This document shows, piece after piece, positions 1 to 64,000 of a stretch of 64,000 nt of DNA. Numbering within the stretch: position 1 is the stretch's first letter; every line of letters starts with the position of its first letter. The DNA comes from a virus. The notes below the pieces were generated by a model. It saw nothing but the letters and a program-made list of their open reading frames with translations. It searched no databases and had not been told where the DNA came from. The stretch spans positions 135,811 to 199,810 of IMG/VR virus record IMGVR_UViG_3300027709_000056, one strand, 5' to 3'. The position numbers were made by a program, and so were the translations under genes.

Positions 1-287
1 GAATCTATTTCTTCTTGTTGTAGCAAATCTTCAGGCTTTCGTGGAATGTTATACTTGGCACAATAATGGTTAATGCCTTGTTTAACCATGGGTAACATCG
101 CTAGTTTCGTATCAATCGGATTGCCTGACTTTAAGTTGTCCTGCATACCAGCAATTGTTGGATAATATTGTTTACGATAAAACATAGGATCGTTCTTCAT
201 ATGAATATGAAGGTCCTCTACAACATTAAAGCCTAACTCTGGCTTCTCGGCTGGGTCTTGTTTATCTATAAATTCAGTTATTTTCAT
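1..287 (-). CDS. hypothetical protein, truncated by window edge
   Basis: Manual read: ATG at 287 (MKITEFIDKQDPAEKPELG...), open to base 1; starts 2 nt after the stop of the upstream mini-gene. Confidence 0.75.
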   Translation of the reverse strand, partial: MKITEFIDKQDPAEKPELGFNVVEDLHIHMKNDPMFYRKQYYPTIAGMQDNLKSGNPIDTKLAMLPMVKQGINHYCAKYNIPRKPEDLLQQEEID

Positions 288-289
288 AA

Positions 290-394
290 TTAGTCTTCTG
301 TCCTAGTACAGCATTCACAACGCATTTGAGAGGTGCATTCGCATGGATCACACGTACATCTATCGCTGGAACATTGGTCGTTATTACAAGCCAT
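290..394 (-). CDS. 34-aa Cys-rich metallothionein-like peptide (not in ORF track)
   Basis: Manual translation MACNNDQCSSDRCTCDPCECTSQMRCECCTRTED, 9 Cys; AGGAGG SD and TAAATA motif upstream. Confidence 0.8.
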   Translation of the reverse strand: MACNNDQCSSDRCTCDPCECTSQMRCECCTRTED

Positions 395-435
395 AACAAA
401 ATCCTCCTATATAGAGTATTTATCAGACTTAATGA

Positions 436-705
436 CTATACGGAAATTTCTACGTCGAAGTGATTGTAGCCTAAATCGAATAATTTATTGGCAATACGTT
501 CAGCTACTATTGTGGATTCGGAGTCTTTAAGGGCTTTATGTGTTTCTACAGTTAATACAAGTCCACCCTGTTCAGTTTCCATTAGTTGATAGTTTGTTTC
601 ATCTTCAAGTAATGCTTCATCGGCGCAATTAATAACTGCATCAGCAACTACTCCGTCTACATCATCAACTTTCTTTTCCCAAACTACGTTAATAAAGTGT
701 TTCAT
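436..705 (-). CDS. hypothetical acidic protein
   Basis: ORF in co-oriented gene string. Confidence 0.75.
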   Translation of the reverse strand: MKHFINVVWEKKVDDVDGVVADAVINCADEALLEDETNYQLMETEQGGLVLTVETHKALKDSESTIVAERIANKLFDLGYNHFDVEISV

Positions 706-714
706 GCTATATTC

Positions 715-1056
715 CTAATGATTTAACAGTATAGACGTTACTGTACCGGCTGTATATGTGACGTAAGCCCTAACAAATACAAAGTTGCCTGTAAAGTTCT
801 TAAAATAACTGTTTCCTGACCCTGATTCTTCTGTACCAGCAATATCTCCCCAATCAGCATCAACCGGCGTTGTTGCTAATGTACCCTGCATTTTAATAGT
901 ACCATTAAAATCGACAACATTATACTGAACAGTATGAAATCCATCTGCTCTACCATAATAGCCATCGCCTTTAAATGCTTCCCCAACTACTGTTTGAGGA
1001 GTACTATCTCCGGGATGTACATTCTGTGTTAAAATTGTTTCGCTTATACTGGACAT
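715..1056 (-). CDS. hypothetical, probably virion-associated beta-rich protein
   Basis: T/G/S-rich ORF; TAAATA directly upstream (1062-1067). Confidence 0.65.
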   Translation of the reverse strand: MSSISETILTQNVHPGDSTPQTVVGEAFKGDGYYGRADGFHTVQYNVVDFNGTIKMQGTLATTPVDADWGDIAGTEESGSGNSYFKNFTGNFVFVRAYVTYTAGTVTSILLNH

Positions 1057-1060
1057 ACTA

Positions 1061-1741
1061 TTATTTATCTATATCCTGCTTTACAATTATTGTGTCTACC
1101 CTACTAATATTGCCAGATAAAAATAACATAGCAAGAGTGAACACTTTTTCGTCACGTAGATATAGATATTTGCCCTTTACGTACCCTCGTTCGCCGATAG
1201 CTTTAAGAAGCCCTGGACTTACTCGTACTTTGTCTGGATTTGATTTTGCCCAGTCATAAAAATTAGGGTCAATTTTGCCAGATCCTAATGTTACTTTATA
1301 CTGGTACGCAAATGGAATATTTCTAACTAAAATATTCTTGTTTTCAAGGAGTAAATTTGCTGTAGATTCTGCTGGCTCGTAAAAATCACAAACACAATCG
1401 AGTTTTTTACCTATAAGTTTAAGCCATGTGTCATTATTTGAAAATATTCCAACTTTACGTTGTTCGCAACGCACCATAAAGTTTTCTGCTTCTTGGAATT
1501 GTGTTAATAAGTATTTTAAATCGTGTAATTCATCTACATTAATATCGATATGCCGTAAAGCATCTGCACACGTTTTATATTGTATTGGTTGGTCTTCTTC
1601 TTGATGTAATTGTAGTTCGTCGATCACTGCTCGGGCGTGGGTGAGATTTTTATTGCGGAATATAAATCCTAAAGGATTATATACTCCCAATTTATACAGA
1701 TACTTGTCATAGAATAATTTTTTAGTTTCATATTTTATCAT
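1061..1741 (-). CDS. hypothetical protein
   Basis: ORF 1061..1771; likely start at 1741 (MIKYETKK) behind GGGGAG SD. Confidence 0.75.
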   Translation of the reverse strand: MIKYETKKLFYDKYLYKLGVYNPLGFIFRNKNLTHARAVIDELQLHQEEDQPIQYKTCADALRHIDINVDELHDLKYLLTQFQEAENFMVRCEQRKVGIFSNNDTWLKLIGKKLDCVCDFYEPAESTANLLLENKNILVRNIPFAYQYKVTLGSGKIDPNFYDWAKSNPDKVRVSPGLLKAIGERGYVKGKYLYLRDEKVFTLAMLFLSGNISRVDTIIVKQDIDK

Positions 1742-1751
1742 GCATACTCCC

Positions 1752-4001
1752 CTAATGGATTGTATGTTCAACTTCTTCTATATTTAATACAAATTCCTTA
1801 TCTTTAACGGCTATGTTAACTTTTCCACCATCTTTTAATTTACCAAACAATAACATCTTAGATAATGGACGTTTAATATCATTATCTATAACTCGCTGTA
1901 ATGGCCTTGCACCCATTTTTTGACTAAAGCCTTTATCAACTAATACATCTATAGCTTCATCAGAAATAGTAATGTCAACATCTTTATCTTTTAACATAGT
2001 TTTTAATTGTACTAAGAACTTACCAACAATTTTTATCATTGTATTTTTATCTAATTTACTAAATGTAACAACACCATCTAATCTATTTCTAAACTCTGGT
2101 GGAAAGAATCGTTTAAGTTCAGCATCTTCAAAGTCAGGCTCTTCAGAACCAAATCCTATTAGTGTTTTTTCTGCGTCTTCGGCCCCTAAATTAGTTGTTA
2201 ATATTAAAATAATATTTCTACAATCTGCTGTTTTACCGTTACTACCTGTAATAAATCCGTTATCCATTATTTGTAATAACAATGAACTAACATCAGGGTG
2301 TGACTTTTCAATTTCGTCTAGTAATAAAACACAATTAGGTGTTTCTTGTAATGCTGTAATAAGTTGCCCTGCATTTTCTTCAAATCCTACATATCCTGGA
2401 GGTGAACCAATTAGTTTAGCAACAGAATGCTTCTCTTGGAATTCACTCATATCAAATCTAACAAGTTTTACACCTAGTTGGAATGCAAGTTGTCTAGCAG
2501 TTTCAGTTTTACCTATACCTGTTGGACCCATAAACACAAAAGAACCAATTGGTTTACGTTCTTCTTTAAGTCCTGCTTGGGCAACAAGAATTTTATCAAC
2601 TACATTTTTAAGAGCTTTATCTTGTCCATAAATTTCACCCTGAAGATTCTTCTCTAAATTAGCAAGATTACTTGTTTCTTTTTCTTTAATTTGCTCTTCA
2701 GGAAGATTAACCATTTTTGCTAATTCAAATTGTATTTCTTCGGCCTGAACAAATTTATTATCCGGAGTTGTAACTGATTTAATATTAAATCTAGAACAAG
2801 CACAATCAAGTAAGTCAATAGCTTTGTCAGGTAGCTTTTTATCTGTTTGATATTTGATGCTTAACTTAATTGCGGCATCAACAGCGTCTTCTGTAATAGT
2901 AGTATTATGAAATTCTTCATAATATTTTTTAATTCCCATTAAAATTTCTTTTGTAATTTCTTTACTAGGTTCATCAACAGTAACTCTAGCAAATCTACGC
3001 ATTAATGCCCTATCATTTTCAAAGTACTTGCGGAATTCTTCCCAAGTAGTAGATGCAACTACTTTAATATTGCCTCTAGTTAATACAGGTTTTAACATAT
3101 TTGCAAGATCGTTTGAACTGCTACTACCAGCCGCTCCTGCTCCACTAATCATATGTGCTTCGTCGATAAACACAATAGTTTTACCACGTTTCTTTAATGC
3201 TGTAATTACTAACTTAAAGCGTTCTTCAAAATCTCCTCTATACTTACTACCGGCTAACATAGAACCAATGTCTAAATTATAAACATTATATTCTTGTAAA
3301 AATACAGGACATTCTTTCTTTACAATTTTCCAAGCAAGTCCTTCTGCTATAGCAGTTTTACCTACACCAGGATCACCAACAAGTAATACATTATTCTTTG
3401 AACGTCTACCAAGTGCTAATGCAATTGTATCTAATTCTTCGTGTCTACCTACTACAGGATCAATTTTACCTGCATCAACTGATTGATTTAAGTTTGTTGT
3501 AAATGAACGTAATGCTCTAGTAGCCAATCCTGATACTTCTTCATCTTCATAATTGGCTTCTAATTCGTTGTTTAAATAATCTGCAAATTTAGTCTTATCA
3601 ACATCTGCTTTAGCAATATGAAAGTATGCCCATGATTTAGTTTCGTTCATCATACTAAGAAATACGTCTGATATTTCAATATGTTGTCGTCCACTAAACA
3701 ATACCTGTGTAAATGCTCTATTAAGAACACGTTCAACAGCATGAGTTTTCTTAGGCTTGTATTTTTTACCTTGAACTTCAGCAGTTTCGATAGCTTGTAA
3801 GTTGTTTTTTAGATAATGCTCAAGATTCTTTTTAATTAATTCGTGGTCAGTTCCGAATCCTTCTAAAATTTTTGCGAAGCTTTCCTCACAGAGCATGGCA
3901 AACAATAAATGTTCAATAGTTACGTATTCATGCTTTAACTTTTTTGAAACATCTACTGCTTTATCAAAAACCAACTGTAATTGTTCACTGGGTTCTACCA
4001 T
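1752..4001 (-). CDS. clpA: ATP-dependent Clp protease ATP-binding subunit ClpA
   Basis: Clp-N HEYVTIEHLL; two AAA+ modules GDPGVGKT and GPTGIGKT; IFIDEAH, LLLDEIEK, GSPPGYVG, MGARPL. Confidence 0.95.
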   Translation of the reverse strand: MVEPSEQLQLVFDKAVDVSKKLKHEYVTIEHLLFAMLCEESFAKILEGFGTDHELIKKNLEHYLKNNLQAIETAEVQGKKYKPKKTHAVERVLNRAFTQVLFSGRQHIEISDVFLSMMNETKSWAYFHIAKADVDKTKFADYLNNELEANYEDEEVSGLATRALRSFTTNLNQSVDAGKIDPVVGRHEELDTIALALGRRSKNNVLLVGDPGVGKTAIAEGLAWKIVKKECPVFLQEYNVYNLDIGSMLAGSKYRGDFEERFKLVITALKKRGKTIVFIDEAHMISGAGAAGSSSSNDLANMLKPVLTRGNIKVVASTTWEEFRKYFENDRALMRRFARVTVDEPSKEITKEILMGIKKYYEEFHNTTITEDAVDAAIKLSIKYQTDKKLPDKAIDLLDCACSRFNIKSVTTPDNKFVQAEEIQFELAKMVNLPEEQIKEKETSNLANLEKNLQGEIYGQDKALKNVVDKILVAQAGLKEERKPIGSFVFMGPTGIGKTETARQLAFQLGVKLVRFDMSEFQEKHSVAKLIGSPPGYVGFEENAGQLITALQETPNCVLLLDEIEKSHPDVSSLLLQIMDNGFITGSNGKTADCRNIILILTTNLGAEDAEKTLIGFGSEEPDFEDAELKRFFPPEFRNRLDGVVTFSKLDKNTMIKIVGKFLVQLKTMLKDKDVDITISDEAIDVLVDKGFSQKMGARPLQRVIDNDIKRPLSKMLLFGKLKDGGKVNIAVKDKEFVLNIEEVEHTIH

Positions 4002-4005
4002 TTAG

Positions 4006-4533
4006 TTACCTTCTATTATATAATTTATCATATTTTTTAAAGTACTTCTGTCGCTTCTTTTTAGCCATATTGAGCTTTAGCTTACTTACTCTATCTATAA
4101 AATTAATTCCGTATAAATGGTCGTATTCATGCCCAAATATTCTAGCATTCCAACCTTGTAACTCTATTGTACACTCTTTTTGCTTACTGTCAAGACAATC
4201 TATTATCAATCCAGCTGGACGTTTTACTTTAATATATAAAAAAGGAAAACTTAAACACCCTTCTTCACCTATAATTGTTTCTTCTGTTACGTGAGTTATT
4301 TTGGGATTAATTATAGCAAATGCTTTGTCATCTTCATAGCCTTTTAATTCTACAGGCTTCATAATAAAAATTTGTGCATCTAATTCTACTTGATTAGCCG
4401 CCAATCCGACACCGTGTTTCTCATCCATAATAGATATCATATCGCGTTCTATATCTAAAGCATTATGCTCAGTAAAATCAAACGGCTTTACTGTTTTTTC
4501 TAACCAACTATTTGGAGCTTCTATTAATTTCAT
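4006..4533 (-). CDS. def: peptide deformylase
   Basis: GVGLAANQV, EGCLS and HEYDHL motifs. Confidence 0.95.
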   Translation of the reverse strand: MKLIEAPNSWLEKTVKPFDFTEHNALDIERDMISIMDEKHGVGLAANQVELDAQIFIMKPVELKGYEDDKAFAIINPKITHVTEETIIGEEGCLSFPFLYIKVKRPAGLIIDCLDSKQKECTIELQGWNARIFGHEYDHLYGINFIDRVSKLKLNMAKKKRQKYFKKYDKLYNRR

Positions 4534-5378
4534 CGTAATAAGTTTTTTAATTTTTTTTGTGTTTGTTTGTCGTTAATATTAGGTGTAATGCCATTAATCT
4601 TAATAAACAATGACCCAGTTCTTCTAGTTCTATGATCTGGTAACCCTTGTTCGTGTACACTAAACGTTGTACCAGGGTTTGAACCAGCCGGGATTTGTAC
4701 ATTTAATTTCTTTCCATGGATTGTGTCAACGGCAATACTTGTGCCTTGGATAAGATCAATAACATCAACATTTTTATTTACATAAAGGTCTATACCATCT
4801 ACATCATATATGGGGTGTTTCTTTACACGTATTTTAACATGAAGATCCCCTGGTTGTCTACCTGGAAAGTACTCATTTCCACCCATACCTCTAAAATTTA
4901 TTGTATCTCCAGGGCGTACTCCTCTAGGTATATCAATATTAACTGTATGCTCTTGTCCATTCTGTTGCCTAAATGATGCAATAAAACTTTTACCTGTTAT
5001 AATATCTTCTAATTCAATATCTGCGGCTATTGTTACATTTTGATTTCGTCTTTGTTGAAAGCCACGTCCGAAAAATGGATTATCGCCTCCATTAAACATT
5101 TGGTCAAATATATCTCCTACGTTAATGTTATCACCATGAAAATGATATTGTTGTCCTTGAGGTCTATGTTGGTGTGGATCAGTAGTACCGAATTGATCGT
5201 ACATTGATTTTTTCTGTGGATCTTTTAAAGTATCGTATGCTTCGTTAATTCGTTTGAATTGTTCTTCGTTTCCACCTCGGTCAGGATGGTGCGTCATCGC
5301 TTTTTTCTTAAAAGCGTTTTTAATATCCGTTTCTGAAGCATTTCGAGGAATCTCTAGTATGTCATAGTAATTTGCCAT
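4530..5378 (-). CDS. dnaJ: DnaJ-family co-chaperone, class II/CbpA-like (no zinc finger)
   Basis: J-domain YYDILE...HHPDRGG and C-terminal GDLHVKI...GLP region; no CxxCxGxG repeats. Confidence 0.92.
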   Translation of the reverse strand: MANYYDILEIPRNASETDIKNAFKKKAMTHHPDRGGNEEQFKRINEAYDTLKDPQKKSMYDQFGTTDPHQHRPQGQQYHFHGDNINVGDIFDQMFNGGDNPFFGRGFQQRRNQNVTIAADIELEDIITGKSFIASFRQQNGQEHTVNIDIPRGVRPGDTINFRGMGGNEYFPGRQPGDLHVKIRVKKHPIYDVDGIDLYVNKNVDVIDLIQGTSIAVDTIHGKKLNVQIPAGSNPGTTFSVHEQGLPDHRTRRTGSLFIKINGITPNINDKQTQKKLKNLLR

Positions 5379-5421
5379 ACTAGTACTTATCTTAACAATT
5401 AATGATAGTTAAAAATGCTGA

Positions 5422-5739
5422 TTATTTGCGTTTGGGCATTGATGCACCAGGCTTACCAACATACAATCCAAAGAATGCCGCGCCAGCACCAACTATAGTT
5501 GAGATAAACATAGCTTGAGAATTAGTTGGATCTGGTAAAGCCATAAACCATGTAACTGATTGATAGAATGCCATGATGTAAGCTAACATAATTAGTCTAG
5601 GTATAACTCTAAACTTATCAAGAACGCCAGCTGTTTGATTATACCAAGTACCGTCTTCGTCACCAGATGCAGGAACTAAATCTGCTTTATCTAATTCATA
5701 TTCCCGACTAGTTTCTTTTACTTGAATTTTATCACTCAC
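5422..5739 (-). CDS. hypothetical two-TM membrane protein
   Basis: Two hydrophobic segments (RLIMLAYIMAFY..., AMFISTIVGAGAAFFGLYV). Confidence 0.75.
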   Translation of the reverse strand: MSDKIQVKETSREYELDKADLVPASGDEDGTWYNQTAGVLDKFRVIPRLIMLAYIMAFYQSVTWFMALPDPTNSQAMFISTIVGAGAAFFGLYVGKPGASMPKRK

Positions 5740-6143
5740 TTCTTGTCTCCATTTTTAATTTTTTTAATCTCTTCGCGATTATCATGAATCGCTGATCTAT
5801 TATTATGAGGAGTATGATCAAAAACAACTTTTTCTAATTTTAGAAATGGTATTCTATCATTGGGTACATAACGCCAAATATAGTCGCCATCCCATTCACC
5901 ACCTGTTTTAGTAATACCGAATACAGTTTCAGTCATTCCTATTTTAACAATTAAAGCTCTTTCGCCATCGAGTATAACTTTATCACCTTCTTTAAATTGT
6001 GGGTTTAATTTAAATGCTATACCTTTGGCAAGTTTAGTAGCCCAGTCTTTAAACCAAATAGCTATCATGATGGAGATTAGAATTCCTATCCACGGCATCA
6101 TTACATCTGTCAACTGTAAGGACAGGTCGTTTAATTCATTCAT
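5736..6143 (-). CDS. small MscS-like (MS_channel beta-domain) membrane protein
   Basis: One TM followed by FKEGDKVILDGERALIVKIGMTET, resembling MscS F.vGD.I.i.g..G.V..Ig...T. Confidence 0.6.
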   Translation of the reverse strand: MNELNDLSLQLTDVMMPWIGILISIMIAIWFKDWATKLAKGIAFKLNPQFKEGDKVILDGERALIVKIGMTETVFGITKTGGEWDGDYIWRYVPNDRIPFLKLEKVVFDHTPHNNRSAIHDNREEIKKIKNGDKK

Positions 6144-6388
6144 TATTTTTTCTCCAACTTGTTAATGCGTTTTTCCATAGCCTCTAGTTTTTCTTTAAGA
6201 ATAGGGAATTTTTTCATCTGCTTTTCTTCGTCTGTTATCAGTTTTATGTGGTAGCGTTTTGCCGCCCAAGTGTATAATTCATCTATTTTATTATAAAACC
6301 AGACACCTAGTTTTGTGCCGCGAAACCATTTTTCAGTTGCGCCGCCTAAAATACTTCCTGCAATAGCTTTTATAAGAAAAAACCACAT
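6143..6388 (-). CDS. hypothetical protein
   Basis: ORF with GGAG SD and TAAATA at 6414-6419. Confidence 0.75.
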   Translation of the reverse strand: MWFFLIKAIAGSILGGATEKWFRGTKLGVWFYNKIDELYTWAAKRYHIKLITDEEKQMKKFPILKEKLEAMEKRINKLEKK

Positions 6389-6431
6389 ATTTGCTCCTTT
6401 AATAATATACTATTATTTATCAGGATGTGGT

Positions 6432-7145
6432 TTATGGAATAACGTTGGTACTGCCACCTCGATCGGTAGGTAATTGCTGTTCTTGTGTGTTATTATTAGT
6501 ATCTGGGGTACCATCAGGGGATACTAAAGACTCTCCCCCGAGCCAACCGTCAGCTGTTGGTTCATTAAGAGGTACTGGTTCTGGTTCTTTATATGTTTTT
6601 TCAAGTTTAAAGTTTTCTGGTAGTATGTATGGAACAAATTTTTGACGTTCTTCGTTTGTACCTGTATGTGATTCGCCTTTGCCTTTTTTCTTACCAATTT
6701 TTACAGCTATTGTTCCGCCTTTACGTTGTTCGTCAAGACCCCTTAATTGCTTATGCATTTGTCTAGTATATGGTATAACCCAAGCTCGTGGTACAGTAGT
6801 ATTAACCACTAATCCTAACTTATCTATCCATTCCATTTTTTTATCTTCTTCTTTTTTAGGTATTAACCACAAAAAGATGTTACCCTTATTACCAGTTTTA
6901 GGGTTAGGTTCTACAATATAAGAGCCAACAAGGTAATAACTTTCGTTATTAGGGTGTGCATTATACGGAAAGCCATATATTGCTCTTAATCCTATCCAAG
7001 CACTTGATATAGATAATAATAGTGTTATAGTAACTATAGCTTTAACAAACCATCTAGATCTAGATGCAGTAATAAAGATCCATAAGGTTAATGCACCAAG
7101 TAATAATAGTACAAATACTAAAAAGATGTGTCCTTGTATAATCAT
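6432..7145 (-). CDS. membrane protein, third gene of MotA/MotB-like operon
   Basis: Two N-terminal TM helices; start abuts stop of the upstream gene. Confidence 0.75.
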   Translation of the reverse strand: MIIQGHIFLVFVLLLLGALTLWIFITASRSRWFVKAIVTITLLLSISSAWIGLRAIYGFPYNAHPNNESYYLVGSYIVEPNPKTGNKGNIFLWLIPKKEEDKKMEWIDKLGLVVNTTVPRAWVIPYTRQMHKQLRGLDEQRKGGTIAVKIGKKKGKGESHTGTNEERQKFVPYILPENFKLEKTYKEPEPVPLNEPTADGWLGGESLVSPDGTPDTNNNTQEQQLPTDRGGSTNVIP

Positions 7146-7810
7146 TAATTGTCTCCCTGGGAATCTAAGCCACCCATACCTTGAACTATTTGGTAAGGTA
7201 ATTCATTAATATCTGTAATTTTGCCATCTTCGTCTACAGTAAATCTAAGAACAGTTTTTTCTTCACCTTTTATAGTTAACATTACTTCTTTAATATAAAC
7301 GACACCATATGGGTTTAATTTTTCAACATTAACCCTTACAGGTATTATTTCAAAATAATCATTTTTTGCAACATCGTGTCTAGGAGTACGTCTATATAAA
7401 TGTACGTTTACAATATATTCTCCAGGAATGATGCCTCTAATTGTTACGTGTTCTATATTTTGACGGACATAAATTTTGTCGCCAGATGTAGTTGTAATAG
7501 TGTCATTAGATCTACCTAAGTCATCTCTATCTAGATTCATTAAGCCACGATCTTTTTGTTTAAAGCCAACTATATTGCCAGCCGGGTCTTTGACCCAAGT
7601 ATCAATATCGTCTGCACTATTATCAGGCCAGCTAGTTGTTATAATAAATTCTGCAATTACTTCTACATTAGATTTTTTAGCAACTGGATTTATTAAGATA
7701 AAAGCTAAAACAAAAAGGAAAACAAAACCCACTAAGGTATTAAATAGCAAATCAATAAATGCTATTTGGGAACCGTATGTTCTAATTCGATCAAGTCGAA
7801 GAAATCTCAT
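7145..7810 (-). CDS. MotB/ExbD-like single-TM protein with YfaP/DUF2135-like soluble domain
   Basis: TM with intramembrane Asp (AFIDLLFNTLVGFVFLFVL); WP...DIDTWVKDP...LDRDDLG...GEYIVNVHLY pattern. Confidence 0.65.
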   Translation of the reverse strand: MRFLRLDRIRTYGSQIAFIDLLFNTLVGFVFLFVLAFILINPVAKKSNVEVIAEFIITTSWPDNSADDIDTWVKDPAGNIVGFKQKDRGLMNLDRDDLGRSNDTITTTSGDKIYVRQNIEHVTIRGIIPGEYIVNVHLYRRTPRHDVAKNDYFEIIPVRVNVEKLNPYGVVYIKEVMLTIKGEEKTVLRFTVDEDGKITDINELPYQIVQGMGGLDSQGDN

Positions 7811-8321
7811 TCCTGTACCTTTCGAGGTCTTGTTGGAGCCTAAAGTACTGGAATTTTAATAGTGTGCTTGTTATTAAACCGGTAAGTGTAGTGTAAAGAG
7901 CAGTAGACATTCCTACTGCCATGTTTGCCAGTGCTTGTTGAACTGATGATACATCTGATATATTGATTCCATGAAATGCTCCTGCTAACATCAATATGAA
8001 ACCAGCAACAGTACCAATTAGCCCCATTGTTAATAAAACATCCGAAGCGAACCATCCTGTTTCGTGTCGAATGTCTACGTTTTTAATTTCGTCTAATTCT
8101 TTATTTGCTAGTTTACTTAACAACCAGGATTCATAACCGCAATGAACTGTCATACCATAGAAGATGGCCAAGATGAAAAACGATAGTTTCGTTTTATCTT
8201 GTATCCAAAGAGTAGTGTGTACGTCGAATAAAAATAGCCCTATAGTCGCAACTATTAATAAACTGAAGAACCACCACCACTTCAAGAAGATAGTGTGTTT
8301 CCTAATAGTCGATATGTCCAT
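7791..8321 (-). CDS. MotA/TolQ/ExbB proton-channel family protein
   Basis: MGLIGTVAGFILML and GMSTALYTTLTGL helices typical of the ExbB/MotA channel. Confidence 0.8.
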   Translation of the reverse strand: MDISTIRKHTIFLKWWWFFSLLIVATIGLFLFDVHTTLWIQDKTKLSFFILAIFYGMTVHCGYESWLLSKLANKELDEIKNVDIRHETGWFASDVLLTMGLIGTVAGFILMLAGAFHGINISDVSSVQQALANMAVGMSTALYTTLTGLITSTLLKFQYFRLQQDLERYRNEISST

Positions 8322-8365
8322 GACAATAGTATTTAGTTTTTTTTATTCCGGGTGGTCTTATTAAG

Positions 8366-8393
8366 AAAAAAATAGGCATAAGATATGCCTATT
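8366..8393 (-). terminator. rho-independent terminator after spanin genes
   Basis: Minus strand AATAGGCATA-TCT-TATGCCTATT followed by a T run. Confidence 0.8.
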
Positions 8394-8407
8394 AAGTATA
8401 TAGATAA

Positions 8408-8794
8408 TTATTTTTTATTTTTATCGTCTTCGGATTCGTAATATTCTTTGTACTGATTAATTATTTCTCTTTGTTTAATAATATATGCTCTTATTTGTGC
8501 AAAATTTATACTAAGAGTTTCATAACCTTCATCTGTGAGTCCGAACAGAACTGGATCGTGACCAGATTGTTTAACCTTTTCAAGAACTTCTGAAGCATTT
8601 TCTGAATTAATTATATACCACTTTAAATCCTCTACTTTAAGCGGATCAGGAAGTTCTAGGTTGAGCGGTTGACGTTCAACTTCTGTTTTAAAAATGTCCA
8701 GCTTTTTTACGGTACTACAACTAGTTGTAAGGAACGTAATTGGGATTAGCAATACTAGGACACTCAGGATTGATCTGAGACTTCTTCGTTGCAT
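8408..8794 (-). CDS. o-spanin-like lipoprotein
   Basis: Signal peptide ending FLTTSC (lipobox-like), Pro-rich segment; overlaps the 3' end of the i-spanin-like gene. Confidence 0.65.
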   Translation of the reverse strand: MQRRSLRSILSVLVLLIPITFLTTSCSTVKKLDIFKTEVERQPLNLELPDPLKVEDLKWYIINSENASEVLEKVKQSGHDPVLFGLTDEGYETLSINFAQIRAYIIKQREIINQYKEYYESEDDKNKK

Positions 8795-9215
8795 TTTTCT
8801 CTTTCTCCGTTAAAGGTGAACCTGTAGCGATTTCAAAACATCTATTCGCATTTGCGGTACCTTTGTTAATGACTTTTTCCATAATTTTTGCTTTTTTAAG
8901 AGCAAGGGCGCCTACATCACGCTTTTTGCCTGATGCATTTACTTTATTAAATTTTTCTTCTGTATCTGCTAGTTCTTTAGCAAGTGTTAAGTTTGTTTCT
9001 TGTAATTTTTTACTAATTTCTTGTTGTTTTTTAAAATCAGCTTGTACTTGTTCTATAACAGCTCTTTGATCAGAAATGCTTTGTTCTAATTTCATATTAT
9101 TAGCTTCACTAACAGCCAGGTCAGCTTTAAGTGTTTTTACATACACATAAGCACCACCAATACCGCTGAGTATTGCTAATATTATTAAAATTTTAACGGT
9201 ACTAAATATTCCCAT
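8721..9215 (-). CDS. i-spanin-like protein
   Basis: N-terminal TM, long coiled coil, two C-terminal Cys; TAATG-coupled to the ACP-like gene. Confidence 0.65.
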   Translation of the reverse strand: MGIFSTVKILIILAILSGIGGAYVYVKTLKADLAVSEANNMKLEQSISDQRAVIEQVQADFKKQQEISKKLQETNLTLAKELADTEEKFNKVNASGKKRDVGALALKKAKIMEKVINKGTANANRCFEIATGSPLTEKEKNATKKSQINPECPSIANPNYVPYN

Positions 9216-9436
9216 TAACAACTCTCCGCTAATTTAATTATATCATCTACAGTAACAAGATGTTCCATTTTATCTTCAGGCATAGTAATACCTGCTTTTT
9301 CTTCTATGGCACAACAGATCTCAATCATATCCATATCGTCGCCATCTAAGTCGTCGATTATACTATGTTTAGGTTCTATTACTACATCTTGTCCAAAATG
9401 TTCGTGTAATGCTTCCATTACTTTTTCTTTAATCAT
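9215..9436 (-). CDS. acyl carrier protein-like, phosphopantetheine Ser replaced by Asp
   Basis: SIIDDLDGDDMDMIEICCAIEEK aligns with ACP [27 protein letters not shown] SD before ATG 9436. Confidence 0.8.
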   Translation of the reverse strand: MIKEKVMEALHEHFGQDVVIEPKHSIIDDLDGDDMDMIEICCAIEEKAGITMPEDKMEHLVTVDDIIKLAESC

Positions 9437-9438
9437 TT

Positions 9439-9591
9439 TTACTCCATATCTACAGTAGCCTGGCCCCAGGCTGATTCTTCGTATCGGGCGTGGTAACAAA
9501 CTATAATTTCTATTGGTTTATTATCGCCATCTTTAAATTCTTCAACTAATCTACCTTCGTGTTCACGTCCACAGTTTTGACACGTTCTCAT
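9439..9591 (-). CDS. 50-aa CxxC/His putative metal-binding protein (not in ORF track)
   Basis: Manual: MRTCQNCGREHEG...VCYHARY...; ATGA overlap with endolysin stop. Confidence 0.65.
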   Translation of the reverse strand: MRTCQNCGREHEGRLVEEFKDGDNKPIEIIVCYHARYEESAWGQATVDME

Positions 9592-10112
9592 ATCATATTT
9601 AAGGCTATGTTCGATGTTTCGCTTACTCGTCTACTCCAGCCTCTTCCAAATGTTTCAAATGTGGATAAACTTTCGTAATATCCTTGCCTAGCATCTTGGT
9701 ACTCACGGATTGCTATTTCTACACCGTTTGCTTCAACAAATTCGTTTACTTTACTAATTGTATTTGGGCCTATAGCCCCATCTACTCCTGCTCCGACTAG
9801 CTCTTGTAGGTATCTAGCGGCTCGTCCTGTGCCAGCGTTTACGCCAAAGTCGAATACGCACAGATCTAGACCGGCGGGCAAATCGTTTGCATGAACTCTG
9901 CCCCAGTAGTTCTTTTCATAGATAGGAGCAACATCATCTTCAGTTAATGCTTTCATAGTGTCAGCATCAACTTCGTGTCCTACCCATTCTTCATAAGTCC
10001 GTTTAGTAACACCCATATTAGTGATACCACCCGGGTCTTTAGGATGATTAACGTAACCACCTTCATGGTCTAAGATTATCGAAAGTGCGTCTCTGTAATT
10101 CTCTCTCGCCAT
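9588..10112 (-). CDS. endolysin, glycoside hydrolase family 108 with PG-binding domain
   Basis: HEGGYVNHPKDPGGITNMGVT motif; C-terminal FGRGWSRRV. Confidence 0.92.
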   Translation of the reverse strand: MARENYRDALSIILDHEGGYVNHPKDPGGITNMGVTKRTYEEWVGHEVDADTMKALTEDDVAPIYEKNYWGRVHANDLPAGLDLCVFDFGVNAGTGRAARYLQELVGAGVDGAIGPNTISKVNEFVEANGVEIAIREYQDARQGYYESLSTFETFGRGWSRRVSETSNIALNMI

Positions 10113-10121
10113 TTTAATCCT

Positions 10122-10835
10122 TTACTGTTTTGATAATACTAATGTGTAACCTGTGTTTTCAATTAAATACTTGTCACCATATTTTGCAATATCATAATCT
10201 CCTAAATATTTAGTAAGGAAAATAATCTCTGCAAAAGAATTGGCGTCATATGATTCAGTAATTTTATTAAACATATCTGTTGATTTACCAAAATCATTAA
10301 CTTTAAATCTTATTGGTTCTGCGTACTGTTTTTTAAATGTGAGGTTGTCTTGCAATAATTCAATGCTGTCTACATAGCTTTTTTTGAAAAAGTTTTTATA
10401 GTTGTTTAAGTTATTTTCGTTAACTCTAATTTCATACCCTTCAACATCTAAAGGTACTGTTTCAGCTATGTTTATTTCATCAGCTTTTAAGCTATCAAAA
10501 CTTTTGTAGTATCTAAATTTAAGGTCATCTAAATCGGCTAGTTTTTGTACACCATCAACTATTTCAGTAATTTGTGATGGAATATCTCTTCCACGTTCTA
10601 GTTCAACAAAAACTTTATATGTTCCGTCAGGTTGTTCACCTGATGTTACATCTGAATCTAATACAAATGGATAACCTTTTTCTAGAAAGTTCATTAAGTC
10701 TTTTGCTGGCTCTTGTGCCGCAACAGAAAAACTTAATACAACAATATCTTTATCTTCACCCATTTTTGATTTAAATGAGTCAATTTCAAAAATATCATAA
10801 ACTAAATTTCTAAGATCTTTTGCTTGTAAACCCAT
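10122..10835 (-). CDS. hypothetical protein
   Basis: Long ORF coupled to its neighbour. Confidence 0.75.
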   Translation of the reverse strand: MGLQAKDLRNLVYDIFEIDSFKSKMGEDKDIVVLSFSVAAQEPAKDLMNFLEKGYPFVLDSDVTSGEQPDGTYKVFVELERGRDIPSQITEIVDGVQKLADLDDLKFRYYKSFDSLKADEINIAETVPLDVEGYEIRVNENNLNNYKNFFKKSYVDSIELLQDNLTFKKQYAEPIRFKVNDFGKSTDMFNKITESYDANSFAEIIFLTKYLGDYDIAKYGDKYLIENTGYTLVLSKQ

Positions 10836-11389
10836 TATACTTCGCCTTCAACTGGTACTGGAGCCGCCCCTAGTTCTGCGCCTGGCTCTGCTACTACTTC
10901 ATCAGCTGGTTGCATTTCTTGGTCTACTGCTGGTGCAACATCTGTAGCTGGTTCTGAAACCATATCTAATTGTTCTCTATATCCGCTATAAATGTTAATA
11001 ATTAATTCTTTAGGCATTTGGATTTTAACTACCCAAACAGGATGTCTATCTAATTTGCCTTTTTTAGTACCTGGACGCATATCGCCAGGCTCTAGTATTT
11101 TACGTGGTTTAAGTACTGCTGTTTTTTCGTAACTAACTTTGCAGTCGTAATCTATTAGGCGTTTTCCACCCATAGGATCTGGCATTTTATCTTTAGGCCA
11201 CATAAATTCGCACGTTACCCAATGCTTTTCTATGTTTGGGCCTGATGCTAATTCACCATCTTCCCAATTTTCGTATACGTAAATATCAAGCTCATCTAAG
11301 ACTCGTTCAAAGTCTTTTAGAACGCTAAAAGCGGTATCGCTTTCGTAGATACTTTCGATGTTTTTAACAATGTCCATTACGTCGTGCAT
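10835..11389 (-). CDS. hypothetical acidic protein
   Basis: ORF 10835..11410; probable ATG 11389 behind AGGAG; TAAATA at 11412-11417. Confidence 0.75.
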   Translation of the reverse strand: MHDVMDIVKNIESIYESDTAFSVLKDFERVLDELDIYVYENWEDGELASGPNIEKHWVTCEFMWPKDKMPDPMGGKRLIDYDCKVSYEKTAVLKPRKILEPGDMRPGTKKGKLDRHPVWVVKIQMPKELIINIYSGYREQLDMVSEPATDVAPAVDQEMQPADEVVAEPGAELGAAPVPVEGEV

Positions 11390-11554
11390 AGATCTAAGAC
11401 TCCTGTACACTTATTTAGCTATTCTGCATTCATATAGTAGCAGTTTAGTTTTTCCCCGTACTCAGTAAATACTTATGTAGAGGCAACTTTGTTGTGTTTA
11501 CGGCACAATAAGTTGTTCTTTATAGTCTTAAATTGACTCATAAAGGAGGACTGC

Positions 11555-12265
11555 ATGAGTAATAAACGAGCCAAACGGCATCTTCAAAATACGAGTAATA
11601 TTATTAACTTTCAATCACATAGAAAAGACATTAAAATACTTCCCCGAAACAGAAACCAAGAATCTTATATGCTAAAACTAATGGATCCGCAGAAAGACAT
11701 AGTCTTCGGAATTGGTCCTGCAGGAACTGGTAAAACGCTTTTAGCGGTACAGGTGGCAGTTAAGCTGTTTCAAGGTGGTATTGTGGATAGAATTGTGGTT
11801 ACTAGACCGGCGGTAAGCGTCGACGAAGATTTAGGATTTTTACCTGGAACATTGGAGCAAAAGATGGCTCCATGGACAATGCCAATTTTTGATGTATTTA
11901 AAGAACATTATACCCAACACCAAATTCAAGGTATGATTAATGAAAATATTATCGAGATTGCACCATTGGCCTATATGCGAGGTAGAACTTTTAAAAATGC
12001 TTTCATAATTGCAGATGAAATGCAAAATGCTACTACAGGTCAAATGAAGATGTTATTAACACGGTTAGGAACAAAATCACAAATGGTAGTTACTGGTGAT
12101 TTGCGTCAAGCAGATAGAATGTCTAGTAACGGACTATTAGATTTTATAAAACAATTAGAACGATTTAATAAAACTAGGCATATTGATGTTGTACGTTTCC
12201 ATCAAGGAGATATTGAACGTCATAATGCTGTACGAGAAGTTCTACAAGTTTACGGAGATGAGTAA
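11555..12265 (+). CDS. phoH: PhoH-like ATPase
   Basis: GPAGTGKT, LGFLPG, YMRGRTF, IADEMQN, TGDLRQAD. Confidence 0.95.
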   Translation: MSNKRAKRHLQNTSNIINFQSHRKDIKILPRNRNQESYMLKLMDPQKDIVFGIGPAGTGKTLLAVQVAVKLFQGGIVDRIVVTRPAVSVDEDLGFLPGTLEQKMAPWTMPIFDVFKEHYTQHQIQGMINENIIEIAPLAYMRGRTFKNAFIIADEMQNATTGQMKMLLTRLGTKSQMVVTGDLRQADRMSSNGLLDFIKQLERFNKTRHIDVVRFHQGDIERHNAVREVLQVYGDE

Positions 12266-12278
12266 TAATAAATAAAGA

Positions 12279-12362
12279 ATGAATTGGGTATTTCAAATAA
12301 GTCAATTACTATTAGGAATTATAATCATTAGCGGATTTATAGCACTAATTTATTACGTCTAA
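12279..12362 (+). CDS. 27-aa single-TM peptide (not in ORF track)
   Basis: Manual: MNWVFQISQLLLGIIIISGFIALIYYV; fills the gap exactly; TAAATA at 12269-12274. Confidence 0.5.
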   Translation: MNWVFQISQLLLGIIIISGFIALIYYV

Positions 12363-13108
12363 TCAGTATCGCCTGGCAGGTGTGTATCGTGGGCATCTAC
12401 GACATAATCCTTTTTCTCGTGTTGCCAACGAGTCCATCCGGCAAATATGATATTTTTTAATCCTATAATAGCATTGTGTCGGTCCACTGTTGATTTACGC
12501 ATATCACCAGTTCTTGCGATAATTTTTTCTCTTTTAATAGGAATTATTTGACATAAGGGTTCGCCCATTTTAATAGTAGTAGGTTTAATTTCTTTTAACA
12601 TTATATTAATTGGACTCATTAATGCACCGATGTCGTGATCAATGATACCTGGTATAACGTCATAGTTTTTATTTTCAAAATACCACATTGGTTGGTAAAG
12701 TAAACTCCATCCTGGAGCCGCATACATTTTCCACGGATTATCTAATTTTACTGCACATCTTACTTTATATTGTGGTAGTATATCATCATTAAGTTGATCA
12801 GCTGGATGCCAAGCATGATTGTATGTAGGATCAGAATATCGTCCCTCACAAGTTAATCCATCTGGACTAGGATTAAGCTCTATATCACACCAAGCAGGTA
12901 TAATATACCCTGTTGACATATAGTCACCAATTCCTGGACAGGCTTTTACAGTCTTATCGCTATCGATTGGGTACGGACATTTTTTAGTATAAACTTGTTG
13001 GTTAGCCCAAGATGGCGGTACAAAGTCTTTAGCAGGGCGTATAGGTGCGTGTTTTCTGACAGCCCAACGTTCAGTTTCAAAATAAAAATGTGGTTTTTCT
13101 TTAGTCAT
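12359..13108 (-). CDS. hypothetical protein
   Basis: Long Pro/Trp-rich ORF; fold not assignable by eye. Confidence 0.7.
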   Translation of the reverse strand: MTKEKPHFYFETERWAVRKHAPIRPAKDFVPPSWANQQVYTKKCPYPIDSDKTVKACPGIGDYMSTGYIIPAWCDIELNPSPDGLTCEGRYSDPTYNHAWHPADQLNDDILPQYKVRCAVKLDNPWKMYAAPGWSLLYQPMWYFENKNYDVIPGIIDHDIGALMSPINIMLKEIKPTTIKMGEPLCQIIPIKREKIIARTGDMRKSTVDRHNAIIGLKNIIFAGWTRWQHEKKDYVVDAHDTHLPGDTD

Positions 13109-13769
13109 TTAATTCGTTTATTATAGGAAAAATTCCTGCAATTACTTTGGCACAAGCATGAGCAATATCCATATGTTCTTTTTGTGTACCATGCCCGCCA
13201 CGTAATTCAATATAATGAACCCACGAACGAAGTGTGCCATTCATATATAGTCGTGTTTTAGTTAGTCCTTCAGGCAATACGGCTCTTGCTTGTTCTTTAG
13301 CAATACCCTGGTCTAATGCCCAGTTGTATGCTTCTTTACATTGTTCAATTATTCCTTTTTGTCTGGCTCCCCAAGCTATTTGTAATGCATCATCATTAGC
13401 TTCTATAGAGTTTTGTCTATTTTTTGGATCTTGTAAACGTGCTTCTCTAAAAGTAAATGCTTCTTTCATATCTTGTGGGTCTGCATAACGTTGACTAAAT
13501 TCTTGAAAGGAAAATGATCTGTGTCTTACTATTTGGTGGGCTATATCTCTTGTAGTATTAATTTCAAGACAGGCACTAACCATCTCTAATGGTGACCAAT
13601 GTTTGTGCTTAATCAAATACTTAATAAGTTTTGCACTTGTTTCAGTATTCATTTGATTAGCAGGATTACTAACCCTAGCACAAAAGGCGATTAAGTCTTG
13701 TGCGTCTTCTAATCCTTCTTCTAAAAAATCATCTGATGGTTTCGAGTACGAAACTAATTTTACACTCAT
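13101..13769 (-). CDS. thyX: FAD-dependent thymidylate synthase
   Basis: RHRSFSFQEFSQRY motif, HWSPLEM; ATG 13769 overlaps the ppiC stop. Confidence 0.95.
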   Translation of the reverse strand: MSVKLVSYSKPSDDFLEEGLEDAQDLIAFCARVSNPANQMNTETSAKLIKYLIKHKHWSPLEMVSACLEINTTRDIAHQIVRHRSFSFQEFSQRYADPQDMKEAFTFREARLQDPKNRQNSIEANDDALQIAWGARQKGIIEQCKEAYNWALDQGIAKEQARAVLPEGLTKTRLYMNGTLRSWVHYIELRGGHGTQKEHMDIAHACAKVIAGIFPIINELND

Positions 13770-14083
13770 CCTGTCCTCAAAATAATATGTACACCAAATG
13801 GTGTAATACAAGGAGGGCCTATGTCATCTTTTTGGATATTTTTACAGGCCGCTGAAAATTCTATTACCATAGACTCTTCTTCAAACCAACCAAGGTCGCC
13901 TCCTCGTTCTTTACTTGGACAAGCACTATTTTCTCTTGCCGCTTGTTCAAAAGATAATCCGCCACTTTTTATTTCGCTTATTAATTGTTCAGCTACATTC
14001 ATTGCTAAAGCAATTCCGCGAGTATGTGTAGGAGGATTTGCATCTTTATGACTTAATAAAATGTGTGATGCTTTTAATCTCAT
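13766..14083 (-). CDS. ppiC: parvulin-type peptidyl-prolyl isomerase
   Basis: ASHILL, FEQAARENS.CPS..RGGDLGWF, FGVHII. Confidence 0.93.
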   Translation of the reverse strand: MRLKASHILLSHKDANPPTHTRGIALAMNVAEQLISEIKSGGLSFEQAARENSACPSKERGGDLGWFEEESMVIEFSAACKNIQKDDIGPPCITPFGVHIILRTG

Positions 14084-14085
14084 AT

Positions 14086-14427
14086 TTAATCTCCTTTACC
14101 TGGAGCCTCACTAAAATGTTCCATTTTTCCTTTTACGCCTTCCCACTCTTTAACATCAGCGGGTACGTCTTCTTCACGTTTTCTAGAAATGTTTGGCCAT
14201 ATACTAGCATACTTTTCGTTTAATATTAACCATTCACCACTATCGTCCATGTTATCCGAAATTATTGCTTCTACAGGACACTCTGGTTCACATACACCAC
14301 AATCTATACATTCGTCTGGATGTATGACCAGCATATTTTCGCCTTCGTAAAAACAATCGACTGGACAAACGTCAACACAATCCATATGCTTACATTTGAT
14401 ACAGTCCTCATTTACAAGGTATGTCAT
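14086..14427 (-). CDS. fdxA: 7Fe ferredoxin (FdxA type)
   Basis: [22 protein letters not shown] and [12 protein letters not shown]. Confidence 0.93.
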
Positions 14428-14470
14428 TTTTGCTACTCAGTTCCTTTTTTATTAACTACTAATAAGCTAT

Positions 14471-15073
14471 TTAACTGGCTGACAAACTCTCTTGGATCCA
14501 TGTGGTTAAGATATACTTGGTTGTCTTACCAATTGGTGGATTACCTCTATGCGTATGGGACCAATCAGCTGGCCATACTAGGACTCTATTTTTCTTAGGT
14601 GCAAATCTTTTATTTTGATATAAAAATTCTGTTTCACCTGCTTCGTCGATATCATTTAAATACATTTGTATTACAACTTTTCTAGCAGGTTGATCTTTTC
14701 CAGATTCATAATGCCAATCATGAAATCCACCGCCTGGCTTAATACGTTTCATTTTTAGTCCATCAGCTTCCATACGTGCATTTTTTAATATGCTAAATTT
14801 ATTTGTGTATATAGGCCAAATATCTTCCCAGACCATTTTGAAAAAATCTTGTAAAAATATTCCATGAACTCGATGTATCATGTGTTGTTCTATAAACTGG
14901 ACTTCACCCATATCTCGTTCGTGTGCTGGAATATAATCTTTAGTAGCTTGTATGAATCCTGTGTTATCTAGTTCTTCAAAATATTTTATAATATCTGTTA
15001 TATAATTATCAGGAAGTACATTATCAAAAATTCCTATAAAACCCTCAATTGAATGTGTAAAGTTTTTATCCAT
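14471..15073 (-). CDS. 2OG-Fe(II) oxygenase
   Basis: WHYE...MYLND...GETEF...HTHRGNPP. Confidence 0.85.
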   Translation of the reverse strand: MDKNFTHSIEGFIGIFDNVLPDNYITDIIKYFEELDNTGFIQATKDYIPAHERDMGEVQFIEQHMIHRVHGIFLQDFFKMVWEDIWPIYTNKFSILKNARMEADGLKMKRIKPGGGFHDWHYESGKDQPARKVVIQMYLNDIDEAGETEFLYQNKRFAPKKNRVLVWPADWSHTHRGNPPIGKTTKYILTTWIQESLSAS

Positions 15074-15986
15074 TTAAATTATTTAATTTTATCATTGTTG
15101 CGGCCAAGTTAATTTCTGGATCTACAACTAAAGTATGATCAACTAATCCTTGTTTAATTATAATAACAGCTTGGTCTTGTTTTTCTACATCTCCAAACAA
15201 TTCTATGTTGTCATAAAGCCAACGATATACATCTTCCATTTCTTCTGCTTTTGCAGAACTACAAACTAACTTTCTTGCTTCAGTTATTTTACCTGCTTTA
15301 AATAACTCAACCATATCTAGTTTCCAATCAGCTTCTCCTTTATCCATTTCGTTTGGTTTAAGAAGAATACCTTCTTGGCTATTCATTTGTGCCATATTAA
15401 TACATTTACGTAAGTCTGGATATGTTGCTTTTACATAAGTGTCAAGTGTATCTATATCTGGAGTAACACCTTCTGTAATAAGAATTTCTGCTACACGAGC
15501 CGTAAACTCGTTTTGATCAATACGTGCAATATGAAAGCCTTGACATCTGCTATGAATTGCTGGAATAACTCTGTTAGGATAATTACACGTTAAAATAAAA
15601 CGTGATGTTAAATGATATTCTTCCATTACGCCACGTAATGCCGCTTGTGCGTTTGGACTTAAATAATCTGCTTCATCTAGTAATACAACTTTAAAATCAC
15701 CAAACGGTATCATCTGCACAAAGTTAATAATTTTATCTCGTACATCATCAACACTATTAGTTCTACTTGCATTTATTTCAAGTATATCATAGTCGTTGAC
15801 TTCTAATTCATTAAAAAGAATTTTTGCAAGAGTTGTTTTACCGATACCAGCATTACCACTAAAAAGTAAATGCGGAATTGATTTCTCTTTAATCCAGTTT
15901 TTTACTTGTGCTTTTTGGTGTTCATCTCTAAACACATAACCATCTATAGTTTTTGGTCTATATTTTTCTACCCAAAGTTCTTTCAT
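15066..15986 (-). CDS. clamp loader small subunit (RFC/gp44-like)
   Basis: LWVEKYRP, GNAGIGKT, LEINAS, LLDEAD, SRC; start at 15986. Confidence 0.93.
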   Translation of the reverse strand: MKELWVEKYRPKTIDGYVFRDEHQKAQVKNWIKEKSIPHLLFSGNAGIGKTTLAKILFNELEVNDYDILEINASRTNSVDDVRDKIINFVQMIPFGDFKVVLLDEADYLSPNAQAALRGVMEEYHLTSRFILTCNYPNRVIPAIHSRCQGFHIARIDQNEFTARVAEILITEGVTPDIDTLDTYVKATYPDLRKCINMAQMNSQEGILLKPNEMDKGEADWKLDMVELFKAGKITEARKLVCSSAKAEEMEDVYRWLYDNIELFGDVEKQDQAVIIIKQGLVDHTLVVDPEINLAATMIKLNNLNG

Positions 15987-16144
15987 TTGCCTCGATTCTC
16001 CTGTCCAGCCGCAACCAAAATTATAAACACATATAAAATTGGCCAAGCCCAGCCTATTAAATGTCCTGTAATATGTAAAACCATTAGTGCAATACCTGTT
16101 GCCCCAGCAGTTCCTATACTAAATCTTTGACTCGGTAATTGCAT
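15983..16144 (-). CDS. 53-aa two-TM membrane protein (not in ORF track)
   Basis: Manual: MQLPSQRFSIGTAGATGIALMVLHITGHLIGWAWPILYVFIILVAAGQENRGK; GAGG SD; ATGA overlap with the clamp loader. Confidence 0.7.
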   Translation of the reverse strand: MQLPSQRFSIGTAGATGIALMVLHITGHLIGWAWPILYVFIILVAAGQENRGK

Positions 16145-16165
16145 AAAGTTTCCTCAGTTTATAGT

Positions 16166-16194
16166 ATTATAAACTAAAATTAGATGTGTGTCAA
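16166..16194 (-). promoter_or_regulatory. sigma70-type early promoter
   Basis: TTGACA-N17-TATAAT perfect consensus. Confidence 0.85.
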
Positions 16195-16202
16195 GTATTA
16201 AT

Positions 16203-16802
16203 TTAAGATTGTATTGGTAATCCGTTAAAAATAAAGCCAATTGTACATCTTGGACTTATTTCTTTTGGCGGCAATCCTTCGTGTAGATAACTGCTTGGAA
16301 ATATAATGCAACGGCCTTTTTTGAAATCAACTTCATGAAACATTTCGTCTTTATTCCAAAATCGTGTACCTGTATCACCTTGTACATAATATACCATTGT
16401 GTGTGACGGTAACCAATTTGGATCGTTTTCAATAAGTTCACTATCGTCAGGTGCGTCAGTATGCTTTCCACCAAAATGTTCTTCTGTAGTTAAATTGATT
16501 TGTGCTTGATTTAATTGTAAGTTTTCTGGAATATTTTTAAAAATATCTGTTTTAGTATGATGTATAATTGACCACATTGTTTTAAGTTCCCAAGGCATAT
16601 CAGCTAGAAAATTAGTATGACTAACTTCAAGTCCGTGTTGAACTTCACGTGTCCATTGTTCACTAAATGTTTTGTATCCTTCGTCGTATCCTAATCCCCT
16701 ATGTCCAAATCGTAATGGAAGATGGGGAATGACTGCTTCTATTTGTTCTTGTAAGTACATAGGTATTAGATCATCAAAAACTAAAATATTATTTTTGTTC
16801 AT
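16203..16802 (-). CDS. 2OG-Fe(II) oxygenase-like, paralog of upstream gene
   Basis: KHTD...GTRFW...IFPSSYLHEG. Confidence 0.75.
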   Translation of the reverse strand: MNKNNILVFDDLIPMYLQEQIEAVIPHLPLRFGHRGLGYDEGYKTFSEQWTREVQHGLEVSHTNFLADMPWELKTMWSIIHHTKTDIFKNIPENLQLNQAQINLTTEEHFGGKHTDAPDDSELIENDPNWLPSHTMVYYVQGDTGTRFWNKDEMFHEVDFKKGRCIIFPSSYLHEGLPPKEISPRCTIGFIFNGLPIQS

Positions 16803-17646
16803 TCGTAACTCCCCAATTATCTATATTATCTTGGTTAAAAATAGAATGAATAATTCTACGTTCTTTTGCAAATGGTGTAGCTTCGCCACTAAAAATAAAT
16901 CCAACTGTAACTCTAGGACTTGTTTCTTTTATCGGTAAGCCTTGATGTATATATTTGCTAGGAAATATAACCATTCTTCCTTCTTTCCAAGGAACTGAAT
17001 GAACTTTATATGAAGACATTTCTCCTGGATGATTTGCAAAATCATCTTCATACCAAGTTCCGTCTTTTGTGCGTAATCCACCATCTTTGTTAGCCATCTC
17101 TTTTGTTCGTTGGAGTTCAGCATCTACTTCAGCTTCAGTAACTTTTCCTTGAGTTACACCGTGCGATAGTTCTGCTAATTTAGGATTTAAATGTTCAGGA
17201 TTGTTAGACCAAAATTCTAGGCCTGTATCGCCTTGTAAGAAATATACCATTGTATATGCAGGGCAATCGTCTTGAATATCAACGTGTAGTCCACCGGAAT
17301 GTTTTTTAGTTGTTAAATTTACTTGTATTTGATTGCATTGAATGTTGCCAACAATTGGAGAAATAAGATTTTTATTTTCTTTTAATATTAACCATATAGC
17401 CCATAATTCCCAAGGAGTATCATTTAATTCTTTATTAGCATTAGCATCGCCCCATTGGTCAGACCAAAATTGATATCCTTGATATGGTCCAAGACCTCTA
17501 TGGCCGAATTGTAAGGGTAAGGAAGGTATTGTTTCTTTTGCTTGAGTATGTAACCATTTTGGAACAAGATCGTCTAGTACATAAATGTCGTCGGATAGTT
17601 TTTTAAAGGTCTCCGGTACTTCTATTTTCTGAGTGATGGATGTCAA
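16789..17646 (-). CDS. 2OG-Fe(II) oxygenase-like with internal insertion
   Basis: LHVD...IFPSKYIHQG; shares FGHRGLG with the neighbour; TTG start at 17646 five nt after AGGAGG. Confidence 0.75.
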   Translation of the reverse strand: MTSITQKIEVPETFKKLSDDIYVLDDLVPKWLHTQAKETIPSLPLQFGHRGLGPYQGYQFWSDQWGDANANKELNDTPWELWAIWLILKENKNLISPIVGNIQCNQIQVNLTTKKHSGGLHVDIQDDCPAYTMVYFLQGDTGLEFWSNNPEHLNPKLAELSHGVTQGKVTEAEVDAELQRTKEMANKDGGLRTKDGTWYEDDFANHPGEMSSYKVHSVPWKEGRMVIFPSKYIHQGLPIKETSPRVTVGFIFSGEATPFAKERRIIHSIFNQDNIDNWGVTNEQK

Positions 17647-18013
17647 ATTTTCCTCCTGGGTACCTTGATTCAAGTTTTTTAACATTCTCTGCAATTACTT
17701 CATTAGGATCAAAGCCAAGACTCCGACAAGCAGAAGCCCAGTACCACATAATATCGCCCAGTTCTCGCTTGAGATGAAATACAGTTTCATCGTTAAGTGG
17801 TTTACCTTGGAACAAACATTTTTTAACAATTTCACTAAATTCTCCTCCTTCACTGGATAATCCAATTGATGCTGTTAATAGTAATGATATGTTAATTCCG
17901 GTTGTACTTTCTAGTTCTTGTACTCTACCAAAGAATGCACCGGACTTATCACTTTCTACTGACGTAACACCTTTAACAAACTCAACGTAACGTTCTAAGT
18001 TAATGTTTTCCAA
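17603..18013 (-). CDS. MazG-like nucleotide pyrophosphohydrolase
   Basis: EGGEFSEIVKK...RELGDIMWY...NVKKLESRY. Confidence 0.88.
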   Translation of the reverse strand: MENINLERYVEFVKGVTSVESDKSGAFFGRVQELESTTGINISLLLTASIGLSSEGGEFSEIVKKCLFQGKPLNDETVFHLKRELGDIMWYWASACRSLGFDPNEVIAENVKKLESRYPGGKFDIHHSENRSTGDL

Positions 18014-18024
18014 CTTAATTTCCT

Positions 18025-18423
18025 TTATTTAGATATGTACGCATTATCAGGTTCTTCTTTCTGATAACCTATAATACCCGTAGGATCAATTGTGCGTAAA
18101 ACACAAACTTCGTCTTCATCTGGAAGTTGCATATTAAATCCTCTTGTCCAACGTCCGTGTTCAACAAGAATCCAATCACCAACTTCAAATTCGTCTTTAT
18201 TCTCGTGGCCTTTAGCATACACCTTGCCCCAGCGAGGTTTAATGCCACGATCTTTTCCATCATCGTGTGTAAGAATAATGCCGCCTTGAGTTTTCATTTC
18301 ACCGAAGTGCATTTCTCTAACAATAACTCGATCATGTAGAGGTCTAATATGACCTTTATAAATTGTTACGGGTTTGGCTGGGCCACCCATATCCTCCATG
18401 TCAACATTACTGAAATGTTCCAT
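18025..18423 (-). CDS. groES: co-chaperonin GroES-like
   Basis: RPLHDRVIV...KTQGGIIL...GKVYAKG...VGDWIL. Confidence 0.85.
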   Translation of the reverse strand: MEHFSNVDMEDMGGPAKPVTIYKGHIRPLHDRVIVREMHFGEMKTQGGIILTHDDGKDRGIKPRWGKVYAKGHENKDEFEVGDWILVEHGRWTRGFNMQLPDEDEVCVLRTIDPTGIIGYQKEEPDNAYISK

Positions 18424-18836
18424 TAGTCACCTTTTTTTACAAAGTTGCCATCGTCGTCTTCAACCCATTCAGCATCTTTCTCTGCTTCTACTACTGGGTC
18501 TGGTGTTACTTCAGTTTTAGCTTCAACTTTTGCTTTAGTTTTGCGTGATGTTTTTGTAGGTTTAGGTACAACAACATCTTCTTTTTGAACTTCGTCAACA
18601 CCACGTCCAGGCACTTCATCTGGAACTGCCTGTGGATGGTCTCTGTAATAATCGGCCATGACTTCTTCACGCTTACGGACAATTTTGCCACCTGGGCCTA
18701 ATTCATCGCCGCGAGCATTTACACGAACATTACCAACTGCTGGAGTTAATTCGTTTTTCTGACGTAAAAGATCCATATCAATAGCTTTACCTTGCATTGA
18801 TACGTGTTGTTTACGTCCAGTTTGTTTAATTGCCAT
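18423..18836 (-). CDS. hypothetical protein
   Basis: ORF with AGGAG SD and TAAATA at 18858-18863. Confidence 0.75.
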   Translation of the reverse strand: MAIKQTGRKQHVSMQGKAIDMDLLRQKNELTPAVGNVRVNARGDELGPGGKIVRKREEVMADYYRDHPQAVPDEVPGRGVDEVQKEDVVVPKPTKTSRKTKAKVEAKTEVTPDPVVEAEKDAEWVEDDDGNFVKKGD

Positions 18837-18860
18837 TTTGGTCTCCTATTATGTACGTAT

Positions 18861-19385
18861 TTATCTCATGAACTCATTGTACTCTAGTCCATACTGGATT
18901 GAGTTAATTTTGTGTATTCCAATTAAGTATAGCACATAACTAGCTACACTTGAACCTCGTCCTACACCCCATACAATCTTATTTTCTCTCATTATATCTA
19001 CCAAATATACAAGAAATCTTAATAAATTAAATAGTCCACGCTTTTTATATTCGTCCATTTCATCACGCACCCTTGTTATTTCTTTAGGTTCAGATGCTTT
19101 GTTTAAAACGTAATTGTAGATATCTAAATCTTTATACTTGTCCGGCATAAACCATTCTGATTGAAGAGCTTCGTCGAACTGTTTTTGATCATATGGGAGT
19201 GGTTGGTATTCTTTTAATGGTAAAAGATCTACACCAAGTTTTTTTAGGTATTCGTTATATAAATCGGCATCACCACTCTTCTCTACTAAAAGTTTAGAAA
19301 GTTTGTCACCTTTTCCTTCATAAATTAAATTTACGATATCAAGCTGACTGAAGCGTGGAACTCCAAGCTCATCTAATTTCATCAT
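18861..19385 (-). CDS. DNA polymerase III alpha (DnaE)-like fragment
   Basis: VWGVGRGSSVASYVLYLIGI matches DnaE [20 protein letters not shown]; ends before the catalytic DxD. Confidence 0.75.
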   Translation of the reverse strand: MMKLDELGVPRFSQLDIVNLIYEGKGDKLSKLLVEKSGDADLYNEYLKKLGVDLLPLKEYQPLPYDQKQFDEALQSEWFMPDKYKDLDIYNYVLNKASEPKEITRVRDEMDEYKKRGLFNLLRFLVYLVDIMRENKIVWGVGRGSSVASYVLYLIGIHKINSIQYGLEYNEFMR

Positions 19386-19396
19386 ATTAACTTATT

Positions 19397-19624
19397 TTAA
19401 CTGATATCAACAAGTTTGTCAAGATCTTTATTGCCGGAATTGTTCATTCTAGCTTTAATTTGGCGTTCACTCACTTCTAGTTTGTGGGCATTTAGCATTA
19501 AAGAAATTTGTCTTTTTGCTTCTGGGTTCCGGGTTTGGAAATATTTTTTGGTAAGCTCTGCGATTTTTTCATCGATTTCTTTATCAGAGAGTACCGCTAA
19601 ATTTTCTGCTAAAGGATGGATCAT
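19397..19624 (-). CDS. hypothetical protein
   Basis: Helical ORF in gene string. Confidence 0.7.
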   Translation of the reverse strand: MIHPLAENLAVLSDKEIDEKIAELTKKYFQTRNPEAKRQISLMLNAHKLEVSERQIKARMNNSGNKDLDKLVDIS

Positions 19625-19634
19625 TTATTACCTA

Positions 19635-20201
19635 TTAAGTAAACGTACTAACATAGTGACCAAATACTGTAGTTCCACCGTCTGAAGTCCAAAAGTCAAT
19701 AACCATTGGATTTACATTACTTGCTACGACAAATGGGCTAGGAAAACTAGCATCGTATTTAATTGTTCCACCACCTGATGTTGCCCAAGTAACTGTTCTT
19801 GCAGTACTGTCACCTAAAGTATCTAATAACATTAATCTTATTTTACCAACTTTTCCTGCCGCTGGCCAATCAGTAAAAGTTAGTGTAATATTTGCACCAA
19901 TAGTAAATGTTTGGAAATTACCATTAGTGAAACTAATATTTTGAGGTCCAACTACTGTTCCACCTGCATACAGTTTTTCTGTATTAGCAGTAAGTGTTGC
20001 ACCAGTAACTTCATTACCTAGAAAGTCATTATCAGCATTAAGTTTAGCCGTGTTTGTTTGTAGATCTTCGATTTCACTTTTGGCCGCAGTAAAGTTGTTC
20101 TTTATTGTGCTAAAGTTATTACGAAACCCTTGGCTATCGTTATCCTGGCCTGCTATAGGATATGTAGCATCAATGCTTGTATTGTCAATATTACTTGCCA
20201 T
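19635..20201 (-). CDS. virion structural protein
   Basis: T/N/G-rich; N-terminal DSQGFRNNF coiled segment; TAAATA at 20224-20229. Confidence 0.65.
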   Translation of the reverse strand: MASNIDNTSIDATYPIAGQDNDSQGFRNNFSTIKNNFTAAKSEIEDLQTNTAKLNADNDFLGNEVTGATLTANTEKLYAGGTVVGPQNISFTNGNFQTFTIGANITLTFTDWPAAGKVGKIRLMLLDTLGDSTARTVTWATSGGGTIKYDASFPSPFVVASNVNPMVIDFWTSDGGTTVFGHYVSTFT

Positions 20202-20235
20202 TATTTTTCCTCTCTAGTATATATATTTATCGCCT

Positions 20236-23200
20236 TTAAACATTAAAGGCATAGTTCCCGAAGGGAATATATTGCTCATAGCTATTTCCTTCGGTTGCGT
20301 CTATTATGTATCTATCAATTTCAAAGTCTAATTGTCTAAAATTGAACTCGCTATTAGCGATATTTAGTAATATAGTAGCACTAGTTCCTGGTTTACAGTA
20401 GCATAATGGAACACCTGTAACAAATCCTAGCTCTTGTACTGAATTGCTTTGGGAAGTAGTCATCCATAATGGTAAAAAGTCACGTTCTGTAAGTCCAACT
20501 GTTTTTATATTATTACGCATATTTGTAACATTACTAATATATCGTTTACTGTTAGTAATATCACTAATTTGTATAGCATCACTATCTGTTTTAATTGGTG
20601 TACCTTGAGGTCTCCATCTAAATGGATCACTTGTTGTTGTAGCAATTTGTTGGGCAGTTACAGTATCACCATTTAATAACTGAACTGTTATGACACCGTT
20701 CGCATCATAAATTACAGTTCCTGTTCTAGTAATAATTTCGAGATCGTTACCAAATGCTAATACTTGAATAATCTGTCCTGTTGCATTTACAATTTCAAAT
20801 ACGGCTACACCTGCTCCTTGTTTAGTAACATCATCAAATGCTTCATAGTCTACACTATCAACTGTAATTTGCTCTTCAGTTTTCATTCTTACTGAAGATT
20901 TAACGTCAGTAGATCCTGTTGATTCATACGGGTCAAATACTTCTAAATAAACTACTTCATATTCAATATCGTTACTACCGGCTTTTTTAGCAACCGCAGT
21001 TTTAACTTGACCTAGTTTAAATTGTTTTCTAGAATGATTCTTTCTTGATACTGCAACATATTCTCTAATAGATTTTGTTTCAATTCCAGCATATATTAAC
21101 ATTTTAATTTGTTTTTGTAAACCAAACGAAGGATCATTGGGTCTGTAAATACTTGCAGGTGTAAAGATATTAGGATCACCAATAAAGTTATTATAAAGAG
21201 TTCGTTGTGCTGGCTTCATAAAAGGCTTAACAGATATATTACTATAAGTTATATTATCTGGATCACTAACTACAACATTAAATTCTCTTGAAATAGCACT
21301 GAATCCAAAACGGTCTCTTGCTTCTATAGTAAATCTAAATTTTCTATCTAAAGTAGTTGTAGAACCATCTAGTTGAAATGCATTTTTATCAATTGTTGAT
21401 AATCCTTTTTCCCATAGTTCTGATTCTGAGTTAAATTTTCTAAACTGATTAACTTTACCAACAAGTTCTCCATTTGGATTTAATTTTAATCCTGGAGGTA
21501 ATTCGCCAGCAGTAACTCTATATAATAATGCACTAAGAATTGATTGGTCAAGTATTTTTGCTACAACACTAAACGTACTAACAAAGTTTGCATTAATACT
21601 TCCTAAACTTGCGGCAGTTGTCCATTCGATAGAAGTTTCTACTTCTCCTAAAATATTAACTGTAAATGTTTTTGGCTTTTCTGCTAATAAAACATTTGCT
21701 CCAGTAAAGCGTCTTGCTTTAACTGTAAATTTATATTCTTTTGTAACTGCTGGTTGATAAGGAACTCGTCCTGCAATTTCTCCTGTAGCAACATCTAATA
21801 CCATTCCTGGAGGCAACACACTAGCAGAATTATCATCGTTGTATTGTTGTAACTCATATGACAATGCACCAACAATAGTATTTGGATCAAATACATCTAA
21901 GTAAATTGTTACATAATTGTTTGCTCGTTTATATCCTATGTTAGCAGGAGTTAACCAAACTGGAGTTCTAAGGAATGTATTATCAGCTGTAAATATTCCT
22001 GTACCAACTTGCATAATTGTATTATCTGCACGTAAGAAATCATCTCCAACTAGGAATATTATAAATTTTCTTTTTTCAACAGTATCACCGTCACTAACAC
22101 TTACAGTAAATTCAAAAAATCTATTAAGTTTCTTTGGACTTTGAGTTTCTATAGCAGAGTCATAACCTTGCGTATCATAAAAATAACTTTCGTATCCGTT
22201 AGCACTTCTTAAACCAAAGTCGAATGGATATTTGTCAAATATTGTAGTATCATAAAATCCGCTACCAGCCGCTAAATCTAATGCTAAAATAGGTTCAACA
22301 ATTCCAACAAGTCTACCATCTTTAGTTAATTGTATTCCTGGAGGTAATACGCCATCTCCATCTGCGAGATAATATTCTAAATTGTCTCCTGCTGGTAAGT
22401 CAGGATCAATTGCTTCAAGTTGAAAATCAACAATACTGCTATCGATAATGTAAAAAGAATTATTAGGACCTATTGGAAGTTTACCTTCGTTAGTTGTCCA
22501 AACTGGAGCATCAGGTCCATTTACAGTAATTTTATATGTTCTATCTTGAATACCTGCGGCATTTGTAGCACGTAATACAAATTCGTATTCTGTACTACGT
22601 TGAACTTCGAATGGAGTTCCTACAACTTTATTTTCTTCTAATCGCATTCCTGGCGGCAATGTACCACTTATTAAACTTACAATGTTAGTATTAAGTGTAA
22701 ATGTTGTTGTTGATCCTGCTTCTAAATAAATGTCAGGAGTACTAACGTATGCATACGCCATAAAGCTCTTTACAATTACTTTCATAAAGTCTTCTAGAGT
22801 ATGTGCCGCACCAGCTTTATAATGAGTTACTTGTCCACCTAAGTAACTGTAATAATATGTAGCATTTGTACCATAAAATATTCCGCCTGCATCTGGAATT
22901 ATAGCACCTGTGTATCCTTGGCTTTTTGCTAAAGCATACGTAGAATCTTGTGCAGATAAAAATGTTACACCATTAGCAACACCACCACTATACGGAATAG
23001 TTGTATCAGTTGCTCCGTGAATAGTTAATAGTCTTTTATTTTGTAATGGAACTGTTGCTGTGTTATAGTCAGAAGCTGTATTACCAGTCTCTCCTGATGG
23101 AAAATAAAATATATCATTTCGGTATTGTGGGTCAAATAGTTGTGACGCAATTGTTACATATGAATGAACATCAGGATCGTCAATTTCAAGAAATGCTCTA

Positions 23201-23736
23201 TGCACCATTGCTGACCCGAGGCCGAATCCAATAAATTTTATTCTTGTTTGATCAACATTATTAAAACCTTTTAATGCTGTAATTAAATCTTTAAGCATAT
23301 CTATATCAGGTGCTTTAGACGTTTCAGTTGCAATATTCCAAGAACTGAGATAGCCAGTTGGAGCAACTATAATATGATCGCCTACATAGTTTTCCCATTC
23401 AGAAATTTGAGATGTTCCATCGCTACCATCGTCGTGTAGTATAATAGCTACTGGAATTTTTTTACCAGTTAATGCCGGAATAGTAGGTGTTCTAATAGCT
23501 ACAGGATATGTATAGCCGCTAGGTTGTTGTGACCAAGTTTTAGTTATACTTAGGTCTGTTGAATTTGTTAATGTAGGTAATGGTTCGCTACTTAAATCTG
23601 TTATGTCAGGTTTAAATAAAGACCCAAGATCTTCACTTGACGCATCTAAAGGTAGAGTAATTGATGTTGTTACCCTTTCCTCTAGTGTTGCTAGTGTGTG
23701 TCCTGATAATTCTGTCCAAACTGGTAAATTTGCCAT
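20236..23736 (-). CDS. baseplate/tail protein with Ig-like repeats and an inserted alpha/beta-hydrolase domain
   Basis: Repeated PVW..LPPG(M/I/L).L...G.(V/L).G.P..Y.F Ig-like units; esterase-like block at about aa 75-330. Confidence 0.75.
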   Translation of the reverse strand: MANLPVWTELSGHTLATLEERVTTSITLPLDASSEDLGSLFKPDITDLSSEPLPTLTNSTDLSITKTWSQQPSGYTYPVAIRTPTIPALTGKKIPVAIILHDDGSDGTSQISEWENYVGDHIIVAPTGYLSSWNIATETSKAPDIDMLKDLITALKGFNNVDQTRIKFIGFGLGSAMVHRAFLEIDDPDVHSYVTIASQLFDPQYRNDIFYFPSGETGNTASDYNTATVPLQNKRLLTIHGATDTTIPYSGGVANGVTFLSAQDSTYALAKSQGYTGAIIPDAGGIFYGTNATYYYSYLGGQVTHYKAGAAHTLEDFMKVIVKSFMAYAYVSTPDIYLEAGSTTTFTLNTNIVSLISGTLPPGMRLEENKVVGTPFEVQRSTEYEFVLRATNAAGIQDRTYKITVNGPDAPVWTTNEGKLPIGPNNSFYIIDSSIVDFQLEAIDPDLPAGDNLEYYLADGDGVLPPGIQLTKDGRLVGIVEPILALDLAAGSGFYDTTIFDKYPFDFGLRSANGYESYFYDTQGYDSAIETQSPKKLNRFFEFTVSVSDGDTVEKRKFIIFLVGDDFLRADNTIMQVGTGIFTADNTFLRTPVWLTPANIGYKRANNYVTIYLDVFDPNTIVGALSYELQQYNDDNSASVLPPGMVLDVATGEIAGRVPYQPAVTKEYKFTVKARRFTGANVLLAEKPKTFTVNILGEVETSIEWTTAASLGSINANFVSTFSVVAKILDQSILSALLYRVTAGELPPGLKLNPNGELVGKVNQFRKFNSESELWEKGLSTIDKNAFQLDGSTTTLDRKFRFTIEARDRFGFSAISREFNVVVSDPDNITYSNISVKPFMKPAQRTLYNNFIGDPNIFTPASIYRPNDPSFGLQKQIKMLIYAGIETKSIREYVAVSRKNHSRKQFKLGQVKTAVAKKAGSNDIEYEVVYLEVFDPYESTGSTDVKSSVRMKTEEQITVDSVDYEAFDDVTKQGAGVAVFEIVNATGQIIQVLAFGNDLEIITRTGTVIYDANGVITVQLLNGDTVTAQQIATTTSDPFRWRPQGTPIKTDSDAIQISDITNSKRYISNVTNMRNNIKTVGLTERDFLPLWMTTSQSNSVQELGFVTGVPLCYCKPGTSATILLNIANSEFNFRQLDFEIDRYIIDATEGNSYEQYIPFGNYAFNV

Positions 23737-23775
23737 TATGCTTTATATCCCTTAACTTACAGTATTTATCGGATA

Positions 23776-24801
23776 TTAAGCATACTTGTCTAGATTGTTT
23801 TCGAACTCATGTAAACGCTTCCATATACTGCGAAGCTCTGTAATAGTGGTCCAGTTCTCTAAAAATAATGCAAATCCACCATGAACCTTCTGGAAAGCAT
23901 TTGATACTTGCACAACTACGCCTAATAGTATAGCACCTGTAAATAAACTAGGTCCAACAATTAAGTACGGTACAATTATCATAAATTGATCGTAAGTAAT
24001 ACGCCAAGTATCAAAGTACCCATAATGCATATAAAGTCTATGATAATTGAAGCGTATACCAGTGAATAAACTCCATAGTGTTTCCGGTTGTGCATAATTG
24101 TCTTTGTCATCTTCACCTAATACTAAATCTTTTCTAAATGCGGCTTCTACTTTTTGATTATTATATTCAAGCCCTGGAAGTTTCCATCCAACAAACCATG
24201 AAATAATAATACCGCCTAATGATACAACTAGAGCTGTCCATACTAACGAACCTGGAATATCACTAAAGAACGGAATTGTAACTGCACTACTTAATGCCCA
24301 TAAAACAGGAATAAAAGCTACTAACGTCATTATAGCTCGTACAACTTGTAATCCTAAATTTTCAACGATGCGAGCAAATCTATTACAATCTTCTTGAATA
24401 CGCTGACTAGCACCTTCTATTTCAGTTTCAACATTACGCCAACGTGGAATGTAATTAAATGTAATTGCTTCACGCCAACGTAATCCATATAAGCGGGTAA
24501 ACCATCCTGTTGCAACTGCCAATATAACGTAAGGAAATGCCAGTACAGCGAAAGATGGTTCACCTTGAAATCCATTAAACCAATAATCGAAACTAATTAA
24601 TTTGTTGTAAAATAATGCTGTACCTACGTCAGCTTTATCTTTATACTCGCCTGCTGTTTGTAATAAGTTATAAAAGCCACCGTACCATGTGTTTATAGCT
24701 ACAGTTATTTGTACTTGTACCCATAAAGATATGGCAAGTAAACTACCGCCGCCCCAGGCCCACAAAGCCCATTTACGACTTTTGTAGAAAGCGCCTAGCA
24801 T
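23776..24801 (-). CDS. sbmA: SbmA/BacA-family peptide transporter
   Basis: IEGASQRIQEDCNRFARIVE...AIMTLVAFIPVL matches the SbmA signature; multiple TMs; no ATPase domain. Confidence 0.88.
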   Translation of the reverse strand: MLGAFYKSRKWALWAWGGGSLLAISLWVQVQITVAINTWYGGFYNLLQTAGEYKDKADVGTALFYNKLISFDYWFNGFQGEPSFAVLAFPYVILAVATGWFTRLYGLRWREAITFNYIPRWRNVETEIEGASQRIQEDCNRFARIVENLGLQVVRAIMTLVAFIPVLWALSSAVTIPFFSDIPGSLVWTALVVSLGGIIISWFVGWKLPGLEYNNQKVEAAFRKDLVLGEDDKDNYAQPETLWSLFTGIRFNYHRLYMHYGYFDTWRITYDQFMIIVPYLIVGPSLFTGAILLGVVVQVSNAFQKVHGGFALFLENWTTITELRSIWKRLHEFENNLDKYA

Positions 24802-24813
24802 AATCTATAAACG

Positions 24814-25689
24814 TTAAACGCTTCGTTGTTGTTTGGTAGAATTACCAAATATGTAAGGATAGACAGGTTGGAAAGTTGAATTAACTGACACGTAATACGC
24901 CCATGTCCCGTTTGGATAGTCAGGTGTTTTAGAATATCTTCCGTTGTATTCATCTAATGTACCTGTGCTTACTTGATATTCATGATCATTAATAAAAGTA
25001 CCAGCCGCCTTTTCTGCGTATGAAAAGCCACGCCCTGTAGGTTCTGTAGTATAATATTGATATGAACTAGTCATTCTAATTACTGACGAAAGTACGTTTG
25101 TTGGATCTGAATAACTGTATGGTCCGTAAATAGGATATCCATCAAAACAATATCCAACAATTTTGCTGTGACCGTCTGCGTGTCTAAAACTGTCTCCACC
25201 AAAATCAGTTGCAGTATAATATGTTGGTGTTGGTGTTGCTCCAGTTAACATTGTAGAGCTCCAAGCCGCCGCCGACTCCGTTGATCCTGTTGGTAAAAAC
25301 ATAAACATAGCAGAGTTATAATGATACTGACCATTTGTTTCTGGCCACCCACCTGCATCGTCGGCACCATAGTTTGATCTAAATTGTACTGCATTATATT
25401 CAAAACCGTCACCCGGTTTATCTGTATTAGGATCAAGTCCGGGTGGAATAATTTCAGGACCTACTGACGGGTTGAATAATGCAACTCCGTTGTTAGAAAT
25501 TCCTATTGGTGTTAATGGAACAGTTGCCTGTGCATTAGTAGTATTTTCTCCACCGCGGTATAGAATAGAATAATTATATGTTTGTGCTTGAGCAGTATTA
25601 ACGTTTGGTGAGAATACATTATTGCCGAAAGCATTACCGAATGCCGCCGGATTAGGTAAACCATTTGATGTAATTGTTAATGTTGCCAT
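24814..25689 (-). CDS. YHYH-domain protein
   Basis: IGISNNGVALFN, GQYHYN, IVGYCFDGYPIYGP, LDEYNGR...YYV. Confidence 0.8.
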   Translation of the reverse strand: MATLTITSNGLPNPAAFGNAFGNNVFSPNVNTAQAQTYNYSILYRGGENTTNAQATVPLTPIGISNNGVALFNPSVGPEIIPPGLDPNTDKPGDGFEYNAVQFRSNYGADDAGGWPETNGQYHYNSAMFMFLPTGSTESAAAWSSTMLTGATPTPTYYTATDFGGDSFRHADGHSKIVGYCFDGYPIYGPYSYSDPTNVLSSVIRMTSSYQYYTTEPTGRGFSYAEKAAGTFINDHEYQVSTGTLDEYNGRYSKTPDYPNGTWAYYVSVNSTFQPVYPYIFGNSTKQQRSV

Positions 25690-25703
25690 AAGTCTTTATC
25701 CTT

Positions 25704-26411
25704 TTATATAATTATATTCCCTGCGTCAAATGACCTAGAATCTGGTACTAAATAACTTCCAAAATCAATATCAATTTCTGCAATTAACCAATCAATTAAA
25801 CTTGCAATAGTATTGTTCATATTTCCAAAATTAAATCCTGCTGTATTTGGAGCCATTAATCTAACATCAATACCATGTACTAATCCAGTTAAATCTCCTA
25901 GAACAGGACCTACAAAATTACTTGCAGTTAATGTTCCACCGTTAATTAAGTTATTACCGTTTGCATCTAAACTGCCTCCTAATGCAGGAGTAGTATCAGT
26001 AGAAAGTTCTGTAATTGTGCTAACAGTTAATACATTACCAGCAAGTGCCGTAGTTGCACCATTACCACCTTGAATATTTAAAGTACTACCGTCAGCTAAT
26101 TGTATGCTACCACTATCAGAAACAACATTAAGTTGTTGAAGTCCACCTAATGCATTAACTGTAATGCCATTAGTTGAGCTAGTTAACGTAACATTAGCAC
26201 CTTGTACTATTTTTTTAAATTGTAAATCAGAGCCAGCTTTTTGATAAAACACACCTTCACCAACGTTGCCTAAATTACTTGCAGTTGTTGATTCTGGTGA
26301 ACGTAAGTCTAGATCTTCAAAATTCTGGTTAGTTTTAATAAACGCTTCGCGTAAATCATCACCTGTGCCGTCGTTTGCTAGTGTTCCTATGTTTATCGTT
26401 TGTATGGCCAT
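25704..26411 (-). CDS. virion protein with T4 gp9/gp10-like N-terminus
   Basis: INIGTLANDGTGDDLREAFIKTNQNF motif; TAAATA at 26430-26435. Confidence 0.75.
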   Translation of the reverse strand: MAIQTINIGTLANDGTGDDLREAFIKTNQNFEDLDLRSPESTTASNLGNVGEGVFYQKAGSDLQFKKIVQGANVTLTSSTNGITVNALGGLQQLNVVSDSGSIQLADGSTLNIQGGNGATTALAGNVLTVSTITELSTDTTPALGGSLDANGNNLINGGTLTASNFVGPVLGDLTGLVHGIDVRLMAPNTAGFNFGNMNNTIASLIDWLIAEIDIDFGSYLVPDSRSFDAGNIII

Positions 26412-26432
26412 TTTATCTCTCTTCTAACATAT

Positions 26433-28085
26433 TTATCCTATACCAGGAGTACTATTTCCGCTTGTTCCTGAATAACGTATAGGGTTCTTGGAATTATAAG
26501 GCCAGTAAAGTATTCTATTTGGTGCTCCATAGCGTCTTGGAATAGTATTATATGCACTAAAATCTGTTGTAGTACCTGTATCGTATGAATTTGCTGTACT
26601 ATTTTTTGTAAGAAAATCTTTAAATTGTTGAGCAGTTCCGCCTGGATTTAATTGTAACCATAAAGCACCTATTCCAGTTATTTGTGGAGCCGCCATAGAT
26701 GTTCCACCTATTCTTGCTATTTTATATGCACCAAAGCTGTCTGGATGATACTGTACACCTCCATAACCGCTTATACTACTAGTTGCACTTGTAATATCGT
26801 CACCAGCCGCCATTATATCAATGCGTGGTCCACGTTCGCTATCTTGTCTTATAAATTCTTCAGTTCCATATTGAACTCTGTCCATATTTGCTACCCATAA
26901 AGTATTGTCACTATGTGGTGAACTAGGACGGTTATAATAGATAGGCGTGTCTGCTGGTACTCCAAGTTGGTTCGCAGTATCTAATGTATAATAGCTATTA
27001 TAAATGTCACTATAGTAAGGAGCATTAGCACCTGCACATGGATGGTATCCATTGCCAGCCGCCTTAACGCAAATTATACCTGGTGTATCTGTTAATTGTT
27101 CTTGTTCAACATCAGCGGCAGTATTTACGTTTGGATGTCTATTGTTTATTGCACCCCATTGTGTAAATGTACCTGAACTCCATACTTGAGGAGTGATACT
27201 TTGATCTACTCCTTGATAAAATAAAGTTTTTACTTGTTTTCCTAAACCGTCATCATAATACCAACCGTAGCCCCAACTTTGATTTACAATAGTAGGACGT
27301 CTATATCCTGTAGCAGGATCAATTGGTTTGTTAAGATGCCAAAGTCTAATAACATCATAAATGTCGTTGGAATTTAAAGCGGCTGTTCCACCAAATACTC
27401 TTACGGAATAAATTTTTGCATTTTTGGCCCAACCGTAATCATAACCTGCGGCAATTCCTGCTACGTGACTTCCGTGTTGTCCTGCATTATTACCATCCGA
27501 ATAAGCGTTGGTATAATGACTTGCAGGCATACAACCTGAAATAATTGTATTCCAGTCTAGTTTTACAAATCTTGAATTACCTTCAGCATCTCTCCATGAT
27601 GGGTGACAGTTATAAGTTTCACTTTCTGCAGGTTCAATGCCGTCATCTTGTATAACAATGTCAACGCCGGTACCATCTACTGTATAATTATAATCGCCTG
27701 TATATGTATTAACTGCCGTTGCTGAATCAAATTCTTTAATAATATGTCTTCTTAATCCCCAATTAACTGCATCTTGATCATTAGATGTTGAACGATCAAA
27801 CTGGGCAGTTTGTGTTGCAAATAAAAATCTTGATTCAGCAGGTGGTTTCATTTCTACTGCATGAATTCTTGGATCTTCTGATAACTTTGCCGCTTCGGCA
27901 TCAGTCATCATATAATGAGTTATTCTATCATTAGCTTTTTTGGCGTATTTTACATCAACAGTTCTACCTGGAATACTATCACTAACAGATCCATCACTTG
28001 TAGTATCCCTTTCTAAGTCTTGTTCTATTTCTGCAATATCAATACCTTTTTTAGTAACAACAAGATATTCTTTTTCGTCAGCCAT
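26433..28085 (-). CDS. subtilisin-like S8 serine peptidase
   Basis: Triad motifs VIQDDG, HGSHVAG, GGTSMAAP; oxyanion AAGN. Confidence 0.92.
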   Translation of the reverse strand: MADEKEYLVVTKKGIDIAEIEQDLERDTTSDGSVSDSIPGRTVDVKYAKKANDRITHYMMTDAEAAKLSEDPRIHAVEMKPPAESRFLFATQTAQFDRSTSNDQDAVNWGLRRHIIKEFDSATAVNTYTGDYNYTVDGTGVDIVIQDDGIEPAESETYNCHPSWRDAEGNSRFVKLDWNTIISGCMPASHYTNAYSDGNNAGQHGSHVAGIAAGYDYGWAKNAKIYSVRVFGGTAALNSNDIYDVIRLWHLNKPIDPATGYRRPTIVNQSWGYGWYYDDGLGKQVKTLFYQGVDQSITPQVWSSGTFTQWGAINNRHPNVNTAADVEQEQLTDTPGIICVKAAGNGYHPCAGANAPYYSDIYNSYYTLDTANQLGVPADTPIYYNRPSSPHSDNTLWVANMDRVQYGTEEFIRQDSERGPRIDIMAAGDDITSATSSISGYGGVQYHPDSFGAYKIARIGGTSMAAPQITGIGALWLQLNPGGTAQQFKDFLTKNSTANSYDTGTTTDFSAYNTIPRRYGAPNRILYWPYNSKNPIRYSGTSGNSTPGIG

Positions 28086-29596
28086 TAGTCGCTCCTCATT
28101 GTTAATGCTCTATTAATTACATAAGGAAAATAAGCTATGCGGTTACTACCATTCATTAAACTTCTATTGTTTGCAAAAAATGTGCTTGGTGTACCTTCGT
28201 CTGTTGAACCTTGATACATTAAGTCTTTAATTGAATTGTCTTGCCACCACTTGCGTAATTGTGCAGGTGTCCATCCTGGATTTAATTGTAATAATAAACA
28301 ACTCATTCCTGATATTTGTGGAGTAGACATTGATGTTCCACTAAGATTTAATATTGCAGTACTGTTAGTATTTGTAGCACTCATAATATTTGTACCAGCC
28401 GCCCATACATCAACTCTAGGACCTTTATCACTAGATGAAGCTGTAGCTTCACCATCATTATATAATTCACTATCAATATTTCCGCAAACAATTGTTTCAG
28501 GACCTATATTACCTGCACCTCTGTTATAATATACAGGATTTCCTGCAGTGATGCCACCAGTAGCAATACTTCGTATAATATGATTATCGTAATCTATGTC
28601 TCCGTCATAGCAAAGTTTTTGGTATTGATTTCCTGCACTTTTTATATAGTGTACACCTTCGTCTTGCATTTCTTCAACTTCAACATTAAGTTGATAAAGA
28701 TTTGCATTAAATCTATTCCAGCCGTCACCGGTCATACCATAATCAGCATTCTTAACACTTCCTACACTAGCACCTCTAAATTGAATATCTGTTATACTAG
28801 TAAAATATCCTTTATATCCCCAACTTGCTCCTACTACTGTTGGTCTTTTAAATCCTGTAACAGGATCAACAGTTTTAGCTTTATGAAATTCTTTAACTGC
28901 GTCAAACCAATATGATGAGCTAATTGTATCTATATCTAAACAATAAATGTTTGCATTCTTGGCCCAACCGTAATCTTTTCCAACTGCTGTTCCAGTACAA
29001 TGGGTTGCATGATAACTTGAACCATTACTGTCTGTATAATCATAGGCCGCAATAGCACCCATATTAGGAAGTGTATTCCATTGGAATGGAACTACACGAC
29101 TAACGCCATTTCTATCCTGCCATTGTTCATGATCGAATCTAAATTTTCCTTCTTGATGAATATAATCAATACCAGTACCGTCTAAATGATAATCGTAAGT
29201 TGTACCAGCAGTAAGGTCTTGAGTAACATTAAGTCCCCAAGCATTAGTTGTATTACCGTGTCTTAAAAGTCCCCAGTTACCTCTTGCTGTTGAAGTAGAA
29301 TCTCTAACCCAGTTTTCGTCTTGTTCGTAGTCTAACCAATCTTCTTCAAAGACAAGTGGTGTATTAACATCACCTACTCTTGGATCGTTTTTAAGTTTTT
29401 CTGCTTCTTCATCTGTAAGAGATACTTCGAAAATACGTTTACTAGAAGGTCTAGTGTTTACGTTATCTACTTGTCTGTCTGGAATTATATTACTGTCGAC
29501 TTTTGAGTCTGAGGTTGTGTCTCTATTTAGATCGTCAATAACTTCTTCTTTGTTAAAGCCTTTATGTAAAGAAACAACGTAATGTTTTTCACTCAT
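28085..29596 (-). CDS. subtilisin-like S8 serine peptidase, Asp-to-Glu variant
   Basis: IHQEG, HATHCTGT, SGTSMSTP, SAGN. Confidence 0.88.
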   Translation of the reverse strand: MSEKHYVVSLHKGFNKEEVIDDLNRDTTSDSKVDSNIIPDRQVDNVNTRPSSKRIFEVSLTDEEAEKLKNDPRVGDVNTPLVFEEDWLDYEQDENWVRDSTSTARGNWGLLRHGNTTNAWGLNVTQDLTAGTTYDYHLDGTGIDYIHQEGKFRFDHEQWQDRNGVSRVVPFQWNTLPNMGAIAAYDYTDSNGSSYHATHCTGTAVGKDYGWAKNANIYCLDIDTISSSYWFDAVKEFHKAKTVDPVTGFKRPTVVGASWGYKGYFTSITDIQFRGASVGSVKNADYGMTGDGWNRFNANLYQLNVEVEEMQDEGVHYIKSAGNQYQKLCYDGDIDYDNHIIRSIATGGITAGNPVYYNRGAGNIGPETIVCGNIDSELYNDGEATASSSDKGPRVDVWAAGTNIMSATNTNSTAILNLSGTSMSTPQISGMSCLLLQLNPGWTPAQLRKWWQDNSIKDLMYQGSTDEGTPSTFFANNRSLMNGSNRIAYFPYVINRALTMRSD

Positions 29597-29605
29597 AGCT
29601 TCTCC

Positions 29606-32014
29606 TTACACAATAGTTAAGTTACCAGTCATCCCTGCATGACTAGTACATTGGTAAACCAATGTTGTATCACTAGTATCATGTTGTGGTACAAATGTTT
29701 GTGTTCCTGTTTGTGATCCTGTAACACCTTCTGTAAAGTCACTGCCGCCAGCACTTTCTCTAATAGCAAATGGATGTGATCCACCAGCACTATTAATAAA
29801 GATGTATGTAAATCCTTTGTATAATGTAAAGTCGGGATTGTCTGTTGTGTCATCAATTCCTGGCCCTGCAAATCTATATGCAGAAGTTCCGTTAGCAGTT
29901 ACAGTATAAGTTATAGTTGGTCCTGAAGAAGCAATTGTAATATTACCTTCAGCATCACTAGTTGTATCAATTCCTGATCCACCAGTAAATTTAATTGATT
30001 CATCCTTGCTAATTGGTCTTAAAGTTGAATCATCTGCACCAACGCTAAATGAATATCCACTATCTGGAACTACCCAACTTGTTCCATCCCATAAATGTAA
30101 TTGTTTCGCTGAACTATTATAAATTATTTCACCAGCATTTGGAACAATGGTTGCAACGGCGTTAGTATCAAAACTTCCTAAACGTAATGGTGCTTGTTGT
30201 ATTATAACGGCACTTGCCGCATCAAAAATTATATTACTTGCACTTGTAAATGTTGGTACACCTGTTCCAGAAGTTTCTATAACATCAGCAGTAAGTGTTC
30301 CTCCAATTGTAAGGTCATTGCTGAAAGTAAAAGTTCCTGTAACGTCTAAGTTTACTGCTGTTAGGGTGTCAGTAGTTTTATTATATACTAATCCTGCATC
30401 GCCACCAAAGTTAGTTGCATCGTTAAATTGTACCTGTGTATCTGCTCCACCTGGTGTTCCGCTACCGCCGCCTGTACTATTAATTGTAAGTGTATCAGTA
30501 CCAGCATCAGTTGTAATAGTTACATTTGTACCTGCTACAAACGTTAATGTATCTGCCGCCGAGTCTGCAACTATATCTGTTTGTCCTGCAACTGCAATAG
30601 TTTGGAATGAATGTTCTTCATGAGTCCAACTTAAAGTTCCTGCTCCGTCAGTCATCATTACTGCACCATCTGTACCATCGCCATCTGGTAAAGTAAATGC
30701 TGTGTTTGATGTTAAGGCACTTGGTGCTTTAAAAGATGTAAAATTTGAATTATCTGTATCGTAAAATCTAATTTCGTTAGCTGACGCTAATTTAATATCA
30801 GTTGCGAAAGTAACTTCATTTACACCATTTGCAACACTACCTGAAACATTTATATTAGTTGCAGTAAGAGTTGTAGTATTAACTGAAGTTGCACTTAATA
30901 CATTTGTATTAGGATTATAAGTTAGTGAAGCGTCTGTTCTTAGGTCTTGTCCACTACCAGTACCTGATGCAACAAAAGTTACAGATTGTGCCAATGCTGT
31001 GTCGTCAGCTACTGAAGTAACAGTCGCCGCATTAACGTTATCTAATACTCTTGGTTCCCATTTACTTGTGCCATTATCCCAACTTAAAACAGCTTCATCA
31101 ACAGGTGTTACTGTAGTTGTATCAACATCAGTTAAATTGCCTATTGGAAAAGATGAAATATCACCCGGTGTCCATACACTTGTTCCTGCATTAAATAATA
31201 ATGCTTGTCCAGTAGTTGCACCAGCTGGAGCAACGTCTGTTAAGTCGCCAATAGCACCAACTTGGATTGTAATATTACCTTCAGTATCACTAGCAGTTGA
31301 AATACCTGTACCGCCAATGAATTTAATTGATTCATCTGAATTAATAGTTCTTAATGTTGAATCATCAGCACCAACTCTAAATGTAAATGAACTTGATAAA
31401 GTTCTCCATTTATACGTTAAAGAACCGTGATCGTAATATAAAATTTTGTCATTGTCAACTGACGTTACTGCATCAACATCAGTTAATTGACGTAATAAAG
31501 TTACACCGCCTGCATCTACTTTCCATTTCCAAGAAGTAGTAGCGTGATCGTAATATAAAATTTTGCCATCATCAGCTGGAGTTACATCATCTAAATCTTT
31601 TAATGCCGTTATAGTTTTTAAACTTAAATCTAAATTTGCACCTGTTTGTGCATTAACTCTTGCATCAGCTAAAGAATTTGTAAAGTATCTATTGTTAGCA
31701 TAAACAAGTGGCGTTTCTGTTACAATATCAGGAATGGAATCTGTAGTAATTCCTGTTGCCAAATAGCCGATGTCATTTGCAAATGAACTTATTGCTGTTG
31801 GTACTGTAGGAATAGTAGGTTTATTTGATAAATCGTTATAGTCGCCACTAAATGGATTATTAAACGAAACACCGTTAATTTTAACATCACCAGCATTAAT
31901 AGTTCCAGCATTAGTAATACCAGAACCACCCAAATCAAGGTTATCACCTACTGGTAATTCCTTTAATTTGTTGCTATCTAACTGATCAACTATTAGTGGT
32001 ATTCTATTTGCCAT
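29606..32014 (-). CDS. tail fibre-like protein with C-terminal cupredoxin-like domain
   Basis: T/S/G-rich repeats; C-terminal SHPF...YQCTSHAGM. Confidence 0.75.
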   Translation of the reverse strand: MANRIPLIVDQLDSNKLKELPVGDNLDLGGSGITNAGTINAGDVKINGVSFNNPFSGDYNDLSNKPTIPTVPTAISSFANDIGYLATGITTDSIPDIVTETPLVYANNRYFTNSLADARVNAQTGANLDLSLKTITALKDLDDVTPADDGKILYYDHATTSWKWKVDAGGVTLLRQLTDVDAVTSVDNDKILYYDHGSLTYKWRTLSSSFTFRVGADDSTLRTINSDESIKFIGGTGISTASDTEGNITIQVGAIGDLTDVAPAGATTGQALLFNAGTSVWTPGDISSFPIGNLTDVDTTTVTPVDEAVLSWDNGTSKWEPRVLDNVNAATVTSVADDTALAQSVTFVASGTGSGQDLRTDASLTYNPNTNVLSATSVNTTTLTATNINVSGSVANGVNEVTFATDIKLASANEIRFYDTDNSNFTSFKAPSALTSNTAFTLPDGDGTDGAVMMTDGAGTLSWTHEEHSFQTIAVAGQTDIVADSAADTLTFVAGTNVTITTDAGTDTLTINSTGGGSGTPGGADTQVQFNDATNFGGDAGLVYNKTTDTLTAVNLDVTGTFTFSNDLTIGGTLTADVIETSGTGVPTFTSASNIIFDAASAVIIQQAPLRLGSFDTNAVATIVPNAGEIIYNSSAKQLHLWDGTSWVVPDSGYSFSVGADDSTLRPISKDESIKFTGGSGIDTTSDAEGNITIASSGPTITYTVTANGTSAYRFAGPGIDDTTDNPDFTLYKGFTYIFINSAGGSHPFAIRESAGGSDFTEGVTGSQTGTQTFVPQHDTSDTTLVYQCTSHAGMTGNLTIV

Positions 32015-32050
32015 TGTTGTTTCCTATTTTATACATATTTACCGTATCCA

Positions 32051-33001
32051 TTATACGCTTATCTTCACGTCGTTTCCATTCCGCCAAAGTTGTCCTGGAG
32101 TCCCAGGGTCTGAAGTTGGAAGACCATCAAAATTAATTACAGCATAAGGAATTTGGCTATTAGCAGTATCAACTAGTACTGTTGAATCATCACCTAATAC
32201 TGGTTGTGATTTAACACCACCACTAAAAGCAAAGTTACCATCATTGTCTACGCTTAACTGCGAACTACCTAAGTGAATAGTAGTTCCGCTTAGATATAAA
32301 TCTCTAAATCGGTTTGTAGTAGAACCTAAGTCGTAAGTAATATTAGTGTCAGGAACAATATGCGAAGATACACTTCCAAGTTTTGTTGTTACCCTAGCAT
32401 CTGTGTAATATAAATTTGTTCCTTCACTTAAATCTGTTGTAGTAGCGGCTGTTATACGTGCATCAGCTCTTGCATCTGTGTAATATAAATTAGTGCCTTC
32501 ACTTAAATTTGTTGTAGTAGATGGAATTGTTGGTGTACCGCTTAAAACTGAATATGGAATAGTGCTATTAGCAGTATCAACTAGTAATGTTGAATCATCA
32601 CCTACTATTGGATTGTTTGATTGAAGTCCACCACTTAATTGAAAATTACCTGAAGCATCTACTTTTAATGTAGAAGTGCCTAAATGAATAGTATTTCCAC
32701 TTAAATATAAATCTTTAAAACGATGTGTACTAGAACCGATATCGTAAGTAACATCAGTGTCAGGAATAATATTTCCTTTAACAGTTCCATCTAAATTAAT
32801 TTTACTGTTTAATCCATCAACTAATGTAGTAGAGTCTTCACCAAATACAGAACCTTTAATATCTTGAACATGAGCTATTGAGCCGTCATGTCTTGCAAAT
32901 AGTTCTGTAAAGTTAGCATTAACTTTAGTAAAGGCTGTACGGATTGGATCTCCGTCACCCTTGTTTGCACTTGTTCCAATGTTAATATTTTGTTGTGCCA
33001 T
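32051..33001 (-). CDS. tail/baseplate fibre protein with gp9/gp10-like N-terminus
   Basis: INIGTSANKGDGDPIRTAFTKVNANF; internal duplicated modules. Confidence 0.75.
   Translation of the reverse strand: MAQQNINIGTSANKGDGDPIRTAFTKVNANFTELFARHDGSIAHVQDIKGSVFGEDSTTLVDGLNSKINLDGTVKGNIIPDTDVTYDIGSSTHRFKDLYLSGNTIHLGTSTLKVDASGNFQLSGGLQSNNPIVGDDSTLLVDTANSTIPYSVLSGTPTIPSTTTNLSEGTNLYYTDARADARITAATTTDLSEGTNLYYTDARVTTKLGSVSSHIVPDTNITYDLGSTTNRFRDLYLSGTTIHLGSSQLSVDNDGNFAFSGGVKSQPVLGDDSTVLVDTANSQIPYAVINFDGLPTSDPGTPGQLWRNGNDVKISV
32398..32522. repeat. two imperfect 75-bp (25-codon) tandem units
   Basis: TT(N/D)LSEGTNLYYTDAR encoded twice with near-identical DNA (catctgtgtaatataaatt...ccttcacttaaat). Confidence 0.8.
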
Positions 33002-33002
33002 C

Positions 33003-41132
<8,130 letters not shown>

Positions 41133-41135
41133 TTA

Positions 41136-41459
41136 CTAAAATCCTACTGATTCACCACACCCGCAACTATTCTTAGTTGCTGGGTTTGAAATATCGAAGA
41201 ATGATCCAAATAATTCTTCTTTATAATTAATCGTTGATCCCATTAAGTACATTTGACTTAATGAATCAATTGCAAATTTACCTTTTTCCAAGTTAATTAC
41301 TTCGTCTTTATCTTCTACAGCGTCAGACATAGTCCAGTCATATTGCATTCCTGCACATCCGCCACCCTTCATAGATAGGCGTACAACTGGTTTATTCTTA
41401 GCGGTCAGCATATAATTCATCTGGTCTATTGCTGAATCTGTTAATGTTACAATTGCCAT
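41136..41459 (-). CDS. iscA: HesB/IscA A-type Fe-S carrier
   Basis: GGGCAGMQY and SCGCGES; TAAATA at 41479-41484. Confidence 0.92.
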   Translation of the reverse strand: MAIVTLTDSAIDQMNYMLTAKNKPVVRLSMKGGGCAGMQYDWTMSDAVEDKDEVINLEKGKFAIDSLSQMYLMGSTINYKEELFGSFFDISNPATKNSCGCGESVGF

Positions 41460-41527
41460 AATTTTTCCTTGTCCTATGTATTTATCAATTAGTCTAGGAT
41501 CCTAATGTAATCTTATAAATAGCTGTA

Positions 41528-41815
41528 ATGTTTTTAAGAACTGAACAAACTATTCAATACTTTATGCGTAAGGGTATAAAAGGTGAACACCACCCTTATA
41601 AACGTAAAAAAACGCTGGTAGTGTTTAAATGTGATAGTTGCAGTGAAGAATTTATACGTGATAAAGGGCGTATAGACCCTAAAAGATTATGTGATGATTA
41701 TTCGCACGTTTGCCCCAACTGCGATCCTAAAAGATTTGCCCAAAAGCGTGGAGTTGAACAACGTAAAAGATTAAACTTACGAGTAGATAGCATGATCGAC
41801 ATCACTAAACTATGA
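41528..41815 (+). CDS. hypothetical zinc-ribbon protein
   Basis: CDSC and CPNC pairs; TATAAATA at 41514-41521. Confidence 0.7.
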   Translation: MFLRTEQTIQYFMRKGIKGEHHPYKRKKTLVVFKCDSCSEEFIRDKGRIDPKRLCDDYSHVCPNCDPKRFAQKRGVEQRKRLNLRVDSMIDITKL

Positions 41816-41854
41816 TGCCGATCCACACTAATCTATTATTAAATTGTAACCTTA

Positions 41855-42019
41855 TTATTCAGATTTCCAAATATTATAAACACCCCAAGCAAGTGCTCCC
41901 CAGATTAAAACTTTAGTCAGGGGCATAATGCCTAAGATAACTATTAACGCCGCACCACCGATTATAATTCCGTTCCACGATGTGCGTTCTTCTATTCTTC
42001 CTTTGATCCAATCAAACAT
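41855..42019 (-). CDS. 54-aa two-TM protein (not in ORF track)
   Basis: Manual: MFDWIKGRIEERTSWNGIIIGGAALIVILGIMPLTKVLIWGALAWGVYNIWKSE; AGGAG SD. Confidence 0.7.
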   Translation of the reverse strand: MFDWIKGRIEERTSWNGIIIGGAALIVILGIMPLTKVLIWGALAWGVYNIWKSE

Positions 42020-42031
42020 AATAATTACTCC

Positions 42032-42313
42032 TTATAATGCTTTGTGTAGTTGATCGACTAACTTCGATTTGAGCAGTCTACGGTCTAACTCAATACCTTG
42101 CTTCCTCCCTAACTTTTCTAAATCTTTTTTAGTCATTTTAGAAAGTTGTGCTTTGGTATGTGATTTAACTTTCGTTGTCTTCTTGCCGAAGGCTTTCTTT
42201 GGAGCCATAGTCTTATTAGACCAATGTGTAACGTGGTCTGAAAGTTCAGTATTGCAACATTCAGGCTCTTTGTGGATTCCTCCAAAAAAGACTTCTTTAA
42301 TCCATTTAAACAT
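42032..42313 (-). CDS. basic protein with Rho-N/HeH-like C-terminus
   Basis: KMTKKDLEKLGRKQGIELDRRLLKSKLVDQL; TAAATA at 42347-42352. Confidence 0.6.
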   Translation of the reverse strand: MFKWIKEVFFGGIHKEPECCNTELSDHVTHWSNKTMAPKKAFGKKTTKVKSHTKAQLSKMTKKDLEKLGRKQGIELDRRLLKSKLVDQLHKAL

Positions 42314-42366
42314 TAGTTGATTCTCCTCGAAATGAAAGTCGTACTATATTTAGCTGTTTTTAAGTA

Positions 42367-42570
42367 TTAGGTTATAATATTGACGTTTTTGCCCTTGCTC
42401 TTAGAGTCACAAAATGGCGGTATAAGAGTTTTTTGCTTTAATCTACTCTGTTTAAGGCCCGTTTTTGCTACTGGCTCAACTTTTGAGTGATCTTCTGTGG
42501 ATAACGTCCCCGAAAGTCTTAGAATATTAGCTAGTGTTCTTCCTATGCCATATGAACGATCAATTTTCAT
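42367..42570 (-). CDS. hypothetical protein
   Basis: ATG 42570 overlaps the stop of the upstream small ORF (ATGA). Confidence 0.55.
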   Translation of the reverse strand: MKIDRSYGIGRTLANILRLSGTLSTEDHSKVEPVAKTGLKQSRLKQKTLIPPFCDSKSKGKNVNIIT

Positions 42571-42746
42571 TTTAAATGACCTTTTTGTCTTTCTCGTTCT
42601 GCTATGCACCATTCATCATCTGGATTAAACATACAATCAAGAACTTTTCCAATTCCGCCTAATGTAGGATTTGCTCGTGTGTCATTACTTGTGCATTGTC
42701 CTAGTACTATTAATAATAATATAAAAATTAGTATATTCTTTTTCAT
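42567..42746 (-). CDS. 59-aa signal-peptide-bearing protein (not in ORF track)
   Basis: Manual: MKKNILIFILLLIVLGQCTSND... Confidence 0.6.
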   Translation of the reverse strand: MKKNILIFILLLIVLGQCTSNDTRANPTLGGIGKVLDCMFNPDDEWCIAERERQKGHLK

Positions 42747-42749
42747 ATA

Positions 42750-43415
42750 TTAATTTGCTGTTATCACCTTTAGCTTGTTTACAGTTGCTTTTAACAATGT
42801 AGTGTAATTCGGGTTTGTCGAAAATAAAGTTAATGTATCAATTAACTTGTCATAATTATATATCCCTGCTATAACCATTTCTTCTCTTAATTCTCTAAAA
42901 TCTTTGTATGCAGGATGATTATTTAATAAGTCAACATAGTCTTGGATTGATTGACATTTTGTTTTATATACTTTAACGCCCCATACTGCTTTTGGATTGT
43001 CTTTAGGTTTTATTTGCGGAAGTTTGGGATCCCAAGTTCTAACACCAAATAAAGCATTTCCTTCAATTGCAAATCTGCTTGTACCCCAACCTGATTCTAA
43101 TCCTGCTTGGGCTTCTACAAGTAAAGACGGAACTCGTAAACTATGTGGTGTTGTAAAGTTAATATAATTAACGCATTTTCGTACAGCTAAAACAAAACTG
43201 CTTTGATCAGTATACACAAATTCAGGTTCATGTAATCCGAGTTTAACTGCTATTTTAGATTGTTCAACTTCAACACGTTCTGTTATTTTATCAATAACAA
43301 AATTATTTGGTTTAAACGTTCCAAAGCAAAAGGCTCCGACGCTCAGTAATATTGCTATTACTATCCAAAGAAATATTCTAAATTTTTTCTTAGTTTCTAA
43401 ATTCATCCTTTTCAT
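42750..43415 (-). CDS. glucosaminidase (GH73/Bax-like) with N-terminal TM
   Basis: AQAGLESGWGTSRFAIEGNALFG; FSTNPNY. Confidence 0.88.
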   Translation of the reverse strand: MKRMNLETKKKFRIFLWIVIAILLSVGAFCFGTFKPNNFVIDKITERVEVEQSKIAVKLGLHEPEFVYTDQSSFVLAVRKCVNYINFTTPHSLRVPSLLVEAQAGLESGWGTSRFAIEGNALFGVRTWDPKLPQIKPKDNPKAVWGVKVYKTKCQSIQDYVDLLNNHPAYKDFRELREEMVIAGIYNYDKLIDTLTLFSTNPNYTTLLKATVNKLKVITAN

Positions 43416-43423
43416 ACTATATT

Positions 43424-43452
43424 ACTATAGCACTTTTTGGATCAGTTGTCAA
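43424..43452 (-). promoter_or_regulatory. sigma70-type early promoter
   Basis: TTGACA-N17-TATAGT. Confidence 0.75.
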
Positions 43453-43458
43453 TCAAAA

Positions 43459-44160
43459 TTAATGCCAATTATCTTTACACCAAGGATCTATTGAATCTTT
43501 TGGATTTGGATCTCCATGAAATACAGCAATACACGTTTCACGTTTTATATTTGGTGTCCCTGGCTCTTTAAAGTTTCGTTTTCCAGTGACTCTTGACATT
43601 TCGGGTTTACCACGCATTTCCCATTTATAACTTTGGATCCATTCATCGGGCCAAAAGTTAAAATCCGTTTTAACATTTGCATATAACCAATCTTGGTCTC
43701 CATGATACCTTGCCGCATGGTATTTTGGATTTTCCATAAAACGTTCATATACTTGACTATGTTGTCCTGTATTAAATCGAACAATACTAGAATTCATTCT
43801 ATCCCAATTTGATTGTACACATCTATTAAAATCTCTTATAACACAAAACTCGCCAGGCTTGTATGTAAACAGTTTATCCATATTTTTAAAAACTATTACA
43901 TCTAAATCAATATAAAGAATTGTGCCTTTAACAGCTAACCCAGGATTAAAGAACATTGGTTTGTACCACCATCCGTTAATATCAGGAATAGCTGGCAACG
44001 GATGAATTTCAATTCCGGATTTTATACCAGCACCGTTTTCAGTAAAACAAACAAAGTTAAACGGAATTGTTAGGTTTCTTGAAACCATACTGTACAAAGT
44101 ATTAACATACTCTGCACTATATTTGTCGCCGTGCTTTAGGCATACAACATAATTTGCCAC
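43459..44160 (-). CDS. glycosyltransferase-like protein (GT-A, DxD)
   Basis: WWYKP...ILYIDLDVIV...NSSIVRF...GDQDWL. Confidence 0.7.
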   Translation of the reverse strand: MANYVVCLKHGDKYSAEYVNTLYSMVSRNLTIPFNFVCFTENGAGIKSGIEIHPLPAIPDINGWWYKPMFFNPGLAVKGTILYIDLDVIVFKNMDKLFTYKPGEFCVIRDFNRCVQSNWDRMNSSIVRFNTGQHSQVYERFMENPKYHAARYHGDQDWLYANVKTDFNFWPDEWIQSYKWEMRGKPEMSRVTGKRNFKEPGTPNIKRETCIAVFHGDPNPKDSIDPWCKDNWH

Positions 44161-44169
44161 GTACTTCTC

Positions 44170-44727
44170 CTATCCATTCATTGGGCTTGGAGGCGGTTGT
44201 GTTAATGCTGGTTTAGACGGTGTTGCTCCAATGCTTAATGTAACTCTAGGTTCTAATGGAATAGACTTATGCGGTGTTAATCTAGGAATTAAGAATGCAT
44301 CGCCTGTTTTGACATGAATTAGTCTGTTCTCATTTGCTTCTTCATTTGATAAAGCATAAGCAACTTCTCCATATCCTTGTATTAATAAAACACTTTCGGC
44401 ATCACGATGCATAAAGATTGAATGATGCTTGTCTGATAAACTCCAAAATAAAGAACAATTATATACAGTTTCAGTCTGAAAAGGTTTGTAGTTTGTTATG
44501 AATTCTGTATAAAAAGGTTTTATTTGTTTATGAGTTTCAACTGAAGGTAAGTGGCTACTATAACCATCCATAACCATATCATGATTAGTAACCCTAGAAA
44601 TATATTGATTGATAGTTAATAATGTATCAAAGTTAATATTTTTTGCTTCAGGAAATATGCCAGGCCAATGTTTGACCTGGTTATTTGTACGAGCTTCGTT
44701 TAGTTCTTCCCAAAATTTTTCACGCAT
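44170..44727 (-). CDS. cupin/JmjC-like oxygenase
   Basis: MHRD...GDAFLIPRLTPHKS. Confidence 0.7.
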   Translation of the reverse strand: MREKFWEELNEARTNNQVKHWPGIFPEAKNINFDTLLTINQYISRVTNHDMVMDGYSSHLPSVETHKQIKPFYTEFITNYKPFQTETVYNCSLFWSLSDKHHSIFMHRDAESVLLIQGYGEVAYALSNEEANENRLIHVKTGDAFLIPRLTPHKSIPLEPRVTLSIGATPSKPALTQPPPSPMNG

Positions 44728-45174
44728 TTATTTTTCCACTATTGCACTATTACTGCCGTGTTCAAAAACTTCAACACTAGAAAGTCTTACACGACCGCCA
44801 GTATCTTCGTCAATTAATGGTGCTACATAATTATAAACGTGTTCAGCAAATTTTTCACAACCAACACCATCCAATAAAACTACTTTTGCTACACCTTTTT
44901 TATCTAATGCCATAAAGTCGTCTACATAAGGATCATTTTTGTCAACTGCAAATTTATGATCAAAAGTGTCTTCTAAATATTGTTTGATCCATTTACAATT
45001 GCCAAAGTCATAAACCCAATTTTTATCATCAAGTTCAATAGCTTCGAATTCAAATCGAAATCCTAAACTATATCCGTGTATTAATGAACAATGACTGTGG
45101 GTTGCTTTTGCTTGTCGGAAGGTACAACTTAACCCTCTTTCGTTACCGTATGTTTTTGTGCTTTTGTATTTCAT
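44728..45174 (-). CDS. queD: 6-pyruvoyl tetrahydropterin synthase / QueD-like
   Basis: HCSLIHGY, WVYDFG, FDH, GCEKFAE, EHGSNSA. Confidence 0.88.
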   Translation of the reverse strand: MKYKSTKTYGNERGLSCTFRQAKATHSHCSLIHGYSLGFRFEFEAIELDDKNWVYDFGNCKWIKQYLEDTFDHKFAVDKNDPYVDDFMALDKKGVAKVVLLDGVGCEKFAEHVYNYVAPLIDEDTGGRVRLSSVEVFEHGSNSAIVEK

Positions 45175-45238
45175 TTTATTCTCCTTTTAAACGGCGGAGT
45201 ATTTAAAGAGGGATCGACGTTAAGTCCTCATTTGTTAT

Positions 45239-45267
45239 AGTATATAGTCTTTACCATCCCTTGTCAA
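45239..45267 (-). promoter_or_regulatory. sigma70-type promoter for queD
   Basis: TTGACA-N17-TATACT. Confidence 0.8.
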
Positions 45268-45939
45268 CTACTTAAACTGGTGTGGGTTGTCAATTTCGTT
45301 ATAGCATACTTGGAGATGTCTTGTATTAAAACTAACCGTTAATCGTTTATTGGTTTTATTAAAATAACTTCTATGATATAACCAACTAGGAAATAAAACG
45401 AGCATTCCTGTTCTAGGATGAAATTCCATTATGTCCGCAGTAAACTCTGTTGCTCTATCATGCACCTCAGCCATCTTTGCTAGTAATATTGGACTTTTAA
45501 AAACAATTGGAGCACTACCTTCTTCTACATAAGGATAATATGCTCCACTAACAATACTTAATTCGTGTCTATGCTCATTTACATGACCTTCATCTTCTTG
45601 TATATTAAACCAGCTTTTTGTAAGTTCAACATTTTCTAATCCAACAGTTCTAGTATAATCATTTAAACAGTTTTCAATATCCCGTCTTATTTTTTTAAAT
45701 TCGGGCATATCTAAACAGTTTGTAGTTTTGTGGACTTTACTTACTGGATCAAAAGATAAACTACTAGTTCTACCTTTGCCTACGTCTTTAGGCCAGTTAG
45801 ATGTTTCTTCGAAGTTTGTCATAAGTTCAGAAATGATTTTGTTGTCTGGATGATTCTCAAAAGAAAATACTTGAACTAACGTTGGAAATAAATTGAATTC
45901 TGCCTTATCAAAAGAACCTTCGGGTATATTAGCTTTCAC
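45268..45939 (-). CDS. putative 2OG-Fe(II) oxygenase (TIGR02466-like)
   Basis: SWFN...HRHE...VSGAYY...LFPSWLYH. Confidence 0.8.
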   Translation of the reverse strand: MKANIPEGSFDKAEFNLFPTLVQVFSFENHPDNKIISELMTNFEETSNWPKDVGKGRTSSLSFDPVSKVHKTTNCLDMPEFKKIRRDIENCLNDYTRTVGLENVELTKSWFNIQEDEGHVNEHRHELSIVSGAYYPYVEEGSAPIVFKSPILLAKMAEVHDRATEFTADIMEFHPRTGMLVLFPSWLYHRSYFNKTNKRLTVSFNTRHLQVCYNEIDNPHQFK

Positions 45940-46570
45940 GCGGTTTCTCCATTCGATAGTCTTTAATAGTTTTTAAGTAAACTCTATCCATAGAGCGTAT
46001 TGTATTAAAACTTATTACATATCTTTTTTTACCAGGATTTGGTTCTACATAATGTCGTAACCAACTAGGAAATATTACTAATAATCCAGTACGTGTTGGT
46101 ATGTCTAAATCGTATCTATTATAGTATGTAGGTTTTATAATACAGTCATTCATTCGTAATGGTTGTAAAGGACTTTCTAAAACTAATGGTGCACTTTCTT
46201 CATCACAATAAGGATAGTATGCTCCACTAATTACACTTCGTTCGTGTCTATGGGCAGTTACTGAATTACCTTCAGACATTGTATTAAACCAGCTTGTTGA
46301 AATTAACGTATAATCAATTCCAGCTTCTTCACAGTATTCGTCACAACATGATTGTATTGTTTTCCATAAGTCTCGTAATCGTTCGTCACTTAAGAATTGT
46401 TCGTCACCAGTAATATAACTACTAACACCTCCTTTAACTAATCTATGTTGAGCAACATTTTCGTTCTCGTCTATCATTTGCACGGCAACTTTTTCACATG
46501 AATGGCCTATAATATCCCATGAAGATACTAGTGTTGGAAATGCGGCAAAGTGTTTAGGTTCAACTCTCAT
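45929..46570 (-). CDS. putative 2OG-Fe(II) oxygenase (TIGR02466-like), paralog of neighbour
   Basis: SWFN...HRHE...ISGAYY...IFPSWLRH...ISFN. Confidence 0.8.
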   Translation of the reverse strand: MRVEPKHFAAFPTLVSSWDIIGHSCEKVAVQMIDENENVAQHRLVKGGVSSYITGDEQFLSDERLRDLWKTIQSCCDEYCEEAGIDYTLISTSWFNTMSEGNSVTAHRHERSVISGAYYPYCDEESAPLVLESPLQPLRMNDCIIKPTYYNRYDLDIPTRTGLLVIFPSWLRHYVEPNPGKKRYVISFNTIRSMDRVYLKTIKDYRMEKPRES

Positions 46571-47141
46571 TATCTATCTCAAATTCAACTAACATTTTGT
46601 TACAAACATTTTCTTGTTTTGTTGGCCATTCTTTATTATTATAATAGTAAAATTGCACCATAGGAAAATATTCAAATACTTTGTCAATTTGGTAAATCCA
46701 ATAGCTAGGATCTACTGGACTTGAATCTGCATCGTTATAGTTATCTGTGCCTTTATATATGTTGTTATAAAGTCCAGTATCTAAATCAAACCCAATCATA
46801 TGTACTTCAGGGGCGCCACTCCATTTAGTAGATATGCTGGCTCCTAATAATACTGCATAAGGTCCACTACCCCAATGCCATGGATCGTCAAGTCTTGTAT
46901 TGCCTTTATATGGAAGTGGTGGAACTAGCCCACATAGTTTAAATTGGTCTATCCAATCAGCCCTAGTATAGATAGAACCGTAGTTACGGTCTTTTTGTGC
47001 TTCTTCAACCATACGGCGATCACAACAGATCAAATGAGTTACATAAAAATCTCGGAAAATCGCGTTACAACCAACCTTTATGTCATCACATTTGCTGATG
47101 TCAATATCTTTTCTACTCTCTCCGTTGCCGATCACAAGCAT
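46560..47141 (-). CDS. hypothetical, glycosyltransferase-like Rossmann motif
   Basis: VIGNGESR...GCNA...SGP.A...MIGFDL. Confidence 0.55.
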   Translation of the reverse strand: MLVIGNGESRKDIDISKCDDIKVGCNAIFRDFYVTHLICCDRRMVEEAQKDRNYGSIYTRADWIDQFKLCGLVPPLPYKGNTRLDDPWHWGSGPYAVLLGASISTKWSGAPEVHMIGFDLDTGLYNNIYKGTDNYNDADSSPVDPSYWIYQIDKVFEYFPMVQFYYYNNKEWPTKQENVCNKMLVEFEIDNES

Positions 47142-47184
47142 GACAATATTTAATAAATATGTATAACGATAGGGACAAATACGA

Positions 47185-50100
47185 ATGACAGCATTTTATG
47201 ATTTTTTTAGGTATATTAAATTATACTCTACAGACGGTGTAACACTTGAGTTTACGTTACAAGCTGATTCAGTAACTGATACGGTTAATATAAGCCGGGG
47301 TACAGGCGTAGCTTGGACTGGTGCTTCAGAGGGTACAGATTCATTTAAAATAGATGTCGATTATACGTTAGAAGTACCTGTAACAACTACTACTATTAGA
47401 TTAACTGATGTTAATGCTAACGACCAGGATATAGCTCTTGTTGCCGGTGCTAATATGAATATTATACGTGATAGTGCTAATCAATTAACAATTTCAGCAT
47501 TAATAGGTGGTATTAGTAGAGCTATTACTAGTATTACACAAGCCAGCCCATGCGTTGTTCAAACAACAAACGTTCACAATTTTACAGAAGGTACCGCAGT
47601 TACTATTACAGATGTAGCTGGAATGACTCAGCTTAATGGTAATGAATACTATGCTGATATTTTAACTGGTACTACACTTGCATTATATGAAGATCCAGAT
47701 TTAACAACAGCAATTGACAGTACAGGCTTTGGTGCTTATACATCAGCTGGTGTTGCCACTGGTGAATATTCAGGTGCAAGTAAATTAAACGAATTAGATG
47801 ATGTATTATTCAATGTTACTAATTTTTCAAATAGTATTAAAATAGGTGACACTACAACAGGAACTTTAAATGCCGCCGCTGGTAATGTTATTATGGGCGT
47901 AGGTGCCGGTAATGCTATTACAGAGGGAGATAACAATGTTATAATTGGTCTTGCGGCAGGCCCTGGTATTACAGCTGGTCGGGACAATGTCTTAATAGGT
48001 AAAGATGTAGCAAATAACTCCAACAGTGATGGTGATTGGACTGATAGTGTTGCTGTAGGATTTAAAGCAGGTTTAGGTTCAGGTAATCCTATCATTGGAA
48101 CTGAAACACCAGAGAAAGCTGTATTCATAGGTTCATTCGCAGGTACAGGACACAATCATGATAATAATGTTGCGATAGGATATTTTGCTGGATCGAATTT
48201 GAGGGATGACGCCAATAAGAACGTGGCTATCGGCTCTGACGCTATGAGCCAGACCAAAAACGATCCTTCAGTTCAACAAAGTAATAACGTTGCAGTAGGA
48301 TATTTTGCTTTGAGAGGTGCCAGCGATGCATCACAAATTGGTAACGTTGCAATAGGATCTGAAGCAGGTAAAGTAATTCTAGATGGTGAACGCAACGTCT
48401 TTGTTGGTGAAAAAGCAGGTGTTCAACTTACTACAGGTGATTACAATACATTCATAGGAACCGACGCTGGTGGTGTTGTACATACTGGAGACGGTAATGT
48501 TATTATAGGTAGGTATACAGGTACAAATGGACTAACAGATACTCTTGCAATTTATACACATCCTACTGGTGGCCCACCTAAGGAAAGAGTTACTATTACA
48601 GGTACAGGTAAAATTACAGTTGATTCAACTGGTGGTGAAATTAATGGTAATTCTATAGTAACTTCAAATAGTATTAGCGGTACTGTAACAGGACATATAA
48701 TTCCAGATACAAATATTGCTTACGATTTAGGAAGTTCAACACACAAATTTAGAGATTTATACTTAGATGGTACAAGTCTTCATTTAGGTAGCACAATTTT
48801 AAGAGATAACGGTTCAGGTAGTTTACAAGTAAATCTTGTTAACGTATTACAAGTTGCCGCAGATGATTCAACTGTACGCACAATTGATAGTGGCGAATCA
48901 ATTAAGTTTAGTGGAGCAGGAGGTGTTACAACGGCAACTGACGCAGAAGGTAATCTTACAATTACTGGAGTAGGAACATTAAGTGAATTAACTGATGTAC
49001 ATAATGCGGTACCAACAGATGGTCAAGTACTTACTTGGGTTAATGCAAATTCAAGATGGGAACCAGTAACAGATGTTGAAACAGATATTACAGGGTCTGT
49101 ATTTGGTGATGACTCAACAGTACTAGTTGATGGTGTTAATAGTGCTATTAATTTAGATGGTACTATGAAGACTCATATGATACCGGCACTAGATGCTACG
49201 TATGACATAGGATCAGCTGAAAAGAAAATTAGAGATTTATATGTTGACGGTGGAGGTTCTTTCTGGATTGGTGATACTACAAAAATGCAAATTGCACCTT
49301 ATAAGTTTCAAGATGCAAGTTTTGGTCATTTTGTAGAATTAACAGGAGTAGCTGATGAACCAGATGACAGTTATTCTCCACGCTTATGTGGAATAGTTAT
49401 AAGTCCTGATGGTACTAAACTATATACTCCTCAAGCTGATCGTAATAGTCCTTTACCTGACTATATGCGTATTGTTCAGTATACTTTAGGCACACCATTT
49501 GACCTTTCAACAATTACTAATACTGTAGCCCCTGCGAATTCTTTAGATGTTTCAGGACAAGTTAATGCACTTGGAGCCGGTGGAGCGTTTGCTAATACTG
49601 ATACTAGTATAGGTGGAATACATTTTAAACCTGATGGTACTAAACTATGGATGATGACAGGTGCAAGTATATCTTATAGTGGTGGTACAGGACCTACTTA
49701 TCATTCAGCAAATAAACTTGTTGAATATGATTTAAGTTCAGCCTGGGATATTACTTCAGCAACATTTAATAATAAATGGTCTGAAGCATTATATGGTTAT
49801 TCAGCATCACAGTTTAAGATAAGTGAAGACGGCAGATTTCTTTATATGCGGTCAACCCGAACAATAAAACAATGGGAAATGACAACACCGTTTGATATTT
49901 CTACATTAACACAATACGAAGATTTTAACCTTGAACAGACATATTTAAAATCTTACCTAACTGTTAGAGAACACTCAACAGGCAGTTATGATAATTTAAC
50001 TGATATGTGGATTAGTAAAGATGGATGGAGATGGTTTGGCTTATTCAATCATGGTCTATCTAATGATGGTATGATTTATGGTTATACAATGACTACCAAA

Positions 50101-51192
50101 TATGATATTACAACTTCAGTACCAATAGGACTTATAAACGAACACATAACACAACAAGATCCACCATATCAAAATTCTATAATGATTGCTGGTAGTAATC
50201 ATCCTAATGGCAACAACGGACAACAAACAGGTATGTCAGACGAATGGGGTGATTGGACACGATCAATATTTTTTGCTGATGACGGAAAGAAACTGTATGT
50301 AGCTGGTTATTACGATAATCATCCAACTGTAGGTGCAGGTGGAATTCAACAATATAATATAACTGATTCAATAGATCCACAATTAAGATTTAAAGGTCTA
50401 GGTAAAGGCGTAAAAATTGAAGGTGAAATTGAATTGGCGTCAGGCGCTTCAGTTAACGAGATTAGTACAGATACTGATATGTCAGGTGATAGTGACACGG
50501 CAATTCCAACAGAAAAAGCAGTTAAAACATACGTTGATACTAAAGTTGGTGGTAGTTTAACTGTAGCTGAAGAAGGTAGTGATTTAACAACAGGTGCAAC
50601 AAAATTAGATTTTGTTGGTACAGGTGTTACTGCTAGTGGTACAGGTACAACAAAAACAATTACTATTCCTGGCGGTGGCGGCGGTGGCGGTTGGACAGCA
50701 ATTTCAACTCAAACTGTATCTTCATCCGTGACATCAGTAACATTTGGAAGTTTAGATCTTTCTGCTTATAGCACCGTGCGATTAGTAATAAGCGATCTTG
50801 TTCATAGTAACGCTCAATATACTTTCTTAAAGTTAAGTAATGACGGGTTCACAAGTGATGATACATGGTCCCAAAACGTAATAGCGATGTTTGACAATAC
50901 TACAACATCTTATGATAGACACGCAAACAGTACAACGTTTAGCACTGGAGAATATCTTATTTTGACTTCTCATGTTGTATGGTTTGACCCGATAATAATG
51001 AGCGGCTGGCTAGATTTTGATTTAACAACGTCCAATGTGATTTGTAACGGACAAGGAGTTTCAAGGGATGACGGTGAGGGAGCAATTCTGTGGTCTGGAA
51101 TTTGTGATGTTACAACTTTCACTGATTTAAAAATAGAAAAATTTAGCGGCACGTTTGAATCTGGAACTTTTAAATTATTAGGTATGGCATAA
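47185..51192 (+). CDS. long tail fibre / receptor-binding protein
   Basis: ITSITQASP module; repeated N(V/T)A(I/V)G..A beta-roll units; propeller-like FKPDGTKL repeats; TAAATA at 47154-47159. Confidence 0.8.
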   Translation: MTAFYDFFRYIKLYSTDGVTLEFTLQADSVTDTVNISRGTGVAWTGASEGTDSFKIDVDYTLEVPVTTTTIRLTDVNANDQDIALVAGANMNIIRDSANQLTISALIGGISRAITSITQASPCVVQTTNVHNFTEGTAVTITDVAGMTQLNGNEYYADILTGTTLALYEDPDLTTAIDSTGFGAYTSAGVATGEYSGASKLNELDDVLFNVTNFSNSIKIGDTTTGTLNAAAGNVIMGVGAGNAITEGDNNVIIGLAAGPGITAGRDNVLIGKDVANNSNSDGDWTDSVAVGFKAGLGSGNPIIGTETPEKAVFIGSFAGTGHNHDNNVAIGYFAGSNLRDDANKNVAIGSDAMSQTKNDPSVQQSNNVAVGYFALRGASDASQIGNVAIGSEAGKVILDGERNVFVGEKAGVQLTTGDYNTFIGTDAGGVVHTGDGNVIIGRYTGTNGLTDTLAIYTHPTGGPPKERVTITGTGKITVDSTGGEINGNSIVTSNSISGTVTGHIIPDTNIAYDLGSSTHKFRDLYLDGTSLHLGSTILRDNGSGSLQVNLVNVLQVAADDSTVRTIDSGESIKFSGAGGVTTATDAEGNLTITGVGTLSELTDVHNAVPTDGQVLTWVNANSRWEPVTDVETDITGSVFGDDSTVLVDGVNSAINLDGTMKTHMIPALDATYDIGSAEKKIRDLYVDGGGSFWIGDTTKMQIAPYKFQDASFGHFVELTGVADEPDDSYSPRLCGIVISPDGTKLYTPQADRNSPLPDYMRIVQYTLGTPFDLSTITNTVAPANSLDVSGQVNALGAGGAFANTDTSIGGIHFKPDGTKLWMMTGASISYSGGTGPTYHSANKLVEYDLSSAWDITSATFNNKWSEALYGYSASQFKISEDGRFLYMRSTRTIKQWEMTTPFDISTLTQYEDFNLEQTYLKSYLTVREHSTGSYDNLTDMWISKDGWRWFGLFNHGLSNDGMIYGYTMTTKYDITTSVPIGLINEHITQQDPPYQNSIMIAGSNHPNGNNGQQTGMSDEWGDWTRSIFFADDGKKLYVAGYYDNHPTVGAGGIQQYNITDSIDPQLRFKGLGKGVKIEGEIELASGASVNEISTDTDMSGDSDTAIPTEKAVKTYVDTKVGGSLTVAEEGSDLTTGATKLDFVGTGVTASGTGTTKTITIPGGGGGGGWTAISTQTVSSSVTSVTFGSLDLSAYSTVRLVISDLVHSNAQYTFLKLSNDGFTSDDTWSQNVIAMFDNTTTSYDRHANSTTFSTGEYLILTSHVVWFDPIIMSGWLDFDLTTSNVICNGQGVSRDDGEGAILWSGICDVTTFTDLKIEKFSGTFESGTFKLLGMA

Positions 51193-51202
51193 GGAAAAAG
51201 AT

Positions 51203-51439
51203 ATGGCAAATGAAAAGAAAATGGTTGATGGTGTAGTAAGTGAGTTAACTGACGAAGAACAAGCTACTCTAAATACTTCACGTGCAAAAATACAAGCTAA
51301 GATTGATGCAGATGCTTGGAGAGTTTCTAGAGTGTCTAGCTACGGAAGTATAGGCGACCAGTTAGACGAAATTTATCATGATATAGATTCTTGGAAAGCA
51401 AGAATAGCCAAAGTTAAATCAGATAATCCAAAGACTTAA
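51203..51439 (+). CDS. small tail-fibre-associated protein
   Basis: YGSIGDQLDEIYHD...VKSDNPK motif; directly follows the fibre gene. Confidence 0.65.
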   Translation: MANEKKMVDGVVSELTDEEQATLNTSRAKIQAKIDADAWRVSRVSSYGSIGDQLDEIYHDIDSWKARIAKVKSDNPKT

Positions 51440-51849
51440 ATTATTCTAATTTCTTTTCTAAATTCCGGTATACGTAAATACGGGCAAGTTTGACATACCC
51501 AACCCTTACTTTCTACTATGTAAAGATGAGGTTCTCTCTCAGCAGATTCAGTAATATGGCACGTTGAAAATGTAATTGTGCCTTCTTGTTCTTCTGGTTC
51601 AGATGATATACTACAATCAGGAAGTAAATAATCTTTAATTATAGGGAATGCCCATACAACATCAAGTCGTCCATCGTTATCTGTATCCATAAAAGTTGTA
51701 ATACTTCCTGGTACATCACTCCAAGACCAAAAGGCCATACTTTTAAAAAATGAATTTTTACTATCAAATAATGTTGTTGGGTCAACTTCCTCAGCACTAA
51801 CTGAAGTTGAAAGCATAAGGCAGAATAACCCTATCAATAGTTTTTTCAT
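51436..51849 (-). CDS. hypothetical exported protein
   Basis: Signal peptide; DTDNDGRLD calcium-loop-like motif. Confidence 0.7.
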   Translation of the reverse strand: MKKLLIGLFCLMLSTSVSAEEVDPTTLFDSKNSFFKSMAFWSWSDVPGSITTFMDTDNDGRLDVVWAFPIIKDYLLPDCSISSEPEEQEGTITFSTCHITESAEREPHLYIVESKGWVCQTCPYLRIPEFRKEIRII

Positions 51850-51854
51850 AACTA

Positions 51855-52217
51855 TTACCGGCCTTTTCTAAGAATTTTTGCTTTGGTTTTAGATTCTCGG
51901 ATAAGTTTTAGTTCTTTGGCATGACCTATTTTTACTTTAGATACGTCTTTTTTAATATCACGTAAATTCTGTTGCATATCTGCAAAGCGATCATAACTGT
52001 CTGTAAAAAAATTATTTAGATTCTTGATTGCATCAATAACCCACCACCACCAAAAGAATGCGACGGTTCCAAAAGTTATTGCTATTGTGACTAATAGATA
52101 ATCTAGCCATCCTTGAATATCTATTTTTAAGATTAATATAATCGATAATAAAGCAGTTAATGGCAGTATACGGCCTAACCAAGTCCATACCTTGGCATCG
52201 ATGTCAACTTTAAACAT
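51855..52217 (-). CDS. hypothetical two-TM membrane protein
   Basis: Two hydrophobic helices, FFWWWWV. Confidence 0.75.
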   Translation of the reverse strand: MFKVDIDAKVWTWLGRILPLTALLSIILILKIDIQGWLDYLLVTIAITFGTVAFFWWWWVIDAIKNLNNFFTDSYDRFADMQQNLRDIKKDVSKVKIGHAKELKLIRESKTKAKILRKGR

Positions 52218-52221
52218 GATG

Positions 52222-53343
52222 TTATCCTCCTATAACACCAAATGGTTTCCAATCTCCGGGTGTTCCGTTTTTAACACAAACCCATCCAATATAACCTGTT
52301 GGTGCGGGTTCAGAGTTCCAAACGATATCTCCCTTTGTGTATATTCCATTCTGTGGTGCGTCACGTCCTACTTCGAATTTTTTATTTTCAAATTTAACTG
52401 GACCGGAGGTGCTGAAACATACATCAGGATTGTTAACCCCTACTCCTAATTTTCCTTTAACTGTGGTGATAGTATCACTGTCGGAGCCAATATTAATTCT
52501 GTTATTGGCTTTTAATTCAATACGGCATTCGTTGTCGGTAATTAATTTAAGGTCACTTGTAGTATATGCTCCTACCTTGACTGCATCGTATTCTGGGTCA
52601 ACAATAAACTCAACTTCATTTCCAGCCACACTTAATTGTCCGTTACCTGCGTCACTGCCTATACTGAAACGCATTTCGTCTCCGTTATAAAAGACGAACT
52701 GATCTATAATAAGACTGCCTTCTGTTTGTAGATTTCTTAATGTGCCTACAGTTGTTAAACTTGATTTTGATATATCTGCGCCTAATTCATTTGCACTTAA
52801 AACTGATACGTTTCCGATCTTATATTCGTGGCCAGTATGAAGATCGAAATCTTCACTAGACCAAAGACGATCTGGATTGCCGGACATTGTCAATTGTTTT
52901 GTATGATCATATCCTGTCCATAATAGTCCTTTACCGTATGGTGTATTTTCTACGGAACATTCAAATATTAAAGGTGTTGTTCTTGCATTTCTAACATCGG
53001 CTTTAATTTCATCAACTTCAAGTTTAGTAGCCTTAATTGTACCACCTACGTTAAGATCATTTTCTACAATAGTATCGCCACGTATTGTAGCAACAGTAAG
53101 ATAGTCTGCTACTATTCCGTCGTTTTGTACTACAAGAATTTGTCTAGTTGCTTGGTCACGTATTCCTGAACTTGAAAAAGCCGATATCTTGCCGCCATGA
53201 ATTTGATCGCCACTAAGACTATCATTTTCAATCTTAGGGGCTGGTAATTCTCTGTTAGCAATAGTTTCAATTGCTTCACCTAGTTGTAAAAGTCCATTTT
53301 TTACTGCTAGAATTTCTGAATCGTTAATATCATTTGTGCTCAT
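52222..53343 (-). CDS. probable virion structural protein
   Basis: Beta-rich; C-terminal GDIVWNSEP...GWVC...GTPGDWKPFG; TAAATA at 53349-53354. Confidence 0.65.
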   Translation of the reverse strand: MSTNDINDSEILAVKNGLLQLGEAIETIANRELPAPKIENDSLSGDQIHGGKISAFSSSGIRDQATRQILVVQNDGIVADYLTVATIRGDTIVENDLNVGGTIKATKLEVDEIKADVRNARTTPLIFECSVENTPYGKGLLWTGYDHTKQLTMSGNPDRLWSSEDFDLHTGHEYKIGNVSVLSANELGADISKSSLTTVGTLRNLQTEGSLIIDQFVFYNGDEMRFSIGSDAGNGQLSVAGNEVEFIVDPEYDAVKVGAYTTSDLKLITDNECRIELKANNRINIGSDSDTITTVKGKLGVGVNNPDVCFSTSGPVKFENKKFEVGRDAPQNGIYTKGDIVWNSEPAPTGYIGWVCVKNGTPGDWKPFGVIGG

Positions 53344-53351
53344 ACTAGTAT

Positions 53352-54650
53352 TTATCTTACTGCTCTAAGAATAATAGTATCGGTATTAATCCTACCGTTC
53401 AACTTAATGTCAACAGCATTGATATTATCTAGATATGTACGCAGTTTAATCTTACCAGAATCTTTAAATTCTTTAAGTTTTTCTTCTGGCTTTCTAAGCG
53501 TCTTTTGAATAGACGTATCTATAGCAAATCCTGTAATAGTTGTTCCTTTAACACTTAATCCTGTTCCTTCACGTTCTAAATGCATCGGATCAATGCTACT
53601 TGCTATATATCTTCCTATTTTGCGTGTTTTAACATTAAACACCCATAATTCTTCACATCCTATAATATCTATAGGATTAATACTAGCTAATTGAAACTTA
53701 TTGTCCTGACGTGCAAATTTTAGTTTAGATACTAATTTCTCTTTGCTACGTGGTGCTCGTTTGCGTGTTTTACGATTAGCTCTAGCTGTATCAATAACTA
53801 CTTCTAACGCACCCATAAAATTTTGAAATCCTTCAAAGCGACGTTGTAGTCCTTTTTTATCATAACAAGAATAAGCCTCTATTAGCTGTTCAGCCCAATC
53901 TTGTTCTTTTTCAGGTAGCTTGGCTAATTCTTTTTTACTTATAGGATTTAACAATTCGTGCAATTCAGCTATTTCGTCTACATAAAATTCCTTCATTTTT
54001 CTAGCATGAGCTTGTGTTGTTTTAACATCTAGAAAATGTCTTGCAAAATTAAAACCTTTAGGATTAAATTTATGTGGATCATCAACCCAAGTTTCAAGCC
54101 AGGTATCAATCGCATCTAATTGTAAATATGTTTGTGCTTGAATGCGTTCTTGAATAGTAGGCTTAGGACCTCCTACTAGTTTTACTTTATCTTCAGCTTT
54201 CTTTTCTTCTATCACTTTTTCCCCGTCAGTGAACAATTGATTTAATTGTTTATGTATCCATTCTGTTGATGCTTTATTTTTCCCCATCAATCCCGGCATA
54301 CTATCTATATATGCCTGTCCGTCTGGATGAATGTCCGGCATACCTCTATTTAACAATCTGCATAAAGAACCTGTAGTGCAATTAAAACGCCAGTCTGGAT
54401 TTTTACTTATAACTTTAGCCTTGTCGGCCCACTCCTTTTTTGACTTGCAGTATTCTAATATCCAAGTTTTGTAATGTGAACTTTTATAGTCGTAACGATA
54501 AAAATCCATTGCGGCAGATTTTGCTAGATGAAATTTTTCGGCTGAAAGGCTCAGACCGTTTGAGAGATCTGGTTCGTTCCCTTTAACTCTTGTACGGGAT
54601 ACTCTTTTTTTCTTACGTGGAGTTCCTCTAAGATTAAGTCGTCGAGCCAC
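53352..54650 (-). CDS. hypothetical protein
   Basis: 432-aa ORF, GTG start behind AAGGAG and its own promoter. Confidence 0.75.
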   Translation of the reverse strand: MARRLNLRGTPRKKKRVSRTRVKGNEPDLSNGLSLSAEKFHLAKSAAMDFYRYDYKSSHYKTWILEYCKSKKEWADKAKVISKNPDWRFNCTTGSLCRLLNRGMPDIHPDGQAYIDSMPGLMGKNKASTEWIHKQLNQLFTDGEKVIEEKKAEDKVKLVGGPKPTIQERIQAQTYLQLDAIDTWLETWVDDPHKFNPKGFNFARHFLDVKTTQAHARKMKEFYVDEIAELHELLNPISKKELAKLPEKEQDWAEQLIEAYSCYDKKGLQRRFEGFQNFMGALEVVIDTARANRKTRKRAPRSKEKLVSKLKFARQDNKFQLASINPIDIIGCEELWVFNVKTRKIGRYIASSIDPMHLEREGTGLSVKGTTITGFAIDTSIQKTLRKPEEKLKEFKDSGKIKLRTYLDNINAVDIKLNGRINTDTIILRAVR

Positions 54651-54686
54651 CCATTATCTCCTTTGAAAATAGTTTCATCACTAGCT

Positions 54687-54720
54687 ATTATATAGCAAGG
54701 AAAATAAAAAGCAAGGAAAA
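54687..54720 (-). promoter_or_regulatory. sigma70-like promoter with 11-bp direct repeat
   Basis: TTGCTT-N16-TATAAT; AGCAAGGAAAA at 54694-54704 and 54710-54720. Confidence 0.55.
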
Positions 54721-54732
54721 GTGAGTGTTTTC

Positions 54733-56064
54733 TTAGAGTTTTTCGCCCAATTCAAATCCTCTAAAGCATTTGAATCTTGGAAATCGTAAACTATAAGTGT
54801 TGGAATCTTGTGATTTAGTACGGGCATCTGCTCTAATTTCAATTAAAACATTAATGAGTTTATCACGGCTAGCCCAGAAGCTATCACGTTCAGCGTCAGT
54901 GAAACCGCTTCCACAGTTAAGGTGATAATTGTGTCCATCGTCTTCTCCTTCTACAATGACAGCACCTAAACGTCCTTCATTACGTCCGGTACCTTCTTCA
55001 ACTGCAATTACTTTTAAGGTTACTTCGATAAATGGTTTTAGCTTTAACCAATACGCAGAACGTTTACATTCATACGGTGCATCTAGATCTTTAATCATGA
55101 TACCCTCGTATCCACCGTCTACAGCCGCTTTGTTTACGTCTGTGTACGTTTTTTGTCCTGCCTGGGTCTCTAGGTCTACTATCTCATGATCCAGCACTTG
55201 TACGTGCTCTAAGGCGTCTTTATGTGTTTCGTACCAATGCTTTAACATTAGTGTTCGTTGTTCTTGTGGTTTATCCCAACCACCTTCCAAGAAATCTTTT
55301 AATGGAATAAAATCAAAAAGATGTAAAATGGCGTCTTTAGCCGTAACATTACTTTTACGATGAACTTGTTTCATTAAGTCTTGGAAGTTGTCGCTCATTA
55401 CTTCTCCATCCAAAACTAAATCATATGGTGGAGGAGATTTTTTAACGACAGTTTGAATTTCGTCAATAATATGTTGAAAGTTTATAAACTGTTTTCCATT
55501 TCTGCTAAACTGTTCTATCTTACCATCTTTACGAACGATTGTTAAAACTCTTACACCGTCCAATTTAACTTCTAGCATTTTTCTACCAGTAAGTTTCTTT
55601 TCGTGTTTTGCAGAGTCTTGTGCTAGTTGGCAAGTAAATCTTGGAACTTCGTATTTGTCAAATCCGTTTTTCTTAGCAACATTGTTTACAGTTTTTTCAC
55701 TTACACCACAACGTAAATCTTTGATTAGGATTCTACGATAAAAACCATTCCATTGTTCTGCGGTTGCAGAACTCATTACTAGTTCAATGGCATCACGTGC
55801 CGCATGACCTGTAAGTTCTCGCTTATTAAGTTTTTCTGCTAAATCTTTGAATACTTTCCAATCACAGCCTTGAGCTGAGATAACAGTATCTTTTGTGGGG
55901 ACTTTTTTAACGCCGAATGTGTATAGAGGATCTAAACACATTTTTACGCCTTCGAAGAACTCATCTAGTCCTTCACTCATTGCGTCTTTTAAAATGGATT
56001 CTTTAGCTAGACGTGAATTGTCTGCTTCTAGCTTTTCTATTATTGCTTGTGGTTGTGTTCTCAT
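54733..56064 (-). CDS. lig: ATP-dependent DNA ligase
   Basis: EVKLDGVR (KxDG), LDGEV, YEGIMIK, WLKLKP, SLRFPRF. Confidence 0.95.
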   Translation of the reverse strand: MRTQPQAIIEKLEADNSRLAKESILKDAMSEGLDEFFEGVKMCLDPLYTFGVKKVPTKDTVISAQGCDWKVFKDLAEKLNKRELTGHAARDAIELVMSSATAEQWNGFYRRILIKDLRCGVSEKTVNNVAKKNGFDKYEVPRFTCQLAQDSAKHEKKLTGRKMLEVKLDGVRVLTIVRKDGKIEQFSRNGKQFINFQHIIDEIQTVVKKSPPPYDLVLDGEVMSDNFQDLMKQVHRKSNVTAKDAILHLFDFIPLKDFLEGGWDKPQEQRTLMLKHWYETHKDALEHVQVLDHEIVDLETQAGQKTYTDVNKAAVDGGYEGIMIKDLDAPYECKRSAYWLKLKPFIEVTLKVIAVEEGTGRNEGRLGAVIVEGEDDGHNYHLNCGSGFTDAERDSFWASRDKLINVLIEIRADARTKSQDSNTYSLRFPRFKCFRGFELGEKL

Positions 56065-56069
56065 TTGTT

Positions 56070-56088
56070 TGCCTCTCAGTGCCTAATT
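56070..56088 (-). promoter_or_regulatory. conserved 5' leader motif, copy 1
   Basis: AATTAGGCACTGAGAGGCA; near-identical copy at 63669-63685. Confidence 0.7.
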
Positions 56089-56099
56089 GTTATAATACT

Positions 56100-56128
56100 A
56101 TTATACAATCGTTATCCAAATAAGTCAA
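56100..56128 (-). promoter_or_regulatory. sigma70-type promoter for ligase
   Basis: TTGACT-N17-TATAAT. Confidence 0.8.
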
Positions 56129-56133
56129 CCTTT

Positions 56134-56331
56134 TTATTCCATTTTTGGACAGGCTTCTTCAGTAGCTTTTAAACCATCTTCTTTACTGTAAATCCATACA
56201 GAACTTGATACTACAGTACCATTTTCTGTAACCTCACACTTCTTACCAAAAGCAAGTGCTGGTTCTTTTGGAATTTGAGAACATCCGACTATTGCTATAG
56301 TCATCAGTGGTATCATTATCCATTTTAACAT
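56134..56331 (-). CDS. small lipoprotein
   Basis: Lipobox IVGC. Confidence 0.7.
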   Translation of the reverse strand: MLKWIMIPLMTIAIVGCSQIPKEPALAFGKKCEVTENGTVVSSSVWIYSKEDGLKATEEACPKME

Positions 56332-56546
56332 TATGTTACATCCTTTCTAATTATATGTTTTCTTAAAGCTCTAACTAATCGTTCAATATTGTCTATAATA
56401 TCTATCAATGTTTTGTCTTTAATATAGTGTTGTTCTTCTTTTAACTGATCGTACTCCTTTAGCGGAATAGTTACAGTTCGCCTTGAAGTTACTTCATTTT
56501 CATAACTTAAATTTTCGGCGTGTTCTTTGTCTAATGCATCATCCAT
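56331..56546 (-). CDS. hypothetical protein
   Basis: AGGAG SD; TAATG-coupled to the lipoprotein gene. Confidence 0.7.
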   Translation of the reverse strand: MDDALDKEHAENLSYENEVTSRRTVTIPLKEYDQLKEEQHYIKDKTLIDIIDNIERLVRALRKHIIRKDVT

Positions 56547-56581
56547 ATAACTCCTTACTAGTCTTATATAGTGTTACATTA

Positions 56582-56658
56582 TGGCGGACCCGAAGAGATT
56601 CGAACTCCTGGCCTTTGGTTCCGCAAACCAACGCTCTATCCAACTGAGCTACGGGTCC
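56582..56658 (-). tRNA. tRNA-Arg (anticodon GCG)
   Basis: 77-nt cloverleaf GGACCCG...CGGGTCC-G-CCA; anticodon stem TTGGT/ACCAA with loop TTGCGGA; TTCGAAT T-loop; A20. Confidence 0.93.
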
Positions 56659-56662
56659 GTCT

Positions 56663-57172
56663 TTATACTGTATACTCTTTTTTGTGTTTTGTCAAATACT
56701 TTTTAAGTTTTGGCCACTCACTTCTATCTACAATATAGCCAACACATTTTGGTGAACCACACTTACAAGGATGATCAAGAACATCATCACGGTCATAGTC
56801 ATAGCCATAATTGTAATGTAGTTCTTTATTTTTGTTAATATCTTTTTTTGCATATACCCAAATATGATCTTTTTTAATTTTTATATCACAATTTGGATCA
56901 CAGGAATGATTAATTAATCTTGCGGTGTTTCTTTTGAAGTAGCCATCAATAAGATAATGATGACTTAATTCGAATACCCATACTTTAGGAAGATGTTTAT
57001 CAGCTCGTTTGTATCCTATTTTCTTTTTAACTTTTTCGCCTGTGTATTCTATAATTGTTGTGCCTTTTGGAATAGGCTTACTAGCAAAGAGACCGGTCCC
57101 GTGTACTTTGGATTTCTTCTTATACCAAAATTTTTTAAAATGGACATTTAACGTCTGCTCGTGGTACTGCAT
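56663..57172 (-). CDS. SET-domain lysine methyltransferase with post-SET cysteines
   Basis: HGTGLFA, IIEYTGE, ARLINHSCDPNC, ELHYNY, CKCGSPKC; start codon uncertain. Confidence 0.9.
   Translation of the reverse strand: MQYHEQTLNVHFKKFWYKKKSKVHGTGLFASKPIPKGTTIIEYTGEKVKKKIGYKRADKHLPKVWVFELSHHYLIDGYFKRNTARLINHSCDPNCDIKIKKDHIWVYAKKDINKNKELHYNYGYDYDRDDVLDHPCKCGSPKCVGYIVDRSEWPKLKKYLTKHKKEYTV
56667..56695 (-). promoter_or_regulatory. probable promoter for tRNA-Arg
   Basis: TTGACA-N17-TACAGT, within the last codons of the SET gene. Confidence 0.55.
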
Positions 57173-57302
57173 TCTCTACTAAATCTTTTGCTCTTGTGCC
57201 GTGTAATGTTACATCTGTACTAAGGTCACACGTTTTTAAGTATCTAATTGGGCTACAACTAGCTACAATTACGAATAACAATATAGCTACGGCTAATTTC
57301 AT
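57135..57302 (-). CDS. 55-aa lipoprotein-like protein (not in ORF track)
   Basis: Manual: MKLAVAILLFVIVASCSPIRYLK...KCPF; TAAATA at 57310-57315. Confidence 0.65.
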   Translation of the reverse strand: MKLAVAILLFVIVASCSPIRYLKTCDLSTDVTLHGTRAKDLVENAVPRADVKCPF

Positions 57303-57319
57303 TACTACCTATTTACTTC

Positions 57320-57356
57320 AAAAAAAATGAGCGACACCAATAAGGTGACGCCCATT
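57320..57356 (-). terminator. rho-independent terminator
   Basis: ATGGGCGTCACC-TTATT-GGTGTCGCTCAT followed by a T run. Confidence 0.8.
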
Positions 57357-57379
57357 TTTAGGATTGAATTAACTAGAAA

Positions 57380-57625
57380 TTAGTTAATTGCTGTGGCAAG
57401 TGCCTTGTAACCAGCGGCTACAACAGCTCTGCTCGGCGTTCCAAGTCTGTACTTCCTAGTACCGTTCTTTTTGGTATTAAGATAGACAGCATGGCCAGAA
57501 AAACGTAGGCTCTGGATTACCGATTGCGGATTGCCTGCACCAAATTTCTTAGCAATTTGAGTGCTTGTTAGTTCTTGACCGCTTTTAAGGGCAGTTAGAA
57601 CTGAGTCTTGAATTGTTTGTTTCAT
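57380..57625 (-). CDS. small winged-helix-like DNA-binding protein
   Basis: LKSGQELTSTQIAKKFG..NPQSVIQSLR...YRLG; AGGAGG SD. Confidence 0.65.
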   Translation of the reverse strand: MKQTIQDSVLTALKSGQELTSTQIAKKFGAGNPQSVIQSLRFSGHAVYLNTKKNGTRKYRLGTPSRAVVAAGYKALATAIN

Positions 57626-57680
57626 TTGAAACCTCCTCTTATTAATAAGTGAGAGACTAATCTCTCATTCAAGTTTAACT

Positions 57681-57709
57681 ATAATACTATATTAATTTAG
57701 CTTTGTCAA
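57681..57709 (-). promoter_or_regulatory. sigma70-type early promoter
   Basis: GGTTGACA-N17-TATTAT. Confidence 0.75.
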
Positions 57710-57724
57710 CCTCTTGGCCACCAA

Positions 57725-58318
57725 TTATGTGAAATCAGGACCATGTACCCAACCAACTAATGACTTTCGAGTACCTTTTGTAACAGGATGAACTTTGTGG
57801 GGTATCCATGATGGAAAGAATAGTGCTTCACCTTTATTTAATTTGCAAAGATAGTTGTCACCACCTGTCCATATTTCTAAGTCACCACCTTCATATTCTT
57901 CTGGATCGTTTAAACCAACTGAAAACGAAAGTTTTCTATTTGTTCCGTTTTGTCCTTTAAGTCCTGTATCTGTATGACATCGATAATGTCCACCAATTGG
58001 ATATACACTATATTGGAGAGTTTCTATATATGATATATTAAATTTAAAATAAGTATTGTTTGCAAAATGAACTACTTCTGTTAATTTGTTAAAGACTTCG
58101 TGGTTTGTTCCAGTATCAATCCAGGCTATTTCAGTTATTCTATTTTTTGCATCTTTTGGATCAGCGTCTTTTTCGTATGTTTTGACAGCGGCTGGCTGTA
58201 AAAGATTTTCGCTTTCTACCCAATGATCTAATTGTTTTATTAAATCATCTGTCAAAGCATCATTTACACCATAGAAAAAAGTTTGATGACCAGCAGTAGA
58301 ATCTATCCAAAAACTCAT
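57725..58318 (-). CDS. 2OG-Fe(II) oxygenase (prolyl-hydroxylase-like)
   Basis: YRCHTD, RKLSFSVGLND...YEGGDL, FPSWIPHKVHPVTKGTRKSLVGW. Confidence 0.9.
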   Translation of the reverse strand: MSFWIDSTAGHQTFFYGVNDALTDDLIKQLDHWVESENLLQPAAVKTYEKDADPKDAKNRITEIAWIDTGTNHEVFNKLTEVVHFANNTYFKFNISYIETLQYSVYPIGGHYRCHTDTGLKGQNGTNRKLSFSVGLNDPEEYEGGDLEIWTGGDNYLCKLNKGEALFFPSWIPHKVHPVTKGTRKSLVGWVHGPDFT

Positions 58319-59055
58319 TTGTGCATATGACCTATAGCTTGGAAGTAACTTCGTGTAATAACATCACTAAATGGTACTGCTTCGTTACCTAGTAACACTT
58401 GAGCATAAAATTGTACAGCTGATTCGTTTTCGGAAGTGTTTACTAACATCATTTTACGCCACGGGTTTAATAGATAAGTATATCCTTCGTGAAGTTTTAG
58501 TGTTCCAAAGTCTTCAATTATTGCGTGACATTTGTTTCCAGGAGTAATTAATGGCATTAAAAGAGGAAACTGGTAAGTTGCCATATTTGCTATATCTGGA
58601 TTTTCGTTAATATTTAGATCGTATACTTCGGTCGAACTGTTCGGTTCTGTTCTTTCGTATCGTCCAGTACTAAGACGAGTACAAGGAAAGTCATCGCCTA
58701 CCCAATAAGCTGACATTTGTGGAGCAGGAAAGTCTTCCCATGGTTTCCATCCTTCTTTATCTTTAACTTTATACTCGTATACACCTTTTGTTGTTTCTTT
58801 AAAAAGCTCTTTATGGTTCGCCCAAAGGGTTTCTGTTTCAACTCTAGATTGATGGGTCCAAGGCATTGGTGTATAGGTAGATGGTTTAATTGTCATTAAA
58901 TTAAATTGTATCCACCCTATTCTGCCTTGTTGCATTTCATTTAACATCCAACCTGTAACTGCCTGGCCGTCTGTTTCATGTATTGAGCCGTCATTAGGCA
59001 TTAAAGGCATTTTCCATTCTATGTCTTTATGCTTTAAATAAAATTCTTTATTCAT
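58315..59055 (-). CDS. hypothetical protein
   Basis: Long ORF, ATGA-coupled. Confidence 0.7.
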   Translation of the reverse strand: MNKEFYLKHKDIEWKMPLMPNDGSIHETDGQAVTGWMLNEMQQGRIGWIQFNLMTIKPSTYTPMPWTHQSRVETETLWANHKELFKETTKGVYEYKVKDKEGWKPWEDFPAPQMSAYWVGDDFPCTRLSTGRYERTEPNSSTEVYDLNINENPDIANMATYQFPLLMPLITPGNKCHAIIEDFGTLKLHEGYTYLLNPWRKMMLVNTSENESAVQFYAQVLLGNEAVPFSDVITRSYFQAIGHMHK

Positions 59056-59228
59056 TTTTGAGATACACCATAAATATGATCTTCGGCTCTATTGATTATA
59101 AAACGACTTTCTGATTTAGCTTTACCATTTAAGTCGTTACGAACCTTTTTAGCTTCCATTTTATTTTCGAAGCGATCTTGTTCGAATTTTTGTGTTTTAG
59201 TATCTAAGATTCTAAATAATCGTTGCAT
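59052..59228 (-). CDS. 58-aa basic protein (not in ORF track)
   Basis: Manual: MQRLFRILDTKTQKFEQ...; AGGAG SD; ATGA overlap with the next gene. Confidence 0.7.
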   Translation of the reverse strand: MQRLFRILDTKTQKFEQDRFENKMEAKKVRNDLNGKAKSESRFIINRAEDHIYGVSQK

Positions 59229-59237
59229 TGTTGTCTC

Positions 59238-59612
59238 CTATCCTCTAAGGCTAATAATAGGTGCTTGGAGCCCCCGGAGGGAATCGAACCCCCGTCTAGG
59301 ACTTACAAAGACCTTGCTAAACCACTCAGCTACAGGGGCATATCTAATATACTTTCTGTACTTAACTCTGTCATTTGATTCTTCCAATTCTTTTAATTTT
59401 CTTTCATCTACACATAATAAGTTAGAACGAACTCTATCAATATTTGGTTGGGCTTGTAATATTCCTTTAAGTAATTCATTTCTATGTTCTTCTAAGTACG
59501 TTGCACAATCCCATCTATTTGTAAAAACTTCTTTTTTGTATTCAATATAAGCTGGCGGTGCCATATTTGGAGTATTTCCTAAATAAAATATAAAAATTAT
59601 ATACCAATGCAT
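59238..59612 (-). CDS. hypothetical protein whose C-terminus runs through the tRNA-Thr
   Basis: ATG 59612 behind GGAG; no in-frame stop until 59238. Confidence 0.65.
   Translation of the reverse strand: MHWYIIFIFYLGNTPNMAPPAYIEYKKEVFTNRWDCATYLEEHRNELLKGILQAQPNIDRVRSNLLCVDERKLKELEESNDRVKYRKYIRYAPVAEWFSKVFVSPRRGFDSLRGLQAPIISLRG
59266..59339 (-). tRNA. tRNA-Thr (anticodon TGT)
   Basis: 74-nt cloverleaf GCCCCTG...CGGGGGC-T-CCA; loop TTTGTAA; T-T mismatch in the anticodon stem. Confidence 0.85.
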
Positions 59613-59613
59613 A

Positions 59614-59823
59614 CTACTCCTGAAATTCAGGGACATACATTTCCTTGCATTTCCCTTCTAAATGGTCAACACGTTCTTGAAGAAAACTTATAGTTGTATG
59701 AATATGTCCTGTATCATGTGGCAGGAGCATTGTTTTATACAAGGCAATTTCCTGTTTTAAAATATTAACTCTGATTAAATCACCAGAAAAATCTTTACGG
59801 GGTTTCTTTAATTTCTTCGTCAT
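59614..59823 (-). CDS. hypothetical protein
   Basis: ORF in gene string. Confidence 0.7.
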   Translation of the reverse strand: MTKKLKKPRKDFSGDLIRVNILKQEIALYKTMLLPHDTGHIHTTISFLQERVDHLEGKCKEMYVPEFQE

Positions 59824-60055
59824 CAGTATTACTTATTTCTTCTTCCTCCTGGGTGAACAGTTTTGTGATATCAACCGATTCATTATCCAATTTACGTAAA
59901 GCGTCTACTGGTGACTTTGCTAGTTTTTGTTTGATCATTTCTCGTAATACGAAGACTAACGAGTATTTGTTGACAGACGGGTGTTTATCTAATATATCTT
60001 TTACTGCAAAAAACTCATCCAACGCAATACACCGTAAGCCCGTCACATTTCTCAA
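59795..60055 (-). CDS. hypothetical protein (start uncertain)
   Basis: Fills the gap between neighbours. Confidence 0.55.
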   Translation of the reverse strand: MRNVTGLRCIALDEFFAVKDILDKHPSVNKYSLVFVLREMIKQKLAKSPVDALRKLDNESVDITKLFTQEEEEISNTDDEEIKETP

Positions 60056-60461
60056 GAAAGTCTATACCGTCTTGTGATCTGTATTTGTGTTTGTAGTAAA
60101 CGGTTGTGATACCGCTTTGATAAATTAATTTGGAACATTCTAAACAAGGACTGTGTGTTAAGAACAATGTAGAGTTTTCTCCACTTTCGTTAGACCTTGC
60201 TAATTTTGAAATGGCATTACTTTCTGCATGAAGTACTTCTGGTTTAGATTTTAGTACTGGTTGGCTTAATTGCTTACCATCTTTCCACAGAACTGAATCT
60301 TCACAGTTATTATCCCAACCACTTGGCATACCATTATAACCAATGCTTATAATTCTATTATCCTTTACAATAATAGCACCAACGTTTAATCTTCTAGCAG
60401 TTGATAGTTGCCCGAACCTTTCAGCAACATCCATATATGCATCAATAAATTTAGGCTTCAT
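60015..60461 (-). CDS. dCMP deaminase
   Basis: VGAIIV...IGYNG...HAESNAI...SPCLECSK. Confidence 0.93.
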   Translation of the reverse strand: MKPKFIDAYMDVAERFGQLSTARRLNVGAIIVKDNRIISIGYNGMPSGWDNNCEDSVLWKDGKQLSQPVLKSKPEVLHAESNAISKLARSNESGENSTLFLTHSPCLECSKLIYQSGITTVYYKHKYRSQDGIDFLEKCDGLTVYCVG

Positions 60462-60735
60462 TAATTTCGACTTTCTTTACTCTATCGTATTTAAACGATC
60501 TCCAACCTTTTGCGTTTAAATCCCAAACATTAACATTACCTTCTTTAGCTTGTTTGTCTGTCTTTGGTTGATTTTCTTTAGGAATAATATTAAGACTTTT
60601 AGTACAAGTCATTATTCGTTCGTCACCATCTAATTTTAAGAAAGTAACTATGGCTGTTTTTTCTTGTAAAGTTTTAATTAAGACATCCTGTGTAGGAATG
60701 CCTTTCATGTCTGCAATTGTTTCTTTAATATTCAT
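60451..60735 (-). CDS. hypothetical protein with SH3-like WRSF motif
   Basis: VTFLKLDGDERIMTCT...VWDLNAKGWRSF. Confidence 0.7.
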   Translation of the reverse strand: MNIKETIADMKGIPTQDVLIKTLQEKTAIVTFLKLDGDERIMTCTKSLNIIPKENQPKTDKQAKEGNVNVWDLNAKGWRSFKYDRVKKVEINEA

Positions 60736-61420
60736 CTGATATGATCCCCATATTATCTAAAATTCTTTTTAGTTCTTTAGCCTGTTTTTTATGTGATTTA
60801 ATGCCTGGGTGTTTACCATCAGCCGCCGAATCAATTTTTGCTGTTCTAGTCCAGTAAAGATTTTCAGGGGCTTCAATAAATTTTGGTCTTAATTGTTCTA
60901 TTTCCCACGGCGCCGCAGGATAGTGTATAAATGTTAATTTTTTACTTTTTAAATATAAGTTCGCATGATGTATATAAATCCAAGTTCGTTTTATATAATC
61001 TATTTCTTTTGCTTTTTGAAAGTCTTCAGCTAAAACACCTTTAGACCAAACTGTTAATTGTCTCCAAGGTCTCAAACCTTTTTCACCAAATTTACGTTTA
61101 CTATCTTTTGATTCAACATCTTCAAAAACTAATTCTCTAAATGGCATCGACCACATTACAATAACTATGTCACTAGGGCGAAATTTAAAATCTAAAATTT
61201 CACAAAGTATTTCTAAATTACTTGCGGCCGGAGTTGATTTATTACATACTTCCATATCCATAAGTTTACCAAGGACGGCTGGCCAGGCATACTTGCTAGG
61301 ATTTGTTTCCCATATTTGTCCTAAACTATTAAGTTTCGGTTTGCCCAAACAGTCAGGAAGTTCCGACCCATAAGTAAATGAACAACCAAAAGTAATAATT
61401 CTACGCATCAGCACCTTCAA
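60725..61420 (-). CDS. SGNH/GDSL-like hypothetical protein
   Basis: TFGCSFTYG block I and DGKHPG (DxxH). Confidence 0.6.
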   Translation of the reverse strand: MKVLMRRIITFGCSFTYGSELPDCLGKPKLNSLGQIWETNPSKYAWPAVLGKLMDMEVCNKSTPAASNLEILCEILDFKFRPSDIVIVMWSMPFRELVFEDVESKDSKRKFGEKGLRPWRQLTVWSKGVLAEDFQKAKEIDYIKRTWIYIHHANLYLKSKKLTFIHYPAAPWEIEQLRPKFIEAPENLYWTRTAKIDSAADGKHPGIKSHKKQAKELKRILDNMGIISDEY

Positions 61421-61916
61421 GTTTAAAGTTTAATGATGTACGCATAGGACAATCTTGATGTGTAAATGCGTATGCTTTATGTAATATATTAGCAGGAAAA
61501 TGTACTGCTCTGTAAAGAACAGGTGCAACAATCTTATGACAATTGTGTACTTCAGGATCTATAAATTCTGTAAATCCACCCCATCCCCACGTATAAGTTT
61601 GATTGGTGTATATTATTACAGTATGGCTTTTAGGATCATCGTGATCTGTATGAAAATCACCTTCGCGTCCAAACCATTGTCCGTTAAAATATACTCTTCC
61701 TAATTTGTAATTTGTGTTTAGTTTTGAATTGATATGTTTTAAAAGTTCGGTATTATAATATGGGTCACCACTAACATCCATAGTTAGAAATTCTTTGCCA
61801 CCTTTTATGCTACTATGGTTTTCCCAAGAACCCGTGTTAATTGTTTTACGAATATGTTTTAGTTGTTCAAGCGATATAAAGTCATCTATGACTTGTATTT
61901 TATCTACTAGATGCAT
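61401..61916 (-). CDS. 2OG-Fe(II) oxygenase
   Basis: GDFHTD, GGFTEF, FPANILHKA, RTSLNF. Confidence 0.85.
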   Translation of the reverse strand: MHLVDKIQVIDDFISLEQLKHIRKTINTGSWENHSSIKGGKEFLTMDVSGDPYYNTELLKHINSKLNTNYKLGRVYFNGQWFGREGDFHTDHDDPKSHTVIIYTNQTYTWGWGGFTEFIDPEVHNCHKIVAPVLYRAVHFPANILHKAYAFTHQDCPMRTSLNFKLEGADA

Positions 61917-62148
61917 GAGGTGTATGCTCTACAGGGCCTGGAGATGTAAACTCCATTCCGCCTTTACTTCCATAATAAACTTTAGACCGAGGATTGTATG
62001 TTAACTTAATTTCAACCGATCTGTTTAGTACTACACTTAAAAACTTTTCATTTTTAAAGTTATGTACTTCACCTGTAACTGTGTGCCCGGTATCGGTATT
62101 AGTAACATCACAATGTGTATCAAAATATGGATCACCAAATTGGTTCAC
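61900..62148 (-). CDS. hypothetical protein
   Basis: GGAGG SD; ORF in gene string. Confidence 0.7.
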   Translation of the reverse strand: MNQFGDPYFDTHCDVTNTDTGHTVTGEVHNFKNEKFLSVVLNRSVEIKLTYNPRSKVYYGSKGGMEFTSPGPVEHTPHASSR

Positions 62149-62390
62149 GGTAAAAATCCTCCTCCACGTTTAATTTTAATGTACTCTACTAGATCAAATA
62201 TAACCCAATAAATAAATGTTGTTGCTGGCGTAAATAGATATCCTAAAAATACTAAAGGTATTGCAAATAATAACAGTATCATCCTAAATATATATCCTCT
62301 TACATCTTTAGGCGGTAGAATCCAGAACGGCCAAGAACCTATGTTTGGTTCTTCTTTCCTTTTTCTGTAATCTTCAAACTCGTAACTCAT
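62145..62390 (-). CDS. hypothetical membrane protein
   Basis: Two hydrophobic segments. Confidence 0.7.
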   Translation of the reverse strand: MSYEFEDYRKRKEEPNIGSWPFWILPPKDVRGYIFRMILLLFAIPLVFLGYLFTPATTFIYWVIFDLVEYIKIKRGGGFLP

Positions 62391-62424
62391 GGATCCTCAC
62401 TCTACTTATCCATAGTTAATGTTA

Positions 62425-62622
62425 TTACATCAAAGCGTCACGTTTCGCTTGTTCTTTAGCGACACGTTTGATACCACGTTTTTTAGCAAGTCTTCGTCTT
62501 TCGCTTGGCTTAATGTAGTATTGACGTTCACGTAATTCTGTCATAAGACCTTCTTTTTTGATCTTCTTTTTTAAAATACGTAATGCCTTTTCTACATTAT
62601 TGTTTCTAACGATAACTTCCAT
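62425..62622 (-). CDS. rpsU: 30S ribosomal protein bS21
   Basis: VIVRNNNVEKALRILKKK...YYIKPSERRR. Confidence 0.9.
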   Translation of the reverse strand: MEVIVRNNNVEKALRILKKKIKKEGLMTELRERQYYIKPSERRRLAKKRGIKRVAKEQAKRDALM

Positions 62623-62636
62623 ATTTCTCCTATTAG

Positions 62637-62864
62637 TTAATGTACTGTTTGGAATGTGTCTGCGTCATTCCAGTCAACGCCAAAGTACGCTTCGCATAAT
62701 TGCATAATCGCTTCAGGTACTTCTTTCTCCTCTGATCCTTTTGGTATGTATAAACCTTTAAGTTCGCCAGTGGAAGTAATGATGAGTCCCCAATCGTCAT
62801 CTTCAAGAGCCTCGTCCATTGTAATATACTCAGGTAACTTGTACTGTTTGCCGTTTTCTGCCAT
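62637..62864 (-). CDS. hypothetical acidic protein
   Basis: AGGAG SD; ends just before the rpsU RBS. Confidence 0.7.
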   Translation of the reverse strand: MAENGKQYKLPEYITMDEALEDDDWGLIITSTGELKGLYIPKGSEEKEVPEAIMQLCEAYFGVDWNDADTFQTVH

Positions 62865-62923
62865 CTCACCGCTCCTGTGTGCTTATCAGTACTGCATATA
62901 TCTTTTATATCGAACATTTAATT

Positions 62924-62952
62924 ATAATACTATCATTTTTATTTATTGTCAA
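62924..62952 (-). promoter_or_regulatory. sigma70-type early promoter
   Basis: GGTTGACA-N17-TATTAT. Confidence 0.75.
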
Positions 62953-63661
62953 CCTTGAATCTAACGTAATTTAACTGAGTTTCTGGAAATTTTGTGATAA
63001 AGTTTTCACCATGACGTTTAACTTTACCTTTAATTTTAAAAGTTGTGCCTTCTTTTGGAACTATTTGAGTTTGGTCAATATTTTTAAAGAAACTTACAAG
63101 ATTTCCGTCAATACTTCCGTTAAAAACGTTACAAGAAAATCTGTCAATAAATTTAGTTTCGTTTAATGTAAATAATCCTGTAATAGGTACACCCAAAGTA
63201 CCTACGTGTTTGCTTTCACGAAACGAATCTTTTAATTCTTTTTTGATCTTCTTCTTTTTTGAACCTTCAAAATAAACTTTTGGTATTACAGCAACAACGC
63301 CATATGCGTGTGAGCCTAATTTTTCACTTGAAATAAATTGCATAACTGATCTCATAAAATCTGATAAAGTTCCTGCAATAACATTAAGGGTATTATCACG
63401 TTGCAACCAATCAACGGCCTCTTTAGCCATTTTACGATCTTTATTGTATATTTTAAAATTGATAAAATCTTTAGGAGTATGTTCGTCGCGATGTAATTTA
63501 TAATTTATTAATTCTTTGTTTGCAAATGTAGTAGGAGTGGGCTCGGTAAATCTTCTTGTTTCTTTAAAGTACCCACCATTAGTTCGGTGTGCCGCGAATG
63601 CGGTTGCAATAACTTCTATTGCTGGTAGTTCGATTGGTTGTTCTTTTTTAATTCTTGCCAT
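62939..63661 (-). CDS. hypothetical protein, possible OB-fold C-terminus
   Basis: 240-aa ORF behind promoter and AGGCA leader. Confidence 0.7.
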   Translation of the reverse strand: MARIKKEQPIELPAIEVIATAFAAHRTNGGYFKETRRFTEPTPTTFANKELINYKLHRDEHTPKDFINFKIYNKDRKMAKEAVDWLQRDNTLNVIAGTLSDFMRSVMQFISSEKLGSHAYGVVAVIPKVYFEGSKKKKIKKELKDSFRESKHVGTLGVPITGLFTLNETKFIDRFSCNVFNGSIDGNLVSFFKNIDQTQIVPKEGTTFKIKGKVKRHGENFITKFPETQLNYVRFKVDNK

Positions 63662-63668
63662 AAGTTAA

Positions 63669-63685
63669 TGCCTCTGTGCCTAATT
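63669..63685 (-). promoter_or_regulatory. conserved 5' leader motif, copy 2
   Basis: AATTAGGCACAGAGGCA. Confidence 0.7.
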
Positions 63686-63696
63686 ATTATATTACT

Positions 63697-63725
63697 ATAA
63701 TAACATCAATAAAACGGTTTGTCAA
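63697..63725 (-). promoter_or_regulatory. sigma70-type early promoter
   Basis: GGTTGACA-N17-TATTAT. Confidence 0.75.
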
Positions 63726-63735
63726 CCGAAAAAGG

Positions 63736-63999
63736 TTATAAAATGTGGTCTGCTAGTTTAAGATCTACCAAGTTTTTGGCAGTAAAGTATTGATCTGAAG
63801 GTGTATTTAATTTTTTGCGTGTTTCTTGTAAAGTCATTCCTGATGCTTCACGTAATAATGTAAGACATCTTAGTTCACAATTAGAATTCTCTTTCATCTG
63901 AGCTTTCATATCATGCATTTTGGCATCAACTGCATCACTATGTTGGTGATTCATAATTCCTGTATTTTTACCAATATATCTTTTGCCTTGTGTACCCAT
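63736..63999 (-). CDS. hypothetical protein (may extend beyond window)
   Basis: ORF starting at the window edge. Confidence 0.6.
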   Translation of the reverse strand: MGTQGKRYIGKNTGIMNHQHSDAVDAKMHDMKAQMKENSNCELRCLTLLREASGMTLQETRKKLNTPSDQYFTAKNLVDLKLADHIL

Positions 64000-64000
64000 A

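Follow-up and report, generated by a model that had tools for sequence, protein, structure and literature searches.

A nine-cysteine acidic phage peptide encoded behind a late-type promoter: a probable metal–thiolate cluster peptide of an undescribed family

We describe a short gene near the start of a 64,000-nucleotide stretch of viral DNA (the window), which encodes a 34-residue acidic peptide with nine cysteines. The gene is real and under purifying selection. By its sequence, the product is most probably a metal–thiolate cluster peptide, and we see about an even chance that holding or donating metal ions is its function as such. Judged from sequence searches, the family to which it belongs is undescribed and nearly confined to viral contigs. 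The window forms the final 64 kb of a 199,810-bp IMG/VR record that is 56% complete according to CheckV, and the major capsid protein shares 67–76% identity with its counterparts in the jumbo myoviruses PA5oct, CBB, Vibrio 2.275.O and Phosso.

The coding sequence, including the stop, occupies positions 290..394 on the minus strand, with an ATG start and a TAA stop. The first-pass annotation had called a minus-strand ORF of 34 residues with nine Cys and no aromatic residues, and the frame is present as described. The peptide has a mass of 3.84 kDa, a pI of about 4 and a Cys content of 26.5%, the highest among the 239 ATG-initiated ORFs of at least 30 residues in the window, where the runner-up reaches 16%. 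Its cysteines are located at positions 3, 8, 13, 15, 18, 20, 26, 28 and 29, giving the skeleton C-x4-C-x4-C-x-C-D-P-C-x-C-x5-C-x-C-C with three CxC motifs, one C-x2-C motif and one CC motif. Phe, Trp, Tyr and His are all absent, and the 34 residues contain no signal peptide, leader or hydrophobic core. The stop codon (290-292) and the ATG (285-287) that begins the following gene, of 114 aa, are 2 nt apart, in agreement with the spacing given earlier. The gene is present in a single copy, since the family profile matches only 290..394 in the 200-kb record.

Evidence for selection on the protein comes from the orthologous loci. Six syntenic loci with five distinct sequences (L002, L003, L004/L017, L005 and L018) carry a frame of 32–36 codons in the same slot, and all nine Cys are kept in each of them. 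Pairwise dN/dS values between the orthologues are 0.05–0.2, far below 1, with dS near or beyond saturation, and eight of the nine Cys columns toggle between TGT and TGC. Every orthologous locus retains the start codon, the Shine–Dalgarno sequence and a stop near the start that follows. Conservation of the frame and of its cysteines in syntenic relatives, and the dN/dS ratio, were the checks that the first-pass annotation had set for this gene, and both speak for it. A chance ORF, or conserved DNA without a protein product, is scarcely credible as an explanation. The ORF is indeed very short, and its exact sequence is missing from a collection of 15 billion proteins; however, the low dN/dS at saturated dS, the synonymous toggling of the Cys codons, the conserved start, Shine–Dalgarno sequence and stop, and a family of at least 40 distinct sequences all stand against this explanation.

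Regarding expression, a Shine–Dalgarno sequence AGGAGG lies at 403..408 on the minus strand, 8 nt before the ATG, and is found as AGGAGG or AAGGAG in all orthologous loci. A perfect AGGAGG precedes only six of the 203 crude gene calls in the whole record. Further upstream is the late-type promoter element GATAAATA (417..424, minus strand), which contains the TAAATA at 417-422. Both the Shine–Dalgarno sequence and the TAAATA motif had been noted in the first reading, and both are located where it placed them. The 17-nt block around GATAAATA (410-426) is invariant in the six orthologous loci. The minus strand of the window carries nine copies of GATAAATA (5′ ends at 424, 1069, 6421, 18865, 20231, 23770, 26437, 41486 and 53356) and the plus strand has none, and every copy lies 12–33 nt before a gene start. 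In the 200-kb record, 14 of the 18 copies are positioned 8–45 nt upstream of same-strand starts, a location for which 2% of positions qualify. The genes behind these elements include ones that match baseplate, tail-fibre and virion-protein PHROGs. The T4 late promoter has the consensus TATAAATA, and the arrangement seen here is that of a T4-type late promoter, i.e. a TATAAATA-like octamer in the sense orientation shortly upstream of late or structural gene starts. By position and sequence, we assign GATAAATA as a T4-late-type promoter.

This promoter is not private to the peptide gene. The first-pass annotation had spoken of the gene's own promoter; a late-type promoter is present, but exclusive ownership does not hold, because relatives carry the element before other genes. 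[G/C]ATAAATACT follows the 89/90-aa gene also where the next gene is a 124-aa or a 114-aa gene. Since the element is found in the slot of relatives without the peptide gene, the promoter belongs to the slot. Read from these signals, the peptide gene is the promoter-proximal first cistron of a late operon.

The slot is bounded upstream by an 89-aa gene (436..705, minus strand), the stop of which precedes the promoter element. This gene served as the synteny anchor and recovers six syntenic viral loci. Downstream, the start portion of the 114-aa gene occupies 3..287 on the minus strand of the window; the gene is complete in L001:1247-1588 (-) and is likely to be co-transcribed with the peptide gene. 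It has 17 syntenic homologues in viral contigs and gave no match in Pfam or, by tblastn, in GenBank phages. Two genes downstream of the peptide gene and outside the window, a 336-aa gene (L001:237-1244 (-)) resembles cytidylyltransferase PHROGs in its first 200 residues, while its remainder has no assignment. The slot of more distant relatives is either empty (L007 and L010) or filled by an unrelated gene of 122–124 aa (L008, L009 and L011-L016, at 2630-3004 or 1994-2368). The peptide gene is thus an accessory insert.

To describe the family, we scanned sequence collections with a degenerate DNA pattern encoding C-x-C-D-P-C-x-C-x5-C-x-C-C. In IMG/VR, this pattern matched 60 viral stretches encoding 40 distinct peptides of 30–47 aa. 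The same scan of 185,579 species genomes returned five stretches, two of which are family members, both on small contigs of metagenome-assembled genomes (MAGs). One of these (L087; CAYWYX010000272.1) is a 1.9-kb contig binned into an Acidobacteriota MAG; it holds the complete phage neighbourhood of DUF1353, CxxC protein, nine-Cys gene and membrane proteins, and is therefore a mis-binned phage fragment. A profile search of 1.8 billion protein representatives yielded 30 more matches, all unnamed and metagenomic, of which 29 are 30–36 aa long and the remaining one is a 133-aa artefact. No model in Pfam, PHROGs or NCBIfam matches the peptide or any of 48 aligned members. PDB sequences gave no match to two profiles at E values up to 10, and tblastn of two family members against GenBank phages found nothing real, in a search where the BLAST low-complexity filter may hide Cys-rich matches. 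Searches of the literature turned up nothing on the nine-Cys family; the papers retrieved concerned bacterial and eukaryotic metallothioneins, and one 2026 preprint lists 'metallothioneins' among viral auxiliary-gene candidates. The earlier suggestion that the family may be undescribed is borne out across these resources.

In the alignment, all 48 members share the seven C-terminal Cys as well as the Asp and the Pro, and there is no indel from the third to the ninth Cys. The Asp-Pro pair was imposed by the DNA pattern, yet it is present in all 30 profile matches, where it was not imposed. The first Cys is usually followed by Asn and the sixth by Thr or Ser, and the strongly conserved non-Cys residues are N5, D16, P17 and T21. 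Nine Cys are found in 43 of the 48 members, while the other five have eight through the loss of a five-residue C-x-N-x-x unit. A 15-nt unit (C-N-N-P-E) is present or absent among near-identical contigs (L035, L042, L049, L053 and L067 versus L039, L044, L047 and L079). The nine-Cys and eight-Cys alleles both recur on several contigs; thus, a strict nine-ligand cluster is not required. Over the 48 members, the composition is 25% Cys, 23% Asp plus Glu, 9% Asn, 8% Pro and about 1% aromatic residues, with a pI of about 4, and 34 members have no aromatic residue at all.

These features place the peptide close to metallothioneins in one respect. It shows the three traits of the operational metallothionein class, namely a mass below 10 kDa, a high Cys content arranged as CxC, CC and CxxC, and few aromatic residues. 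The label 'metallothionein-like' used in the first reading is appropriate for the composition only, as no match in sequence or fold to any metallothionein was found. The Pfam model of BmtA/SmtA, PF02069 (Metallothio_Pro, 33-bit cut-off), matched neither the peptide nor any of the 48 members at E values up to 10, and in a six-frame search of the record it gave only an unrelated 12.9-bit match with an internal stop; the Synechococcus elongatus genome was detected as the control. A search for BmtA in 300 genomes returned one sub-threshold SmtA-like finger, and one family member reached an E value of 0.42 against Metallothio_Euk.

We then weigh whether the peptide is a truncated cyanobacterial BmtA/SmtA homologue captured from a host, a kinship with SmtA having been drawn in the first-pass annotation. 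Both are small Cys-rich proteins of the prokaryotic world. The peptide has a C-x-C-x2-C-x-C motif at positions 13-20, and the N-terminus of SmtA presumably carries a similar C-x-C-[DE]-P-C-x-C octet. However, the capture explanation fails on the family model, given the null result with PF02069 for the peptide and the 48 members, and the strict pattern found no cellular members in the 185,579 species genomes beyond the two small MAG contigs. BmtA and SmtA hold a Zn4 cluster on a zinc-finger fold, in which a Tyr/Ala contact is conserved and His residues serve as metal ligands (PMC3323870). In the phage peptide the zinc-finger core, the Tyr/Ala pair and the His ligands are all absent; it is also about 20 residues shorter and has no segment for the hairpin and helix. 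The proposed kinship is therefore not upheld, and a captured BmtA/SmtA is extremely unlikely.

Another parallel is offered by nine-Cys cluster domains. Classical metallothioneins are rich in Lys and Ser. The metallothionein beta domain of vertebrates and crustaceans has about 30 residues and nine Cys, which form an M(II)3Cys9 cluster (PMC10243857). The phage peptide resembles this domain in its size, its nine Cys, its CxC motifs and in having neither aromatic residues nor regular secondary structure, and by analogy its folding would be expected to depend on the metal cluster. There is, on the other hand, no detectable relation in sequence or fold, the phage peptide is strongly acidic and not Lys/Ser-rich, it stands alone behind a late promoter, and some members of its family have eight Cys. 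The second parallel is the CXC/pre-SET group (MSL2, tesmin/TSO1 and SUV39), in which a Zn3Cys9 cluster can be the structural core for binding and not a store of metal (PMC3447885). The Cys residues of the MSL2 CXC domain are 525, 527, 539, 544, 546, 553, 556, 558 and 561, and the CXC spacing is C-x-C-x11-C-x4-C-x-C-x6-C-x2-C-x-C-x2-C (PMC3447885). Nine Cys in a short irregular chain are common to CXC/pre-SET domains and the phage peptide, whereas CXC domains are eukaryotic, occupy about 50 residues inside large proteins and have another Cys spacing, and Pfam detects none in the peptide. The beta domain and the CXC domains provide the precedent for nine Cys holding three Zn (PMC10243857, PMC3447885).

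The predicted structure is in line with such a peptide. AlphaFold, run on the family alignment, gives an irregular chain with one four-residue helix at a pLDDT of 75, as expected for a peptide whose fold would be templated by metal. Foldseek comparison of this model with PDB, BFVD and VIA-align wide found no match, a result that is uninformative for an irregular chain of 34 residues. The ESM Atlas returned sub-threshold neighbours only, and the one protein-language-model neighbour that hints at a metallothionein, at 0.80, is within the chance range.

Our preferred reading follows from the composition. The peptide lacks a hydrophobic core and one residue in four is Cys, so that it would fold only around metal. 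A tiny acidic cytoplasmic peptide would thus wrap its thiolates round a small metal cluster of the metallothionein type, containing two to three divalent ions (Zn or Cd) or a larger number of Cu(I) ions, and would hold metal ions or hand them over in the infected cell. Because the gene lies behind a late promoter and has one of the strongest ribosome-binding sites of the genome, the peptide is probably made in quantity late in infection. We infer the translation level, the metal binding, the stoichiometry and the physiological role from these features.

The conserved positions outside the cysteines point partly in another direction. N5, D16, P17 and T21, together with the strong acidity, fit a folded interaction module better than a generic metal sponge. 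The metal cluster could accordingly be scaffolding, with a zinc-stabilized mini-domain binding a partner protein, either a prohead or virion protein from the late operon that the gene heads or part of a lysis or late membrane module that neighbours the gene in other phages. We consider this a possible reading with a real, if minor, chance of being right. It is consistent with the conservation of non-Cys positions and the rigid spacing across lineages at about 40% identity, with the acidic surface and with the position of the gene at the head of a late operon, beside genes that have weak virion-protein matches. In the CXC/pre-SET group, a Zn3Cys9 cluster can likewise serve binding and not buffering (PMC3447885).

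Since a partner protein might be encoded nearby, the genomic contexts bear on this reading. Clustering of the neighbours resolves about 13 context types among the 60 loci. In the commonest context (16 loci), the primase shares 47–53% identity with the primases found in Methylophilales phage Melnitz and in the Pelagibacter phages Mosig and HTVC008M. The order in this context is Rz-like spanin, DUF1353 protein, small CxxC protein and peptide, followed by a membrane protein of about 85 aa, a two-helix membrane protein of about 54 aa, a DUF7201 protein and the primase. Melnitz and HTVC008M, cultured pelagimyophages with the same backbone as one carrier lineage, have no nine-Cys gene in the slot that precedes the primase. 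In other contexts, the peptide gene precedes a spanin, follows a transglycosylase-domain protein, precedes a T4-lysozyme-like gene that adjoins phoH, is flanked by tail-fibre and scaffold genes, or neighbours a virion structural protein. A lysis-type gene, counted as an Rz-like spanin, a lysozyme- or transglycosylase-domain gene or one of the small membrane proteins of clusters 0 and 2, lies within 2.5 kb in five of the roughly 13 context types (38 of the 60 loci), which also favours a scaffolding role in a lysis module. By a rough estimate, this proximity exceeds chance; the context types are not independent, and we treat it as a lead only.

On the opposite side, no partner gene is common to all contexts. 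The roughly 13 neighbourhoods and the variable slot in the lineage of the window together indicate that the peptide does not depend on a fixed partner. In the genome of the window, homologues of the spanin and of the 85-aa and two-helix membrane proteins are sited elsewhere, away from the peptide gene, and the homologue of the cluster-0 (about 85-aa) membrane protein is 5.7 kb distant. This 81-aa homologue (6146-6388, minus strand; 56% identity) starts with MWF, combines an N-terminal membrane helix with a coiled coil and has its own GATAAATA. Its cluster-0 relatives (for example L034:3877-4131) are encoded directly after the nine-Cys gene in 18 pelagimyophage-like loci, with spanin and small two-helix membrane-protein genes as further neighbours. 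The 6146-6388 protein has no Pfam or PHROG match, and tblastn of the cluster-0 protein against GenBank phages found nothing real; it may be a component of a lysis module. In one lineage, a CxxC protein of 51–64 aa is encoded directly upstream of the nine-Cys gene (L034:3606-3779 (+), L028, L031 and L058), and the same protein is found downstream of it in L057. Its sequence includes a C-x2-C-G-x2-S-H-C-G and a C-x2-C-x-C-x2-C motif; it matches no family, and the genome of the window does not encode it.

The search for longer relatives returned proteins of 84–133 aa in which the peptide is seemingly fused to the CxxC, the 114-aa or the 85-aa protein (P0032-P0052, P0007 and P0050). At every apparent junction, these proteins have Gln where the nine-Cys loci have TAG or TAA, so that the 'fusions' are gene calls made under another genetic code. 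For example, translation of L081:3655-3918 (-) with TAG as Gln reproduces P0037 letter for letter, and the TAG in L081 overlaps the Shine–Dalgarno sequence of the next gene. We therefore rejected the fusions as two neighbouring genes joined by a stop read as Gln, and these artefacts lend the scaffolding reading no support. More generally, 'fusion' proteins in databases can arise from stop codons read as Gln.

Two of the long proteins are of a different kind. P0031 (660 aa) and P0053 (565 aa) are genuine surface proteins of bacteria, with SLH domains behind a signal peptide, and contain 4–7 tandem repeats of 24 residues, with the same spacing C-x4-C-x-C-D-P-C-x-C-x5-C as in the phage peptide. 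This shared unit in SLH proteins, together with a Cys density like that of knottins or toxins, might suggest a secreted disulfide-rich peptide or the precursor of a ribosomally synthesized and post-translationally modified peptide (RiPP). Such an origin is very unlikely for the phage peptide, which has no signal peptide or leader, and no maturation, export or modification enzyme recurs in any of its contexts.

The choice of metal bears on a further alternative. Cu(I)–thiolate clusters typically involve CxC and CC motifs, and phytochelatins are an example of acidic Cys-rich peptides that bind soft metals. The motifs and the composition of the phage peptide fit both patterns, and the present data discriminate no metal. 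A redox-active thiol peptide, or a carrier of Cu(I) or an Fe–S cluster, guarding late infection from oxidative or copper stress instead of handling Zn or Cd is nevertheless an unlikely reading: the CxxCxxC...CP motif of ferredoxin type is absent, and there are no redox or copper genes among the annotated neighbours.

Finally, still shorter peptides may be connected with the family. A looser Cys-only DNA pattern, for which the matches listed are mostly simple TGC/TGT repeats, found at least five nine-Cys ORFs of 20–22 aa on viral contigs (L106, L111, L123, L149 and L168). In each of the five, a gap-free alignment matches all seven Cys that are invariant in the longer family, C-x-C-x2-C-x-C-x5-C-x-C-C. 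When each was compared with 200 composition-matched shuffles, the numbers of shuffles scoring as high as or higher than the real peptide were 0, 1, 1, 4 and 32, with scores of about 0 bits. Both groups have nine Cys in total, two of which are placed differently in the 20–22-aa peptides compared with the 30–47-aa family. Only the 30–47-aa family has the D-P signature, the N-terminal C-x-N-x2-C-x4 extension with two Cys and the acidic tail. Kinship between the two groups is suggested by the pattern only, and a shared cluster architecture would be compatible with it. As relatives, the 20–22-aa peptides would leave almost no surface besides Cys, which is a further point against a partner-binding scaffold. 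In a wider and rather doubtful proposal, the D-P branch of 30–47 aa and the branch of 20–24 aa would form one phage superfamily of metal-cluster peptides, which many unrelated ocean phages make late and in bulk in order to seize the trace-metal economy of the host (Zn, Cd and Cu) or to couple metal or thiol state to the timing of lysis. The lysis-timing option is drawn from the way in which the gene recurs next to genes for spanins, lysozymes and small membrane proteins.

In summary, the nine-Cys peptides form a conserved gene family that lies below the length threshold of many gene callers. If they bind metal as we propose, phages would carry metallothionein-type proteins of their own, unrelated in sequence to the described families and expressed from late promoters. 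In the waters of the closest cultured relatives, free Zn is at picomolar levels (PMC3323870). With metal binding, the handling of trace metals would join the host functions that phages reprogramme, and strong metal ligands would be released at lysis.

What the first reader, a model, noticed from the sequence alone, without database searches (positions are those of the whole stretch)
6432..8335. Phage-encoded three-gene ion-motive-force stator-like system (MotA/ExbB + MotB-like + partner)
Seen: three overlapping or abutting genes with their own TAAATA motif (8330-8335), insulated upstream by a terminator. They encode (i) an ExbB/MotA channel protein, (ii) a single-TM protein with the intramembrane Asp of MotB/ExbD (AFIDLLFN) fused to a YfaP-like domain instead of an OmpA/peptidoglycan-binding domain, and (iii) a two-TM protein with a soluble domain. 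Known: MotAB, ExbBD, TolQR and Zorya ZorAB are 5:2 ion-driven motors. Inference: a complete phage-borne membrane motor with a dedicated third subunit in place of TonB/TolA. Candidate roles are superinfection exclusion, interference with Zorya/Tol/TonB, nutrient uptake, or depolarisation timing next to the lysis genes. This is the best candidate for an undescribed system in the window.
Basis: partly seen in the sequence, partly recalled or inferred. Interest (0 to 1): 0.85.

Follow-up and report, generated by a model that had tools for sequence, protein, structure and literature searches.

The report
Phage-borne minimal MotA/TolQ-type motor trio
A marine T4-like phage carries three tightly packed membrane-protein genes that look like a stripped-down proton-driven motor of the flagellar-stator/Tol/Ton kind with two undescribed partner parts; the same unstudied trio is common in phages and in bacterial chromosomes, and in some phages its third part is fused to a cell-wall-cutting enzyme.

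Summary
Three co-directional, overlapping minus-strand genes lie behind a terminator-like hairpin and a TAAATA motif.

- **gA** (7791-8321) is a 176-aa MotA/TolQ/ExbB-family protein (Pfam PF01618). It keeps both channel threonines and has almost no cytoplasmic domain.
- **gB** (7145-7810) has one membrane helix whose Asp20 is kept in 145 of 146 diverse relatives. Its outer beta-sandwich has a TerD-like fold (Z 10.1). It matches no ExbD, OmpA-type, TerD, PPC or DUF2135 profile.
- **gC** (6432-7145) has a two-helix membrane hairpin, a small domain with no solved look-alike, a flexible linker and a conserved LPPxxLPxK-type end motif.

The A-B-C order is kept in 107 of 128 loci. It occurs in 240 viral contigs, in cultured Rhizobium phages and in bacterial chromosomes among housekeeping genes. 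The trio is therefore a cellular module that phages also carry, not a phage invention. RefSeq names gB and gC "hypothetical", and I found no paper on it.

Its function is unproven. My best reading is an ion-driven 5:2-type motor with a periplasmic output. One phage clade fuses gC to an intact lysozyme, and here the trio sits inside the lysis cassette, so a link to the cell wall or lysis is my favoured but weakly supported role. This scan found the same trio before on other DNA.

The parts
8371..8393 (-). Terminator-like hairpin (10-bp stem, 3-nt loop, then TTTTTCTT) that closes the spanin genes upstream of the trio
8330..8335 (-). TAAATA motif 8 nt before the gA start codon. It is a candidate late-type promoter element of the class that sits very close to the ATG.
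   Evidence: 8 of 77 genes carry TAAATA 7-15 nt upstream; my estimate of the chance expectation is about 0.4
7791..8321 (-). gA: a 176-aa MotA/TolQ/ExbB-family channel subunit. It carries GLIGTV (T104) and ALYTT (T145). The loop where TolQ, ExbB and MotA carry their cytoplasmic domain is only about 25-60 aa long.
   Evidence: Pfam PF01618 E 1.9e-9; profile nearest TolQ E 3.8e-4, then MotA, PomA, ExbB, ZorA; invariant G100 G103 T104 T145 G148 in 45 homologues
7145..7810 (-). gB: a 221-aa protein with an Arg-rich N-terminus and one membrane helix (about 16-40) carrying Asp20. Its periplasmic beta-sandwich (about 52-210) has a TerD-like fold and an invariant acidic cluster (D68 D70 D96 D97 E120).
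6432..7145 (-). gC: a 237-aa protein with a two-helix membrane hairpin (2-26, 32-56) and a small alpha/beta domain (about 60-150; conserved GWP, PRAY, LPY, H131). A disordered linker follows, then the conserved end motif (here YILPENFKLEK) and a lineage-specific 45-aa tail.

Best explanation
The three genes encode one self-contained inner-membrane machine of the MotAB/TolQR/ExbBD (5:2 ion-driven motor) kind.

**Proposed assembly.**
- gA would form the ring. It keeps the two channel threonines but has almost no cytoplasmic domain, so nothing can be driven on the cytoplasmic side.
- gB would be the central pair. Its invariant membrane Asp takes up and releases the ion. In place of a peptidoglycan-binding or ExbD-type head it carries a TerD-like beta-sandwich with a probable calcium-binding site.
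- gC would be the dedicated output or adaptor, in the position of TonB or TolA. It is anchored by a helical hairpin, with a small periplasmic domain, a flexible linker and a short conserved docking motif at the end.

**Origin.** The module is a chromosomal operon of several bacterial lineages and has moved between cells and phages several times.

**Role in this phage.** It is probably made late and lies inside the lysis cassette. My favoured role is coupling the energised state of the membrane to events at the cell wall, such as controlling or positioning a murein hydrolase, or timing lysis.

**What is shown and what is inferred.** Shown: family membership of gA, conservation of the Asp and the threonines, the fold of gB, the synteny, the distribution and the lysozyme fusions. 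Inferred: the 5:2 assembly, ion drive, calcium binding, gC as output, and the lysis or cell-wall role. My sub-odds are about 0.8 for the motor-type core and about 0.35 for the cell-wall or lysis role.
For: **gA.**
- It is above Pfam's cut-off for MotA_ExbB.
- By profile it is closest to solved TolQ, then MotA and PomA. GLIGTV aligns on TolQ's GLFGTV and ALYTT on ALIAT.
- T104 and T145 are invariant in 45 homologues.

**gB.**
- Asp20 is present in 145 of 146 cluster representatives that are only 34-58% identical to the window protein.
- The N-terminus is Arg-rich, so the C-terminal domain should face the periplasm.
- The fold of residues 52-210 matches TerD: Z 10.1, rmsd 3.6 over 130 residues (2qz7_B), and Z 8.6 (2kxt). 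The next best match is 6.2. Foldseek also ranks TerD-family entries first.
- D68, D70, D96, D97 and E120 are kept in 145-151 of 151 sequences.

**Co-inheritance.**
- The A-B-C order is strict in 107 of 128 loci, and most exceptions are start-codon or small-insertion effects.
- The trio is found in 240 IMG/VR contigs and in three types of cultured Rhizobium phage.
- It is found in 45 species-level bacterial genomes. In 83 flanking proteins sampled from 21 of these loci it lies beside housekeeping genes such as GatB, SufB, FtsH, NadA, MiaA and OtsAB.

**Link to the cell wall.**
- In one phage clade (L099, L103, L105, L112, L113, L115, L123, L127, L129) a complete gC, end motif included, is fused to a T4-type lysozyme. 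Pfam confirmed PF00959 (E 1e-45 to 6e-50) in six of the nine (L099, L103, L112, L115, L123, L127). For L105, L113 and L129 the fusion is inferred from ORF length (295-305 aa) and tree position only. The Glu-Asp-Thr spacing is intact in all five printed sequences.
- The fusion also fixes the C-terminus of gC in the periplasm.
- In the window's own clade the trio lies between the spanins with the GH108 endolysin and three small membrane proteins.
Against: - No complex was modelled or measured, so stoichiometry and ion drive are inferred from family membership only.
- gB matches no ExbD, TerD, PPC or DUF2135 profile even at E <= 10. The TM-Asp likeness to ExbD, TolR and MotB is a motif-level resemblance.
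- gC has no recognisable relative or fold.
- The lysis link is thin. Sequence-detectable adjacency to lysis genes is limited to five near-identical contigs, which amounts to one evolutionary event.
- The nearest sister clades instead have Hsp70, ClpP or Hsp20 upstream and ClpS or SbmA downstream.
- Bacterial copies have no cell-wall enzyme beside them.
- The module also occurs in CPR bacteria. From general knowledge these lack an outer membrane, so a Tol/Ton-like outer-membrane role cannot be general.
- The promoter motif leaves no room for a ribosome-binding site.
Confidence: 0.5

Rival explanations
1. The same motor core, but the job is general envelope upkeep or energising transport, in the manner of Tol or Ton. 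On this reading it is a host-like auxiliary gene set that keeps the infected cell's envelope or uptake working, with no link to lysis.
For: gA is closest to TolQ by profile. The module is chromosomal among housekeeping genes in bacteria. In many marine phages it lies among host-like auxiliary genes: ClpS in 9, GDP-mannose dehydratase in 7, SbmA/BacA in 5 and FTR1 in 2 of 67 downstream proteins; ClpP in 7, Hsp20 in 6 and Hsp70 in 3 of 74 upstream proteins.
Against: No TonB, TolA, Pal or TonB-dependent receptor gene travels with it. The operon is self-contained in every lineage surveyed. It occurs in CPR bacteria, which from general knowledge have no outer membrane. This reading does not explain the repeated lysozyme fusion.
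Confidence: 0.22
2. A defence or superinfection-exclusion device. On this reading it is a Zorya-like sensor of envelope perturbation that blocks incoming phages or colicins, carried by phages to exclude competitors.
For: gA gives weak hits to several ZorA models in PADLOC (best E 1.2e-5) and NCBIfam, confined to the shared channel helices. The module is mobile between cells and phages: at least 5 switches are forced by well-supported branches. A temperate phage (16-3) carries it.
Against: gA has no long cytoplasmic tail, and gB has no peptidoglycan-binding domain. There is no ZorC/ZorD-like or other effector gene nearby. Bacterial copies lie among housekeeping genes rather than in defence islands. 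All ZorA scores are far below the family cut-offs (20 bits against 500).
Confidence: 0.12
3. Not a motor. On this reading it is a regulated ion leak, holin-like or antiholin-like, that depolarises the membrane at a set time, with gB's outer domain as the plug.
For: The trio lies between the spanins with the endolysin and three small membrane proteins in this phage. No holin has been identified in the cassette. From general knowledge, unplugged MotAB and PomAB complexes leak ions.
Against: The same operon is kept in free-living bacteria and in minimal CPR genomes among housekeeping genes, where a lethal leak would not be maintained. The conserved gC with its docking motif has no role in a simple leak. 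Lysis adjacency is not conserved.
Confidence: 0.08

Closest known systems
TolQ-TolR-TolA and ExbB-ExbD-TonB (Tol and Ton inner-membrane energisers; solved as 5:2 complexes, e.g. PDB 8odt, 5sv0)
   Same: It has a three-gene logic: a channel-ring subunit of Pfam PF01618, a single-helix partner with an Asp near the cytoplasmic end of the helix, and a third membrane-anchored protein with a long flexible periplasmic part. gA is closest to TolQ by profile and keeps both channel threonines. The genes are translationally coupled.
   Different: - gA lacks nearly all of the cytoplasmic domain and probably has an extra N-terminal helix.
- gB's periplasmic part is a TerD-like beta-sandwich, not the ExbD/TolR alpha/beta domain (no PF02472 match at E <= 10).
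- gC has a two-helix hairpin instead of one helix, no TonB or TolA C-terminal domain, and ends in a short LPPxxLPxK-type motif.
- No outer-membrane partner genes travel with it, and it is present in bacteria without an outer membrane.
MotAB / PomAB flagellar stator units (PDB 8gqy, 6ykm, 8brd)
   Same: It shares the channel family. The probable four-helix topology of gA resembles MotA. The partner has an essential-type Asp near the N-terminus of its single helix.
   Different: There is no torque-generating cytoplasmic domain. gB has no OmpA-like peptidoglycan-binding domain and no recognisable plug helix. No flagellar genes are present. A third subunit is obligatory.
ZorA-ZorB of Zorya anti-phage systems (PDB 8qyh, 8vvn)
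   Same: There is distant similarity in the two channel helices. Both are non-flagellar, non-Ton uses of the same motor family linked to phage biology.
   Different: There is no ZorA tail, no ZorB peptidoglycan-binding domain and no ZorC/D effectors. All scores are far below the family thresholds.
TerD-family calcium-binding beta-sandwich proteins (PDB 2qz7, 2kxt)
   Same: It is the best structural match to gB residues 52-210 (Z 10.1 and 8.6). Both have clusters of conserved Asp residues.
   Different: There is no sequence-profile match. From general knowledge TerD proteins are soluble and cytoplasmic, whereas this domain is membrane-tethered and should face the periplasm. A weak sequence echo (DLDLY..DP.GN) points equally to the calcium-binding beta-jelly-roll of Tk-SP subtilisin (E 0.2).
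SAR (signal-anchor-release) endolysins
   Same: In one phage clade a T4-type lysozyme is tethered to the membrane through gC, so its activity could depend on the state of the membrane.
   Different: The anchor is a full gC protein that belongs to a three-gene motor-like module, not a weakly hydrophobic N-terminal helix. Release has not been shown. The window's own gC carries no lysozyme.

Membership tests
MotA/TolQ/ExbB proton-channel family (Pfam PF01618) | Profile match above the curated cut-off | tested here: met
   gA E 1.9e-9, 37.8 bits against a cut-off of 22.9; the same holds in six-frame search of the whole record.
MotA/TolQ/ExbB proton-channel family (Pfam PF01618) | Conserved polar residues lining the ion path in the last two helices (Thr of GxxGT and Thr of the last helix, as in TolQ and ExbB) | tested here: met
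   T104 and T145 are invariant in 45 homologues. They align with the GLFGTV and ALIAT segments of solved TolQ.
MotA/TolQ/ExbB proton-channel family (Pfam PF01618) | Pentameric ring around a dimer of the partner (5:2) | not testable with these tools
   Seven chains exceed the six-chain limit of complex prediction. No experiment was possible.
ExbD/TolR family (Pfam PF02472) | Profile match to the ExbD/TolR periplasmic domain | tested here: not met
   No match to gB at E <= 0.1 or at E <= 10 in the whole record. The fold of the outer domain is a beta-sandwich.
ExbD/TolR/MotB-type partner (functional class) | A single N-terminal membrane helix with a conserved Asp near its cytoplasmic end, encoded directly after the channel gene | tested here: met
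   Asp20 is present in 145 of 146 representatives. The helix spans 12-40 in the model. gB overlaps gA by 20 nt. gB follows gA in 117 of the 122 loci with room to judge it.
MotB / ZorB (OmpA-like peptidoglycan anchor) | C-terminal OmpA-like peptidoglycan-binding domain | tested here: not met
   No Pfam domain in gB. The structure search of the C-terminal domain returns TerD-like and other beta-sandwiches, not OmpA-like folds.
TerD family (Pfam PF02342) | Profile match | tested here: not met
   No match at E <= 10. The resemblance is by fold only (Z 10.1).
YfaP / DUF2135 (Pfam PF09906) | Profile match | tested here: not met
   No match in the window protein at E <= 10. One bacterial homologue scores E 0.0097, 16.4 bits against a cut-off of 22. 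The Atlas feature score of 0.82 is a lead only.
Zorya (ZorAB plus effectors) | ZorA with a long cytoplasmic tail, ZorB with a peptidoglycan-binding domain, and ZorC/D or other effector genes in the operon | tested here: not met
   ZorA model scores are 20 bits or less against cut-offs of 190-500. gA ends about 18 residues after its last helix. No further conserved gene lies in the neighbourhood.
TonB / TolA (third subunit) | A single N-terminal anchor helix, a Pro-rich or helical spacer, and a C-terminal TonB_C/TolA domain | tested here: inconclusive
   gC has no Pfam match in any of 52 homologues and no structural match. It has two helices rather than one. It shares only the general plan of anchor, flexible linker and terminal binding element. 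The TonB_C profile was not run separately.

The most novel reading that the evidence does not exclude
The trio would be a fourth functional class of 5:2 ion motors: a minimal, headless ring whose calcium-binding beta-sandwich axle and tethered third subunit turn membrane energisation into control of murein hydrolysis. Phages would have captured it from bacteria to gate or power lysis. This would be a lysis-control principle different from holin/antiholin and SAR release. In bacteria it would be an unrecognised PMF-dependent cell-wall remodelling device.
Probability: 0.25. Interest if true: 0.85.

Novelty: new variant of a known kind. Interest (0 to 1): 0.65.

Why it matters
Every known member of the MotAB/ExbBD/TolQR/ZorAB family powers a large, well-known machine: flagella, outer-membrane uptake, cell division or phage defence. 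This module is much smaller and self-contained, and it has two parts with no described relatives.

It is also widespread. The gB profile finds 2141 clusters (at 50% identity) at E <= 0.001. The module is in hundreds of phage contigs, in cultured Rhizobium phages, in Alphaproteobacteria, in Desulfobacterales and in CPR bacteria.

A stator-type motor with no cytoplasmic domain would be a simple system for studying how ion flow is turned into work. A phage-borne copy inside a lysis cassette, and lysozyme-fused versions in other phages, give a concrete, testable idea of what that work might be.

Cultivable carriers exist, namely Rhizobium phages 16-3, P10VF and RL38J1, and the bacterium Plasticicumulans acidivorans DSM 23606. 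The question is therefore open to ordinary genetics.

Tried and rejected
- **Complex prediction.** A job with gA, gB and gC as single full-length chains, each with an alignment, returned 'no answer' (score 0.00). This is no evidence either way. A 5:2 model could not be requested because of the chain limit.
- **DNA and gA/gC searches in cultured phages.** A DNA search of 6000-9000 against cultured phages found nothing. tblastn of gA and gC against the same collection also found nothing. Only gB's outer domain reaches the Rhizobium phages by BLAST. Their gA and gC counterparts were recognised afterwards by Pfam, alignment and HMM.
- **PHROGs.** There is no family for any of the three proteins.
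- **gC structure search.** The wide search was dominated by the helical hairpin (Z about 8, common for helices), and Foldseek gave nothing below E 0.15.
- **Profile of gB against solved structures.** This gave only E 0.2 echoes of a subtilisin beta-jelly-roll.
- **Literature.** Four full-text searches and two targeted reads, a 2025 survey of MotAB relatives and a 2022 review of 5:2 motors, gave no description of this operon.
- **Metatranscriptomes.** Contigs from RNA libraries cover parts of gA (one run) and gC (one run) in related strains. They are contigs, DNA carry-over cannot be excluded, and the uncovered parts mean nothing. I do not count this as proof of expression.
- **Search for a conserved fourth gene.** Clustering of flanking ORFs found only lineage-specific neighbours. 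An overlapping fourth ORF follows gC in Plasticicumulans, but it is not general.
- **Proteostasis neighbours.** ClpP, ClpS, Hsp20, Hsp70 and, in this window, DnaJ and peptide deformylase recur next to the trio. They do so in clades related to each other, so I read this as inherited gene order rather than a functional tie.
Full report
**What is there**

The window is part of a 199.8-kb IMG/VR virus record that CheckV estimates to be 56% complete. It is a marine T4-like phage. A baseplate-wedge homologue matches cyanomyophages. Its GH108 endolysin is 61-63% identical to those of Pelagibacter phages HTVC008M and Mosig and of Methylophilales phage Melnitz.

On the minus strand three ORFs are packed head to tail:
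- gA, 7791-8321, 176 aa.
- gB, 7145-7810, 221 aa, overlapping gA by 20 nt.
- gC, 6432-7145, 237 aa, overlapping gB by 1 nt.

Upstream lie a GH108 endolysin (9588-10112), an ACP-like gene, and an i-spanin and o-spanin pair with PHROG Rz-like hits. A terminator-like hairpin follows at 8393-8371.

TAAATA lies at 8335-8330, 8 nt before the gA ATG. This motif is not random in the window. Eight of 77 genes carry it 7-15 nt before the start codon, against about 0.4 expected by my own estimate. A second class, GATAAATA, sits 24-32 nt upstream and is followed by AGGAG.

**The three proteins**

*gA.* It matches Pfam MotA_ExbB above the cut-off (E 1.9e-9). A profile of 45 homologues finds solved TolQ first (E 3.8e-4), then MotA, PomA, ExbB and ZorA. 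GLIGTV aligns on TolQ GLFGTV and ALYTT on ALIAT. G100, G103, T104, T145 and G148 are invariant. The stretch that corresponds to the roughly 100-residue cytoplasmic domain of TolQ, ExbB and MotA is only about 25-60 residues long. The protein ends about 18 residues after its last helix. Whether it has three or four membrane helices was not settled.

*gB.* It begins with an Arg-rich stretch, followed by one long helix (12-40 in the model) carrying Asp20 in AFIDLLFN.
- Among 151 sequences (150 representatives of 50%-identity clusters plus the window protein; the representatives are 34-58% identical to the window) the Asp is present in 145 of the 146 that cover the position.
- Residues 52-210 fold as a beta-sandwich whose best matches are TerD proteins: 2qz7_B at Z 10.1, rmsd 3.6 over 130 residues, and 2kxt at Z 8.6. 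The next match is 6.2. Foldseek agrees.
- W61, D68, D70, D96, D97, G99 and E120 are essentially invariant. From general knowledge, an acidic cluster of this kind binds calcium in TerD and related beta-sandwiches.
- No Pfam profile for ExbD, TerD, PPC or DUF2135 matches, even at E <= 10.

*gC.* It has a two-helix hairpin (2-26 and 32-56), a small alpha/beta domain (about 60-150) and a disordered remainder.
- Conserved positions are G58-W59-P60, W93, P119-R120, Y126, H131 and G143.
- It has no Pfam family in any of 52 homologues and no convincing structural match.
- After a variable Gly/Lys/Glu-rich linker, nearly all homologues end in a short motif of the type hydrophobic-hydrophobic-x-[D/E]-L-P-P-x-x-L-P-x-K. 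In the window it reads YILPENFKLEK and is followed by a lineage-specific 45-residue tail.

**Co-inheritance and distribution**

HMMs for the three proteins were run on 128 loci other than the window's own. The strict order A-B-C is kept in 107. Most of the remainder are truncated contigs, start-codon artefacts or small insertions.

The module occurs in:
- 240 IMG/VR contigs, some 200-527 kb long.
- Cultured Rhizobium and Sinorhizobium phages of three genome types, including temperate phage 16-3.
- 45 species-level bacterial genomes found by a pattern-limited scan.

In a Desulfobacterales chromosome and in Plasticicumulans acidivorans DSM 23606 it lies between ordinary metabolic genes. Across 83 flanking proteins from 21 bacterial loci the neighbours are housekeeping genes, with no phage genes and no recurrent partner. 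RefSeq names the three proteins 'MotA/TolQ/ExbB proton channel family protein', 'hypothetical protein' and 'hypothetical protein'. The gB profile finds 2141 clusters at E <= 0.001.

In a gB tree, viral and cellular sequences interleave. At least five switches of label are forced by well-supported branches. The window falls in an all-viral group. The module is therefore cellular as well as viral and has been exchanged repeatedly.

**Clues to function**

Adjacency to the endolysin and spanins is shared only by five near-identical contigs. The nearest sister clades have Hsp70, ClpP or Hsp20 upstream and ClpS, then SbmA/BacA, downstream. I read this as inherited gene order among host-like auxiliary genes.

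The strongest clue came from a lead in earlier notes of this scan, which I tested myself. In one phage clade (L099, L103, L105, L112, L113, L115, L123, L127, L129) a complete gC, including its end motif, continues into a T4-type lysozyme.
- Pfam confirmed PF00959 (E 1e-45 to 6e-50) in the six members scanned. The other three are inferred from ORF length (295-305 aa) and tree position.
- The Glu-x8-Asp-x5-Thr spacing is intact in the five printed sequences.
- The fusion places gC's C-terminus in the periplasm and ties the module to murein cleavage at least once.
- Single loci elsewhere have a phage lysozyme, an M15 peptidase or an SLT transglycosylase within two genes.

By my count about 9 of 48 dereplicated viral loci have such a link. 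This is suggestive but not decisive.

**How it most likely works**

From established knowledge of MotAB, ExbBD and TolQR, a PF01618 ring plus a single-helix partner with a buried Asp forms a 5:2 complex, and ion passage drives relative rotation. The conserved Thr-Thr-Asp triad here fits that pattern.

Because gA has next to no cytoplasmic part, any work must be delivered in the membrane or the periplasm. It would be delivered through gB's beta-sandwich and through gC, which has the layout of a TonB/TolA-type adaptor: anchor, linker and terminal docking element.

For the phage I favour coupling of membrane energisation to cell-wall hydrolysis or lysis timing (about 0.35). Next come Tol-like envelope upkeep (about 0.22), exclusion or defence (about 0.12) and a regulated leak (about 0.08). 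All of these are inferences.

**Comparison and novelty**

The trio is a member of the MotA/TolQ/ExbB family through gA only. It is not an ExbD/TolR, MotB/ZorB, TerD, DUF2135 or TonB family member by any profile tested. It works most like Tol and Ton but differs in all three subunits and has no outer-membrane partners.

I found no publication on it. A 2025 survey of MotAB relatives mentions unstudied 'generic ion transporters' with appendages of unknown function, but it does not mention this operon.

I class it as a new variant of a known kind. The same trio has been reported by this scan several times on other DNA, with the same general conclusion.

Noticed in passing
window, whole; examples 1056, 6388, 18836, 20201, 23736, 26411, 32014, 41459, 53343 (gene starts, minus strand): There are two classes of TAAATA-type upstream motif. 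GATAAATA lies 24-32 nt before the start and is followed by AGGAG. TAAATA lies only 7-15 nt before the ATG with no Shine-Dalgarno, in 8 genes including gA. The second class suggests leaderless or near-leaderless late messages.
   Followed up: partly
window 5422-6388 (minus strand): Three small membrane proteins (81, 135 and 105 aa) follow the trio behind their own GATAAATA motif. The 105-aa protein has two C-terminal hydrophobic helices and matches phrog_10198 (unknown function). They are candidates for the holin or antiholin that the cassette otherwise lacks.
   Followed up: no
L099:2768-3661, L103:2454-3356, L112:735-1622, L115:2645-3553, L123:6526-7443, L127:1604-2509: In one clade of marine phage contigs the third gene of the trio is fused in frame to an intact T4-type lysozyme domain, giving a membrane-tethered muralytic enzyme.
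   Followed up: yes
L055:7619-8614, L056:4721-5692, L057:7553-8518, L063:7441-8406, L065:7481-8449: Sister phages encode a full-length SbmA/BacA-type inner-membrane peptide transporter (Pfam E about 1e-135). It lies two genes downstream of the trio, after a ClpS gene. This is an unusual phage cargo.
   Followed up: no
window 9436-9479: RNA-library contigs from three runs replace 42 nt with an 11-nt segment (CATATTCCTCA) at the junction of the 50-aa ORF and the ACP-like gene. This is probably a strain variant of the phage.
   Followed up: no
L037 (MAG labelled Chloroflexota) and L123 (IMG/VR contig); L040 (MAG labelled Nanoarchaeia): The gB of L037 is identical to that of viral contig L123, so that short MAG contig is probably a misbinned phage fragment. 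The 3.2-kb 'Nanoarchaeia' contig may be one too. Host-range statements from short MAG contigs need care.
   Followed up: partly
window 4006-5378 (minus strand): DnaJ (282 aa) and peptide deformylase (175 aa) genes lie just beyond the small membrane proteins. In related phages the trio is flanked by Hsp70, ClpP, Hsp20 and ClpS, so it sits in a recurring proteostasis gene island.
   Followed up: partly

Follow-up and report, generated by a model that had tools for sequence, protein, structure and literature searches.

The window, by which we mean the whole 64-kb stretch of DNA analyzed here, makes up the final 64 kb of an IMG/VR record 199.8 kb long (34.7% G+C; CheckV completeness 56%), and carries on its minus strand a lysis operon with the order endolysin, orf50, ACP-like gene, i-spanin and o-spanin (Table 1). 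The overlap between orf50 and the endolysin stop is 4 nt long, and 2 nt separate the end of orf50 from the ATG of the ACP-like gene, which is itself preceded by a GGAG at a distance of 8 nt, while the stop codon of the ACP-like gene (TAA, 9217-9215) shares a single base with the start codon of the i-spanin gene (ATG, 9215-9213). The TAATG coupling to an i-spanin-like gene that a first-pass annotation of this DNA had described was thus confirmed. The same annotation had placed the ACP-like gene between endolysin and spanins, and it was right about the GH108 endolysin upstream and the spanins downstream, but it had overlooked orf50, which lies in between. The ACP-like reading frame is thus coupled on both sides within the operon, and is predicted to be co-translated with the lysis genes.

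The two genes downstream have the features of a two-component spanin of the Rz/Rz1 type, namely an i-spanin with a TM segment and a coiled coil, an o-spanin lipoprotein gene that overlaps the i-spanin gene (here by 74 nt), and an endolysin nearby (GH108, two genes upstream). C126 and C152 of the i-spanin were invariant in our alignment, and the ...LTTSC of the o-spanin was a loose fit to a lipobox. We found no Pfam or PHROG match for orf50; most related loci have it in this place, between endolysin and i-spanin, whether they carry the ACP-like gene or lack it, and it may be a component of the lysis cassette in its own right. A T4-type late promoter (TATAAATA) was absent near the cassette, and the whole window contained 1 match to this motif versus 13 expected by chance.

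Table 1. Features of the lysis region and its surroundings, in window coordinates.
Feature	Position	Strand	Support or remark
Single-TM protein, 135 aa	5736-6143	-	Accessory gene
Terminator-like hairpin and T-run just past the o-spanin stop	8371..8393	-	Probable end of transcription unit
o-spanin, lipoprotein signal ...LTTSC	8408..8794	-	phrog_812, 1.2e-10; overlaps 3' end of i-spanin gene
i-spanin, Rz-like: N-terminal TM, coiled coil, two conserved periplasmic Cys	8721..9215	-	phrog_739, 1.5e-9
ACP-like gene, serine-less carrier-protein fold	9215..9436	-	73 aa, pI 4.3; PP-binding 23.2 bits and ACP fold (TM 0.77-0.84)
Codon GAT (Asp34), position of the phosphopantetheine Ser of ACPs	9335..9337	-	Codon and family alignment
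orf50, 50-aa CxxC...CxH zinc-ribbon-like protein	9439..9591	-	Between endolysin and ACP-like gene
Endolysin, GH108 and PG_binding_3	9588..10112	-	Pfam 7e-30 and 2.9e-6; phrog_315, 1.7e-48
Two virion structural protein genes, 237 and 191 aa	10122..11410	-	phrog_13138 and phrog_12928; always upstream of the cassette
Sigma-70-like promoter match (10/12) ahead of endolysin	10133..10162	-	Consensus match only
PhoH	11555-12265	+	Divergent

The product of the ACP-like gene is strongly acidic (20 D+E versus 6 K+R) and resembles bacterial type II fatty acid synthase (FAS) ACPs (AcpP, PF00550), especially in their apo form, in its length (73 versus 77-78 aa), its four helices and its acidic pI. It matched Pfam PP-binding (PF00550) at 23.2 bits, above the cut-off of 20.8, and PHROG 5934, labeled "acyl carrier protein", at 1.9e-7. 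A profile of the ACP-like family found solved FAS-type ACPs, including H. pylori ACP at 4e-9, and aligned with E. coli AcpP at 6e-5 over residues 2-67 versus 4-70, which covers helices I-IV; the match to AcpP that the first-pass annotation had limited to helices II-IV is therefore real and wider than was claimed. The AlphaFold model (pLDDT 78.7) contained helices at residues 2-14, 37-48, 54-57 and 63-72, and Foldseek comparison with FAS ACP structures gave TM values of 0.77-0.84; the protein is ~25-33% identical to solved ACPs.

The difference from AcpP lies at the cofactor site. On the minus strand, codons 9340-9338, 9337-9335 and 9334-9332 read GAC GAT ATG and encode D33, D34 and M35 where ACPs have D-S-L, exactly as had been noted from the letters alone, and in a profile alignment the D/E column of the family falls on the Ser of the AcpP DSLD motif. 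The ACP-like protein thus lacks the conserved D-S-L Ser that marks a type II ACP, with Asp34 in its column, which bears on the earlier statement that an ACP without this Ser cannot be loaded by AcpS. As far as its sequence and predicted model tell, it has a genuine ACP fold that cannot be phosphopantetheinylated at that site, and because the cofactor Ser is lost, the sequence excludes a role as carrier. The 199.8-kb record contained no phosphopantetheinyl transferase (PF01648) and no second carrier protein, which is weak evidence since the record is only 56% complete.

Relatives of the ACP-like protein were reached via metagenome proteins and IMG/VR. In our first scan of IMG/VR, the peptide pattern fixed D or E at the site in question, so the 39 loci from that scan were unusable for scoring Ser versus Asp, and we repeated the scoring on 80 IMG/VR loci seeded with the i-spanin alone and hence blind to the residue at the site. 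The ACP-like gene was present in 29 of these 80 loci, and Ser was found in none. In 27 of the 29 carrier loci the gene lay directly upstream of the i-spanin gene, with Asp at the site in 18 and Glu in 9; in the other two (L057 and L067) it lay one gene downstream of the o-spanin gene and the site was Pro. Close homologues (74-95% identity) had D or E and Ser in 0/11, and all loci pooled gave 41 distinct sequences with Glu in 26, Asp in 14, Pro in 1 and Ser in 0. The comparison of Ser with Asp among homologues, which had been proposed in the first-pass annotation, therefore came out without a single Ser in the distinct, close or unbiased sets. An exhaustive HMMER search returned 1353 matches at E<=1e-3, mostly ordinary Ser-bearing ACPs, among which were also more distant small proteins with D or E and a common N-terminal "...HFG" helix, and no match was obtained when 50,697 phage records were searched by tblastn with the 73-aa sequence. 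We rejected a sequencing error or isolated mutation at Asp34, since no fewer than two base changes separate a Ser codon from an Asp codon and Ser is absent in all relatives.

The acidic replacement of Ser has been selected and is no accident. All four acidic codons (GAA, GAG, GAC and GAT) occur at the former Ser site of the relatives, and a maximum-likelihood tree implied ~9 changes between D and E, at least 3-4 of which are forced by well-supported branches, with a non-acidic state arising only once. Only one quarter of the nonsynonymous single-base changes from Asp yield Glu, yet the exchange between D and E recurs and 40 of 41 distinct relatives have one or the other, from which we infer selection for an acidic side chain. 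Among the same 41 sequences, D33 and D36 were invariant and position 39 was always acidic (E/D); these residues correspond to AcpP D35, D38 and E41, and were likewise kept in the unbiased, i-spanin-seeded set. The start of helix II, D-x-[hydrophobic]-D with the D35/D38/E41 equivalents, is common to AcpP and the ACP-like protein, whereas the equivalents of AcpP E47 and E48 (E45 and E46) are not conserved in the family, position 45 varying across subfamilies between E and Q and position 46 among E, N, S and K. The ACP-like family differs further from AcpP in having Asp or Glu (one Pro case) at the 4'-phosphopantetheine Ser, and in being phage-encoded, inside a lysis operon.

For the ACP-like gene, median dN/dS was 0.19 over 170 within-subfamily pairs; we used these pairs and set aside the cross-subfamily value of 0.54 as saturated. 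All 41 distinct sequences, with identities as low as 32%, had intact reading frames. The dN/dS of 0.19 indicates a gene that is under purifying selection and functional, and a loss of Ser that, judging from the relatives, is ancient and fixed in this marine family.

These values bear directly on the idea that the gene descends from a phage ACP that once functioned, is now in decay and persists only through linkage. The patchy distribution (29/80 loci) and the lost Ser are what such decay might leave behind, but dN/dS of ~0.19, open frames in every distinct sequence, invariant docking acids and a former Ser site that is acidic save for one Pro case all speak against it, and we consider it very improbable.

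Across the related loci, the lineage shares a backbone consisting of PhoH on the opposite strand, two virion genes, a variable endolysin, orf50, the ACP-like gene where present, i-spanin and o-spanin, followed past the o-spanin by small membrane proteins, DnaJ and peptide deformylase. The ACP-like gene was absent from 51 of the 80 i-spanin-seeded loci, and the commonest architecture was one without it, so that it is an accessory gene that the cassette does not always include. Where it lay upstream of the i-spanin gene, it overlapped the i-spanin start in every locus whose gene boundaries were read. The endolysin beside it varied in type or was missing, and we rejected an obligate pairing with either orf50 or the endolysin, since there were loci with the ACP-like gene that lacked both, and the reverse. 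The 135-aa single-TM protein listed in Table 1, for which we found no Pfam match, co-varied with the ACP-like gene (15/23 versus 5/41 loci; Fisher 3e-5, uncorrected for phylogeny). In L057 and L067, the Pro variant of the ACP-like gene was translationally coupled to the gene for the 133-aa form of this single-TM protein (L057:4342-4743).

Two further features of the region downstream of the spanins were observed. Directly after the o-spanin gene, at 6432-8321 on the minus strand, genes for a MotA/ExbB-family protein (Pfam 1.9e-9) and two membrane proteins have been inserted; this insertion was found only in the sub-lineage of the window (L002, L010-L014 and L049-L053), and in sister lineages small membrane proteins take its place. 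At 4006-5378 on the minus strand, just downstream of the lysis region, lie genes for a complete DnaJ (J domain and DnaJ_C) and a peptide deformylase, whose position is conserved across the lineage.

The virion proteins of the record were ~24% identical to those of RaK2-like jumbo phages (GAP32, RaK2 and 121Q). The i-spanin was 48% identical to a gene of Pelagibacter phage HTVC008M, which gives a weak hint of a SAR11-like host. In HTVC008M itself (L129:4001-4534), the i-spanin homologue matched in two pieces over the hypothetical CDSs gp145 and gp146, which suggests a frameshift or mis-annotation.

Among cultured jumbo phages, an ACP gene lies immediately upstream of an Rz-like i-spanin and o-spanin in GAP32, CBB, XbC2 and Kaldavass (Mimasvirus) and in fHe-Yen9-03/04 (Eneladusvirus); a 2020 paper on Eneladusvirus had remarked on an ACP near a spanin-like gene (PMC7760394), and beyond that remark we found no description in the literature of an ACP in a lysis cassette. 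The ACPs of these RaK2-like phages (GAP32_159, CBB gp163, XbC2_157 and fHe-Yen9-04 g153) share with the ACP-like protein the slot directly upstream of i-spanin and o-spanin and the PP-binding domain, but they keep the Ser (L-D-S-L-D), gave no tblastn match to the ACP-like protein, and in CBB, XbC2, Kaldavass and fHe-Yen9-04 have an N-terminal extension of ~55 aa. The genes flanking these cassettes also differ from those of the window lineage. Homology of the window i-spanin to the Rz-like spanin of GAP32 was examined and rejected, none being detectable (hhalign probability 0.3%). The cultured ACP-spanin sets were located at L135:2402-3407 (GAP32), L136, L137, L143 and L144, and the i-spanin of XbC2 was annotated as "structural protein".

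Stand-alone small ACP homologues without FAS partners are encoded by other phages as well (PHROG 5934; Erythrobacter phage vB_EliS-R6L ORF32 and Ralstonia phage RSL1 ORF083), and the role of such orphan ACPs, vB_EliS-R6L ORF32 being one example, has been called unclear (PMC5463345). In this respect they are like the window protein, but those of RSL1, BCSR5 and 10AMN retain the Ser, and the ACPs of RSL1 and BCSR5 do not adjoin spanins. The literature held no description of a serine-less phage ACP family or of selection for an acidic residue at this site. Elsewhere, we observed a Glu-type serine-less look-alike (P0048, L131/L132:5001-5240) beside YfdP and DUF2303 genes, in an island of a Rickettsiales MAG that carries an integrase and resembles a prophage, and a D/E-type look-alike of 120 aa (P0028) between a 5'-3' exonuclease and a Prim-Pol in the replication module of a phage contig. 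The occurrence of D/E-type look-alikes in unrelated phage and prophage contexts suggests that their role is not tied to one phage partner.

Our preferred, if tentative, explanation is that the ACP-like protein is a permanently unloaded ACP mimic that acts purely by protein binding, most likely as a decoy for a host enzyme. It would occupy the basic ACP-docking site of an enzyme that uses acyl-ACP or holo-ACP, candidate targets being the acyltransferases that make phospholipids or lipid A, or else AcpS, and envelope lipid synthesis would be shut down while lysis proteins accumulate. The D-x-hydrophobic-D-x-x-E face is what ACP clients and AcpS recognize, and the ACP-like protein appears to have kept this acidic N-terminal half of helix II, the ACP docking face, which fits a binding mimic. 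An unloaded ACP can be toxic, since apo-ACP strongly inhibits PlsB (glycerol-3-phosphate acyltransferase) and halts the growth of E. coli (PMC3896788). The absence of Ser, the invariant docking acids, the operon coupling and this precedent for apo-ACP toxicity together support the mimic. SpoT, which had been named earlier among the possible targets, is an unlikely one, because SpoT does not bind apo-ACP according to the same review (PMC3896788).

As for the residue that replaced Ser, it would serve the proposed mimic by keeping the start of helix II stable, and it may also imitate the charge of the phosphodiester. The former Ser site is the first residue of helix II, and D, E and Pro are residues favored at the first turn or first position of an alpha-helix. 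Since the set {E, D, P} matches these helix-start preferences at least as well, charge mimicry is not needed; the first-pass suggestion that the Asp imitates the charge of the phosphate is thus possible but not required, and one sub-lineage has Pro at this position.

The lack of conservation at the equivalents of AcpP E47 and E48 counts against a decoy. So does the adjacency of ACP and spanin genes across distant phages, for which a generic host decoy offers no ready explanation, since one aimed at host lipid enzymes would not require spanins as neighbors, and the fact that this adjacency extends to distant relatives with Ser suggests a spanin- or lysis-linked role common to both forms. The protein could accordingly be an accessory to lysis whose partners are spanin or membrane proteins of the phage itself, with the ACP fold as an adaptor made in a fixed ratio to the i-spanin, a reading that we regard as somewhat unlikely. 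Such a factor could reach the periplasm together with the endolysin once the membrane has been opened by the holin, or associate from the cytoplasmic side with one of the phage's inner-membrane proteins, and so tune the last step of lysis. It would account for the position directly upstream of i-spanin in 27/29 unbiased carrier loci, for the Mimasvirus and Eneladusvirus ACPs that stand directly before i-spanin and o-spanin despite different flanks and a non-homologous i-spanin, for the relocated gene of L057 and L067 that is coupled to the 133-aa membrane protein, and for the membrane protein that co-varies with the ACP-like gene, a count that is uncorrected for phylogeny. However, only ~8 residues of the i-spanin face the cytoplasm and the ACP-like protein lacks a signal peptide, so that contact between the two would need a breach of the membrane, and adjacency may simply be inherited gene order. 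Most related cassettes function without the ACP-like gene (51/80 lack it), and any contribution that it makes to the cassette is therefore dispensable. To our knowledge, no accessory factor of ACP type exists for any spanin, which we also count against this reading. In its broadest form, this reading would make the ACP fold an unrecognized helper in the spanin-mediated lysis of RaK2-like jumbo phages, ancestrally loadable (with Ser, as in the enterobacterial phages) and in the marine lineage cofactor-independent and charge-locked, which would connect disruption of the outer membrane with either envelope lipid metabolism or a membrane partner; we think this unlikely.

Alternatively, the gene might belong to the end of a structural block that happens to adjoin the lysis genes, and its product might be a small acidic virion-associated protein that is packaged, ejected and active at the start of the next infection. 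In loci without an endolysin, the ACP-like gene directly follows the two virion structural genes, and ACPs have been recovered from particles of other phages, the Ser-type ACPs of three Eneladusvirus phages by LC-MS/MS of purified preparations (3-5 spectra, 8-15% coverage; PMC7760394) and the ACP of a Vi01-like phage once by virion MS (PMC10892097). These spectral counts are very low, though, and the same preparations hold unexpected DnaJ-like and nucleotide-metabolism proteins; moreover, no N-terminal targeting or cleavage motif is conserved across the ACP-like subfamilies, and in the window lineage the frame is coupled to the spanin and not to a structural gene. We thus consider packaging of the ACP-like protein to be improbable.

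Beyond what the first-pass annotation had proposed, the analysis establishes that the ACP-like gene is accessory, that a Ser-bearing ACP precedes the spanins in cultured RaK2-like phages, and that phosphate mimicry is not required. Phage ACP homologues are catalogued as "auxiliary metabolic genes"; here, a whole lineage is unable to carry, yet has been selected with its docking face intact, and the database label "acyl carrier protein" is misleading for such serine-less genes. The conserved slot beside the spanins, which is common to the culturable, Ser-bearing phages GAP32, CBB and fHe-Yen9, offers an experimental handle on the link to lysis. If a host target were found, the ACP-like protein would offer a natural means of inhibiting an essential step that depends on ACP. 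On the evidence of its sequence, the "phage ACP" would shift from a presumed lipid-metabolism gene to a probable protein-binding effector.
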